Source: the human T2T-CHM13v2.0 reference genome, Homo sapiens
Direction: 5' to 3' (one strand)
DNA: 64,000 bases
Assembly: GCF_009914755.1 (NCBI RefSeq)
Contig: NC_060942.1
In this document: one piece after another, positions 1 to 64,000 of the stretch
Layout of the letters: every line of letters starts with the position of its first letter
Numbering within the stretch: position 1 is the stretch's first letter
The notes under the pieces: model-generated
What the model saw: only the letters and a program-made list of their open reading frames with translations
Told to the model about the DNA's origin: nothing
Databases searched by the model: none
Made by a program: the position numbers and the translations under genes

Positions 1-2257
1 GTGAGTATTGCAATAAAGCAAGTCACACAGATTTTTTGGTTTCCCAGTGCATATAAAAGTTATGTTTAAACTATACTGTAGTCTATTAAGTGTGTAATAA
101 CAATGTACATATCTTCATTTAAAAATACTTTACGGCTAAATGTGCTATTGATAATCTTAGCCTTCAGAATCATAGTTTTTTTTGCTTGTGGCGGGTCTTG
201 CCTCAATGTTGATGGCTGCTGCCTCATCAGGGTGGTGGTTGCTGAAGATTGGGATGGCTGTGACAAAATTTCTTAAAATGAGACAAAAATGAAGTATGCC
301 ACATTGATTGACTCTTCCTTTTATGAGAGATTTCTCCGTAGGATGTGATGCTGTTTGATAGCATTTTATCCACAGTAGAAATTCTTTCAAAATTGAAGTC
401 TATCCTACTGTTTTATCAAGTAAATTTATGTAATCTCCTAAATCCTCTGTTGCCACTTCAACAATGTTCACAGCATCTTCCCCAGCAGATTCAATCTCAA
501 GGAACCACTTTCTTTGCTCATCCATAAGAAACAACTCCTCGTCCATTAAAGTTTTATCATGAGATTGCAGCAATTCAGTAACATCTTCACACTCCACTTC
601 TAATTCTAGTTATCTTGCAATTTCTACAACATCTACAGTTACTTCCTCCACTGAAATCTTGAACCCTTCCAAGTCTTCCATAAGAGTTAGAATCAACTTG
701 TAAATGTTGATATTTTGACCTCCTCCCATGAATCACAAATGTTCTTAAATGGCATCTAGAATGGTGACTCCTTTGCAACAGGTCTTCAACTGACTTTGCC
801 CAGATCCATTAGAGGACTCACTGTCTATGGCAGCTATAGCCTTATGAAATATATTTCTTAAATAATAAGACTTGAAAGTCGAAATTACTCCTTGATCCAT
901 GAGCTGCAGAATGGATGTTGCATTTGTATGCATGAAAATACATTAATCTTGTACATCTTTATCAGAGCTCTTGGGTGACTAGATACATTGTCAATAAGCA
1001 GTAATATTTTGAAAGGAATCTTTCTTTCTGAACAGTAGTTCTCAACAGTGGGCTTAAAATATTTAGTAAACCATGGTGTGAACATGTGTGCTGTGATCCA
1101 GGCTTTGTTGTTTCATTTATAGAGCACAGGAAAAGTAGATTTAGCGTAATTGTCAAGAGCCCTAGGATTTTCAGAATAGTAAATGAGCATCAGCGTCAAC
1201 TTAAAGTCACAAGTTGCTTTAGCCCCTAACAAGAGAGTCAGCCTGTCCTTTGAAGCTCTGAATCCAGGCATTGACTTGTCCTCTCTAGCTATGAAAGTCC
1301 TAGAGAGCATCTTCTTCCTACGTAAGGCTGTCTTGTCTACATTACATTGAAAATCTGTTGTTTCACGTAGCCACCTTCATCAGTCATCTTAGCTAGATCT
1401 TCTGGGTAACTTACGCAGCTTCTACATCAGCACTTGCTGTTTCACTCTGCACTTTTATGTTATAGAGATGACTTCTTTTCTTAAACCTCATACATCCAAA
1501 CTCTGCTAGCTTCAAACTTTTTTTGGGCACCTTCCTCACCTCTCTCAGCCTTCATAGAATTAAAGGTTAGGGCCTTGATCTGTATTAGGCTTTGGCTTAA
1601 GAGAATGTTGTGGCTGGTTTGAACTTCTATCCAGATCACTAAAACTCTTCATATCATCAATAAGGCTGTTTCACTTTCTTATCGTTCATGTGTTCACTAG
1701 AGTAGCACTTTAAATTTCCTTCAAGAACTTTTCTTTTGCATTCCTAATTCGGCTAACCATTGGTGCAAGAGGCTGAGCTTTCAGCCTATCTTGGCTATTG
1801 ACATGGCTTCCTCACTAAACTTTGGCTTTAAATGGGAGACCTGCAACTCTTCTTTTCACTTGCACACTTGAAGGCCATGGTAGGGTTATTAATTGGCCTA
1901 TTTTCAATATTGTTGTGTCTCAAAGAATAGAGAAGCTAGAACAGTCAAGACACACAACATTTATCACTTAAGGTCACTGTCTTCTATAGATGTGATTCAT
2001 TGAACCCAAAACAATTGTAATAGTAACACCAAATGTGACTGATCACAGATCACCATAACAGATACAGTAATGAAAAAGTTTGAAATATGGTGAGAATTAT
2101 CAAAATATGACACAGAGACACAAAGTGAGCACGTACTGTTGGAAAAATCGTGCCTATAGACTTGCTCGACACAGGGTTGCCACAAGCTTCAATTTGTACA
2201 AAACACAGTAACTACGAGATACAATAAAGCAAAGCACAAGAAAACGAGGCACACCTG
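1..2257 (-). mobile_element. Tigger1 (TcMar-Tigger/pogo) DNA transposon, near full length, with a disrupted transposase; the 3' end lies just outside the window
   Basis: The minus strand starts CAGGTGTGCCTCGTTTTCTTGTGCTTTGCTTTATTG, like the Tigger1 5' terminus. Frameshifted ORF pieces carry pogo DDE motifs: [41 protein letters not shown] and [14 protein letters not shown]. Confidence 0.95.
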
Positions 2258-2689
2258 CACTTATATCAAGCCACTTTCCTTGAAAATGAAGGCTATAGGA
2301 TTTAAGAAAGCAATCCTAAGGAAATGTTATTCTCTATGGCACTTAATGATTTTAGAAGTATATTAAACAATTTCTTAAAGGGTCTTTTCCAACTTTGTGT
2401 TTGGTAAACTTTTGTGTGATGGAAAAACGTGTCCAAAGCGAAGATTCAATGGACTCACACATTTCAATCATTTACCTTACATTGGATGGCCAACAGGCTC
2501 TCTGTAAGTGGTGTGTTATTTTTGTCAATGGGGTTTCCATTCAGATGGTTTCCCGGGAGCAATGACACAGGAGTGGGGAGGGTAAAGGCAGGGCTAAGGG
2601 TTCAGGAAAAGGAAAAATCACACAGTACAGCTAGCCTGGGAACTAGTCCATCTGTGGTCAAAGAACAGCCAGGGGCTCCTACCAGGTGA

Positions 2690-3056
2690 CTAATCTATGG
2701 TCAGCCCATGTCTTCAAGTTTAGGGTCAGGCTATTGTTTCAAGCAGCATTGTTGAATAAGGCAGCCAGGATCCACCTGGGACAGGTGAGCTGCTCTAACC
2801 CTCAGAAAGGCTGACTTGGATTTTGCCACATGGCAGCAGCCATTTTCCAAGAGAACAATCCCCAATGCAAAGCATTTTTAATTTGTTTTTATTTTTGTTT
2901 AGTGCTGTTGTTGTTGCTTTGTTTTATTTATTTTTTAAATTGGCAAGTAAAACTTGTATGTATTTATTGTGTATAATATGTTTTGAAATACTATAGATAT
3001 ACATTGTGGAATGGCTAAATTGAGCTAATTACCGTATGCATTACCTCACATACTTA

Positions 3057-3093
<37 letters not shown>

Positions 3094-3380
3094 AGTGAGG
3101 GCACTTAAATCTACTCTCTCATCAATTTTCAAGAACACAATACTTTACTATCAACTACCATCACCATGTTGTACTATAGTTCTCTTGAACTTACTCCTCT
3201 TATCTGGCTGAAATTTTGTATCCCCTTCAAGCCTCTGCTTCTGTAACATTTACCAATGTCTCATTGGACAAAGCAAACCACATGGCCAAGCCCAGAGTCA
3301 ATGCAGGGGGCGGCCACACAAAGACATGGATACCAGGAGGCATAAAACTGTCAGATTTTACCATCATAATTTACCACAGT
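2690..3380. mobile_element. Old MaLR LTR (MLT1-type) interrupted by an L1 fragment
   Basis: MLT1-like text (cacatggcagc...tccaagagaac; cattggacaaagcaaaccacatggccaagcccagagtcaa) lies on both sides of the L1 piece. Confidence 0.6.
2876..3225 (-). mobile_element. L1MA-type 3' end fragment with an internal T33 run (3059-3091)
   Basis: L1MA 3'UTR text (atacattgtggaatggctaaattgagctaatt...cattacctcacatacttatc...ctcttgaacttactcctc) is preceded by a T-rich tail. Confidence 0.8.
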
Positions 3381-3582
3381 TAGCCATGTCAGGTAATGTA
3401 CTGACTAGAGAGCAGGATATAAGCAGGGGAATAGTAGGAAATACTACATGAAAAGTAAATCACCATTATATTTTGGGAGGCTTGAAACTCCATGGTGAGA
3501 AATATACATTTAATTTGTCAGGTTCATAAGGAACCACTGAATGTTTGCAGTAGAAAAGTTCAATATGTGTAGGCCAGGTTAG

Positions 3583-3918
<336 letters not shown>

Positions 3919-6349
3919 TAAACACACCTAAAAGAGCATAGTCTAAAGTGTCCAGCTTCAGTTCTTTTCAAGAAAAGTGAGGACATAAACATACTTGGGA
4001 GGAAATCTAAGTACAGGACACTTCTAGATTTTCATTGATTTTTCGAATCCATTGTTTTCTTACCATTTCCTATTTGGGGAGCAAAATCTTTTTTAGCAAT
4101 TTATCCTTGGGTCCTTTTCAAAGCATTCAACTTATTTTTCATAAAAACAATTATTCTTTTTTGTCCTACTTCATCAGTTCACCAGATATTCAAGTAAATT
4201 ATAAAACTAAAATGTAGAGTAGAACTGGTACACATCAGTTTGGGGAAAGCATGTAATTGATGGTTAATAAACACACAACCCAGTCATGTGAGAAGAGGAT
4301 CTGGGGTTCCAGAGAGTTAGCGTACTAGCTGTGGGATCCAGAGGCAGTGAGCATCACTCACAGATGTTATCAATGGCATCCATGCCATGGACACTAGAGA
4401 TTAATTTCAGAGAGCCAGTTAAATGGGAATCAGATGAAGAGTTTCTTTTGTAGATTTTGTGCTAGCTTGAAGGATAGCAGGATGGTAACAAATTGGTAGT
4501 GCTGTGAAACATGTTTACTGGCTATTTGAAAGATCATTAATTAGCAATATTAAACCATATGGGGTTTTGTTTAGGTTTTTGGTTGTTGTTGTTTTACATG
4601 TACAAGTCATTTATTTAGTAAACTTAAATTCCAGTGTGTACTCTAGGTAAACTTTCTTCTTTTATTTCAAATTTCCTGTAGCCTTCTTTTCCATCATTAC
4701 CACATGTGTTACAATGTTTATTTATTGTCTGTTTTCTATTAGAATCTAGGAGCAGTTGTGGGGTCAGAGACTATGCCTATTTGGATCACTATTGAATTTC
4801 TAAGGCCCACATCAGAGAGTCAATAAATATTTGTTTAATGAACAATTATATACAGTATTTTGTCCTTTCTAGGGCCAAGTTTCCAGTTCTCGGCAACTAT
4901 AATAGTTCTAAACCATCTGTTTACTAACAGTGTGCTTTCTGCAAAACAAACAGATAAAACCCCATTATATAACATTTACAGATATTTATGTCTTATCACA
5001 AGGTGATTTTCAATATAATTGGAAGGGTATGCTGAGACAATCCTCCTCAATAATCTGTGTTGTAATCAATATGCCTCCTTTCCTACTATGGAGCCCCCTA
5101 CCACTAAGAACAACAGACATTTAAATGTTGCTTTAAAATATGACTTTGAAAATGCTAATTTTATAATAAGCCTGAGGTTAATTTCCAGGCAGTAGCTGGA
5201 TCATTAATGACAGTTTTAATTAAAAAGTAAAAGCTTAACATGTGTAGTGATCAGTAATATATCATTATTTTACTATAGACAGTAAGAATTCATAAGAAAT
5301 GCCTATAGACAGAACTTGTTCTGGAACTTTATTTGTTAATATCAACTATTTACCCTTTTATTTTATGCTTTTAATAAATATAAATGAACAATAAAATGTA
5401 TCATGGCATTCTCAAAGACCTCTCAATCATGTACCAAAATATTTATTATATAAGATAACATAACATTTTATCATACAAATCTCTCATGTGTCTTTATAGT
5501 GGTTTTATTATCTAATTGTGCTCCACATAACAATCCCCTCTTCAGGCTGGAGTTCTTCAATCCTAATTCACATCACTGGGAACCTTTTCTTACCACCTCT
5601 CTTCCTCGTCCACAAATTCTTATATTTTTACTCCTTGCTGTCACATAACAGTTGCATCCCAAAGCCTCCTTTTATGTCAGAGTCATCCATTTATTCTTCC
5701 TTCATTCCTTATCTACATTTCTTCAAAAAAACACACTTTAAAGGAATAGCAAGGAAAGTAAAGTATATGTTCATTTTAGAGAGATTACTTTGAATTTTCT
5801 GAAAAATCCCAGCCTGGTAGAACACAAGGTTTGTGTCCCATGTGTGGTTGCTGGCATTTTTTGGTTTTGGGGTCTGCATCGAGACTTTGATTTAAGAACA
5901 TAAAATGCATAAGAAAAAAAAAATTTTATCCTTTCTTTCCCCAAGTCGTTAATATGATGCCAAATGACCAGGTCATGCAATGAGATTTTTTTTGAATCGT
6001 GACAAACATCTAAATCCTTCATCCTTTGTCAGGTAATCAATGTGTTAAAACATTTAAAAATCAAATAGGAGCATAAGAATAAAAAACAGAGAAATCCTCA
6101 AGTGTGATATTTAACATCATATTGTTCGTATGATACAAGGATAACCATTCAAACAATGTGAATAACAAATATGTTATTTTTAAAACAAGAGCCCACTAAC
6201 TGGAGCTTTTTTTTTTTTAGTTGAAATAATGACTGTAGCGAATCTGGTTTTGTTTATGATAAAATTGTTAAGTATCAGATAAGGTGAATGTGGTTTTTCA
6301 GGATCCCTGTTAGAAATTTAGACAGTGCGGACAGTAAATATGACAACAT

Positions 6350-6366
6350 GTTGCCACCTAGTGGAC
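6350..6366 (-). promoter_or_regulatory. Candidate CTCF binding site
   Basis: The minus strand reads GTCCACTAGGTGGCAAC, matching the CTCF core CCASYAGRKGGCR, in non-repetitive sequence. Confidence 0.65.
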
Positions 6367-6554
6367 ATTTCATAAAACGTCTAGACATCCAGGTTCCTGA
6401 AACAGTGTACGTATTTAGGATCCTGGAGTAGGGCTGAGGGGATCTTCTTAGATATTGTCTGTAGGGCTGTCTTGTTTCACACGATTAGTCTTGGCTCTAG
6501 ATGTATCAAAATTTTAACTGTAAACTCAAGGACTGAAATCAGAATGTAAAATGC

Positions 6555-6775
6555 CTAACGTTTATTGAGCATCTATTTTGTACTAAGCTGTGTGCTAAAA
6601 GCTTTAGCTGGATTATCTCATATGAGCCTCACAGCAACCCTGTTACTACATAACCACCCGCCCTTCCTGCAGATTAAGAAACCAAGGCAGGGGCCGATTA
6701 AGTGACTCACCCAAAGTCACTGGGCCCCAAGCTGTGGAACTGAGGCATGAATGGACTACCTGCCTTCGGAGCCCA
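6555..6775. mobile_element. MIR SINE
   Basis: MIR core text: tttattgagcatctattttgtac...ctcacagcaaccctg...gaaaccaaggc...taagtgactcacccaaagtcac. Confidence 0.8.
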
Positions 6776-7924
6776 GGTCCTCGTCGGAGCAGAAACCTTC
6801 CTCAGTTTATCACAGGCAAAACATTGGGACTGGACTTCACTGTATTAAATATGGCACGTTGGGGGTGGGGGGTGATATTAAGTTCTTTACTGAATGCGTA
6901 TGATCCTCGGAAGTGGCTCTAGGCTTCCAAGAAAGAAAACAAGAGGGCCAGTGTGTCCTCTCTGCTAGACTGAAGACAGCAGACACTCTTGTGGGGGGGA
7001 TCTGGGCAGCTCACTCCTTTACTCCTGCCTGACAAAGCATTGCCCATTTCCAGACTCGAACTTCAGTGGTCACTGTTTAAAGGATAAAACACTGTGATCT
7101 GGGAGGGCAACCCAGAAGCTGTGAATATTTGATCTAATTAACCTATTTCTGCCTGTCATTTCTGAGAAGGACCAGCACCTCTTGATGCAGTAATAGAAAG
7201 AGTTGTACTAAGAACTAGTAAATAAAGGAATTGTCCACAAAATTGGAGCTGGAATTTGCACATGGAATGAAGAAAAGAGAGATTGTACTTTCCTCCAGTG
7301 CTCCGCCACCCATATGCCCAAGCTTGAATTCGTAGTTATATTACAATGAATATTTCAGTCATTTAAAAGCTCCTTACCCTCTCCATAAGCCAACCATTCT
7401 GCCCATACAGGCTCCTAAAGATGCCAAAAGGGCATTTTTAAAAGTCTCTGGGCCCTCTGATGCTAGCACGATTCCAGGATCATGGTATTTATTCAATAAA
7501 TGATTGTTGGATGACTAAAATGCAACTCGGGATATCTAAAGTTAAATCCCTAAATATACAATTTAATGGTATGCTGGGCTTCACAAGTCCATTTTTGCTT
7601 AGCATTTGAAATGATGTAGGTGATGCTTTCCAAGATTTTGTGATATTGACTGGTAATTTATATCACCAAACAAAATTCGCAATTTGGAAATAAATAACTG
7701 GGTCTATCCTGATGAGGAATAATTACACTATATATACAAAATTTTAGGTTAATAAAATGGAAATGTAATTTAAAGGAGAAATGAAAACAAACAGACGTTA
7801 GGAGTCACCAACCTTCTTGGAAATCAGAAATCTGTGAATCTCCGGATATGCTTATATTCTTTGAAAAGAAGAGTCTAGTTTTTCCACTGAATCCACAAAG
7901 CTAGATTCTAGTATTCCTTAATAC

Positions 7925-8885
7925 AGGAAATCTCTGTTTGAATATCTAGCAGATTGCTCAACCTTAACATGTTTGAATTGGAACTCCTATTCTTTCTGCC
8001 ATGTTCTCTTCCTCCCAGTTTTCCCACCTCAGGGAAGGACAACTCCCTGCTTCTAGTTCTCAGGCCCAAAGCCTTGAAGTCATTTTGACTTCTCTCATGC
8101 ACCACATCCCACCCATCAGCAAATTATTTTGGCTCTTCCTTTAATGTATACCAAGAACCCACCCTTTCTCACAGCACTGTGGTTGGGCCATCCCGTGTCA
8201 CCTGGATTCCTGCAGTGGCCTCCACACCATCCCACCCCCAGCAGCCCATCCTAGGAAGAGGCATGACCTTGTAGTTTTGACGTAGATACTTTTAAGAATG
8301 TGACTCAGCTATCAGAGTGTGACGGCTTTCATGCTCAAAGCCCTCCAAGGGCTCCCATTTTTTCTCCAAGGACGAAGTACCCATAATGGCCTTCATGGCT
8401 TTAGACAGTTTTGACCCCGCTACCTCTCTGACTTTTCTTATTACTCTTCCACGCCTGTCCCCACCTTGTTCTTGGTCCACACTGGCCTGTGCATTTCTTT
8501 AGACAGGAGGCAAGATCCCATGTCAAAGCCTTTACTCAAGCAGCTTCCCTTTCTGCCTCTCTTCCTCGCACCTCCACAGAAATTTCTCACCTCTAAGCCT
8601 TTCTTTAAATGTCATCTTTAAATTGTAACTGTCCCCCAACCTCCCCTGAGGCACTCCCCATGCCCCTTACTCTAGTTATTTTTCACTTTCCAATAGCATG
8701 TGTGATCTTTCAGCATATTATATGATTTACTTAGAATGCTTATTGACCATTATCTCTCTCCTTCTACTGTAAGCTTTCAGAATAGAGGAAGTTTTTTTGT
8801 GTTTTGTTCACTGATATAGTTCTAATACCCAAAAGAGTGTCAGACACACAGTAGTCACTAAATAAATATTTTTGCATGAATGAAT
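7925..8885 (+). mobile_element. L2 LINE 3' fragment
   Basis: L2 text (ctcaaccttaacatgt...tctagttctcaggcccaaagccttgaagtcattttgacttctctc) ends in aataaatatttttgcatgaatgaat. Confidence 0.85.
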
Positions 8886-9096
8886 AGATCAGTCCAGCCA
8901 TTCAAGACATTTTAATAGATACAAATGGCATCATATCTCAAATAGGAATTACACTACTTTTAATTGTGCTGATTTTCTTATTTCCCCCAAGTTACCTAAA
9001 AATATAGTGTAACTGGCATGCCCACTTTAATAAAACATGCCATGTGCGCTTCATTTTACTTCTGACTAATCATTTGAGTCTTAAAAAGAATTTCCT

Positions 9097-9452
<356 letters not shown>

Positions 9453-12015
9453 TCACCCTTTTGTGGTATGTTTGTCCTTCACAAGCATCCAACAGAGACA
9501 TCCTCTCCTCTCCTGTCTCCTCAGATTTCTCTTTAAATAACTTCATTTCCTTTGAAACCTGCCCTGATCCCACAGTTTAAATTCATTTCAATTCAATAAA
9601 GAGAGTTAAGAAAGGCCTGTGTCATAAAGAGTATGATTTACTCTTATGTTGAGCCACAAAACTGATACAAACTTGTAAACTAAAGGCCTGGCTCTTAAGA
9701 ATTTATGATACAGTTGGACCAGCATGCATGAGCCCACAGTAAACAGGACAAGATAGAGTGGATTTGGAGCTAAATCCAATGGTGTAGACACGGAGCGCTA
9801 GGGAGGAAAAGTACAGCGATTAAGGAGACACAGTTCCTGCCCTGAAAATTAGCCACTGCCCCAGTGGATTTTGGAATTGCAGGGCTAGTAAATCACGTTT
9901 AAGTCTAAGCTAAAAACACCATTCCTCCATGAGGCCTTGAGTTGTTTCTCCAGCCTCAGATACAACTGTGCCCTGAATTCTTAGAACACTCAGAATCTGT
10001 ACCACATAATTGAACACGTAATTGTATTTTTTCTAGTAATGCTTGCTGGTTTTTTTTTTTTTTTTTTTTCAGGATGGCTAGTCTTCTACTTCAACCAGAT
10101 TGCAAACCCACTAAGGCCTGGGAACATATATGTCTGCATAGAATTGAATGAGACCTTTGAGATCATTCTGTATAATCGTTTTATTTCTACAGCTGGGGAA
10201 ATTGAAGACCAACAAGTTGTGAGTTGTCCAAGCTCATACTACTAATTAGTATTCAGAAAACTCCTTAAAATTCTGCTTGTTTTTGTCTTCCCTTGATTGG
10301 TGAAGAAAAGAGGGAGTGACACTTTTCTCAGGGACTTTGTTACACTGTAGTTTGTCTAGGATTTCCTCACCTTGAGGAGTAGGAGTAGTAAGAGGCATGA
10401 TCTTGTAGTTTTGGTATAGATATTTTTGAGAATGTGAGTCACTTATCACTCTGTGCTGGCCAGGAAGACTTCAATGTGGAAATTCTGGGACTCTGAACAT
10501 TGATTTAAATTCTCTCCACCAATACAGGATAAGGCATTAGAATCAAGAGTTTTTCTCCAAGTGGGAACTCCAAGTGGAGTTTTTCTCCAAGGCCGATGAG
10601 ATAAGCCCTGGTCATAAGTGAGAAAAAGCAGTTCAGATCTGAGCTGGGTTGGCCAGACCAGAGAGAGAAATGGGAGCATTATAAGAGGCTGAGCCTGGCT
10701 CTGGAGGTGAGAGTGTTGGGCTTTCTCTTTAGACACCCAAATGAGAGATGCCTTCTTTCCAGCTGGGAGCCTTGAATGGCCTAAGGTGGCTTGCCATCAC
10801 TGGTCACATCCATTCTTGAGCTGCAGATATCTGAGCCTTGAGAGTCATCAGCCCTGATAGCAAAAGTAGGAAAAAGTCCAGCTAGATCATTGCACATTTG
10901 CCATCTTCTCCACTAGTGCCAGAAAATTGCTCATTTTAATCTTTTTTACTCAAGAAAAAAATATCAATATATTTTGATAAAGGTAGTTGGGTTAAACAGG
11001 ATTTCAATAGTCCTTCTTTAACCTCCAATCTGTTTAGAAACCATTCTTGAGCAGCAATACTTCTTTGCCTGAAACTGAACTGCCCATTCCATTGGTTTTC
11101 TCGCCAAAAAGTTGAAGAAGAATCTATAAAAACTGAGAGTTTTTAATTGCTATTATTTTAATAGCTTTAGGGAGGTATCGTTAACATACAGCCAACTGCA
11201 AATATTTAAAGTATACAACTTGATTTGGTAAGTTTGGACATATGAATCCACCTCTGAAACACCAAAGCTTCCTTGTATTAATACCTCTTTGAAATGTCTT
11301 TCTACCATTCCTGCCCCGTGGTCTCTAGGCAACCACAGATTTGCTTTCTCTCACTCTAGATTAGTTCACATGTTCTAGAATTTTACATCAGTGGAATCCT
11401 ACAATATAAATCTTTTTTGCTTGGCTTCTTTCACTCAGCATAATCATTTTAAAATTTATTTGTGTTCATCAGGTAATTCATTTTTTTGTTGCTACAAAAT
11501 AGTATGTCATTGAATGGATATACCAGAATTGGTTTATCCATTCACCTGTGTTTTAACCAAATTTTAGATCAATTTGTCTATCTTTATGTCAATACTACCC
11601 TTTTTGATTACTTATGTTTTACAATAAATCTTGAAAGCAGGTAGCATTAGTCCTCCAAATTTGCTCTTCTTTTCCAAAATTATTTTGGGTATTCTACGTC
11701 CTTTGTATTTCCATACAGATTTCAAAATCAACTTATCAATTTCTACTAAAAAAAAACTATTGAGATTTTGATTGAGATTGAATTAAATCTATAGATGCAA
11801 CTGGAAGAGACTGATGCCTTAACGTTATCAAGTCTTCCAAGCGAGGAACACAATGTATCTTTTCACTTATTTGCCTTATTTAATTTCTCATAGTAATGTT
11901 ATGATAATGTTATTTGAATTTCAATTTCTGATTGTTCATTGCTAGTATATCCAAATATAATTAACTTTTACGTTGATTTTTGTATCCTGCCACCTTACAA
12001 AGCTCACTAGTTTTA

Positions 12016-12345
<330 letters not shown>

Positions 12346-12764
12346 TTAAGATTTTTCTACAAAGATAACCATATGTCTCCAAACAAGGACAGTGTTGTTT
12401 CTATCTTTCAAGCGGAATGTCTTTTATTTCTTTTTCTTATTGTATTGTGCTGGCTAGAACCTCCAGTACAATATTGAATTAAAGTGCTGAAAATGGACAT
12501 CCTCGTCTCTTTCTTGATCTTAGAAGGAAAGCATCTAGTCTTTCATCATTAAATACAACATGAGCATTTCTGTAGATGCCTTTAACTGGTTTGAGGGAGT
12601 TTGCTCCTAACCCACGTCCTGTGAATTATGAGGGTTTTTTTTCAGTCTAGCTGATGGGAACAGGCTTTATTCCTGACTCTGTGAGAGCTCTGGATACTGA
12701 TTTTTGAAAAACCTACAGTCCTTTATTGAGTTGAGGAAGTTCTCTTCTATTCCTGAATTGTTGA

Positions 12765-13076
<312 letters not shown>

Positions 13077-13490
13077 GAATTGTTGAGAGTTTTTAACATG
13101 AATTAATTTTGTCTGATGCTTTTTCTACATCCCTTGATATTATCATGTGGTTTTCCTTATTTAATGTGATAATATGGTAGATTACATTGATTTTTGATGT
13201 ATTGTTTAAAAATCTGTTCTTTCTATAAAAATCTTTTTGCAACAAGACAAAAAGAATGGGATGGGGTGCCATTGTAGGAAAAGGTTCTGAAGCCTCATTC
13301 AACCTCAGCAGGCAGCAGTTGAGAATTGACAAGAAATGCCTGACCTAGGGGTAGGAGGGGGAGTGGCTGCCCATACACCTGCAGCTGCCATCTCATCCCT
13401 CAGTGGTGATGTATTCAACAAAGTAAGTGATGTTTTCACCCACTGCCTTGCAGACAGCTTGTAGTCACTTCTGCTTATGAAATTTCCACA

Positions 13491-14071
<581 letters not shown>

Positions 14072-14304
14072 AAAGGAAAGAAAGAAAGAAGGAAAGACAT
14101 AAGGAAAGAGCCAGAGAGAGGGAGAGAGAGAGGAAGGAAGGAAGGAAGGAAGGAAGAAAGGAAGGGAGGGAGGGAGGGAGGGAAAGAAAGAAAAGAAGGA
14201 AGGAAGGAAGGAAGGAAGGAAGGAAGGAAGGAAGGAAGGAAGGAAGGAGAGGGAGGGAGGGAGGAAGGAGAAGGAAAGAAAGAAAAAGAAAGAAAAAGAA
14301 AGAA
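14072..14304. repeat. Polypurine (GGAA)n/(GGGA)n/(GAAA)n microsatellite at the AluJ tail
   Basis: (GGAA)6 at 14132-14155, five G3 runs at 14164-14182 and (GGAA)12 at 14198-14245. Confidence 0.97.
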
Positions 14305-16399
14305 ATTCCCACAAATGCAATGATGATCTACAAGAGTAGCATCTGAGCCCCTCATGTTGTGTAGCTTACATTTTATTTCATTTTCATAAGTTAATAAAGA
14401 TGTTTACTTTCTTCTCATTTGAAAAAAAATAACTGTTATATAAACAGCAGGCCTGTGGATATATTTAAGACTAGAACTTCCCCTGACATTTCTTCCGGAT
14501 AAACTTGTCCTTTGGTCCTCAATTGGGTATCTCTGGGGTGTGAATGATCTGGAGAAATGTCTTTCTTTTTGAAGTTGTAAAGCATAAATGAGAAATTGGC
14601 AGTAGGGATTATTTATGCCTATGCTGCCCCTTCCAAACTAATCCCACATGCCAATCTTTATGTCTCTAGTAGAGAAGCCACTGAATGGGGAGAGATGTGT
14701 TCATGGTATCTGCAACTAGAATTCAGAAAGAACTTCTTCATATCACTAGGAGCTACATGCCACATAAAATATTGTTTAAAGTGTTTAAAATATTGCTTAA
14801 AGTGTTTTGTATGGATGCATTAAGGTTCAAATTTTTTAATTTTGTTTTTCTTAGAATCTACCCTTAAACATAAAGCTTGCTTCAAATGACCAAGAGAAGA
14901 ATTCATAGAACTTGACCCATTTGTAAGTTGGAGACAGTTGGAATATTATACTAATACATAATGCTAAAGCATATATGTTCTATGTATATTTAACAATATG
15001 TGAAGACATTTGAGATGACAATGAATAAAACCTTAGGTTTCTTGTGCAGAAAAAATGAAAATTGTAGAGGGAAAAAAATCCCAGACTGCTACTGAGCTGT
15101 CTGAGACAGCTAAACTTGAAATTGATTCTGGCAAGGCCATTACGGGGGTAATTGTCCAAGAGAATGTTTTCTTAGACAGGAAATTAGAGACAGGGAAAAC
15201 ATTATTAAAACTAAAAATTTGTAGATTTTTGAGTCTGCCAGAATGTGTAGCAGCTATTGTATCCCCTTATGGGATTAACGATTAAATTGAATTTCAGTTA
15301 GACTCTGAATTTGAGCTGAATTCCAAGTTAAAGAATCTTCAAGGAGAGAGAAAACAGGCAGAGAGATTCAATATGTTGTTGGATACAGTGAAACCCGCCC
15401 CCCACACCCTTGCTGGAAAATCACATGTTCTAAGACGTTACCAAAAAAAAAAAAAAAAAGGAAAGTGAGGGGTTTTATTGCTTATATTAAGTGAACCATC
15501 AAAATGTTTTGATTGGTGCTTTTGAAAAATCTGGCCATATTTCTGCACCAAATTCACCATATGTATGTGATTCCAGAAGTTAGACATGACAAGATATGAA
15601 AAATATCTGTCACTAAATCTTACAATTAAACTCTAGCAAAATTTAGAATTGATTAATTCAGGAGGGTGGGTGGGTATGAATATGTGTGTTGTGTATGTAT
15701 TATGTGAGTGTATTTATATGGACAGGGAATGGCATGGCAGGACTTAAAATGTTAACTTGAAAAGAAAACTTCTTGAATATATGAATTACAGTGATTACTC
15801 ATTTTAATCCATATTATTAAGTAATCAAGTAACTTTTTATTTGGCCTATATACATATAGTTCTTTGGATTTTCATTTTAAAATTCAACTTTATTAACATC
15901 ACAGCTTCTTCCTCTCTGCATTGATATAAAACAATGACTGTACTATGTCATGTAGATAGGCATTTTTGGATAAGACATGATCTACATTTATTAACAACTC
16001 GTTTATTTAACATTATAAGTTCTGCATAGTGAATTTTCCAGATAACCAGAATTAAACACATGAAGTTTTTATTTTAACCATTTTAGTGGAAAGGGCTCAA
16101 CTTTTCTCATTTTGTAAGGAAACCATTCTTACGGGGAATCCAAGTGAGTATTAGATAATTATGAGAAGGAAATCCTGATAGCCAGTCAGCAGGAATTAGA
16201 ATATAATGTACAATTTAAATGATGTACAATAAAGTGATACTTTTGCATGACATTTAAAGATATGAAAAATGGTCACTCTATCATGCTGAATGGAAAAAGA
16301 AGTATGTAAAGCTGTAATCTGTATTATCTCAATAATAATCCTCATGTAGAGTATGCACACATGTAGAGTATGCACAAGAAAATATAAAACATCAAATTA

Positions 16400-16828
<429 letters not shown>

Positions 16829-17439
16829 TCAGAGTTTTTTCCCAAAGGTTGTTGGTTTTTAAGTTATATGATATATAGCCTGTTTATCCCCTATATAATA
16901 GTACCTATGCATATTAAGCAATTAATAAATGTTCCTATATGAATAATAGGTGCTCAGAGAACATTCATTCATTTTGACTTTGCAGAAAAATATCTCCTCA
17001 AAATTTCTGAGGGCATTTTTATAAACAAGCTGTCCTTGGACTATTTCACTCAAGAGAAAGCTTCCTTTTAGAGACTCAGATTGTTCTTACAGATGCACTC
17101 ATTTACCACAAGAGGCAAAGGGGTTCACTAGGAGGTTAAATACAGATACCTGATCCTTCATCTGTATCTACATTCTACAAAGCAAAGTAAGGACATACTG
17201 TTTATAGTTCTCAGTCAGAGTAAACCCTTGAGGATGGGCTACTCCAGCCCAAAATGTCTGCCAAAAGCTAGAAATTGCCTGACTTGCTGCCTACATTAAT
17301 CATGTGAATGGGAAACCATACAATTAGTTCAGTGCTGCATGGAATAAACTAAGTTCTCAACAAACATCTAGGTCTTCCCTTCAGTTCTCTGTGGATCATC
17401 GAAAGGCAGCAAGAAAAAGAAATGGAGAGTTACCTTGGC

Positions 17440-17619
17440 TAAAATGCTTTATAGTGGTTTCCAAGGTAGTGATATTTAATTTTTTTAAAAATTTTTTATT
17501 TTATTTTTCCATAAGTTATTGAGGTACACTATAAAATGCTTTATAGTGGTTTCCAAGGTAGTGATATTTAATTTTTTTAATATTTTTTATTTTATTTTTC
17601 CGTAAGTTATTGAGGTACA
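17440..17619. repeat. Tandem duplication (89 and 88 bp units) spanning the L1 3' junction
   Basis: 17440-17528 and 17532-17619 differ at about 3 positions and are separated by CTA. Confidence 0.97.
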
Positions 17620-18482
17620 GGTGGTATTTGGTTACATGAGTAAATTCTTTAGTAGTGATTTGTGAGATTTTGGTGCACCCATCACCTGAGCAGTACACAC
17701 TGCACTATATTTGTAGTCTTAGATCCCTCAGCCCCCTTCCACTCTTCCCCCCAAGTCTCCAAAGTCCGTTGTATCATTCGAATGCCTTTGCATCCTCATA
17801 GCTTAGCTCCCACATATCAGTGAGAACATACAATGTTTGATTTTCCATTCCTGAGTTACTTCACTTAGAATAATAGTCTCCAATCTCATCTCCATTAAAT
17901 GCTGTTAATTCATTCCTTTTTATGGCTGAGTAGTATTCCATTTTGTGTATGTATATATATATATATACACACATACATACATACATACATACATATACAC
18001 ACCACAGTTTCTTTATCCACTTGTTGATTGGTGGGCATTGGGTTGGTTCCATGATTTTGCAATTGTGAATTGTGCTGCTATAAACATGCCTGTGCAAGTA
18101 TCTTATTCGAATAATGACTTCTTTTTCTCTGAGTAGATACCCAGTTGTGGGATTGCTGGATCAAATGGTAGTTCTACTTTTAGTTCTTTAAGGAATCTCC
18201 ACACTGTTTTCCATAGCAGTGGTACTAGCTTACATTCCCACCATCAGTGTAGAGTGTTCCCTGTTCACCGCGTCCACGCCAACATCTACTGTCTTCTGAT
18301 TTTTTGATTATGGCCATTCTTGCAGGAGTAAGGTGGTATCACATTGTGGTTTTGATTTGCATTTCCTTGATCATTAGTGATGTTGAGAATTTAGAAAAAA
18401 AAAATATCAAAAAGTGGGCTAAGGACATGAATAGACAATCCTCAAAAGAAGATATACAAATGGGCAACAAACATATGAAAAA
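17480..18482 (-). mobile_element. L1PB (L1PB1-like), 5'-truncated, with a 5' inversion (about 18393-18482)
   Basis: L1PB 3' end text (gtacaggtggtatttggttacatgagtaa); orientation switches near 18392; TSD AGTGATATTTAAT / AGTGACATTTAAT. Confidence 0.9.
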
Positions 18483-18639
18483 GTGACATTTAATCTTTAA
18501 GATCATTGTGGACTGGGTGATCCACAACAGCAGTGTTTTCACTTCTTTGGCCAGAGCTAATTAGAACAAACTCAAAGGGCCATTTGACCAGGGTGCCATT
18601 CGACTTGTAGGCACCACACCTGAAGTCATGTATTGCAGT

Positions 18640-18890
18640 GTGTGGAGGCAGAACTGAATAGTAGTTTGTGGGCTGGGCTGTGGATGTGGGCCACATGGAT
18701 TCCTTTTAACTGGCATTCTTGAGCATGACACTTAAAGTCTCTGTGCTTTAGTTTCCTCATCTGTAAAATATGACTAGTATTAGAAACTACCTCCCAAGGC
18801 TTTTGAGCTGATTAAATGAGATAATTTATGCATGATGCTTAACACAGTTCCAATGACATTTAAGTGTTCAGAAAATGTTATCTTTTCCTT
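18640..18890. mobile_element. MIR SINE
   Basis: ctctgtgctttagtttcctcatctgtaaaat...gattaaatgagataat. Confidence 0.8.
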
Positions 18891-18994
18891 ATGATTATAA
18901 ATAAACATAATAGTACATGTAAATATTATAAATTCTTAATGTGCCAAAAGGATGACGGGATTATAGCAAATCTGTCCTGGCAGGTGATAGTCAA

Positions 18995-19530
<536 letters not shown>

Positions 19531-22374
19531 CCATAAAGAGAATACAGTGAACCAGGGGAGAATATATAGGAGCTGAAGAAAATGCAATACTTAGGGAAAC
19601 ACTAACGGAGTCGACTGTCTGAGAAATTACACTGATTCAGTGATTAGCAAGCAAAAAAAGTAGTAGTAACCATTATAGAAGCAAGTGATTACATAAACAG
19701 AATATCAAGGAATAAACAGCAGTTAGCCTATTTGAGGCCAAGGGGAGGGATACCATTGATGAGAAAGGGAGATAATAAGGAAGGGCAAATACATATAAAG
19801 GTTTATATTACCAACTAAGGAAAACAAGGAATGCCATCTTCATCCTGTATAGGTCCATGTTCCAAGGCAATGATAAAACACAGAAATTAATCAGTGGTGC
19901 TGTATACAATTTGGAAAACGTATATGGGTGCACACATCAAGAATGTTGGGGCTAACTATAAGATGACTAAGGCAGAAATAATAGAACCTAGAGAAATCAG
20001 CAAAATCTAGTTTTCTGCTAAGCTAAAAGTAGATGACAACCTCTTGGGAAATATACAAAGATACAGAAGAACACTTAGTCTACCCAAAGATAATCATGGG
20101 ATGATGTTCTCTACTGGGTTACATAGTCTTTGGGAATTTCAAGACCGCAGCACCTTCCCAAGACAAAAAGCCCTACAAAACATTAAGGCAGAAATACTTT
20201 AGTGGGGAAGAAATTGTGACTTTATGGGATAAAGTTGCCAAAGCTACAAAACTTCTCATCATTTTTTCTTGCATAGATTTGGCCAGCAATGTATAAAGAC
20301 ACAAAATGCCAACATCTGAATAAGCATACATAGTTTCTTTGAGTCTATAAGGTTCAAGTCTGTAAACCACATCAGTTGTAATTAATGTAAACTCTCCATT
20401 CTCAAATGTAGCATAACTTCTCTCATGCCTCACCTGCTGAAAACAGAAGGGTCAGGCAACTGAGTGACCTGAAGGTCCATCCAGAACTTCTGAGATTTCC
20501 TGAGTCCTCTTTCAACCAATCACATAGGACAAGCTTAAAATGAGGCAAAGCACAGCGATGCACATTTAGATGCAAAGACTGCTTCTGTAGAACCTGAATT
20601 TCCCACAGAATGTCCAGCATTTCCCTTCACTTGGGCTATGTAGACTATTTCCCCATCAATCTTTGGTAAAAGACTAAGTAGTGCAGGGAGCAGCTTTCAC
20701 GTTAAACTAAACTAATGGAATCAAAACAGACCTATTACTAGCTGCTATCTACAGGGAAGAAAATTCTTACCATGTACTATGTTCCAATTTTGGAACCAAT
20801 AGATACCTGCTGAGACATTAAGTTCATTAGATTTATTCTTCACTAACATTCTGAATTGTACGATTTCTTCACTGATGCTCCTTTCATGGTTCCATCATCA
20901 TTACAAGGCTCTTGGGAGACAGACTTGGGAGCAGTATATGGAAGCTCTGCTCTGTCACACATATGGTTGGATACATCAAAAGCAGTGAAGGATGCAAGGT
21001 TGAAATTAACTCAGTTTAGCTAAAACATCATTTCTGTTGGACTCAGAGCAAGATGCACGAACTAAGGGTTTCGGAAGCATTTTGTTGCTTTTCTTCAACG
21101 TTGGGGGGAATAATAACGATGCACCTAGTAATTATTGAACTCTGAATATTTTAATGGTTCCCCAAAATGTTGGTTTAAACCTGTAAGTAGTTATAAATGG
21201 GGAAACAAAGACTGGAAGGAAGACAATTTATTAAAATGTTAAGATATGCTTTATTTGGGTGGTGAGAATACAGATTTTTCTTCTCTATTTTCTGTATTTC
21301 CAAGTTTTCTAATAAGTATTTGTATTCTTATATGGTGGAGAAAATATATAATGAATTTTATTACATTTGTTTATCTAATATCTTCTAGCATATTTGGAGG
21401 AAAAAAAAAGAAAGAGAAAATTAGCTTATTTCCTGATGTGACAGATGGATGTCTGGGAACTACATTTTTAAAATGATTTTAATAAATGAGAGTAGGCAAA
21501 ATAATAACATTTTTCTGGCATTTAAGCTTAATATAAATGAGTAAAAAGGCACAGTCCTACTACCTTAATGAAATACTTCTGCCAAAAAATCATTCATTTT
21601 TATTTGTCATATGAATAACTCAGTGTGATTCCCCAACTCCCATCATTGGTTCTACTTGTTTCCTTTCTGCCGCTTTACCTTTCCCTTTTTCTTTCTCCCC
21701 ATCTCCAGCTTTATTGTACAGATAAAACAACAGTCACCATTATTCAAATACATATAATAAAGACGTTTGTCTTTTGAAGTAGCAGACTTAACATTTCATG
21801 TTTATTTTCCATCTTGCTTCCCACCCATAAATTAGGTTTGTGTGAATTGCTCTATATTGATCATTAAAATGAGGTAGATATTATTCTAATTCGAGAAATA
21901 GGTAGTAACTAGGATATATTTGCAATTAATGAAAATTTTTTGATATGTCTACGCTACAAGTCAACATTTAAAAACACGTTTCTCAGCACATATACACTAA
22001 AATGTGTATTTTAGGCCATTATAAGTACTATAAGTACAAAAATTGCCGTGTCTAAAACAATTTGTACTTTTGCATTTGCAATTTCCTTGGTCTATTATAA
22101 ACAACTGCACATTTTATAGAGCACATTTAAATGCATTATTTCCATTCTTAAAAATGTACTCTTTTTAAAAAGAGCATTAAAAGAAATGTTAATGTGGCCA
22201 TTTTACTAATTTCACGCGGGCAAAGGGTGAATCAGTTGAAGCTTGGGAAATCAAATAAAATATTCTAACTCTGTTGACAAGATATGTGATCTTGTACTTA
22301 GGCAGTATAGCAGTCAATCAATCAGACTGAGGCTGACACTGCATAGGATAAATATTACCAGACAAAAAAGACCA

Positions 22375-22605
22375 TCGACAGTGTATAGTCCCGTAGGCTT
22401 CCAAGCCAGAGAGATCTGGCTGTCATGTCCAGCTCTACCATTCATTCGTGTGACCTGGGGGGTGTTTCTTATTTGTACTGAGACTTACTTTCTTCATCAG
22501 TCACTGTGTGTGAAAAAAACAGTACCCATCTCATAGGCCTTCTGTAAATGAAACAATGCACATGAAACATTTCATGTAATGAGAAGTCTGCAGTAATGCT
22601 CAACC
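22375..22605. mobile_element. MIR SINE
   Basis: ccagctctaccattcattcgtgtgacctggg...aacagtacccatctcatagg. Confidence 0.7.
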
Positions 22606-23277
22606 AAGGGTGTTTGCCACAGTTTTGTTTCTGTTGTCCTCATCCGCCTGCGACCCAGTCATTTAGCCTACAATGCAGAGTCCAGCTCTTCCTGGACCCC
22701 GTTCTAGTGGCTAATCCACAATGCCCATTCACCTGATTTTCTTGAGGCATCTCCAGTCCAGCAACAGGCATTAATCCAGACCCTACTCTGTGTGCAGTGT
22801 CATGACAGGCAGACTCCTTGGAGAAAATAAATAGACTGGGGTGCAAAATAAACATAATATTGTTTTTAAAACCTAACAGTCTTAATGCTAAAATTCTTCC
22901 AGCACACACAGGGCTCCTGACTCCCGCCCCTGTACTTCTTACCTTGCCTACAAATTCCCAGTTTGGTGTCTTATAAATAGTAGAACTTGATCACATTATT
23001 ATGACGTGGATTTAACCTAAGCCCCAACGGGCTCCTTTCCTCCTTCAAACTTAGCACCTCCTGAGCCATGTGACTAATCCTATACTTACTTAGCAGGGTG
23101 AACAGAAGCAGCCAATATGCCAGACACACAGAGGCCCGGCCTCAAGCAGATCCCTCCATGGAGTTGCTCTGGCCTGTGCTCTGCCACAAGGCTGCTGCCC
23201 TGTCTGGGAGCCATCTCTGATGGGAACCAGACAATTTTCATGTACCTGAGTCCATTCTCCAATAACCCGCCCAGGAC

Positions 23278-23621
<344 letters not shown>

Positions 23622-24422
23622 TAATCCAGGAATGAAGGCCTCCTCTGAGTCCTCTGAGTCCCGCTTTCTAGAGGCACTTACTTTTTAAACTCCCTCACCC
23701 TGGCCAGGGGCCCACATACCTGGATTTCTCTGATTCCTGGGATGGCTGAGACGCTCTGGCTGACTCTTGGCTGTCACTCCCTCCAGATCACTCTGTTCTT
23801 TGGAGACCAAATTGCCCTCAAAGGATGCAAATTGCCCTCACTGGTCTCTCCAGTCACCATGCTCCCCATCCACAAGTAGTGTGCCTGCTTCCTACATGCC
23901 AGCATCACTTAGCTGGCCTCTTCTCAGTAGCCACAGGCTTCTTAGCTCCTTCTCTGACATGGAAGATCTGAGAATGTGGCTGCAGTTACGGTGTTGGAGC
24001 CCAGAGGTGTCGCAGTCGAGAAACAACTAGAAGTCTTATGGCTTTCATTGTAAAGGCTTCAAAGTATATGGATTTTTTCCCCTCCATTAATTTAGTTCTG
24101 AATCTGTAAATGCCATCTGGGATTCTTTAAAAGTTTTCTCAACCAGTGTTTGTTGTTTGAGAAATACTATGACTTGCCTCATTGTGGGCTGTTGAGAGAA
24201 TTGATGCTCTGTTCTTTGTTCCACTGCACGCCACCTGAGAGGCACTTGTCTGTTTACTAATGCACGGAGAGCAGTATTTTTAAAGGATGAGAGGATTGGG
24301 AAAGTAGCCTTGAAACAGACCCAAATGAAACAGAAAAAGGATAATATTAGGGCTGCTAGAGATGGAGGATCCTGGAAAATATGCTTCTTCAATACAAATC
24401 ATATATGTGTGTGGATGTAGAT

Positions 24423-24432
24423 TATATATGTG

Positions 24433-24487
<55 letters not shown>

Positions 24488-24488
24488 G
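24423..24488. repeat. Compound (TA)n(CA)n microsatellite
   Basis: About 65 bp of alternating purine-pyrimidine, read directly. Confidence 0.97.
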
Positions 24489-25399
24489 CCAAGATTTGTA
24501 AGTAAGCCATCTCTACCTTCCCATAAGAAAGAGAGCTGGAGCCTCAGCAGGGGTAAATGAGCTTCCTGCAGGTTTAAGAAGCTGTTCCCTGATCCAAACC
24601 GGAGTGCTTGAACAGTTCCGATAATGAAATGAAATGAATTTTCAACTGCTATAGAAATGCTGCTCAGCCGACCCAGACAGGCATCTCCATTGGTGCTCAC
24701 ACAGAAAATGAGTTTATCACAGATGTTCCATCTCTTAAAAGTCTTCCTCCCATTTTATTTTAAGCAACTCGCTCTCTGAATTGGTCCTTCACAAGGTTAT
24801 CCACATCTGAGCAGCAGAAAGAGCACCTGACCTGCCTCATACCTTTCCTGAGAGCAAAAGCAGCAAATGCATTGTTCAACCTGGCCATCCTGGTGGAGGG
24901 ATATTTTTGGAGTGAGGTTAGCCAAGCACACGTGAGTGAGCACCAGCCCAGCAGCCCACCTGTGTACACAAACACACACACTCCCAGGTCCAAATTATGT
25001 TAGGAATTTCCTGATGAGAAAAATTTATTTACTTATGTATTCACATGTGTAGGTCTTTCCAAGTTACTGAGATTTGAACACGTAAGAAAATTACATTTCA
25101 ATGAGTAAAAATGACCATAAGAAAGCTAAACATCAGACTGAGAAAAATATTTGCAATAAGTGACAGACAAAGGTTTATTATTATTCTTTTTTTACAGAAA
25201 GGGATCTTACCAACCCTAAGAAACAAGTAAAATCTTTCATTCCCCTCCTCCAGCTTAAAACTGCATAAAGGGCAGAACCAGCTAATTCACAAAAGAGAAT
25301 ATATAATTGCTCAATAAGTGCATGAAAACAATTCAAATATCTAGTAGTCACAGGAAGATTTTTTTACAATTTGAAATGGCACCAATTTTTATTTGTTTA

Positions 25400-25784
<385 letters not shown>

Positions 25785-25926
25785 TTATTGTTTTAGAAGT
25801 CAATTTAGTTTACATGTCGATTGATCTGATTTGTGAAAACAATTTTAAAATATAATAAAATATTTGTTTCAGTATGTTAATAATTCTAGGCTGTAAAAAC
25901 AACATATTTACCAATAAAATATATGA

Positions 25927-26428
<502 letters not shown>

Positions 26429-26622
26429 TAAAACATTGTATGTATGTTTTTAAAAATACACGTACATACCTTAGTTTTCTTGCTGAGAAGTTTTAATATC
26501 TAGGTCTTTGAATAGTTTTCTCACCCCACCTTTATTTGAACAGTGGATATGCATGAAGGACTTCCAGGCCACTGAAAGTTGTCTGCGCATATGAGGTGTG
26601 GAGAGAGAGAGTCACATCTGAC

Positions 26623-26692
26623 TTATCGGCCACATGGCTCTGTAATTATATATAATGTTATTGGTCACATAGCTCTGTAATTATATATAATG
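26623..26692. repeat. 35-bp tandem duplication
   Basis: ttatcggccacatggctctgtaattatatataatg versus ttattggtcacatagctctgtaattatatataatg, 3 mismatches. Confidence 0.95.
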
Positions 26693-29131
26693 TTGCAAAT
26701 CCTAGTTTTCCATTTTCTCTGACTGTATGCTTTTGTTTAAAAAGAAATCACCAGCACATCTCATTATACAGGATGCCATCAGTGTACTTTTTTAGGAAGT
26801 GGACTGAATTTGAAACATTGCTTTTATTTTAGTTTTGCAGCTCTGAGTTTGGTAATGTCCTGGGCACGGGCTGTATTTCACTGCAGAGTCCACGTGTAGT
26901 CCAAGTGGGGTTGTTGCCTATGCCTAATGTTACAGTACTCTGCAGTTTACAGTGCATTGCATAACTCCAAGATTGAAGAGTGCATCTGGTCCAGATGATG
27001 TGGACGTGGCATGATACATACCAACGAATGCAGAAAGCTCCCATGTGGATGCGGATGGACTCAGAGAGAGCCTGCTGTGTTTCCAGAAGGTCTGATATGA
27101 TCTTTACTCACCCAGACTTTATCACCCACACAGGCTGGATTTCCAGCTATCAAGCAGAATGAAGGTTTGAATTATTGTGATTTTGGTGCTAGAAAGAAAT
27201 TTAGCTTCATGGATTATGAAATTCTGTAATATACTTGCCATATATGTAAAAGTGTTTGACATAAAGTCTGGCTCAAATTAAGGAACCCAAAAATGGTAAT
27301 GCCAAGAGTAGACTTCGGAGGTTATAGGAATGGATTCAAACATTAGTTTATCAAATTCCGCGCTCTTAACTTTTGTGGTATAGCGGGTTTTTGGTTATAA
27401 TAACACTAAGAATTGATGGATATGTAATTCATCATTTTAGGTATTTAGGGCTCATATTCTTTATGAAATGACTTCTTTGCAAAGATGCCTGCAAGAATAA
27501 AGGAGGATGGAAAGAAAGCTGCAAAAATGACTTTCCATTGGCTCCCCAGTGGACAAGATAAAAGTGGGAGAAGCACAGAGACGTATCTCAAAGGCAGGAA
27601 GAGGCTGGCTTAAAACAGCCGTGGATTAATGTGAGAAGGCCCAGGCCCCTTAGTATTTCTGCAAATCAGACCCAATACTCAGGTACCAACCATCTTTGAA
27701 AAGTTAAGTAATTCCCAGTAGCCTCATTTGTACCTTATTATAAATTGCAACGATCAAAACAGTCTCTGCCTGTTAGTCCACGGACTGAGAAGTCCACGGA
27801 CTTTAACAGAAGTGTTAAAGAGAGGCAGAGTTTGAAAAGATGGACACTAGATGTGAGTGAGAGGGAGTTTGACCAGCCTGAGGCTCTGGAAGCCAATGAC
27901 AGGTAGTAGAGGGATTCAGAAACCAGAGAAAAAGGCCATAATGACCACAGCTAACAGAACACCTCTGGCCATGTATCGATTACATGGATTTTCCAAGTTT
28001 ATTAGTTTCACAGAGAATTACGGGCTAATGGGTCTACCCTTTCAAAACTCAGACGCCCCAGCTTCACTCTCAGGGTCTTTCCTTGCACTTTTGCAAATAC
28101 AAAGCAAGTTCACTCACTACTGAATTAAAGCGATACGTACATTTAATAGAAAATATCATCAACATGTGTATTTTAAACGTGTGCTTTTAATCATATGTAA
28201 ATTGTATCTCAATAAATAAAATATAAGAAAAAGCCAGCTTTTGAAATTTAAAGTTGAATTTTTCTAAGGCTTTGAAAGCTTGGCTTGGGTAAAGTAAATG
28301 ATTCTTTTCCTTTAATTCCACCAGCTCACATTCACCTAACCAGAAGAAGGCCTGGCGATGTAGTGCAGGTGAAATTTTACTGAAAGCAATGGGGTAGAGG
28401 GTTCTGAATGGGGGACTTGGGGTACTGGATAAGGGAGAAACACTACATAGGTTCATGGAAAGTCTGAAAGCAGGGAATCCTGAGAAGAGACTTTCAAAGT
28501 AGGTTTGAAGGATTTCACGTCAGTTGCCAAGGCAGGTGGTTAGACAGATAAGCCTGAGTGTTCTTGGCTCCTTAGGGACTAAAAATGGAAACTGCTTGTG
28601 AGAAATCCAGAAAGTTCTCTGTGCTTAATGGAGGGAGGACTTGGAAAAACTTTCAAAGATAGTGGACAAGCTGAAGTCTGGGTCAGCAAAAGGAGGCCTT
28701 TATGTACTGGGATTTGACAATTAGAAGCAAAAGGCAAGGATCAGAATCTAGAGCAATGGGTGGCATCATGATGTTTCAAGAAACCAGATGAAAGCAGGGT
28801 ACTCCAATAGGCAACCTCCAGGATGCAAGCCAAAGTGTCACCAGCAGAGACATGTGAACATCTACAGACACTGACCCAATATGGGAAGGTTGAAAAAGCT
28901 AAATGGCCAACCATTTGCTCAAAAGACGCCAAAGCATCCAATGAAGACGGCCTGAGCATAAAAATTCTGAGATAAACATTTAATTGCAAATATAAAGTCA
29001 ATTTTTTTCTTGCTACTGAGAAAGGTAGGGATTTATTTAGGGTTATTTAGGGATTTATTTAGGATTATTAAATTAGTTATATAAATGATAGAATATACCT
29101 CTTCACACATTTGAATTACACTGAATATAAG

Positions 29132-29302
29132 TTTTTAAACGGCTTTATTGAGATCTAATTTACCTACCGTATTACCATATAGTTCACCCATTTAAAGTGC
29201 ATCCTTCAATGGTTTGTGGTACATTTGCAGAGTTGTACAACTATTACCATAATCTAATTTTAGACTTTTATATTATCCCCAAAAGAAAACTCATGCACAT
29301 TG
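29132..29302 (-). mobile_element. L1MB-type 3' end fragment
   Basis: ctttattgagatctaattta...ttcacccatttaaagtg...gagttgtacaactattacca...ccccaaaagaaaac. Confidence 0.8.
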
Positions 29303-29729
29303 AATGTAAAATTTTGATCACACTTGATAATTTAAAAACTTTTGGATGAAATTTTAAAAGTAGGTTGGGAGAGGAAATTTTATTAAAATGATCCAAGGGC
29401 ACTGGATCTCAGGAATGGACTAGACCTAGGAACAGGAAGTCCACCCTATTTCTCTCTGTGTCCCTACTTCTCTCAAGTGTCTGCTCTATTCTGTATTCTC
29501 TGCCAGAGACCAAATTTCTAGTGTTTTTCAGAGTCACCCACAACAGCTTGGGAGGCCTCATAAATATTGCAGTTCCAGCGATCCTCAGACTCTAGAATTC
29601 CAAAAGCTTGGGGCAGCTAGCCACTTCCATACCACCAAGTGGTAGCTCGGGATGAAGACCCATATGTGGCTCAAACGTGATATTTAAACATCCAATCCCA
29701 TGGACCATCAACAAATTACAGGCAAGCTG

Positions 29730-30160
29730 TGTTGCAGATACTATGGAATGATTCAATAATCACACTTTCTCAATTCCCATTCTCACCTCTATCAAGTATG
29801 ATGATTGATAATTCTACTATGCAGATTAGAATTCTACAAACTTGCTCTCAGCTTCCCTTGCAGTGAATTGTAGCTTCCTGATTCCAGACAAGAAAATACC
29901 TGCAAAAATCATTGGGGAAAAAAATTAATTGGCAAAAAATAAAGAGCAATGTGATATCTATAATTGCAACAGCCATCTGTGACCATGAGATGAGAGCAAT
30001 GAGGACAAAGGCTAGTGTAAAGGATGGCAAAGCAGAAATATGGAGTAACCTGGGTCTCTGATGGTATTTGGTTTGCCCTGGACTTCATAAGATAAAAAAA
30101 TCTCTTTGTGTTTCTGCTGTTAGGCTTTCTGTTCTTGTAGGCAAACCCATGCCAACCAAT
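29730..30160. mobile_element. Old ERVL/MaLR-type LTR
   Basis: cagcttcccttgcag...gcaacagccatctgtgaccatgag...ggatggcaaagcagaaa...cctgggtctctgatg. Confidence 0.6.
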
Positions 30161-32013
30161 GAACAAGGAAATCATCATCTGAACATATACCCCAAATGGT
30201 ATTTACTATATTCTTGCCGCTCCTTTCCACCTTTATTCATTGATCTCTTCATTCACAAGTATCTGTTAATGACCACTATATGATGGAGACTCTTGCAGGT
30301 GCTGAAGATATGGTGATGAACTAGATAAAGTTCCTGAGCTCCTAGTGATGAGATCTACCTAGTGGAAACTCAGGTTCTGCAATAGCCTCTTCCAGATGAG
30401 CCTCCTCTTAATTCGAGACGCACCTCCAGGTGAAATCTACTGATTCACAACATAAAGGGAAACTTAACTAGGGTTTCTCTTTTGGGTGTTTGTCCCCTTT
30501 CATCAACCAACTGGTAAGCTTCTCAAGATAAGAGACTATGATTTGTGCTTCTTTTATGCCTCAGTTTTTGGCACTTGGAAGTTTTATAATAAAGTCTTCT
30601 TGGTTGACTAATATTTTGGCCAAAGTGAAGAAATTGTAAATTTTGCCCCAAATACCTTTCCAGCAGCACCTGCCTTACTTTCACCTACCGTGTATCCTTC
30701 AAGGGGGTCAGAAACATGGATAAGGTCCCTTGCATTTTTAGCCATTTGCCGCTGTCTCTCTGGTTTATATATCCTATAAAAGTTGGATTTATTTACATTG
30801 TTCTTGGTTGGAATTCAGTTTGTACAGCCTTTCCTTTTGGAAGATTCCTGCAAATTTCCTCATACTTACTGCCATTCCTTAAGCTATGTTTCAGCACAGA
30901 GCTTTCTTTGTTCACAAGAATTCTGAGTGTCTTGCTGCAGCAGCTGCACATAACCTATACAGGAATGTGTCCATCGCTTTTTTGTGAAGGGGGATACATG
31001 TGTGGTTTCCGAACCCCTATGCCTCAATGAAAGGGTAGTAAAAAAAGTTTATGTCGATGAGAAGATTTTTGTTCCCTAATGCCAAAACAGCAGCAAGTCT
31101 GAACCAGAAATAACATGTGTATGAAGAGGAATGCACTTGCTTTGAGCAGCCAAAGTGTGGCAGCTCAGTCTATGAAAGCAACCTACTATTCAACATTGAT
31201 TGACTATTAGCATATTATAATTTAACCTTATATTGCAAAGATTCTTCATGTAAATGGTTGGGAAAAAATCTGTAGGCAATTATTGTTAATAACAAGCAAT
31301 TTACAGCATCCGGGGATCATAAAACCTGTTACAAATTAGTATGCAGTATCATTCAAAACACACCATCATGAAGGGGAAGAACAGAGAGGTTAAGGGGTTT
31401 CACAAAGACTCCACAGCCAATCACAGGGAACAATGCGATGACCAGAGGCTGGGGGTCAATGGAACTCATACTAGAAGCACCCAAATTCCAACACCAGAGC
31501 AATCCCATGACACTGCCGTCCTCCGCTCTCTTACATTCCCACATCACCCACTCATCAGATTCTTCTCTGTGGTCCATTAACCTTCAAAGAGTTGAGCAAA
31601 GACAGTCAAAGGCATCACAATAGATGTATGGAAACAGTGGGACTTGAACACCTGCATACAAGTAATGAACAACAAAAACAAAAAAACCTGACAAAAACCA
31701 ATTAGTCCCTAAGTAACAGATTATTTTAATCAGTATATAAGCAAGTAGATGTTGTCCACTGGGTACAAATGATTCTTCATTCTTCTCTCTTATTCTCTCT
31801 GTCAATAGATCTCTTCTGTAATTAGTCCCAAGTTAGAGAAACATAGTCAAAATAAAAATCAAGAGTACCTTTAAGTCCACAGAAACAAAGGAAAGATGTT
31901 CCTGTAGCTTTTTGGAGACATATGAAAAACTCCTGCATGACATACATTTGTGGAGAATGTATGACAGCCGTAGGGCCTGAGGTATCATTTGTGGGGGACT
32001 TAGGGTGACAGTC

Positions 32014-32313
32014 TTTTTTTTTTTTTTTTTTTGAGATGGAGTCTCACTCTGTTGCCCAGGTTGGACTGCAGTGGCATAATATGAGCTCACTGCATCCCCT
32101 GCCGCCCAGGTTCAAGCGATTCTCCTGCCTCAACCTCCCAAGTAGCTGGGATTACAGGTGCCTGCCACCACGCCCGGCTAATTTTTGTAGTTTTTAGTAG
32201 AGATGGAGTTTCACCATCTTGGCCAGGCTGGTCTTGAACTCCTGAACTTGTGATCCACCCACCTCGGCCTCCCAAAGTGTTGGGATTACAGGCATGAGCC
32301 ACTGCACCCAGCC
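32014..32313 (-). mobile_element. AluS
   Basis: Antisense dimer with a T tail. Confidence 0.95.
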
Positions 32314-34027
32314 AGCCAATAGTCTTAAGGTCAATAAGACTGGCAATTATATAGAAGTGGATGCTGTGTATAATCCTTATTTGAGGAAGAGAGCAAAAAT
32401 AGCTCTGAGTTCTTCCTTTCATTTTGCACAAAGAGAAATTATTCATTGGATTTATTTGCCATTAAGAGGCATCTTTGAATTGTGGGAGGTGTAACACCTT
32501 TCTTGAAAGAGTGCTCCCATATCTCCTGCCAGTTAAGCTTGTTAGTTGAATATGTAGCTCTGCTACGTGTAGCTTTGAGATCCTCTTATATAAAAGACAC
32601 CTAATCTTCCTGCTTGTCCTCACGCCAATTCCTTTTGCCATGAAACTACTAGTATAACCTAAATCAAAAGAAAATCTTTTGAACCCACAGATACAGCAGA
32701 TGAGACTGTTCTCAAGCCCACAGTCCTCTAGGGAGCTTTTTTTTTTTTTTTTTTTTGACTACTCAGTCCAGTCAATATAATCCAACGTAGTTCAATAAAA
32801 CTCTATGCCAGGATTTAAGGGCTAGCAAAGGAAACAGAAATAATCTCGCCCTCCAGAAGCTTGCAACATTCTTTTCCTCTCAAAATCCACTGTCCAAAAT
32901 GTCTGTACTATGCGTATGTTATTAGATATACATGGTCTTTATTTTTATTTAGCTTTTCAAGGGAGGCTATCTTGAGACTCTGTGCAGACAATTCTTCAAG
33001 GTCAGTAAATTTGCCATTTGTGTTCTCCAAAGCACCCAGCATAGTTCAAGGCCTATGGTAATCATAATTTAAGGCTACTCTACAAACATTTTTAGTCAAT
33101 CAATCAATCAATAAGAGTATTCATTGCATCTTTATAGGAAGTATTATATCAGGTTCCCGATCCTGCACTCATCTGAGGGGTTTCTATCTAAAGGATCAAA
33201 TAGGACATCCACAAGAGATCAAAGTTTTGTAACCATATGCCAGAGATTGGAAATTACCACTGTATTATAGATTTGGGATTATCTTGGAATTTTATGGCAT
33301 TTCCTACCCATCTTTCTTCTCACTAAAGTTATCTGCAAAAATCCTTGGGGAAGGAGAAATTGGCATCTTAAGTTTAATTGCATACCTAGAGTCAAACAAT
33401 AAGCAGGAGCAAGATATTTGGTCACATCACTATTGATATATAAAGAGCTTGATCGGCACCTTCTGTTTCAAAAATGTTGAAATTTACCACTATGAGGAAA
33501 AAGGATAAATACAAGTTTCTATATCACAGGATGTCTCAGAGCCTTTACCTGGCTATAGTACACCATAACTTTCCATGAGAAACATGTCTGTAATATTTCC
33601 TAAATATACTTGAAAATGGGACTCATATTTTCAAAATACCTTGTATGACTGGTGTTCCACAAAACATAAATTGGACTAATCTATGAGGTTTACAATACAC
33701 GAGATCCGTCCTTCAATGACTGTACAAAATGCAACTCCACTTCTTTGTCAATCTGAACAACTTTAGAAAATGTGTGTAAGTAGAAATTTGCAATAACTTT
33801 CACCTCTACATTGAAAACAAAAAAACTCTTTACTCTTTTTACAGGCTGATATGTGACTTTTCTCCAAACATCCTTCAAAACCATCTCTCTGATCTGATTC
33901 TACACAGTAGTGTATGCCCAGCAGGCTTTCTTGCATCTGTGTTTCCAGAGAAGCCATGGTAGCCTATATGTACAGTTCTTTTAGATGATAATTAAGGATT
34001 AATTGGATTAATTAGAAAACATTTTTA

Positions 34028-34710
34028 GGACCAGCCACAGTGGCTCACACCTGTAATCCTAGCAATTTGAGAGGCCAAGGCAAGAGGATTACTTGAGCCC
34101 AGGAGTTAGAGACTAGCCTGGGCAATGTGGTGAGACCACATTATATGGTTAGGCTTTTTGTCCCCACCTAAATCTCATCCTGAATTGTAATCCTCATAAT
34201 CCGCACATGTCAAGGGAGAGACTAGGTGGAGGTAATTGAATCACAGGGGCAGTTTCCTCCACGCTGTTCTCGTTTCGTGATAGTGAGTGAATTCTCACGA
34301 GATCTGATGGTTTCCCTCTTTCTTCAGCACTTCTGCTTCCTGCCGCCTTTTGAAGAAAGTGCCTTGCTTCTCCTTCACCTTCCACCATGTGTATTTCCTG
34401 AGGCCAACCCAGCCATGCTGAACTGTGAGTCAATTAAACCTCTTTCTTTTATAAATTACCCAGTCTCGGAAAGTTCTTTATAGCAATACGAAAACGGACT
34501 AATATACCTTGTCTCTACAAAAATAAAAAAAACTTAGCCAGTTGTGGTGGTGCACACCAGTGGTCACAGATACTCAGGAGGCTGAGACAGGAGGATCATT
34601 TGAGCTTGGGAAGTCAAGACTGCAGTGAGCCGTGATTACACCACTGCATTCCAGAGATAGAGGGAGACAGTGCCTCAAAAAAGAAAAAAAGAAAGAAAGA
34701 AAGAAAAGAA
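34028..34710 (+). mobile_element. AluJ interrupted by a THE1 solo LTR
   Basis: Left arm runs to 34140 and the Alu resumes at 34507; TSD agaaaacatttttag / agaaaacattttaag. Confidence 0.9.
34141..34506 (+). mobile_element. THE1 (THE1C/D-like) MaLR solo LTR
   Basis: Starts ttatatggttaggcttt...aaatctcat and ends caattaaacctctttc...aaattacccagtctcgg...aaaacggactaatata. Confidence 0.9.
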
Positions 34711-35354
34711 AACATTTTAAGACACCAAGATCTAGACCTTGTATATCATGCTCAAACATGGTATATTTCAGGGTAAATGATAACAGCAAATAGAGATAAA
34801 ATCCTGATGGCCTCACTAATGAGAGTTCCTTGATTTCATGTTTTGTGTTACTTTTGTAACCACCTTGCTCTTCATCATGTCCAAGTCTGTTTTTGTTGAA
34901 GAATTAACATCAAAGCAAAATATGTGACAAGGTTCTTACTTTTAACAACTTTCTTAATTAAACTCATCAAGTTCCTTCTTTTCCTCAAGTTGAAAATTTA
35001 TGTCCTCACCCAAAGGTACCATATGCCCCTGAGTTTTAGGATGCTCAAACCATATACCCTGCTGCTTATTGTTTTAAAAACTAAACACATTCACACCCGA
35101 AATAACTACAAAGCCTGTCTCCAAGCCACACACCAATCAGACAATGCCTGTTTGAATTCACCACTAATTGATTGCATGCACTAGACACATGGAAAAAAGT
35201 ACGTTGCTGCAGTGTTTCCTAATGACTTCCAGAACTGAACTCTTCAGAACGTCGTGAATCACAGCAAGCATGTGTCTAGGTTGCAATTGGGAGATTGTTT
35301 AATTATTTACTTTTAATATAGGCTCTTTGCAAAGGAATGTTTTCTGAGATCTTT

Positions 35355-35515
35355 GTTACTCAAAGTGCTGCCCTAAGACCAGCAGCATCAGCGTTCTGCG
35401 GAGCTGTGGTAGAAATGCTAAACTAAACTCCACCCAAACCTCGTGAGTCACAATTGCCAGTTCGGCAAGGAGCTCAGGTGATTCTTATTCACATTAAAGT
35501 TGAAGAAGCCCTGAA
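35355..35515. mobile_element. MER5A-type DNA transposon
   Basis: actcaaagtg...gaccagcagcatcagc...caggtgattcttattcacattaaagttgaagaagccctg. Confidence 0.75.
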
Positions 35516-35898
35516 ACCTGGGAGACTTTTGGTCAAATTTCCCTTTCTAGGCTTGAAGCCCATTCACATTTATTGTACAGTAAATGATTTTTTTCCTTTC
35601 CTACAAACATAAAAATATATTGTTAACAAATCATGGTATTGTATTAATAATACAAGGAATATGAGAGATTTTCCCATGATGAATATTGGATGTTGCAACA
35701 AGCAGAGAATGTAATGATTGCAAAGTTCCCTTAGGAAATCTTTCTTATTTAACAGTGTGCTTGTTTACTTCAATGTGGCCACTAAGTTGTAGAGGTGTCT
35801 GTTGACCTCACGTCATGCAAAGTCATGAGTCAATGATTGGCTTTCATAGAAGTCAATCATTTATGTTTCAGAGAGGTAATAAAAAAAAGGCCTAAACA

Positions 35899-36275
<377 letters not shown>

Positions 36276-36651
36276 TTATTTTAAGTCAGGGGCTGAACCG
36301 ATGTGGGTAATACCTAAGTGATGTTTAACACTCTGAAGATCGAGAATGACAGCATTGTAGAATAATGTACTGATCTCCATCTTTGGTGTGATAGTTCTGC
36401 TTTACTGTTTATATTTGTAAGTCCTGGAATTTGGCCTAGACTAGAAGAGTCATCCACTGATTGGATAACACAAAAAGCTGAAAGGAACAAGGTGTAATGC
36501 TCAAGAAAAGCCTTCGATTGTTAACAACTTCAGATTTTGTTCAGTTTTTTTTAATCCCCTTCAAATTAGTCACCTGAAGAGGCCCACACTTTTTTGTTCC
36601 TGCAGTGTTGTTATCAGAAACATTCTTTTCTAACTTATCTTTTAAAACTTG

Positions 36652-36790
36652 GGCCAGGTGCGGTGGCTTATGCTTATAAACCCAGTGCTTTGGGAGGCTA
36701 AGGCAGGAAGATCACTTAAGGCCTGGAGTCCAAGACATGCCTGGACAACAGAGCAAGACTTGTCTCTGAAAAAAAAAAGAAAGAAAGAAA
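36652..36790 (+). mobile_element. FLAM (free left Alu monomer)
   Basis: A single Alu arm runs directly into an A-rich tail. Confidence 0.8.
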
Positions 36791-37699
36791 ACTGCCCTCA
36801 AAATGATCTCATGAGACTCACAGGGAAATGATATGACTGGTTATTAAATTTTGAACTTTGTTATCACACCTTATCACCCACACTTAGCTCTTAGTGATCT
36901 TGAACTATTTCTCTGTAATTTAGAAACCAGCCCTAAAATAAAGCTTGCACCACTTGGTTGTTTAAAAGCTTGTCCCCAGCTTTGTTATTCCAATAGAGGA
37001 ATTCCATAGCAGCTTTGGCCAGCAGCAAAATAAGAACAGCTTCCTCATTCTCAGTTTCTCTTTGTGGAGATAGAAAATACTCAGATTAAGATGTTCAAGT
37101 GTGTGGTAATTCTGGTAAGTTTTGGCAAAAACTATCAATTCAGTCTACAGTCATGTCTTATCATGTATAGTATTCATCTAATTTTGTATATGATGAATTA
37201 CGTAACTGGTGAATTGTCAAAAGTTTTCTCCATCTCTGAAAAAGGCGTAATTCCCACTCCTCTGCCCTAGCTCCCTATAAAGTAAAACCAGAAAAGGAGT
37301 CAGTGAGCTGTCACAGAGAGGTCCACTATATGAATAAAGGGGTGTGTGTGTGGTGTGTATGTGTGTGTGTGTGTGGTGTAGGTATGTTTCTAAATGCACA
37401 CTCATAACCATACCACACCACTTTGTCTAGTTTTCCTGTGCTTGCAAGTCAATTGTGATATTCTCAATGTCTGTTTCAATGATGGCTCAGTGAAGAGTCT
37501 TCATCCATTTCTTATCTCTGAATCTTCTCAGGATATGGGCTGGACTGTCACAGAGTGTGCGGGCTGGTGCCCATAAGAGGCTATCTCTGAGGTTCTGTGT
37601 CAAGAGTCTGCCAACCCTCTTTCCCACTTTTCCCAGTATCCATTTTCCCTATTTTCCTCAATATCAGAAATATGCTTATCTGATTATATAGCCATTATA

Positions 37700-38150
37700 C
37701 AGCCACCCACACACCCCAGGAAAAAACGGGGAGGAAGTGCTAGATTTTCCCAGCCTTTCTTGCAGCTAACTGAGTCATGCAGCTGATTTCTGGTCAATAC
37801 CCCGGTGGCAGAAGTTGTGTGTACATCTTCCAGAAAGCATCCTTAAAGGCCAGCAGCTTATCCTCATAGACCTCTCTTTTCCTTTTTACTGACTGGAATA
37901 TAAATTTAATAGCTGGAGCTCCAGCAGCTACTTTGAACCATAAGAATCATTACAAACAAAAGTCACAAATGGGAGAAAAAGACTTTATTCTAAAAAATAA
38001 ATGGGAGAGAAGGAACTTTAATACCATGGCCTGCCATACCAGCCCCAGACTACAGAACTTGATATGGCAGAGAAAGAAACTTTGAACTTAAGTTGCTACT
38101 ATTATTTTAGGTTATTGTATTACTTATGGCTAAACCTAATAGAAGCTGAC
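37700..38150. mobile_element. MLT1-type MaLR LTR
   Basis: tttcccagcctttcttgcagcta...gctggagctccagcagctactttgaaccat...cagccccagactac. Confidence 0.65.
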
Positions 38151-38829
38151 AAAACCTCTTGTGTGTGATATTGGGCTCCTCAATCAGGGTAGGGATGTCT
38201 TTCTCCTAGTTTCTCTAAATAGTGGCTAGTTCATTAATTATTAGCTAGGCCACTTTAATTGACAATTTATCAAGAATTGTCTTCAGTATTTCTTGTTGTC
38301 ATTGTCTTTTTAAATTCATATTTAAAGCACTAATTTCAGTTCAACTTCTGTGTACTTTCATTTATTAAACCTTGCTTTTTCAACTAAATTGGAAGCTTCT
38401 TCCATTGTTGACTCACATCCAGGGATTCCAGATATTTAAGCCTCAGTGATAACTCAGGGAGACATTTAGCACCTCGTGTTGAAATTTGAAATGCATTTGT
38501 GTTTTTTAGAGATAGGCTGTACATTTGTATACAGAGTTACTAAAAAGTAAGTTAGCATGTGGTTTAAAAGCTTGGTTTGAATCCCCTATATTGAATTAGG
38601 TGAGTTACTTACCCTCACCATGTCTTGGTTTCCTCATCTGGAAGATGAAAAAAATCATAGATGAAAAAAATATACATGAAGGTTAAAAATATAAAATCCT
38701 CTCTTAGGAAGAAGTTATCATAATTAGTCTCATTTATAGGTGAGGAAGTGGATTCTTCAAGGTAATAGATTAGGGAGAGGTGACAGCAGTGTTCTCATTT
38801 TTTTTCAAGTGAAGACGAGAATAGAATAG

Positions 38830-39065
38830 TCCTATGAGTGTCTTACAGTTGTATAGAACTTTACAGTTCATAAATCACTTTGCCCCTCCTATCTGATTTA
38901 ATTCTCATGTGAACCCAGAAGAAACAGATATGATCTAACGCCAATTTACAAAACAGGAAACCAAAGATCAGAGAGGTAAAGTGGCTTTCCCAGGATTACA
39001 TAGATAGTAAGTAGCTGACCCATTTATTCTGGGTCCAAATCCAATTGGTCTTCCTACTATTTCAT
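38830..39065. mobile_element. MIR SINE (a further MIR fragment lies at about 38550-38650)
   Basis: tttaattctcatg...ggaaaccaaagatcagagaggtaaagtggctttcccagg. Confidence 0.75.
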
Positions 39066-41495
39066 GCTGTACAATCTCGAAAATCTTAGCATAGGTCAGT
39101 AGCAGAATTTAAGGCCCAACAATCTGATTTTTGTCAAGCTTTCTGGGAAAGGTCAAATGAGGAGTACCTAGAATCGCACATTATCTGACTACCAAAAGAT
39201 TTGTCCACATCCTATGAGAAAGCTGAAAGAATGCATGGGAATATAACCCAACAATTCTACTCTCAATGCACATATATTATCTATGGGTAGGCACCAAGTC
39301 TATGTTTACCCTTAGGAGGCACAATAAGAAACAACTTGAATTTATCTAGGAAAAAAAAACTTGATTTTTTCCCCCTGATCAAAGGAATAAGCCAGAATTG
39401 TCTAAACCTTCCTTCCTCAAATGCCGAGATGAGCATTTCCTTTCATCAAGTATCCCAGCAATTTCTTTCCTACAGTTAAATCTTGAGTGTGGACCCTGTG
39501 GACATCCAATGACCTGGAATATAGAGGCGCTATCCCAGAAGATCTGGGCCCAGGTGCAGAACAAACCAATGCTCTTCCTAATGTGTTCCTCTTTTCAGTA
39601 ACAATAAAAAGTTATAATCACTTTTTTAATCAGTTTTCCCCATTTGGATAAGCACAGTCCATGGCTCTCTCTGGTCCTAAACATGCTGTTCATGCCTGTT
39701 AATGACCAGCCCCCATCGTTTACTAAGCACATGCTCATCTCACTTTGGTGAATTAATATTGGCACTTAGCTCACTTATAAAGGCTATTTATTATCAATTT
39801 TTCAAATTAGCAGTTGATTGGCATTCAGTATAACTTCTTTTGGGGGCAGGGTCTTGATGTACAGCTAATTAAACTAAGGAATTCATCTGTTCAAAAGTTA
39901 GAAGAATTAGAATTGTGAAAAAATAACATTTTTTGCCTCAAAATTGCTATACTCATATGTATAAAGTTTCTATATAATGTGATGAAATAATTATTGTAAT
40001 TAGCAACTTAATTTGAATTTAGATGCAATTTGTTTTTTTTCTTTTTAGAAATCTAAATTAATTCCCTGGGAAACTGATGAGAATTTTTCAAAGTAGAAAT
40101 AAATGCCTGTAATAAATCAAGAGATAAGGGAACAGGCAGAGATTATTCTGCAATTAAAGTTTACTAAATTAATTCCACTTAAACTCCTTGGAGTTTAATG
40201 TGAAAAAACTAGGAAGTGTGTGTATCTTCTTGGATTAAAAAATTCACACTGAAAATTTAAAGGCAAAGAAGAGAAAAGAACCATGTAATCACTATTTCCC
40301 TAAACACTAATCAGAAAATGAATGTACATATCCTTCTCACAGTTTGATATTAAAAATATAAATAAAAGGCACCAAACTTGAGTAAATTAAATGGAAGCGT
40401 GGACAGGTGATTGGAAGTTGAATGTGAATATTTGTTTTACCCAAATGAATCTAAATTTCATTAGTTGATAATTAAAAGGAAATTATACAGACATTACAAT
40501 TACTGGCAATGGCATAAATTATGAAGCAGTATGGCAAAACAATTTAGGAACTCACATTGCTGTTACTATTGTCAAACTGGTTACCAGAGAAACCTAGGAT
40601 AAATAATATACTCTGTGACTATGGAAATGAGGCCTTGATGTGTTGCTAAGCTGTTAAAGCTAATGTCATTGTGTAAAACAATAATGTTAAACATTATTAG
40701 TTTTTTAATTATGTCAGTTAATTAGGATTGTTCCTGTTAATTGCTTATGATTCATCTCCAGATGAAAAATGCTCAAGTAAGAGCTTTCGCTTTTTCTCTC
40801 CAACATACCATCTAAAATAAGGCCGGAGTTTTGTACAGCTGAATTTTACAAGCACCATTAGCCTGGGCAACATTGGGAATCATGGCCAAATTCATCCATA
40901 ATAAAAGATACATTAATAAAAACATAGTATTAAGGAAGATAAGAATACAGAGCCATCATTTTATCACACTGGACTAAAAGATTGACCCTTGATTCCCAAT
41001 CGTTGCTTTTACATCAAATATTTTTATATCAAATCTAAAGCAAATGTGATTTGGGCAGACTATTTGACATTTTCCTAGCCTATAAAATACCAAAACATTG
41101 AACTTCTGTTAATTCAGCTTCTTCTTTATATTTCATGAACTCAGAAAAAGTTTATATATCTTAATTTTACTTGTATTGTTCAATACGTATTGAGTATCAT
41201 AGTGTTTGATTAAAAGACTACGTTAAACACTGGATATCCGGTTACAGGAAAATAGGAGCATGAGCCTTCCCTTGTAGGACTTAGGGTTTAAAACCACAAA
41301 GGCACCAGTATATCACTTACTGCAGTTGAGACCATCAAAACCTTAAAACCATATCACAGCGTCATGGCCAGAATACCAACAAACTAAGTCTAACCTTCTC
41401 AGCTTCCCCCATCTAGAATAAAAGCAGAAATGCTTGTTCATGAAGTTTTGGTCTGCTACTATATTCCTAGTGCCCAGATGGCGGTTTATTATAGG

Positions 41496-41743
41496 TGTTT
41501 ACTTCATATTTGTTGAATTGATAAATTGACTATTACTGGAAAAGCAAAAAAAAATATCAAATGAGCTTCTCCAGAGCAATTTTGTTTGGTATTAAACTTT
41601 AATAATGTAACACCAAGAGAGTTTATGAAGAAAACACATTTTTTTAAAAAAAAGTTAATTTTTCAGTGTTTGTACTTTACGATTAGGTATAAGAAATGTT
41701 ACAGAATTTGTGCTTATATTCTGATGAGAAGTCTTTGTTTTTG
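41496..41743 (+). repeat. Donor segment of a dispersed local duplication (copy at 44845-45133)
   Basis: Near-identical to 44845-45133; it begins within the 3' tail of an L2-like fragment (about 41400-41530). Confidence 0.97.
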
Positions 41744-41869
41744 AAATATCTAAAGTTTTCAGTGGAAGAGGGGCTTTCAGAGAATAATTGTATCACAATA
41801 AAATGATATCTATAATATAATTGCACCACTTCCTACAATATGCAGTAGCAAGAATGACTCATCTCTGTG

Positions 41870-42560
41870 GAATTTTAGAATTTCAGAAATCTTAGAAGTC
41901 ATTTGGTTCAACCACTCTTCCCATTCTCTTTATATTATCCCCATTTAGAAGTCACTCAGTATCTCTGAATAGCTCCAGAGGCAAGAAATTCACCATCTGT
42001 CCAAGAATCCCATTCCATCACTGGACAGTTCTGGCTGATGGAAATATTTTTCTAAATTCACCTCAAATAAATTTAGCTACAAACTTTATGTGTTAGTCCC
42101 AAGTCTACCCTTTGGAGCCTCACAGGACATATGGCATTTATTAGATACTGATAAATTTTTAAACCTTTAATAAATATATGAAATAAACATTTGAAAATGG
42201 CCCTTTTTATCCCCAAGCTCTTAGCTAAACAAACCATTTATTTCAAATATTTCTTGATGATGTTAAGCCCCCTTTTCTTTTTTTGTCTCTTTCCTTCAGA
42301 ATGACTCCAATTTATCTATGAAATGCAAAGCCTAGAAATGAGTACCAATTCACCCTTTCTCTTCTGGTGGGCAGAGCAGAACAGGATGAACACCTCCCTC
42401 CTATTGAATATTATTCTTCTTACTCTGAGATCACATCTGCAGTTTTGGTGACGGCACCATGCTCTTGATTCATATTGCACTTTAAATCAGAAGAAAAACA
42501 GTCTTTTTCACATGCGCTATTGGTTCCCTATGTTCCCCACTCTCTCCCAGTCTATACTCT
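41870..42560. mobile_element. L3/CR1 LINE fragment
   Basis: cttagaagtcatttggttcaacc...cccattccatcactggacagttctggctgatggaaatatttttct...ctaccctttggagcctcacag. Confidence 0.65.
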
Positions 42561-42796
42561 GCATGTTTGGGAGGTCATTGGGGCCCATGTATAGAATCTT
42601 ATGTTTATTTTTATGAGGTTCCACCTTATTAGATGAAGGCATAGAGTTAGAGGTTATTTCATCAAATCTTCTGTTTAAAAGGGGCAAAAACTGACAACCC
42701 CACAAAAGTGAAAGGACTTCCTCAGGTTCCACAATCCACAATTGGAGGAGCCAGAATTCCAACTCAGGTTTCTGATTCAGTATTTTCCCCCAGGTC

Positions 42797-43005
42797 CGTG
42801 TTCTTAATGTGTGGTGCACAGGCTGGTAGCATCAAGATCACCTGAGAACTTGTTAAAAACGCGAATTTTGGGTCCCCACTTCAATCAACTGAATTAGAAT
42901 CAGTTGGGACCGGGAGGTAGAGGGTGGTGGTTGGAACTCAGCGATTTGTGGTTTTACAAGCCCACCTCATGACTTTGATGCACCTTAATGTTTGAGACCC
43001 ACTGT
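42797..43005. mobile_element. MER5A DNA transposon
   Basis: agcatcaagatcacctgagaacttgttaaaaacgcgaatt...actgaattagaatc...tttgagacccactg. Confidence 0.8.
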
Positions 43006-43716
43006 TCTACACCATGTGCCTTCACACTGTTGCAAAAGCCCACTCCGAGTTTCTAACCCATCAACCTAGTTAGGAACCTTTATTCTGCCATCAAATGTGT
43101 GAGAGCTCTCTCTCAACCTCTTATCATGTTCAGGGGAAAGCAAAACTCAGGAAGACAAGTCACTCCTTCCCTCCATGGGGAGAAAAAGGAGGAAGAAAGA
43201 ACTCCCAGAGGAGAAAAGTTCCCTGGATCACCGGGCTCTTTTCTTCCTATCCACCATGACCACTGCTGGCAAAGAAAACCAGTACTCCTTGCTTTTGGTT
43301 TTAATGAGTTCTTGGAAACCCTTTTAAAATTTGAGTTGTCAAAAATCAGGCAATAAGTTTTTATAGAAATCATGTATCTGTTGAGAGTTATGTTCCAAAC
43401 CAAAAGTTTTGCCTTAAATAAATCATAGTTGTAATCAACTTTTAGGACACAAAGTGCAACTATAAAGCTTGATGTTAATCAGAATTCCTACAGTACACTC
43501 CAAGCACCAAAAATAGTCAGAAAATTCTCTGCATAATGGAAGGGAAACATTGTATTAAGTAGAGCATACATAACACATAAAAATTCAACTGGTTATAACA
43601 TCATTTTGAGCTACCAAAGCTGATCTTAATTAAAACAAAAAAAGTTTTTGCCTTCTTAACTTTATAGACTTTCTAGACTATATGAGTGACATAAGTTTGA
43701 AAAATGTCTCAGGGGA

Positions 43717-44175
43717 GTCCAGGCGTGGTAGCTCACACCTGTAATCCCAGCACTTTGGCAGGCAGAGGTGGGCAGATCACCTGCCCCCTCCGGCTGGGTC
43801 AAAGAAGGTAGTATTAAGGTTGCAGTCTGTTAATAGTATAGTAATGCCAGAGGTCAGGAGTTTGAGACCAGCCTGGCCAACATGGTGAAACCCTATCTCT
43901 ACTAAATATGTACATGTATATATACATATATATATATGTATATATATGTGTGTGTGTATGTGTGTGTGTGTATGTATACATATATATGAAGCTGGGTGTG
44001 GTGGTGGGTACCTGTAATCCCAGCTACTCAGGAGGCTGAGGCAAGAGAATCACTTGAACCCAGGAGGCAGACGTGGCAGTGAGCCACGATCACACCACTG
44101 CACTCCAGCCTGGGCAACGGAGTGAGCCTCCATCTCAAAAAAATAGAATAAAATATAAATATAAATAAATAAAAA
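43717..44175 (+). mobile_element. AluS (Sx-like) carrying a 67-bp NUMT and a (TA)/(TG) microsatellite in its linker
   Basis: The Alu reads continuously as GATCACCTG|AGGTCAGGAG once 43784-43850 is removed. The linker is replaced by TA/TG repeats (about 43906-43988). Degenerate TSD aaaaatgtctcaggg / aaaaagtcccaggg. Confidence 0.95.
43784..43850 (-). pseudogene. MT-CO1: Micro-NUMT: 67-bp fragment of mitochondrial cytochrome c oxidase subunit I
   Basis: The reverse complement CTGGCATTACTATACTATTAACAGACTGCAACCTTAATACTACCTTCTTTGACCCAGCCGGAGGGGG translates (vertebrate mitochondrial code) as [21 protein letters not shown]. This matches the conserved COX1 motif [22 protein letters not shown]. Confidence 0.95.
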
Positions 44176-44294
44176 GTCCCAGGGCAATATTGAATAAATG
44201 CCTTGTTTCCTCTTGGCCTATTTCTCAGTTACAACTGGAGGCATTCGAAAACACCTCGTGTCCTACCTCCCTCCCACTTCACATTTTCTGTTTG

Positions 44295-44510
44295 CTTATT
44301 ATGCTCCATTCACTGTTCCAAGGCATATGTGACTCCGGATTTATTTATTCCTCACAATAACTCCACAAGAATGCTATGATTCTTGCTCCAGTTTGCGATG
44401 AGAACACCAAGGCACAGAGTAGTTCATGAAATTCACCCAAAGACACAGAAGCAGTAAGTGAAAGAGCCTGGATCTGGGCCCAAGAAGTCTGGTTCTAGAA
44501 TCAAAACCTT
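44295..44510. mobile_element. MIR SINE
   Basis: ttattcctcacaataactcc...gatgagaacaccaaggcacagag...cccaagaagtctgg. Confidence 0.75.
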
Positions 44511-44734
44511 TCAAGTGGGTTACCTAGAACCTCCCTATCTAGGCTAATACCTAGAACCTGGGTTCTTTGCTATCATCTGTACATGTTATGGCAGCTCGAT
44601 GTTTCAAAGCATTTCAAGGACTTTGTTAAAGCACACTAAGGACCTTGTTTGTGTCATTTTTGTCTTGTCTTCACCCACAGACCATTCCCTGATAATGAAA
44701 AGAGGAGAAAACCGTGAATAGGGAAAGGATTCAG

Positions 44735-44894
44735 TGGAAAATGTACAGTTTCCAGAGATGGTTTTCAGCAATTCCTTCTATTCCTCTACACTCATGTTGT
44801 TCTTGCCATCAAGAGGTAGAGCCGGCCAGGTGCGGTGGCTCACTTGTTTACTTCATATTTGTTGAATTGGTAAATTGGCTGTTACTGGAAATGC

Positions 44895-44952
<58 letters not shown>

Positions 44953-45535
44953 AGCTTCTCCAGAGCAATTTTGTTTGGTATTAAACTTTAATCATGTAAC
45001 ATCAAGAGAGTTTATGATGAAGAAAACACATTTTAAAAAAAAGGTTAATTTTTCAGTGTTGGTACTTTACGATTAGGTATAAGAAATGTTACAGAATTTG
45101 TGCTTATATTTTGATGAGAAGTCTTTGTTTTTGGCCTAAATCCCAACACTTTGGGAGGCCGAAGCGGGTGGATCACTTGAGGCCAGGAATTTGAGACCAG
45201 CCTAGCCAACATGGTGAAACCCTGTCTCTACTAAAAATACAAAAAATTAGCTGGGTGTGTTGGTGCATGCCTGTAATTCTAGCTACTTGGGAGCCTGAGA
45301 CATGAGAATTGCTTGAACCCAGGAGGCAGAGGTTGCAGTGAGCTGAGATTGCACTCCAACTTGGGTGACAGAGTGAAACTCTGTCTCAAAAAAAAAAAAA
45401 AAGAATTAGAGCCTACCCCTCATGCACACACGCATAAGAAAAGCCCACCTGACCCACAGAATGGAAGGAATAAAATGGTTGTGTTAGGCTACTGCGTTTT
45501 GGAGTGGATTCTTATTCAGCAAGAGAAATGGGATA
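44735..45535. mobile_element. MLT1-type LTR remnant hosting the split Alu
   Basis: tccagagatgg...ccatcaagaggtagag before the Alu and cctgacccacagaa...aataaaatggttg...ttttggagtgg after it. Confidence 0.55.
44824..45402 (+). mobile_element. AluS (Sz-like) split by a 290-bp templated insertion
   Basis: GGCCAGGTGCGGTGGCTCAC | insert 44844-45133 | GCCTAAATCCCAACACTTTGGG; TSD aagaggtagagcc / aagaattagagcc. Confidence 0.95.
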
Positions 45536-46796
45536 GAGAAGGGTAGCAGGACAGCCTTCTCTGGCTCCTTAATCCCTATCAAGCCAAGTTCATTTCAGCT
45601 TTCTATTTTCTTTGTAGCTTCTACCTGGAATTCTTCCCTCTCTTTGCTCAGTCCACTTCTACGTCTCTGTTCCCCAGCTTCAAGACCTGGATATGTTTCC
45701 CATCCCCTGTGATGTCTTCCTCAACATCCCCAGGCCAGAGGGATCTTCCTCTCCTCTGAATTTTTCTCCATGTATTGCCTTTCTGATGCAGATTTATAAT
45801 TTACTGTTTTATTGCAAGTAAATTAATCCCAGATAAATTATACTCATGCAATTTTTATTCTCAGTCTCCATCTGGTCAGGCTGGAGAGAAACTTAAACTA
45901 AGTCATTCTGGGTTTGCCCTCTGCCTGGGTTGTGCCACAGTCAGGGTCTTAGGCAGTGCTAAGTCATTAAGTGGGATACCTCTGATTACTGGGCATTGCT
46001 CTTCACCTTACTCCTGAGAATTCTGCTGTTTCTATTCCCTCATATGTTGACATTCTGGTGATTCTCTGCTGTTTGGGGACCTGAAAACCTGGCTAGATCC
46101 TATCTCACAGATGTGCATAAAGTCAGTCCTTTCTAGCACATTGCTCTCTGCCAACTAGGGGACTGCCAGGGGACAGGGCTCTCAGCAGCAAGCCTGCCAG
46201 GACTCCTAGACACTGTTATCTGCTTCTTACAATTTCTTGTCTAGGGAAAAGTTTCAATCCATGTCTCTGTCTATTTCTTACCACAGTGGCAAGGAAGGGG
46301 ACAGTGCCTATGCATGCTGACCACCTCCCACCCCAAGCATCTGGCATTGACTCTCTGCTTTTCAGCCTCAGTTCTTTCTCCTAAAGTGAGGGGAGCTTCC
46401 TTAACACAAGCACTGAAGTGGCAAGGCAGGAGGAAGGTTTGAATACAAATGGCCATGGATGAAGGGCCCAAACTCTCAAACATAAAAGGGCCATTTCTGA
46501 GGTGCAGCCTGTATGGCCCTTCAAAGAGGCCCAAGCAGGACTGAGCCCTGGTTGTCTTCAGTGGTATCCAGATAACTAATGTATCATTTCCCCTTCCTCC
46601 CTGTCTGAATCTCTCTACTCTTACATTCCTGCTTCCTGGGATCACATCCTAAGTTCCATGCATCTTGGTCCTTGTCTCAGGCTTTACTTCCAAGGGAACT
46701 GAAAGTAAGACTGTTTCCCATCCCTCTTGAATCTTCCAAACTCTCCCTTCCATTCCATTGCCTGCTCAAAGCCATCAATTTATCTACAGACCTAGA

Positions 46797-47207
46797 CCGG
46801 TGATGCTATATCATGGGCAATTCTGCCACCCCTAGGTGACATTTGGCAATATCTGGAGACATTTTTGGTGGCCACAACTGGAGGACGGTGCTAGTGGCGT
46901 CTACTGGGAAGAGGCCAGGGATGCCGCTAAATCTCCCACCTTGCATAGGACAGCTCCCTACAACCAAGAGGGCCTCAAATCCAGCCCCACAGGGCCCCAC
47001 AGGACAGCTCCCTACAACCAAGAGGGCCTCCAATCCAGCCCCACAGGACAGCTCCCTACAACCAAGAGGGCCTCCAATCCAGCCCCACAGGACAGCCCCC
47101 TACAACCAAGAGGGCCTCCAATCCAGCCCCACAGGACAGCTCCCTACAACCAAGAGGGCCTCAAATCCAGCCCCACATGCCAGTAGTGCCCCAATTAGGA
47201 AATTCTG
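46797..47207 (+). mobile_element. MER20 (hAT-Charlie) with an internal minisatellite
   Basis: gacatttggcaatatctggagacatttttgg...gaggccagggatgccgctaaa...caggacagc...agtagtgcc...gaaattctg. Confidence 0.9.
46947..47176. repeat. Minisatellite of five 44-bp units
   Basis: Unit AGGACAGCTCCCTACAACCAAGAGGGCCTCMAATCCAGCCCCAC starts at 46947, 47001, 47045, 47089 and 47133, with a 10-bp partial unit at 46991-47000. Confidence 0.98.
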
Positions 47208-48544
47208 GTATAAATATTTAGAGATGAGAAACAGGAAGTGTTGGAGGCTACTGCTTCTTTTCATCAGTCACATGCCTTTTTACAAGTTAAGATTCTCAGG
47301 TTTCAGCTTAGATCTCCTTCCTGAATCAGAACCTTTGAAGAGGACTTGAGAATCTGTGTATTTTTCTTAAACTCAGGTGATTTTGATGGATCCAGGGTGG
47401 CGCCAAGGCATACACTAGCATTTGGGGTCTAGTCCCCTTGATGTGTCCTGGGAAGACCAGCTTCCTTATTATTACAGAATGTTCTAGAAACATACTAACT
47501 CGCAAACAAAAGTTTATCATGTGGGCCCACTAGATGCTGGTATGAAATACCCTGTGACAAACAGAGACATGAGGAAAGAAGATGTGTTTTACATGTGAGC
47601 AGGGGGCTACAGAGTTGCAGGCAGGGGCTCAATAAAACTTGGAAACCCCCACCCAAACCTTTGTCCAGAGACTCAGAGAAAAAGTGACTCTGCTTTGCAC
47701 TAAAAAACTGATAGGACCAAGGGGCACTGGGTGTGAAGCATCCCTGTCAATTCTCACAAATATTTTGGAGATGAATCACAAATATTAGTACTTTCAGGGG
47801 TTCAGTGACAAGGGCTGGCAGGGTTCAGAGCATTAAGATTTGATGAATTATGTTAAACATGACTAATATTGTCCTCACTCAGTGTTTAAGCCTGCAAAGT
47901 GTGGATAGTGCATTTTCTCTATTCATTTTTGTTTAGCTATACATTTTCCCCAGTTAACCTGGAAATGTTCTCAGTCTATGCTACATATCCTTGTTTTTCA
48001 ATCCCCTGAAAGCTCCTACACAATGTTGGATTCATGGGCTTCTGTTGAATTGATTTTCTGGTTGGAAAAGAGCCAAGATAACTATCTAGTGACATTTCCA
48101 AGAATTCTGGATTAATATCAATAGTACTCTCCATCAAAAATGTACTCAGACTACCTGATGTCTAACATAACTTACATTCCTTTTTTTGAACTGACTAGCT
48201 TTTGCAGACTTGATACAGGTAAGCTTTAAAATAGTTTGTCAAGAAACATTTATATGTGGATTAATTGACTGATGTACAACCTTTTCCATATATCTTGAAT
48301 ATTGACCTGTTGTTTTGCTTAAAGCAAATTCAGCAAAGAATTGTTTTGTTTGATTTTGAGGTTTGATCCTTGCCTGATCAATGGCTGAGATTTCATCTTT
48401 GAATTTTAGGCTCCTGGACATCAATGAATAACCTAACAACCTTGGGAATAAGCAAGCATGAGGAATTGAGGAATATGGCCCAAAAGTTGAGAGTAAGACT
48501 CAGAGTCAACCCACCCATCTCCAAGTATAGATGTGCAATTTACC

Positions 48545-48715
48545 ATCAGATTATGGGAACTCAGAGGTAAGTTACTTAACTGCTCTGTGTCTACTTTCCT
48601 CATCCAGAAGGCAGGAATTGCAGGTTGTGATGATTAATTGGGTAAATGCGTGTAGCAGCTTTAGGACAAACCCTGGCACAAGGTGAGTGTTCAGTCCACA
48701 GTAGCTGCTACTACT
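48545..48715. mobile_element. MIR SINE
   Basis: aagttacttaactgctctgtgtctactttcctcatc...cctggcacaaggtgagtgttcagt. Confidence 0.75.
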
Positions 48716-48909
48716 AGGATTATTTTAATGCCCAGGTCTGATAATGAATTTATCTGCATTCTAACATAAAATTTCTTACAGCCTTCCCATCACTGTTGGT
48801 AATCTCTCATTTCTAATAATTTTGGTAGAAGATTTTGAGCATTCACATATATAATTTTTCTTTGCCAGTAAAACCCTTCTCCTTCATCTTCTTCACCCAG
48901 CTATCTCTA

Positions 48910-49545
48910 ATTCACTCATTGATTCATTCATACATTCAATCCTTCCATAAATATCTGCTAATTATGTCAGGCTCAGGGTTTGGTTCAAGGACTATAATGG
49001 GAACAAAATAACCCAAATATGACCTCTTTTCTCATGTAACTTATCAAGTAAATGGGATGGGGTGGAGGAAAAATCAAACAATTATAGAAATAAATGTGCC
49101 ATGAAAAGTGTTGTGTATCATAATGAGTGTGCGTAATGATACTTGACTAATCCAGTGAGTTCAGAGAAGACTTCCATTGAGAAGCAACGTATAGACAAGA
49201 TTCAAAGGATAAGTAAAAGGTTGCTAGGCAAATCAGGGAAGGAAGAGCATGCCAAGTAGAAGAACCAGCATGTGCAAGGGTCTTGCAGCTAATCCTTTGA
49301 CTCTCAACTCAAAAGTCACTTCCCTGGTGAGACCTCCCTTTTCCACCACTGCCCCTCCAGACAGGGTCAGTGTTCCTCTTTGCATTTCCTTCTCAACAGT
49401 TTGTAATCCCATATTTACTTATTTTTGTCCCTACCAGATTATAAGCTTTATGGAAGCATAGGACATGGACATGTTTGCATTATATCCCAACATCAAGCCC
49501 GTGCTTGGCCTATGGCTGGTGCCCCATGAATATTTGTTATATTCA
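48910..49545. mobile_element. Two L2 fragments in opposite orientation
   Basis: An attcattcat-led antisense L2 runs to about 49280 (agaagaaccagcatgtgcaaggg); a sense L2 3' piece then ends in gaatatttgtt. Confidence 0.65.
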
Positions 49546-50994
49546 TTGTGCCTTCCTTCAGGGATAGTTCATGACTTACTGATTGGTTTTCTTTAAGCCT
49601 ATTGTGCCTGTCCTGGTAGTAAATCAAGATTATTCAATTATCCAGATCGTGTAAAATCTCTTCCTTTTGTAATACCCTCCAACTCATTTGGGGTATAGAG
49701 ATTCTCCAAGTGCCTGTTATTACAGAGTACAAAACAGCCATAAATCATATGATTGAATAGATTATAATTTAATGGATGAGTTAAGATTAATTTAAAAAAC
49801 CAAAGAATTGTAGATTTTTCAGAGCCAGAAAGGGCCTTGAAGTTCATTTAGCACTCATTTTATAAATTATCAAAAGATCGGGACAGGACAGGCCTTTCCA
49901 CTCCACCAGCCATTTCCAAGATATGCCCTTCAAAGAAGCTTCCAAAGGCATTTACCAAAGGCATATAGGGTAACTTGATTAATAGAAGACCTAGTTCTCC
50001 AACCCTTGCCTTCGTTGTGAACAATGTTTTTATCCTAGCTGTTACGTGTCCATTTGGATCTTAATGGGAAGGAGCATTTTTTGTTCCTAAACTGCTTCCT
50101 TGAACTGGTTACAGTTATTCCAACTCAGTAGCAGGAGGGACTAGGACAATAAATAGGTGCCTTAACACCTGCAAAAGTTCTGGAAGCCTTCACATGTCAC
50201 ATCCTTTATCCAGAATCTGAACTGATAGGTTGGGATGGATGTGTTGTAGAAGCCCAATATCCCTGCATTACAAATAAAGCATTAAGACTGCCTATTCAAG
50301 GATAAAGAAAGGACTAGACAATATTAACCCAGAGAATAATGGCCTTGGAACACATTTGCACCTTTCTAACAATTTCCCAGCTTGCTCCACATGCTATTCA
50401 GTAGTCAAGCTGCCAAACAGACGTTTTGTCCTTCTAAAGATGGTCTCATTCCTTGAAGTTTCAGTTTTTGTAATTTGGCTGATTGGAGAACTTGGCTGAG
50501 CAAAGCATCATCAGAGATGATTTCTCTTGTTGTGAATTCAAAAGGCTTCAGCACACAGCACAAATGATCCATTAGCGTCCATTGTCTGGAGTTCAGGAAA
50601 ACACCTTCTGCAGCATTGTGCAGTAATGTGTATGGCTTTTTTCTTTCTCTTTCTTCTTCTTCTATGAGGAAAGCACGCCTCCTAACATATAGGACGACTT
50701 GTTTTTCAGTATGTGAGCAGTTTATGTATGATTAAAGTTGGGGAAAACTGTCACTCTTCAAAAATTTTCAAAGAATTTTGACAAAATGGCAGGAACAAGT
50801 TTCAAACAGACTGAGAAAAGCTGCAGTACTTCTGAGTTTATCAGGAAAATGTACATGTTACATAGAGGGAAGAAACAACTAAGTATTTACTGTGCATGGT
50901 AAAATATTTTCAGGTGAGCAAAGTAGAATAAAACATTGCCTTTATCTTCTTCCAGCTTACATTTCTATTGTAAAAACAGAACTTAAAATAATAC

Positions 50995-52826
50995 ATTACC
51001 AGAAAAAAAAACAGTAAGCCAAAAGAACTTTGAAAAAGAACAAAATTGGAGGACAAACAGTATCTGACTTCAAGACTTATAAAGTTATAGTAATCAAAAC
51101 AGTATGACCATTGGTGTAAAGCTAAACAAATAGATTGATGAAATAGAATAGAGTCCACAGATAGATATGTGCATATATGATGTATGGACAACTGATTTTT
51201 GACAAAGATGCAAAAGCAAGCAGTGGAGAAAGGGTAGTCTTTTCAACAGCTGATGCCAGAACAAATGGATTTCTAGCAGCAAAAAACCAACAAACCACAA
51301 AACAAAGAAACAACTTTGATCCATGGGTAGCACCAATATAAAAAGCAATTCAATCTAGTTATTGGAGGCTGGTAAGGGTCTAAGGAAGGGGAGTCTAGGG
51401 AGAGGTAGGTTAACAGTTACAAAACTATGGCTGGATAGGAGGAATAAGTTCTAGGGCTCTGTAGCACTGTAGGGTGAATATAGTTAACAATAATTTATTG
51501 TATATTTTCAAAACACTGGAAGAGAGAATTTTGAATGCTCACAGCACACAGAAATGATAAATTTTGGAGGTGATAGATATGCTCATTACTCTGATTTGAT
51601 CATTACATATTGTATACATATATCAAATATCATATCACTCTGTATCCCATAAATGTGTACAGTTATTACTTGTCAACTAAAGATAAAAGGAAAAAAAAAA
51701 CTCAAAAGGTATCATAGACCTAATATGATAAAACTTTGGAAATAAAAAGTAGGAAGAAATCTTTGTGACCTTGGATTAGGCAATATATCTTATATTCAAT
51801 GCTAAAAGCATCAAATTGATAAATGAGACTTCATCAAAATGTAAGACTTCTGTTCTTCAAAAATCATTGTTAAATATATGAAAAGACAAATCACAAAGTA
51901 GGAGAAAATATTGCAAAATTTTGCAAATTATATCTGTAGAAGAACTTGTATCCAAAATAGAATTTTCAAAATTCAATAAAACAACTACAAGCCGCCTATT
52001 TTTTTAATGAGCAAAACATTTGTGCTGACTTTTTGGAAGATACCCAGATGGCAAATAAGCACATCAAAAGATACTTGACATCATTTGTCATTAAGAAATG
52101 CAAGTTAAAACCACAACAAGATACAACTACATCTGCTTTTCTGGCTGAGATTTAAGAAACTGACCACTCTAAGTGTTAATGAGAATGTGGAAAAACTGGA
52201 ATTCTCAAACACTGCTTGTGGGAACATAAAATAGGACAACCATTTTGCAAAACAGTTTGGCCATTTCTTAAAAAGTTAAACTTATACTTACCATATGATT
52301 CAGCTATTTCATTCTTAGGCATTTATGCAAGACAGATGAATGTCTATGTCCATGTGAAGACCTGTACATACTGTTCAGAGCAGCTTTATTTGTAATAGCC
52401 CCAAATCTGGAAACAACCTAATGTCCACCAACAGGAGAATTAATAAACAAATTATGGTACTGTATATCCAGACAACAAAATACTACGCAGGAATAAAGAG
52501 AAATAAACCCAACAATATGGATGGATGCCAAATAATTATGGTGGTAAATAAAGGCATACAAAAGATAATACATCTTTTAATTCCATTTATAAAGTCCTAG
52601 TACATGTAAACTAATCTGTAGTGATAAAAAGCATATTAGTGGTTGCTTGAGGAGGAGGTGCAAGGAGAGGCACAAGAAAATTTTTTGGCTTTAAGAATGA
52701 AATGTTCATTATCTTGATTGTGGTGATGGTTTCATGGGTATAAAGATATGTCAAAACATCGAATTGTAAACTTTAAATATTTGCAACTTATTATATGTTA
52801 ATTTTACCTTATTAAAGCTGTTAAAA
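50995..52826 (+). mobile_element. Old L1M (MC/MD-type) ORF2 3' part and 3'UTR, interrupted by an L1MA 3' end
   Basis: gaaaaagaacaaaattggagg...ctgacttcaagacttat...tttttgacaaagatgc...atcttgattgtggtgatggtttcatggg...taaagctgtt. Confidence 0.9.
51355..51700 (+). mobile_element. L1MA 3' end nested in the older L1
   Basis: gataggaggaataagttctag...tagcactgtagggtgaatatagttaacaataattta...A-tail; the host L1 resumes at ctcaaaaggtatcatagacc. Confidence 0.85.
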
Positions 52827-53039
52827 CAAAAACAGTACACGATAAAGTTGGGAAATATTGATTCAGGGAATATGCATTGTGGGAATTCTTATGGGATCAA
52901 TATACAGTAAAGTCAATAGGAAAGGTTTTCCAGAGGAAGGGAGACCTGGCACAAACCTGAACAAATGAGAAGAAATTTTAGAACAGATCAGTTCACTTAA
53001 GAGTGTTTGAGCAAGAAAATTTGGAACAAGAACTGAGTA

Positions 53040-53830
53040 GAAATTTGCACAGAATGTTCTGGAAGAACAGGGGAAAGTAGTTTAGCCCTATCTGAAGGTT
53101 TGGTAAGGGCTTCATAAAAGACGCCATCTGAGTTAAGTGTTGTAGGATGAGGATGAATTAGCCAGGAAAAGAAAGGTTGGGCCAGGATTCCAAGAAGAGA
53201 GAACTTCATGAGCAAAGGTATGAAGATATGAACAGCATGTATGCTGAGAAATAAAATTCAATATAAATAGACAATAAAAATGAAATGAGAGATGCTCATG
53301 CATTCATCCACTCAGTTTGCCATTCAACAAATATTTATTAAGTGGTTTTTACATCAGATGACAATGCAGTCGAGACTTGTGACCTCTATGAAACTTCTAT
53401 TGTGGAGATGGAATTCATTCTAGATATTCCCTTGATAAGCCCATAAAGACCAATGAGGACCATATTATGAAGAGCTTTGCCTACCATTCCAAGTGACAGG
53501 GCTTTATTCTGGAGGCAAAAGGGAGCTGTGGCGAATAAGATGGTCAGTTTTTAAGATCATGCAGATTTGGAGGGATGCATGTATCTGATAGGGATGAGTA
53601 GAGAAGAGGAAACCTGCTAGCTCACTGTAACAAGAACCAAAATTGGAAACAAGAGAATAAAACATTGAAGGGCAAAGACAATGACGAGTTCAATTAGAGA
53701 CATGTTGGCTTTGATGAGGCCAGGGCAGTTGGCCCTGTTATTCTGGGCTCGCCAGAAAGATAAGTCCTCAAGATAGAAGCATACACTGAGAATCTAAATC
53801 AAGAGAAGGATTGAAGGCCAAAGAGAGACA
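53040..53830. mobile_element. Degenerate L2 fragments
   Basis: ggaaagggcttc-like L2 text, cattcaacaaatatttattaag, and gagttcaattagagacatgttggctttga. Confidence 0.55.
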
Positions 53831-54930
53831 TTCGCCCCTTTCCTATCTGCTAGTCACTGGATACTTGCATAATTGTTGCCTAAGGAACCTCTTGTCCTGG
53901 TTATTAGCCATTCTTATTGACTATTCTTACACAGTCACATCCAGCATGATATACCACTTCTAGGAGGTGCCAAAGTGAGGCAGCAGACCCAAGATTACCA
54001 AATCCAGCACATTGGATTCAAAGGGGTTCTAGAAACAATTTTACTCATTATCCTCAATTTACAACATCATTGCTTCAAAAACATTTTGGTAATCTACTAC
54101 TAAATGAGCCATCCAAAATCATGTCTATTCCAGAAATTAAAGGTACAAAAACCCCACTGTAGATTAAATAATGTGTCTAAACAGCCCTTAATTATTTAGA
54201 GAAACAGAAGCAATAGACACTTATTAATCACAAGAATGAAGCATTATCTGTGTGTGAATGTCTCTGGATATGAGAGAACATAGTATCTTTCATTGTGCTA
54301 AATTGTAACCTAAAAAATTTAGACTAATGATGGTATCACTTGTCTCAAAGCTCTTTAAAATGCCCAGAGATATAAACTATCAGCTATAGCCTCTCATAAA
54401 CCTCAGACTTGAACTATACATTGTGCATGCCTTCCCCCTGCTGGAGCATTTATTTGTACATGAGAAATGAAAGACTGATGCAGAACCATAGTCTTTGATA
54501 CATCCGTAAGAGTGGCCAAATATCCTGGTTGTCAAAGTAAACAGAGAGACTTCTGTCTGGGCTTTTCCGTGATTACATTTCTTACTTTTTGACAACAGGC
54601 ATTTCAGAGCTCCCCTGTGCTAAATGTGCCTCTGATTTCTGTCCTTCGCTCAATGAGGCCTGAAAACATAGTCTCCAATGAAAGAAACTTAGAATTTAAT
54701 CCATAAATACAGCAGTCTACATTTAATACCGACTGTTGAGATGGGACAGAGGACTTCTCTATTTATGAAGACAATGTAGAAATGAACAGGAGCCCGAGAG
54801 AAGACAGTCACACCCACACCTTCTATTTTCTGTCAAGGAAATAGACACAAAAATGGCTGTTTCCATGACAGGAAAACAAAGCAAAACAAAACAAAAATGT
54901 CTGAGTTGCAATTGTTGCTTTGGTGATTAT

Positions 54931-55030
54931 AGTGGTGGTGGTGGGCTCTTCTTTCCTTCCTTCTCCTCCTCCTTCTGCTCTTCCTCCTCCTCCTCCTCCA
55001 CTGCCACTGGCACCGCCTCCATCACCACTT
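54931..55030. repeat. Low-complexity (GGT)n then (CCT)n/(CTT)n tract
   Basis: Read directly from the sequence. Confidence 0.9.
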
Positions 55031-57119
55031 TCTCCTATGCCTCTGTATGCCTCTCTCATGTCAGTGAAAACACGAAGTTGTTATCCGACCTACCTGGTTC
55101 CAGCGACCCTGAGCAAATTATATAACTCTCAATGCCAAAAACAACTCAAACACAATGCAAACATCAACAAGTTTCCCTCTCACACAGCCAACTATTTTTT
55201 TTCTGAACCTCTGTTAATCTGCTTGGTGACACTTTTGGTTCCGCATACCCTTCTGATGACAAGGAGAGCTGGAGTACTTTAGGGAATGCCCAACACAGCA
55301 GCTTATGTGCAAAGATCGTAGCTGACTGATAACATGAAGGCTCTGGGTCAGAATGGTGCTGCCTAAAGTCATTGTTTTTGCTTATATCTATGGAGCTCCT
55401 GTCATCTTGTACTCTAGCAATGATGTAAGAACAAGACTTACATTTTCCTTTTCACTCTTATAAGTGGCTCTCATATTTAGCTATAATATTTTCCAACTTC
55501 TTATGTTGACTATTTTACAAACATAATTTGTGTCAAGTTTAGAGCTGAAGCATGTTCACTTTTTACATTTGTTAGAAGTCTTTCCAAAATATCCACAATT
55601 CATTTCTTAGCTTTTTCTAGCAGAGAACATTTCTGGGTGCTGAAATACTGATTTGGAACTGTCTTTGACTGAGGAATTGGGGGATTGTTATGGTAATTGA
55701 ATCTAGAAATCATATGCACCAGCTTTTCTCAGTGTATATTGCTTCCAAATGAAGTAATCCTAAGAAAACATTTGTTGTAACCTTCAACAGAAATTTGATC
55801 GCAATTTGAGAAAGAGGATCCAAAAAACTTCACTGGTCAGAGTGTGAATGACTTTCTCTGAATTACAAAGGGTTAAAAGCCATTAACTCCAGTGCATGGC
55901 TATGCTAGTTTCATTTAGCACAGTGAGAGGACACATACAGCACCTCTCATGTCAGCTCATTAAATTACCAAAGCACAGGATCTGCATCCTACGGTCTTTG
56001 TAAGTGAAGGTATTATAAATTTCTGACATCGCCTACAGTCAGACATTAAAGGAAACGGCCTTTCATTGTTTCTCACTTATAGTTCACAAATACAACCCAG
56101 GCAATTTAGGAAGAAAATGAAAGACTAAATAACGAAATGCCAAATTACAATTTGTAGACTTCGATCTTGATGTGCCACTGCTGGATTGGGCTCTTTAATA
56201 TTCTACAACGCCTGTGACAACTACTTCTCCAAGTGTTGGATATGTAATTTCGATCTCTTTTTCTCTGAATCTTTGTACCTTTTAGTCTAACAACAAAGAG
56301 GAACAAAGATCCTAATTATACCCATAATCATTATTATCTGAAGAAGTTCCCAGTAATTAAATTTTAAAGAAAATTTATTTAATGAGCTTTCTACAGTCAC
56401 ATCCAAGCAATACACATTCAAGTAGATAGTGATTAGTATGAAATAGCACTAATTTGAATGACTTGATAAAAGCTCCTACTTCACTACTATGTTTTTAATA
56501 ATTGTGTAATTACATAGAGAATTATTCCTGTAAATATCGCTTGTTTTATATAGAATGGAGGACATGAAGATGTGTTCTATCTGAAGCAAATTTCCAATAT
56601 TTTGAAGCTGTATCTTCTTGTGTCAGCTAAAAAGTTAATATGTACATCTTAATTACACAAACACACACACTCTCTTGCATGGAATATACACCTTTCATTT
56701 GCATGAGTTAAGAAAAAGTGCTTAGCTTAGAAGAAGCAGAGGTGGGGGAAAAATAAATCTTCTCTGAAGGAGTGCATGGTCATTACCAGTGAATGAAAAT
56801 GAAAAGCATATTTCAGCGAACAACTCCTAATTATCCTGTAAGAGAGGCACGATAATTGACATAGACTATATCGGTGTTGTTGCATCTATATCATTTCCAG
56901 TGATTCATGGAGCTTTAGAAATGTTATCATGTAATATTGTGCATTTGTTCTTTTTATTTGAGGGCAAACTAAAATGCTGATCTTAAATACAATTGTAGAA
57001 AGATGAACTACAGCTCAAAGCAGGCCTCCTTCATTTGAATATTTTACTTGCACATCACGAGGCTGAGATACTAAAGGATACCAGGTATACTCAGATAACT
57101 GTTATAAGACACAATGAGA

Positions 57120-57265
57120 CAAAAGGGACGTTTACTAGTCAAGGACTCTATCACTAATTAGATGGTATCAACTTGAGCCAATCACTCGCGTTCTCTGGGC
57201 CTCAGTTTCTTCATCTGTAAAATGATAAAATTGGAGATCTGGTTTCTAAGGACACTTCGAACTTT
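57120..57265. mobile_element. MIR SINE
   Basis: tctctgggcctcagtttcttcatctgtaaaatg. Confidence 0.75.
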
Positions 57266-60200
57266 CAACTGCAATTTATCTTAATATCACTAGCTCTATG
57301 ATATATCTTATTTAATTTAAAAAATAGAAACATCTCCCTGGGTATTTCCCTTCTTTCTAAAATGATAAATAAAAGCAACTATGTATTGCTTTCAAAAGGA
57401 AACGTTTGAATGCAAGTCATCTAATTCAGCTGTAGGTACCAAAATGTTTACTTAACATTTTATTCTATACCTCAATGATACAATTTCAATTAATTTTTAA
57501 AATAGGCAATACAAAGAGACAATATTTAAAAAGAAGAAAGCAAATATGATACATATGACATAAAGTTTCGATGTCATGAAAATAAAATTAAAATGGTCCT
57601 GCATTCCTAACTCCTACCAAACTCTTCTTTTCACCCATGCACAATTCTATCCCTGGAGAAATGGGGCTGGGGTAGATGTAAGAAGATGAAAGCTTCTAAT
57701 GTAATTGGAACCTAGCTTCTCACATGCTGACATTTGTCATAAGAAGTAATTGGCCATTGTTGGTGCAGTCTTTAACCTACAAGGAGATATTAGTGGTTTC
57801 AGTGCTACCAGAGTGGATAAAGAGAAACTGAGTAACTCACGGCAACGCCATAGGACTCAATCCCAGAAGGAAAGTTAGTGTGGGTCTAGCCCATCTGATT
57901 TGCCACAGGATCCTTGGACCTGCCAGGGAAAGCATTGCTGATCTTGATCTGGCCCCCTGTGATTATGAATCATTAGAATTCCTCTTCTGGTCAACACAGA
58001 CATTACCCTCATTACTGATACCGACATGACACAATGGAGATATTTATATCTCCTAGAAAGTCCATAGTTTTCCTAAGCTGAAATGCAGGCTGAGAAGAGA
58101 GGTTTTATCACCATTTATCTTAGTATCTTAGTAAATATGAGGGCAGAGCATCCTGTCTGAGGTCAGACCATTCACTTGATTCACTTCGACTTTTAGCAGT
58201 CCAGGACTTGGTCATTCACTCAGGAAATAACCTCAGGTTAAGCTAATAACTTGAAGTTTTCAAGCACAAATCTAAAACTTGTTGGGTATCTATCTAAGCT
58301 TAGAAGAATTAAGGAACACATCTTAGGCATTATCAGCTTGTCCTCTCTGTGTGGCTCTGACTGAATTGTAATTTTTGAAACCAATTTGGCAGCCATCTTA
58401 AGATTCCAGAGACACCTGTCATTCAAGCCAGCATCCTTAATCAAAGTTGGGCAAAGGACCAAGTGATAAGGAGACTGTTAAATTATTCTCTCTTAGGCAG
58501 AATCCATGTAAAAAGAGGTCCAGTTAGATCAGCTCTCCAGTTTGGTGTGATCCTTTCGTGGAAGTTTTTTCAGGCTTCATAAAGAACAGCACCCTCAAAA
58601 TAGAGCCAGATAAAAAGACAAAAATTAATCTTCAAGAATTATAGATATTAAGAATTATGTGGAGTGTCTGCCACTTAGGGTTTTCTGCTTCTTTAAGTTC
58701 ACCTTCAAATTGATAGTTGAGAAAGATGTTAACTACTCTCAGTCCAAAATTATATTTACATTTGCTTTAAGTTCCATAACTACCACATTTCACATAATTG
58801 TGTATTAGGGCACTAAGCTTCATTTTTAATGTGTTTCGTGAGTTCTTAAGATGTGAAAAAAATAACATGTCACAAATACGGCAATTCATTTGAAGATAAA
58901 ATTTGGATAAGGGAATTTTCTTTAGTAAATACATTATTTGAGCAGGCTAGATTCAATACCAATCATCTTCAGATTTTCCTGTTTAATCTCAAAAATAAAG
59001 CAGGCAAATTTAAAAAGAAGAAGAAGGATCCTGAAAATAAGATAAGTTTGAGAGCAATTTGTTGGTGATGTTGAGGAGCCGCCACTTTCCTGGCTGATTT
59101 TATTTTCTATGCCCATGATGTGTGAGAAAAATGCCAGCGCAGAAAAAATAAAAGCGGAAGAAAATGGATTTTGATTAGTAAGGAAATGGTACTGATTGTG
59201 AATTTCCAGTTCATCTCATTCTTCTGGCTTCCATTTCAAATGTCTTTTCTTGCATGTTTTATGCTCCCTGAGCTGTTAATGTACCCTAATTAGTTGGTTC
59301 TGCTTTCAACTCAGGCATTCACTACCTATACCTGTACATCCTCATCTCTCTTATTACTCCACAATCTTTTGATGCAGGCAGTTATTTAGATATGCTTTCT
59401 ATCAAGTCCCCAAGATTCCCTGAAAAGATGTCTTTCTTGCAGCTCATCAGGATACCTAATAGCACATTCAACTTCATGCAATTCAATTCCATGAACATTC
59501 CCTGAGCGGCCTACTATGCACTAAGCAGCTGGTCAGTAATAGCCGAGAAGCTGGGGGTCTCAATCTGGTACAGGCCTGCCTCAGTGGAACTTCCTGCGGA
59601 ATATTCTTACCTCTGACACCTCATTTCTCTTAATCTCATCATCAACCTCACATTTTAAATAAACAGAGGTTTAGACTATTTAGCAATAAACTGTTCCACA
59701 ACTACGTAGAGGCCAGACTTCGTACTGGGAAGTATACCCACACAAGGACCAGAACAATGTACCATCACCATTCAGTGTCTGAATCTAGTGACTCGGTTAG
59801 TTGGCATTTAATTAGTTAATAAACAGACCGTTTCATTGAGAGCATGCATTAGCATCTAACACCGGCTGGCAGACGAGCCTTCTTGATTGATTAAAATATA
59901 CATTTAAATACATTCCCTTAATTTATATCAGTCGCAAAGTGAAGCAGTTATCTTTATAACTGAGAGCATTAGCGTAAATTATTTAGTATCTTCATTCTAA
60001 TTTGCACCATATTATAATATCTATCTTGATCTCAGAACTAAATAAGTCATCTCTCCCAAATCATAAGCACACCGTGAGTCCCAAGATTTTCATAGCACTT
60101 TTTGATCTGCCTCGCAATTTTTCCAAAGGGTACTGGAACTCCAAGGATTAGCAGTAGATTACTTTAGCAGAGAAAATGAACTTTTGAAAATGCTGTGGTC

Positions 60201-60579
60201 ATTTTCATAAGAATGTGAATCTTAGAATCTGATCTATCTTTATTTAAATATGTTATCATGAATTGAATATAGAAAACTGTCTGAGCTCTCTCAAGATGTA
60301 AGGGTGCTGTTTTCTTTTTTTTTTTTTTTAAATCATTGTTGATGTTTTTTGTCTGTTTCTAATCACTATAGAAAAATCCTTCTATCACTAATCACTTATG
60401 AGAGCCGATTATGTGACTGGCTTTGTAATGAGCTCCATAGACAGGATGGTATAAAAGAAAACACAAGATTTAACTGTAGTCATGTTAGAAAGATGAGACA
60501 TACAAGAGGTATGTTGAGAAAAAAGGAAATATTATGTAGTGTTATTTCTGCAAATATAGGTAAGTGAAACACTTTTTCA

Positions 60580-60990
60580 AAATAATTTTTGCTGATAACA
60601 AAATACATATTGACTATAGAAAACCTTAAAAATGCAGAAAAGTACCAAGAAAAAAATTAAATTACCCATAATATCATTCAAAAATAATCATTATCAATAT
60701 TTTGGTGTTTCACATCTTAGATTATCTGAACATATTTTTTTTACAACTGGAATTGTACTAGGCTTACTTTTTTATAACCTTCTTTGCCCCTTTAATGTTT
60801 TATTATGAACATACTCCCATGTTGTTAAATTCTATTCTAGAATCTTTTTGTGGCTGAATATTAATCTATCATGTGTATACAACATAATGTATTTAACCAA
60901 TTCTCTCAGTCTAATATTTTTATAATTCATTCTTTGAGAGTATTTAAAGTAAGACTTTAAGTGAATCTTTGTCCACATTCATACTTAGGG
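60580..60990 (-). mobile_element. Old L1ME-type fragment
   Basis: aaattacccataat...tttttgtggctgaatatt...cataatgtatttaaccaattctc. Confidence 0.7.
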
Positions 60991-60998
60991 AAATATAT

Positions 60999-61683
60999 TG
61001 TGATAGATATTACTAATGCTCATCAATATCCCATTCCTCTCTATTGCATAGGCAGTTGGAAGAGAGCACTGCCAAATTCCAAATTCCTACTTAGAAAGGG
61101 TCATATAGGCCAGGCACAGTGGCTCACACCTGTAATCCCAGCACCTTGGGATGCCGAGGTGGGCAGATCCCTTGAGCCCAGGAGTTCAAGATGAGCCTGG
61201 GCAACACGGTGAAATGAAACCCCATATTTAAAAAAAATACAAAAATTAGCTGCACATGGTGGTGTGCACCTGTAGTCTCAGCTACTCAGGAGGCTGAGGC
61301 AGGAGGACCCCTTGGGCCTGGGTGGTCAAGGCTGCGGTGAGCTGTAGTCCTCACTGGACTCCAGCCTGGGTAACAGAGTGAGATCTTGTCTGAAAAAAAA
61401 AAAAGGGGGGGTCATGTGACTCATTCTGAGTCAATGGGCAGAAACATTTAATAGCCAGGGCATGATTTATCACTCTTCTCCAATTGTAGTAACTGATGAA
61501 ACCCTGTGTTCCAAATGGTGCAGTAGCACTGAGGAGCCTCATCTTGCTAGGTCCCAAGTACAATAGGAATACAATAGAAGCAGAGCCCCCTGACAATTTA
61601 GTGAGAGATAAACTCTGTGTCAAATCACTGAGACTTTGAGTTGTTTATTTCTGCAGCATAACTTAGCTAGCCTGGCCAATACA
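60999..61683. mobile_element. MLT1-type LTR interrupted by AluJ
   Basis: TG...CA termini; gggtcat|gtgactc across the Alu; ends cactgagactttgagttgtttatttctgcagcataacttagc...aataca. Confidence 0.75.
61108..61404 (+). mobile_element. AluJ
   Basis: AluJ diagnostics; GGGTCAT is repeated at both ends. Confidence 0.92.
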
Positions 61684-61894
61684 TGCATTAATATTTTTAT
61701 CAATACTGAAATCATGTAATACATTGAGATTGGGTTTCCTTTTGATGTTTGACAGTGATAATATTAGCCATAGGATTTCAGTTTTCCCTTATAACTTGAC
61801 ATTATCCTCAGAGACTTTATTGAGCATTTATTATGTGGCAGACATTTTTTAAGCACAATGCATATATTAACAACTCATAAGTTATACCAAAAGA

Positions 61895-63555
61895 AATTCA
61901 TTCCTTCTTTCAACAAATTATTCAACAACTAAGGGTGAAGCATTGTGTTGGGTGCCCTATGGCTTATGAATTTAGAAAACATTTACATTCAAAAGTACTT
62001 CCCAGCTCAATAAAAGAAAAGAGACACACACCAATGGCCATGAAGGTAAACAGAGTGCTAAGTGTCACATGAGGACTCCACACCAAATGCGATAGGAGCT
62101 TGGAAGAGAGGAACCAGACATACTTTCTAGCTGGAAGGTAGGATTTCAATAGATGAAGTAACAAGGAGGTCAGGTCAGATAATGGGAATCCCAATACTAG
62201 TACATATAAAGAAGAACGATGAAATGTCAGAAAGTTTGAGTAGTTTAGATTAACTAGATTGTAGGGTTTATTTTTAGGAAGATTGTCAGAACGACCAGAA
62301 ATCAGCTTGTAGCAGCCCAAAAGGCACAATCATGAATGCAAGCCTAAGGAAATCTTATTTGATGCATTACTTATTGAGGAATTTTAGGAAAAAGTTTGAG
62401 TAAGTGAGTTGCAAAATTGGATTTATTCTTTAGGATGTATAAACAAACTCAGACATGTGAAGTAGAGTGGAAAGGGAGAGAGTGTAGACAGGAGTTTCTA
62501 ACCATGGTTGCACACTGGAATCTTCTGGGGAACATTAAGAAAGATTAATGCGCTGACCCACCTCCTAGAGATTCTGATGTAATTGGCTTGGCTATAGCCT
62601 GGGGATCACGTGTTTTTAAAGCACCCCAGGTGATACATACATCTAGTGCTGGCTGTTAACCATTGAGAAGGTGATTGAAACATTTCAGCTGTGATAAAAG
62701 AGGGTCCTGAACTAGGAAAGTGAAGGTGTGGATGGAGTGCACTGATTTAAACAGGAGCTGAAGGAGAAAATATAGGAAATGATGTCTTCAAAATTGCAGG
62801 ACCAAGTGCCCAGGAAAAAGAGAAAATTGTAACAAAGAGAGGACAGTCAGAAGCAAGAGCTTACTTGGGAAGGAAGACAACAAGTTGAGTTTTGGCTACC
62901 TTGACTTTTTAGTGCTGGTGGATGATCCTATTAGAAACTAAGATTTCAGGGCTCAGATGTAGGTGAAGAAATCAATCATTTGGAATTAGGTCACGGTTGA
63001 CATGGGAAAGTTGAGCAAAAGACAGGACACTAAGACAGATGTCTGAGAACAGAGAGAAGACAATTCATAGACTGAAGTGTCCAGAGGCTTGTAGGCCAAC
63101 CAGGATAGTGGAATATAATCAACACTAATAAAAAAGAGACTGTTATAGAGGAGAAGACTGATGAATGCTACAGGAGAGGTAAAGGGGATACTGGCCAAGG
63201 GAAGATTACAAGATTCAGGGAACAGGAGACATTGGGGACCTTTGGAAACCATTTCAGTGAAGTTTAGAGTCAGATTCCAGATTAATCATGGTGATGACAG
63301 GAACTATAGATGTTTGTTACAGGGTGGAAACCAAAAAATGGAATCACAGGTCAAGGAAGTAATAGAGCAGATAAATAGTTTTAACAGAAGAATGAAAGAA
63401 ACAAAGAGAAGGAGGATGTTGAAGATGCTAGCCATGGAGGACATAATTCAATGGGGAAAAGGTCCCAGAAAAGAAGAGAAAGAAGGGATATGGAGTACAT
63501 GTACAAGAGCTGGATTTGGAAGGGAAGGATTCTCTTTTCTAAAAGAGAAGAGGGT
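61895..63555 (-). mobile_element. L2 fragments with a nested MER5-type element (about 62490-62670)
   Basis: Purine-rich antisense L2 starting attcattccttctttcaacaaat; MER5 text ctggaatcttctggggaac...gagattctgatgtaattgg...ccccaggtgat. Confidence 0.7.
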
Positions 63556-63558
63556 CGA

Positions 63559-64000
63559 TGTTGGGGTACAGAAAATGATTCCCAAGAATATGGCACTTTT
63601 GCACACTGAGTGCTTTGAAAGACCCTGGAAATAAACCTCAGAACAAAGGGCTCTCTCCTGCCTTCCTTCACCTCCCTGTCTCTCAGATCCTCTTTCACAA
63701 AGCACCTGGAGGGACCCTCTGGAATTTCTTTATCTGACTAAGAAAGCTTTTTTTCCCAAAACAAATGCAGTTATCTTAACACCCCCTCCCTAGGAAGCTC
63801 ATCAAATAACCAGGAAAGATTAACAACCAGAGAAGAGAAGAGACTGGGCATCATCACCATGCCCAGACAGACTTTTCATCTGTTGTCCTGAGGGCAGCTC
63901 CAAGAGATTACTTGGAGGACTTTATCTGCATAATAAGACAACCTGTGTTCCTGTGGAGTTCTGCCCTTCACCTTCCATAACTTGTCTATCTCAACCAGCT
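63559..64000 (+). mobile_element. ERV1-class LTR (MER39-like), running off the window
   Basis: Starts TGTTGGGGTACAGAAAATGATTCCCAAGAATATGGCACTTT; contains ctcatcaaataaccaggaaagattaac...cccagacagacttttcatc...actttatctgcataataagacaacc. Confidence 0.75.

What the first reader, a model, noticed from the sequence alone, without database searches (positions are those of the whole stretch)
43784..43850. 67-bp mitochondrial COX1 fragment inserted cleanly inside an Alu
Seen: an AluS is split at GATCACCTG|AGGTCAGGAG with no Alu bases lost, no TSD and no poly-A. The insert's reverse complement encodes [21 protein letters not shown]. Established: this is the conserved COX1 segment near residues 205-226, and NUMTs are captured by end-joining at double-strand breaks. 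Against human mtDNA as I recall it (about 6514-6580) there are about 9 differences in 67 bp; 8 are synonymous and one is CGC>TGC (R>C) at a CpG. Inference: the insert preserves ancestral primate mtDNA plus nuclear CpG decay, and it is no older than the host AluS. Its size and position inside a masked repeat make it easy to miss in NUMT catalogues.
Basis: partly seen in the sequence, partly recalled or inferred. Interest (0 to 1): 0.8.

Follow-up and report, generated by a model that had tools for sequence, protein, structure and literature searches.

The report
Short mitochondrial COX1 fragment inside Alu
A 67-base piece of the mitochondrial COX1 gene was pasted long ago into a chromosome break in the middle of an Alu repeat on chromosome 18; it is a real but ordinary, already catalogued mitochondrial insertion with no sign of function.

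Summary
Window 43784-43850 (minus strand) reads, under the vertebrate mitochondrial code, [21 protein letters not shown]. That is 20 of 21 residues identical to COX1 residues 205-225 (E 2e-7). It matches 13 other COX1-derived nuclear copies in the same genome. It splits one Alu exactly: the two Alu flanks abut directly in 6 of 12 other Alu copies in the window. The insert has no poly-A and no target duplication, and the whole Alu keeps its own target-site duplication.

The best explanation is end-joining capture of an mtDNA fragment at a double-strand break, blunt on both sides and without deletion. This is the commonest class described for numts (PMC2567098).

It is not new. A 2026 pangenome NUMT map lists it as numt_312, chrM:6504-6580, chr18:55223784-55223859, fixed. 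It is missing from two older catalogues.

Against NUMTs dated by Tsuji 2012, it sits between a copy inserted after the rhesus split and a copy inserted before the orangutan split. Support for that placement is weak.

Interest is low.

The parts
43784..43850 (-). 67-bp NUMT: internal fragment of mitochondrial COX1 (residues 205-225; chrM about 6514-6580), boundary +-1 base
   Evidence: 20 of 21 residues to COX1, E 2.1e-7. (13 other nuclear COX1 copies, best 90%). (catalogue row numt_312, chrM:6504-6580, chr18:55223784-55223859).
43716..43783 (+). Host Alu, left monomer, part 5' of the break
   Evidence: aligns to 12 other Alu copies of the window at 78-90% identity.
43851..43905 (+). Host Alu, left monomer, part 3' of the break, up to the A-rich linker
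   Evidence: aligns at 78-93% identity to the same 12 copies. It is directly adjacent to the left piece in 6 of the 12.
43906..43985 (.). (TA)n/(TG)n microsatellite grown in the Alu's middle A-rich linker
   Evidence: (TRF rows 43906-43985, 43947-75).
43986..44136 (+). Host Alu, right monomer
   Evidence: read by eye. The hub's repeat mask covers 43845-44180.
44137..44175 (+). Degenerate A-rich tail of the host Alu
43700..43714 (+). Left target-site duplication of the host Alu (AAAAATGTCTCAGGG)
   Evidence: local alignment with 44171-44184, 13 of 15 columns identical with 1 gap.
44171..44184 (+). Right target-site duplication of the host Alu (AAAAAGTCCCAGGG)

Best explanation
A short double-stranded fragment of mitochondrial DNA, internal to COX1, was ligated by non-homologous end joining into a chromosomal double-strand break. 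The break lay in the left monomer of an already resident S-type Alu. Both junctions are blunt (at most 1 base of microhomology). No chromosomal base was lost and no filler was added. The copy has since drifted as neutral nuclear DNA, with one CpG-to-TpG change, and is fixed in humans.

Shown: identity, position, junction anatomy, catalogue entry and fixation.

Inferred: the repair pathway, by analogy with characterised numt junctions, and the date. The date is most likely after the Old World monkey split and before the orangutan split, with low confidence.
For: Identity and uniqueness:
- COX1 identity.
- The insert is unique. Only one 100% place exists in the genome, and the best other nuclear copy is 90% identical.

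Junction and host:
- Flanks abut in 6 of 12 paralogous Alus, and the other 6 differ only by a 2-base subfamily indel.
- One Alu with its own TSD spans the insert.
- There is no poly-A or TSD at the insert.

Literature:
- Passages of PMC2567098: of 90 human and chimpanzee numts, 54% integrated without deletion. Blunt x blunt was seen in 30 numts, with the lowest deletion rate (7 of 30).
- PMC13179385 Supplementary Data 3: reference, fixed, present in GRCh38.

Direct capture rather than a copy of a copy:
- The insert shares none of the non-synonymous or indel changes private to the nearest nuclear copies. These are L002 positions 28, 36, 58 and L005 positions 40, 47, 55.
- Its terminal branch in the ML tree is 0.015.

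Date:
- It shares the states of the dated copies of Tsuji classes b-d (L005, L002, L003) at positions 23, 44 and 59, and of L002 and L003 at position 47 (L005 has a gap there), against the class-a copy L015 and most of the other undated copies.
- The ML tree orders the copies as old clade (100), then L005 (class b), then the insert, then L002 (class c), L003 (class d) and L004. UFBoot for the two flanking splits is 66 and 86.
- Age classes come from PMC3467031 file 3 and Methods.
Against: - The empty orthologous site was not seen, because no primate genomes are on hand. 'No bases lost' therefore rests on paralogous Alu copies.
- The date rests on about 20 variable sites in 67 bases.
- Over 730 bases the four dated NUMTs give quartet patterns ab|cd 18, ad|bc 20, ac|bd 14. 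Homoplasy is therefore as strong as signal, and the bootstrap values are below 95.
- My matching of loci to Tsuji's hg18 rows is by chromosome, offset, length, strand and mtDNA range, not by liftover.
- A DNA donor cannot be told from an RNA-derived donor, because the fragment lies inside one gene.
Confidence: 0.9

Rival explanations
1. Secondary copy: the 67 bases were copied from an older, longer nuclear NUMT (templated patch or gene conversion at the break), not from mtDNA itself.
For: The genome holds many longer COX1 NUMTs covering the same stretch. The nearest, on chr2 (L002, about 730 bp), is 90% identical.
Against: No nuclear copy is closer than 90%. The insert shares none of the nuclear-type (non-synonymous or indel) changes of L002, L005 or L003. 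It differs from L002 at 7 sites, of which 3 are silent (codon position 3, or a Leu first position). It sits on the trunk of the tree with a very short terminal branch rather than as sister of one NUMT.
Confidence: 0.04
2. RNA-mediated patch: a piece of COX1 transcript was reverse-transcribed and used as filler in break repair.
For: The fragment lies wholly inside one transcribed gene, so DNA and RNA donors give the same sequence. Capture of cDNA at breaks is known from yeast experiments (recalled, not looked up here).
Against: There is no poly-A, no target-site duplication and no 3' end of the transcript. Numts in general span gene boundaries and non-coding mtDNA: the Tsuji list shows rows that cross the mtDNA origin (coordinates 16571 to 1). 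DNA capture is the established route (PMC2567098, PMC515365).
Confidence: 0.05
3. Chance similarity or assembly artefact.
For: None found.
Against: E 1e-16 against an independent NUMT in a 3.1-Gb search. All 24 PDB hits are COX1. The insert is listed as a reference NUMT, fixed, and present in GRCh38 in a study of 269 long-read individuals and 2504 short-read individuals.
Confidence: 0.01

Closest known systems
numt_312.chrM:6504-6580 in the 2026 pangenome NUMT map (PMC13179385, Supplementary Data 3, row 243)
   Same: The same locus. Its start, chr18:55223784, equals window position 43784. It is on the minus strand, from the reference genome, fixed, and present in GRCh38.
   Different: The catalogue end (55223859) runs 9 bases into the Alu. 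My own BLAST shows the same chance extension. The Alu sequence puts the true end at 43850. The paper's main text has 0 occurrences of 'Alu', so the Alu-internal position is not described there. Its age table (Supplementary Data 9) lies beyond what is held.
Blunt x blunt, deletion-free numt integrations of Hazkani-Covo and Covo 2008 (PMC2567098)
   Same: No chromosomal deletion, 0-1 base of microhomology at both fusion points, and no filler nucleotides. This is the commonest pattern in their 90 human and chimpanzee numts.
   Different: Their cases are lineage-specific, so an empty orthologous site was available for each. This insert is older, and its pre-insertion state is inferred from paralogous Alus.
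NUMTs lying within retrotransposons (Tsuji et al. 2012, PMC3467031)
   Same: A NUMT straddled by the two halves of one retrotransposon. They found only 10 such cases among 557 NUMTs within 1 kb of a retrotransposon.
   Different: This insert is not in their hg18 list: none of the 7 chr18 rows matches. It would therefore be an extra case of a rare class.
chr2 NUMT in hg18 chr2:50669330-50670057 (L002; mt 6271-6999; Tsuji age class c)
   Same: The nearest nuclear relative over the 67 bases: 60 of 67 identical.
   Different: It is about 730 bp long, lies at another locus, carries its own nuclear changes, and differs at silent sites. It is an independent capture.

Membership tests
NUMT (nuclear sequence of mitochondrial origin) | Significant similarity to mitochondrial DNA or its products | tested here: met
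   20 of 21 residues identical to COX1 205-225, E 2.1e-7. The ATA codon reads Met, as in COX1, only under the mitochondrial code. 13 other COX1-like nuclear copies match. A catalogue maps it to chrM:6504-6580.
NUMT (nuclear sequence of mitochondrial origin) | Embedded in nuclear chromosomal sequence | tested here: met
   It is flanked on both sides by one Alu on chr18.
NUMT (nuclear sequence of mitochondrial origin) | No hallmarks of retrotransposition (poly-A, target-site duplication) | tested here: met
   the junctions are Alu bases directly; no duplicated or missing Alu base.
Deletion-free blunt-end NHEJ capture (Hazkani-Covo and Covo 2008 classes) | No loss of chromosomal bases at the break | tested here: met
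   the flanks are adjacent in 6 of 12 paralogous Alu copies. The other 6 carry a 2-base subfamily difference. The orthologous empty site was not available.
Deletion-free blunt-end NHEJ capture (Hazkani-Covo and Covo 2008 classes) | Microhomology of 0-1 base and no filler nucleotides at both fusion points | tested here: inconclusive
   at most one shared G. All 67 bases align to other COX1 copies, so there is no filler. The donor mtDNA flanks at the time of capture are unknown, so microhomology is judged from later NUMTs only.
AluS host element | Dimeric Alu with linker, A-rich tail and target-site duplication | tested here: met
AluS host element | Subfamily-diagnostic positions (S rather than J or Y) | not testable with these tools
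   No Alu subfamily library (Dfam or RepeatMasker) is on hand. The junction carries the 2 extra bases that 6 of 12 window Alus lack. Assignment to AluS is from recalled consensus positions.

The most novel reading that the evidence does not exclude
Short, old, coding-derived NUMTs like this one differ from modern human mtDNA at many third codon positions. From my recalled mtDNA sequence (not tested), no exact word long enough to seed a standard search survives. If so, human-mtDNA-only searches miss them as a class. The reported scarcity of NUMTs inside retrotransposons (10 of 557) and the age spectra of older catalogues could then be partly ascertainment effects. This locus was missed in 2011 and 2012, and was found in 2026 by a search that also used five non-human primate mitogenomes. 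It would be one worked example.
Probability: 0.15. Interest if true: 0.35.

Novelty: already known. Interest (0 to 1): 0.12.

Why it matters
It matters little.
- It is one more fixed, neutral NUMT in a gene-free stretch. No gene is annotated in the window, and the two RefSeq enhancers lie elsewhere.
- It belongs to the rare class of NUMTs that split a retrotransposon.
- It is a homoplasy-free presence/absence marker that could be scored across apes and Old World monkeys.
- Older NUMT lists (RHNumtS.2, Tsuji 2012) lack it. Masks built from those lists will not cover this COX1-like stretch.
- The catalogue boundary is 9 bases too long.

Tried and rejected
1. Modern human mtDNA for the difference count.
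- The genome held has 24 contigs and no chrM.
- Four searches found no modern-like copy: the 67 bases, 701 bases of a longer NUMT, Pfam PF00115 and a degenerate codon pattern.
- I did not pursue it further and did not type mtDNA from memory. The '9 differences, 8 synonymous' claim and my idea that no long exact word is shared with modern mtDNA both remain recalled.

2. Pfam scan of the 21-residue peptide gave 0 families. The peptide is too short for the COX1 model.

3. The T2T NUMT list of PMC10671835 could not be checked. The held part of the zip contains only the accession list, with 0 occurrences of chr18. Whether that catalogue has the locus is unknown. Its Methods use human mitogenomes only.

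4. Supplementary Data 9 (lineage ages) of PMC13179385 lies beyond the stored cut.

6. Fine dating by site patterns. Parsimony on four ab|cd sites puts the insert between classes b and c. Over 730 bases, however, the conflicting quartet patterns are as frequent as the supporting one. I keep the date only as a weak best guess.

7. I considered that the two Alu halves come from two different Alus. I rejected this because the halves abut exactly and one TSD brackets the whole element.

Full report
**Observation**

The sequence at 43760-43860 reads ...gggcagatcacctg, then 67 bases, then aggtcaggagtttgagacc.... Translated from the minus strand with the vertebrate mitochondrial code, bases 43848-43784 give [21 protein letters not shown].

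A phmmer search of all PDB chains returned 24 distinct sequences at E<=10, every one a cytochrome c oxidase subunit 1. Bovine, ovine, mouse, pig and human chains match residues 205-225 at 20 of 21 positions (E 2.1e-7 to 3.2e-7). The single difference is Cys for Arg at residue 213. The Met comes from an ATA codon, which is Met only in the mitochondrial code. A Pfam scan of so short a peptide gave nothing.

At DNA level, the 67 bases have one perfect place in the 3.1-Gb assembly and 13 further matches (E 1e-16 to 1e-6, 80-91% identity). These are parts of longer COX1-like nuclear copies. The match is real and far beyond chance.

**The host and the junctions**

I ran BLAST with the left flank (43716-43783) and the right flank (43851-43905) separately against the window, then paired the hits. 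Twelve other Alu copies were found.
- In 6 of them, the base matching the end of the left flank is immediately followed by the base matching the start of the right flank.
- In the other 6, the copy is two bases shorter at that spot. I recall this as the Y-type junction.

So nothing was deleted or duplicated in the Alu.

One G (43783 or 43850) can be given to either partner, so each junction has at most one base of microhomology. All 67 bases align to other COX1 copies, so there is no filler.

The element is a single Alu. A 15-base target-site duplication (43700-43714 and 44171-44184, 13 of 15 columns identical) brackets the whole element, including the insert. The Alu has a degenerate A-rich tail and a (TA)n/(TG)n microsatellite in its linker. 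Calling it AluS rests on recalled consensus positions, because no Alu library was available.

**Mechanism**

The insert has no poly-A and no duplication of its own, is an internal gene fragment and has blunt junctions. That is the anatomy of numt capture by non-homologous end joining. In passages of Hazkani-Covo and Covo 2008 (PMC2567098):
- 54% of 90 human and chimpanzee numt integrations showed no deletion.
- Blunt repair on both sides (30 numts) had the lowest deletion rate (7 of 30).

Ricchetti et al. 2004 (PMC515365, passages) draw the same NHEJ inference from polymorphic human numts. The 'clean' insertion is therefore the usual outcome, not an oddity. The pathway is inferred by analogy. 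What is shown here is only the junction anatomy.

**Direct capture or copy of a copy**

The nearest nuclear relative is a 730-bp NUMT on chr2 (L002), identical at 60 of 67 bases. The site table gives these results:
- The insert carries none of the non-synonymous or indel changes private to L002 (positions 28, 36, 58) or L005 (positions 40, 47, 55).
- The insert differs from all three dated copies of classes b-d (L005, L002, L003) at a single site. Position 27 is T where they have C, followed by G. This is a CpG-to-TpG change that makes the R>C replacement, and it recurs independently in several other nuclear copies.
- Every other base of the insert is shared with at least one of those three copies.

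Its terminal branch in a maximum-likelihood tree is 0.015. This fits a frozen sample of the mitochondrial lineage plus one nuclear change. It argues against descent from any NUMT now in the genome.

**Is it known?**

- RHNumtS.2 (Simone et al. 2011, PMC3228558; I saw only its supplement 1) lists 7 chr18 entries in hg18. None lies between 46.45 and 57.69 Mb. My coordinate-string searches found nothing.
- Tsuji et al. 2012 (PMC3467031, file 3) lists the same 7 chr18 places, none with mtDNA coordinates near 6500.
- The 2026 pangenome NUMT map (PMC13179385, Supplementary Data 3, row 243) has numt_312.chrM:6504-6580, chr18:55223784-55223859, minus strand, source reference, type fixed, present in GRCh38.

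The start of that row is exactly window position 43784. The end is 9 bases inside the Alu. This is a chance extension that my own BLAST reproduced.

[quoted passage not shown] The earlier lists used human mtDNA.

From my recalled human sequence, the differences fall at third codon positions so regularly that no long exact word is shared. That would explain the earlier misses better than the Alu context does. I could not test this. Two facts point the same way:
- Both older lists contain other 66-70-bp entries.
- Another short COX1 copy (L006, chr2 near 15.55 Mb, about 116 bp) is also absent from Tsuji's chr2 rows, which jump from 9.80 to 19.30 Mb.

The T2T catalogue of Tao et al. 2023 could not be checked, because only an accession list is held.

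**Context**

Tsuji et al. report that only 10 of 557 NUMTs within 1 kb of a retrotransposon lie inside one (P about 1e-21). The 2026 paper says fixed NUMTs are rarely in or near transposable elements. This insert thus belongs to an uncommon class, which is its only mildly unusual feature.

**Date**

Four longer NUMTs covering the same stretch can be matched to Tsuji's rows and age classes. The matching used chromosome, a consistent coordinate offset, length, strand and mtDNA range.

| Locus | Chromosome | Age class | Meaning |
|---|---|---|---|
| L015 | chr5 | a | before the rhesus split |
| L005 | chr17 | b | after rhesus, before gibbon |
| L002 | chr2 | c | after gibbon, before orangutan |
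| L003 | chr5 | d | after orangutan, before gorilla |

Evidence from the site table:
- The insert has the same state as all three class b-d copies at positions 23, 44 and 59, and as L002 and L003 at position 47 (L005 has a gap there). The class-a copy L015 and most of the other, undated copies differ at these sites.
- It agrees with classes c and d against a and b at positions 18 and 29.
- It agrees with classes a and b against c and d at positions 15 and 41.

An IQ-TREE analysis used 19 NUMTs over about 730 bases plus the insert. It gives an old clade (UFBoot 100) that excludes the insert. The order is then L005, then the insert, then L002, L003 and L004, with UFBoot of only 66 and 86 for the two splits around the insert.

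Against this, the four dated NUMTs over 730 bases give quartet patterns of 18 (ab|cd), 20 (ad|bc) and 14 (ac|bd). Homoplasy is as strong as signal.

I therefore hold the following:
- Firmly: the insert is younger than its Alu and falls outside the old clade, which holds the class-a copy L015.
- Weakly, at about even odds: it was captured after the Old World monkey split and before the orangutan split.

Fixation in 269 long-read and 2504 short-read individuals is from the paper.

**Verdict**

The locus is already catalogued, and the mechanism is the standard one. No gene or annotated element is touched. Interest is low.

Noticed in passing
window 43906-43985: The host Alu's middle A-rich linker has grown into an 80-base (TA)n/(TG)n compound microsatellite (TRF periods 2, 10, 12, 14). 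It is likely to be length-polymorphic.
   Followed up: partly
PMC13179385 Supplementary Data 3, row 243, against window 43851-43859: The catalogue's end coordinate for this NUMT runs 9 bases into the Alu, through chance similarity between the Alu and the neighbouring COX1 bases. BLAST against other NUMTs shows the same over-extension.
   Followed up: yes
G000 searches: The assembly as held has 24 contigs and no mitochondrial contig. No near-modern COX1 nuclear copy appeared in any of the four searches, although I recall that a very young, long NUMT exists near the start of chromosome 1 in human references. I did not look further.
   Followed up: no
L006 = G000:C2:15551116-15554175 (match at 15552616-15552675): A second short COX1 NUMT (about 116 bases) is also missing from Tsuji's 2012 hg18 list. 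This suggests that short old NUMTs in general were under-called in older catalogues.
   Followed up: partly
L025-L038 (acrocentric short arms and pericentromeres of chr13, 14, 15, 21, 22, 1, 3, 4, Y): One old COX1 NUMT is present in many near-identical copies on acrocentric short arms and pericentromeric regions (76% to the chr17 query). Copies vary between C and T at the same CpG that mutated in the insert.
   Followed up: no

What the first reader, a model, noticed from the sequence alone, without database searches (positions are those of the whole stretch)
44844..45133. Alu split by a templated copy of DNA from 3.3 kb upstream
Seen: the Alu at 44824 stops after ...GGCTCAC and resumes at GCCT... 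with nothing lost. Between them is a same-orientation copy of 41496-41743, with about 10 substitutions, small indels and one extra T at the left junction. There is no TSD and no terminal poly-A. The 41496 copy is contiguous with an upstream L2 tail, so it is the donor. Inference: a locally templated insertion from break repair or template switching (SDSA, MMBIR or polymerase-theta type), not retrotransposition. The roughly 95% donor-copy identity suggests it postdates the Alu.
Basis: partly seen in the sequence, partly recalled or inferred. Interest (0 to 1): 0.7.

Follow-up and report, generated by a model that had tools for sequence, protein, structure and literature searches.

The report
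Local DNA patch splitting an Alu
An old Alu repeat on human chromosome 18 is split by a 96%-identical copy of 248 bases from about 3 kb upstream, likely the scar of an ancient DNA-break repair and an ordinary further example of a kind already catalogued hundreds of times in the human genome.

Summary
A full-length AluS with its own target-site duplication (44811-45413) is cut between consensus bases 20 and 21. The genome search finds only these two copies. The copy is younger than the Alu: 10 differences against about 24-27 expected (age ratio 0.38, 95% interval 0.15-0.93).

This is a repair-mediated duplication of the kind described by Pace et al. 2009 (824 human cases with donors within 5 kb of a split transposon). 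This locus is not among their chr18 rows, probably because the 20-base Alu stub goes unannotated. The likeliest mechanism is break-induced copying from the nearby donor, finished by end joining. Replication template switching and capture of a free fragment are not excluded. The L2 argument for which copy is the donor is only weakly supported, but the split Alu settles the polarity.

The neighbouring Alu, 1 kb upstream, is also split, by a catalogued 67-base mitochondrial COX1 insertion. A shared cause is possible but not shown. Primate orthologues could not be examined.

The parts
44811..44823 (+). 5' target-site duplication of the host Alu
   Evidence: matches 45401-45413 with 2 mismatches in 13
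44824..44843 (+). 5' stub of the host Alu (consensus 1-20)
   Evidence: 18 of 20 identical to the consensus of 175 Alus, both differences at CpG sites
44844..44844 (+). one extra base at the left junction: filler, or a changed copy of donor base 41495
44845..45133 (+). inserted copy (acceptor) of 41496-41743
   Evidence: 235 of 245 aligned columns identical; only other genomic match found is the donor
44895..44947 (+). A27-(TA)13 microsatellite expanded in the copy from an A9 run of the donor
45134..45400 (+). rest of the host Alu (consensus 21-282, then A tail); 1-base loss plus substitution at consensus 25-26, next to the junction; 8-base deletion in the right arm
   Evidence: SRP-RNA similarity of the right arm, 51.2 bits, below the gathering score of 70
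45401..45413 (+). 3' target-site duplication of the host Alu
41496..41743 (+). donor segment, 75% A+T; its first ~30 bases carry a dispersed-repeat tail motif (L2-like, name recalled)
   Evidence: the 16-base motif has 149 genomic matches against 2 for the reversed control
43784..43850 (-). neighbouring feature: mitochondrial COX1 fragment (NUMT) splitting the next Alu upstream (about 43717-44175) at consensus 67/68
   Evidence: 22 codons open under the mitochondrial code, 21 of 22 identical to COX1 residues 205-226, E 4.8e-8; boundaries from 11 other NUMT copies; catalogued as numt_312, fixed

Best explanation
This is a 248-base stretch duplicated into an old Alu from about 3 kb upstream, likely the scar of a germline DNA break that was patched by copying nearby DNA (a repair-mediated duplication). 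Shown: the Alu is complete and has its own target-site duplication; the copy sits between Alu bases 20 and 21 with nothing lost; only donor and copy were found in the genome; the pair is much less diverged than the Alu's age predicts. Inferred: a double-strand break fell at Alu base 20/21; one resected end invaded the donor (same chromatid or sister) and was extended by about 250 bases; it was released and joined to the other end by end joining, leaving one filler base; the A run then expanded into an A/(TA)n microsatellite. The event probably dates to about 0.4 of the Alu's age, roughly 5-25 million years ago. It is most likely neutral: no gene or annotated element overlaps it. Confidence in the broad class (local templated repair insertion younger than the Alu) is about 0.9; the number below is for this particular pathway.
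For: Anatomy. Uniqueness. Age: pooled non-CpG divergence of 175 Alus (7.1% at G/C, 4.0% at A/T sites) predicts 23.7-26.6 pair differences if the copy were as old as the Alu, against 10 seen; conditional test p = 0.016, age ratio 0.38 (0.15-0.93). A consensus-free check on 52 TSD pairs from 137 full-length Alus gives 12.3% pair divergence against 4.1% here (rough, the control gave 6 chance hits). Class match: Pace et al. found 824 of 1,136 duplicons interrupting transposons with the donor within 5 kb, mean 162 bases, maximum 619, none of 39 inspected with a poly-A/T tail; 'filler only' junctions were 2 of 39. Min et al. report that 59% of induced insertions have one blunt and one microhomology end (passage).
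Against: No exact microhomology at either junction on the simple parse (0 and 0; 1 if donor base 41495 is counted), and imperfect similarity near the junctions is no better than random 25-mers (45% and 23% score as high). Strand invasion usually needs some pairing: 31 of 39 proximal cases in Pace Table 1 show microhomology. Sequence alone cannot tell break repair from a replication template switch. This Alu's own TSD (2 of 13) does not differ significantly from the donor-copy pair (p = 0.12). The split CpG is intact while 18 of the other 21 have decayed, which weakly favours an early event. Gene conversion between the copies could make the pair look younger. No orthologue was seen.
Confidence: 0.62

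Rival explanations
1. Replication template switching (FoSTeS/MMBIR type): a stalled nascent strand at Alu base 20 jumped back 3.3 kb, copied 248 bases and returned to base 21, with no two-ended break.
For: Gives the same product: same orientation, donor kept, nothing lost. A small indel 4 bases from the junction fits error-prone restart synthesis (recalled).
Against: Needs two switches with an exact return and no microhomology at either.
Confidence: 0.15
2. End-joining capture of a free fragment: a piece of the donor (a flap, a piece excised from the sister or homologue, or an RNA-templated copy) was ligated into the break, the way mitochondrial DNA is captured.
For: Blunt junctions, no deletion and one filler base. 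The neighbouring Alu holds a mitochondrial fragment with 0-1 base of overlap. Induced insertions need DNA-PK (abstract).
Against: The strong preference for donors within 5 kb (824 of 1,136) is more simply explained by contact and copying. If the donor has lost 4 bases after 41743 (alternative parse), the right junction had microhomology.
Confidence: 0.15
3. Co-insertion: the segment entered while the Alu was being reverse-transcribed (template switch near the 5' end and back), so Alu and insert are the same age.
For: The break is only 20 bases from the Alu 5' end; the split CpG is undecayed while 18 of 21 others have decayed.
Against: 10 differences seen against 24-27 expected or about 30 at the TSD rate. 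The CpG at 20-21 is intact in 74 of 173 other Alus anyway. It needs an exact return to base 20.
Confidence: 0.04
4. L1-mediated retrocopy of a local transcript inserted into the Alu.
For: The donor's right end lies at a T-run/A-run boundary that loosely resembles an L1 endonuclease site (resemblance recalled; sequence).
Against: No TSD, no terminal poly-A or poly-T, the A run is internal and short in the donor, and the target site in the Alu is not T/A-rich. None of 39 proximal duplicons inspected by Pace et al. had retrotransposition marks.
Confidence: 0.02
5. Assembly artefact or member of a multi-copy repeat.
For: None found.
Against: The copies differ at 10 sites plus four length changes, unlike a false duplication; only 2 genomic matches.
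Confidence: 0.01

Closest known systems
Repair-mediated duplications (RDs), Pace, Sen, Batzer and Feschotte 2009, PMC2671141
   Same: Non-repeat insert of 50 bases or more interrupting a transposon; single donor within 5 kb; length within range (mean 162, maximum 619); no poly-A/T tail; filler base at a junction.
   Different: No exact microhomology on the simple parse (8 of 39 inspected proximal RDs also lack it; 2 of 39 are 'filler only'); carries a large microsatellite expansion; not among the 72 of 72 chr18 cells of their Table S1 (position anchored).
Class 2 templated sequence insertion polymorphisms (Onozawa and Aplan 2016, PMC5110952; abstract only)
   Same: A DNA patch at a presumed double-strand break without L1 hallmarks.
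   Different: TSIPs are polymorphic and templated from distant regions; this one is local and, at 4% divergence, almost certainly old (fixation not tested).
Templated insertions at induced breaks (Indel-Seq, Min et al., bioRxiv 10.1101/2022.09.30.509517; abstract and passages)
   Same: Size class (median 120, up to 260 detectable); contact-dependent donors; often one blunt end.
   Different: Somatic, experimental, with donors near other induced breaks; here germline and ancient.
NUMT numt_312 (PMC13179385, Supplementary Data 3)
   Same: It is the neighbouring insertion itself: chr18:55,223,784-55,223,859, chrM 6504-6580, listed as fixed.
   Different: The catalogue row does not mention that it splits an Alu or lies 1 kb from an RD; homology to other NUMT copies is clean only to 43850.

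Membership tests
Repair-mediated duplication (Pace et al. 2009) | Insert of 50 bases or more between two collinear pieces of one transposon | tested here: met
   290 bases between Alu consensus 20 and 21
Repair-mediated duplication (Pace et al. 2009) | Insert found at exactly one other place in the genome | tested here: met
   2 matches in the whole genome (the search skips very common words)
Repair-mediated duplication (Pace et al. 2009) | Donor more than 50 bases and less than 5 kb away | tested here: met
   gap of 3,100 bases
Repair-mediated duplication (Pace et al. 2009) | No terminal poly-A/T tract | tested here: met
   the A run is internal and is A9 in the donor
Repair-mediated duplication (Pace et al. 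2009) | At least one repair mark: microhomology, filler or deletion | tested here: met
   1 filler base, no deletion, no exact microhomology on the simple parse; 'filler only' is a listed category, 2 of 39
Repair-mediated duplication (Pace et al. 2009) | Empty site in an outgroup orthologue | not testable with these tools
   no other primate genome is held
L1-mediated retrocopy / class 1 TSIP | Target-site duplication around the insert | tested here: not met
   Alu bases 20 and 21 flank the insert with no repeat
L1-mediated retrocopy / class 1 TSIP | Terminal poly-A | tested here: not met
Polymerase-theta end joining | Junction microhomology with flanking deletion; short inserts templated from the immediate flanks (features recalled) | tested here: not met
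   0 microhomology, 0 deletion, 248-base insert from 3.1 kb away; the alternative parse of the right junction is open
Alu (AluS; AluSz/Sz6-like by recalled diagnostic positions) | Dimeric 7SL-derived body, A tail, TSD | tested here: met
Alu (AluS; AluSz/Sz6-like by recalled diagnostic positions) | Subfamily assignment against curated consensus sequences | not testable with these tools
   no Dfam or Repbase library; the name is recalled
L2 3' tail at the donor | Family similarity continuing upstream of 41496 in the donor only | tested here: inconclusive
   A profile from 20 motif-bearing loci plus 6 recruited hits extends 35 bases upstream in the donor (16.8 bits vs 10.3 for the tail alone) and stops at the junction in the copy. 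The upstream flank alone scores like random DNA and was not reported by the profile.

The most novel reading that the evidence does not exclude
Two neighbouring Alus 1 kb apart were broken and patched in one germline episode of clustered breaks, or at one locally fragile site: one captured mitochondrial COX1 DNA and the other copied nearby chromosomal DNA. That would be a single fossil linking NUMT capture and repair-mediated duplication, testable by whether both inserts first appear on the same primate branch.
Probability: 0.12. Interest if true: 0.45.

Novelty: new member of a known kind. Interest (0 to 1): 0.2.

Why it matters
The locus itself matters little: it is one more of at least 824 known human repair-mediated duplications, intergenic and with no sign of function. 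Two small points have some value. It shows a blind spot of RepeatMasker-based catalogues: a break near a repeat's end leaves a stub too short to annotate (NCBI's mask starts at 45136), so published counts are probably lower bounds. It also sits 1 kb from a NUMT inside another Alu, a placement reported as rare (10 of 557, PMC3467031), so primate orthologues offer a cheap test of whether break-repair scars of different kinds arise together.

Tried and rejected
Junction homology: no exact microhomology, and near-matches no better than random. L2 contiguity: a first script failed at its last step; a pairwise test with the 8 most mutually similar of 20 motif loci put the donor flank at the random mean (39.5% of 1,000 random 70-mers scored as high); an iterated profile gave only +6.5 bits. 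Left inconclusive. Rfam found no RNA family in donor or insert; its 17 matches are Alu- or microsatellite-related and all below the gathering score. The sigma-70 promoter and terminator scan is not meaningful for human DNA and was ignored. Dating the NUMT against the duplication: it differs from the majority of 11 other NUMT copies at 2 of 65 positions, too few to date. Tao et al. 2023 supplement: 0 hits for the coordinates and 0 for 'chr18', so that search says nothing. The primate lineage table of PMC13179385 was not visible because the file is cut when stored. The NUMT is not among the 7 of 7 chr18 rows of Tsuji et al. 2012 but is in the 2026 catalogue. Rejected: retrocopy, multi-copy repeat, assembly artefact, and, largely, co-insertion with the Alu.

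Full report
1. Observation. Self-BLAST of the window shows 44845-45133 matching 41496-41743 on the same strand, E 5e-80. The pairwise alignment has 10 substitutions in 245 aligned columns (95.9%), three indels of 1-3 bases and one 40-base gap (a final 4-base block beyond the junction is left out of this count and discussed in section 5). The gap is a microsatellite: A9 in the donor, A27 plus (TA)13 in the copy. One extra T lies at 44844. A search of the whole genome with 41400-41850 returns 2 places, donor and copy (the tool skips very common words).

2. Host element. I built a majority consensus from 175 near-full-length Alus in the window and 200 kb of fetched DNA. Bases 44824-44843 are consensus 1-20 and 45134-45387 are consensus 21-282, so no Alu base is lost or repeated at the break. 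The Alu has an A tail and a 13-base target-site duplication with 2 mismatches (44811-44823, 45401-45413). It is therefore an ordinary complete retrotransposition product, and the site inside it is the acceptor. This settles polarity without the L2 argument. The subfamily looks like old AluS (Sz/Sz6); that name is recalled, not tested.

3. L2 claim. The 16 bases at 41506-41521 occur 149 times in the genome against 2 for the reversed control, so the donor starts in a dispersed-repeat motif. I fetched 20 of those 149 places. A profile from them aligns 35 bases further upstream in the donor than in the copy, but gains only 6.5 bits, and the upstream flank alone scores like random DNA. The claim is plausible but not shown.

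4. Timing. Excluding CpG and subfamily-variable columns, the 175 Alus differ from consensus at 7.1% of G/C and 4.0% of A/T sites, and the split Alu at 13 of 203 sites. For a 248-base donor with 63 G/C, a duplication as old as the Alu should show 23.7-26.6 differences; 10 are seen. The conditional test gives p = 0.016 and an age ratio of 0.38 (0.15-0.93). TSD pairs found for 52 of 137 full-length Alus diverge by 12.3% over their proximal 10 bases, against 4.1% (2.0-7.5%) here. That check is rough: the control gave 6 chance hits, and A-rich TSDs were skipped. Against this reading: the Alu's own TSD (2 of 13) is not significantly different from the pair (p = 0.12); the CpG split by the insertion is intact while 18 of the other 21 have decayed, though that CpG is intact in 74 of 173 other Alus; and gene conversion could lower the pair's divergence. 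At the rate used by Pace et al. (2.2e-9 per site per year) 4.1% is about 9 million years. Their chr18 rows shared with macaque run from 2.1 to 6.6%, so presence in macaque is open.

5. Junctions. On the simple parse there is no exact microhomology at either end, no deletion and one filler base; near-matches are no better than random. The right junction has a second parse. Four bases into the resumed Alu there is a 1-base loss plus a substitution that only 2 of 170 Alus resemble, and the resulting bases 45138-45141 equal donor 41744-41747. If the donor once also carried the 4 bases now at 45134-45137 and lost them later, the Alu end had 7-8 bases of near-homology with the donor and primed there. 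This is inference; an outgroup donor sequence decides it.

6. Mechanism. Most likely (0.62): a germline double-strand break at Alu base 20/21, invasion of the donor 3.1 kb away by one end, about 250 bases of synthesis, release, and end joining with one filler base. Rivals are a replication template switch (0.15), ligation of a free fragment (0.15), co-insertion with the Alu (0.04), retrocopy (0.02) and artefact (0.01). The first three all make it a local templated repair insertion younger than the Alu (about 0.9 together). No function is indicated: no gene or annotated element overlaps it (annotation supplied with the finding) and Rfam finds nothing in donor or insert.

7. Comparison with what is known. 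Pace et al. 2009 (PMC2671141; I read the abstract and parts 1-6 of 7 of the text) searched for exactly this pattern and found 1,136 unique duplicons interrupting transposons, 824 with the donor within 5 kb. Of 39 proximal cases inspected, none had a poly-A/T tail, 31 had microhomology and 2 had filler only. This locus meets every criterion I could test. I viewed 72 of 72 'chr18' cells of their Table S1. To convert coordinates I located their TCF4 case in the T2T sequence (55-base donor at 55,672,723), which gives an offset of 4,384,875 and puts this insert near hg18 50.84 Mb; no row lies there, and neither chr18 Alu row matches in size or distance. The likely reason (inference) is that their pipeline needs both repeat pieces annotated, and NCBI's mask here starts at 45136. 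Related work: Min et al. (bioRxiv 10.1101/2022.09.30.509517; abstract and passages) and Onozawa and Aplan 2016 (PMC5110952; abstract only). Seven full-text searches were by topic, not by locus, and showed no paper on this site. Subscription journals and bioRxiv supplements are not covered, so absence from print is not established.

8. Neighbour. The next Alu upstream (about 43717-44175) is also split, at consensus 67/68, by 43784-43850. On the minus strand this reads as 22 open codons under the vertebrate mitochondrial code, 21 of them identical to COX1 205-226. It has 14 other genomic matches at 80-91% and is catalogued as numt_312, fixed and present in GRCh38 (PMC13179385; passages and one supplement row seen). 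Tsuji et al. 2012 (PMC3467031; passages, one section, chr18 supplement rows) report only 10 of 557 NUMTs inside retrotransposons and do not list this one (7 of 7 chr18 rows). With 610 NUMTs and 824-1,830 RDs, 0.36-0.79 pairs within 1.1 kb are expected genome-wide by chance, so coincidence is not excluded. Requiring the NUMT to lie inside a repeat would lower that figure considerably, but that condition is chosen after the fact. The NUMT is too short to date (2 of 65 differences from the majority of 11 copies).

9. Verdict. A real, well-preserved, apparently unlisted member of a known class. Interest 0.2. The boldest reading left open is a single clustered-break episode that produced both the NUMT and the duplication (probability 0.12, interest 0.45); primate orthologues would decide it.

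Noticed in passing
window 43784-43850 (- strand), inside the Alu at about 43717-44175: A 67-base mitochondrial COX1 fragment (catalogued NUMT numt_312, fixed) splits this Alu at consensus 67/68 with 0-1 base of overlap; the reading frame is still open, with one CpG-type Arg-to-Cys change.
   Followed up: yes
window about 43907-43989: The middle A-rich linker of the NUMT-bearing Alu has become an approximately 80-base (TA)n/(TG)n microsatellite, so both neighbouring Alus have also grown microsatellites.
   Followed up: no
window 8252-8326 vs 10386-10460: A second, older same-orientation local duplication of about 75 bases, about 81% identical, 2.1 kb apart. The 8252 copy seems to interrupt an L2-like stretch (name recalled, untested). 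A candidate older repair-mediated duplication, also not among the chr18 rows of Pace Table S1.
   Followed up: partly
window 34040-34654: An older Alu interrupted at consensus 109/112 by a 373-base insert that looks like an LTR-type element (MST-like, recalled); an ordinary nested insertion.
   Followed up: partly
window 17440-17619 and 46944-47183: A near-perfect tandem duplication of about 90 bases (96.6%) and a short tandem array with units of about 90-100 bases.
   Followed up: no
L016 (G000:C18:55,674,523-55,674,869): The split Alu listed by Pace et al. in a TCF4 intron was recovered in the T2T sequence, with its 55-base donor 1.8 kb upstream; used as positive control and coordinate anchor.
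   Followed up: yes
L029 7558-8097 and L030 2561-2926 (chr19): Two further Alus appear split by inserts of 254 and 166 bases in the collinearity scan; the nature of the inserts was not examined.
   Followed up: no
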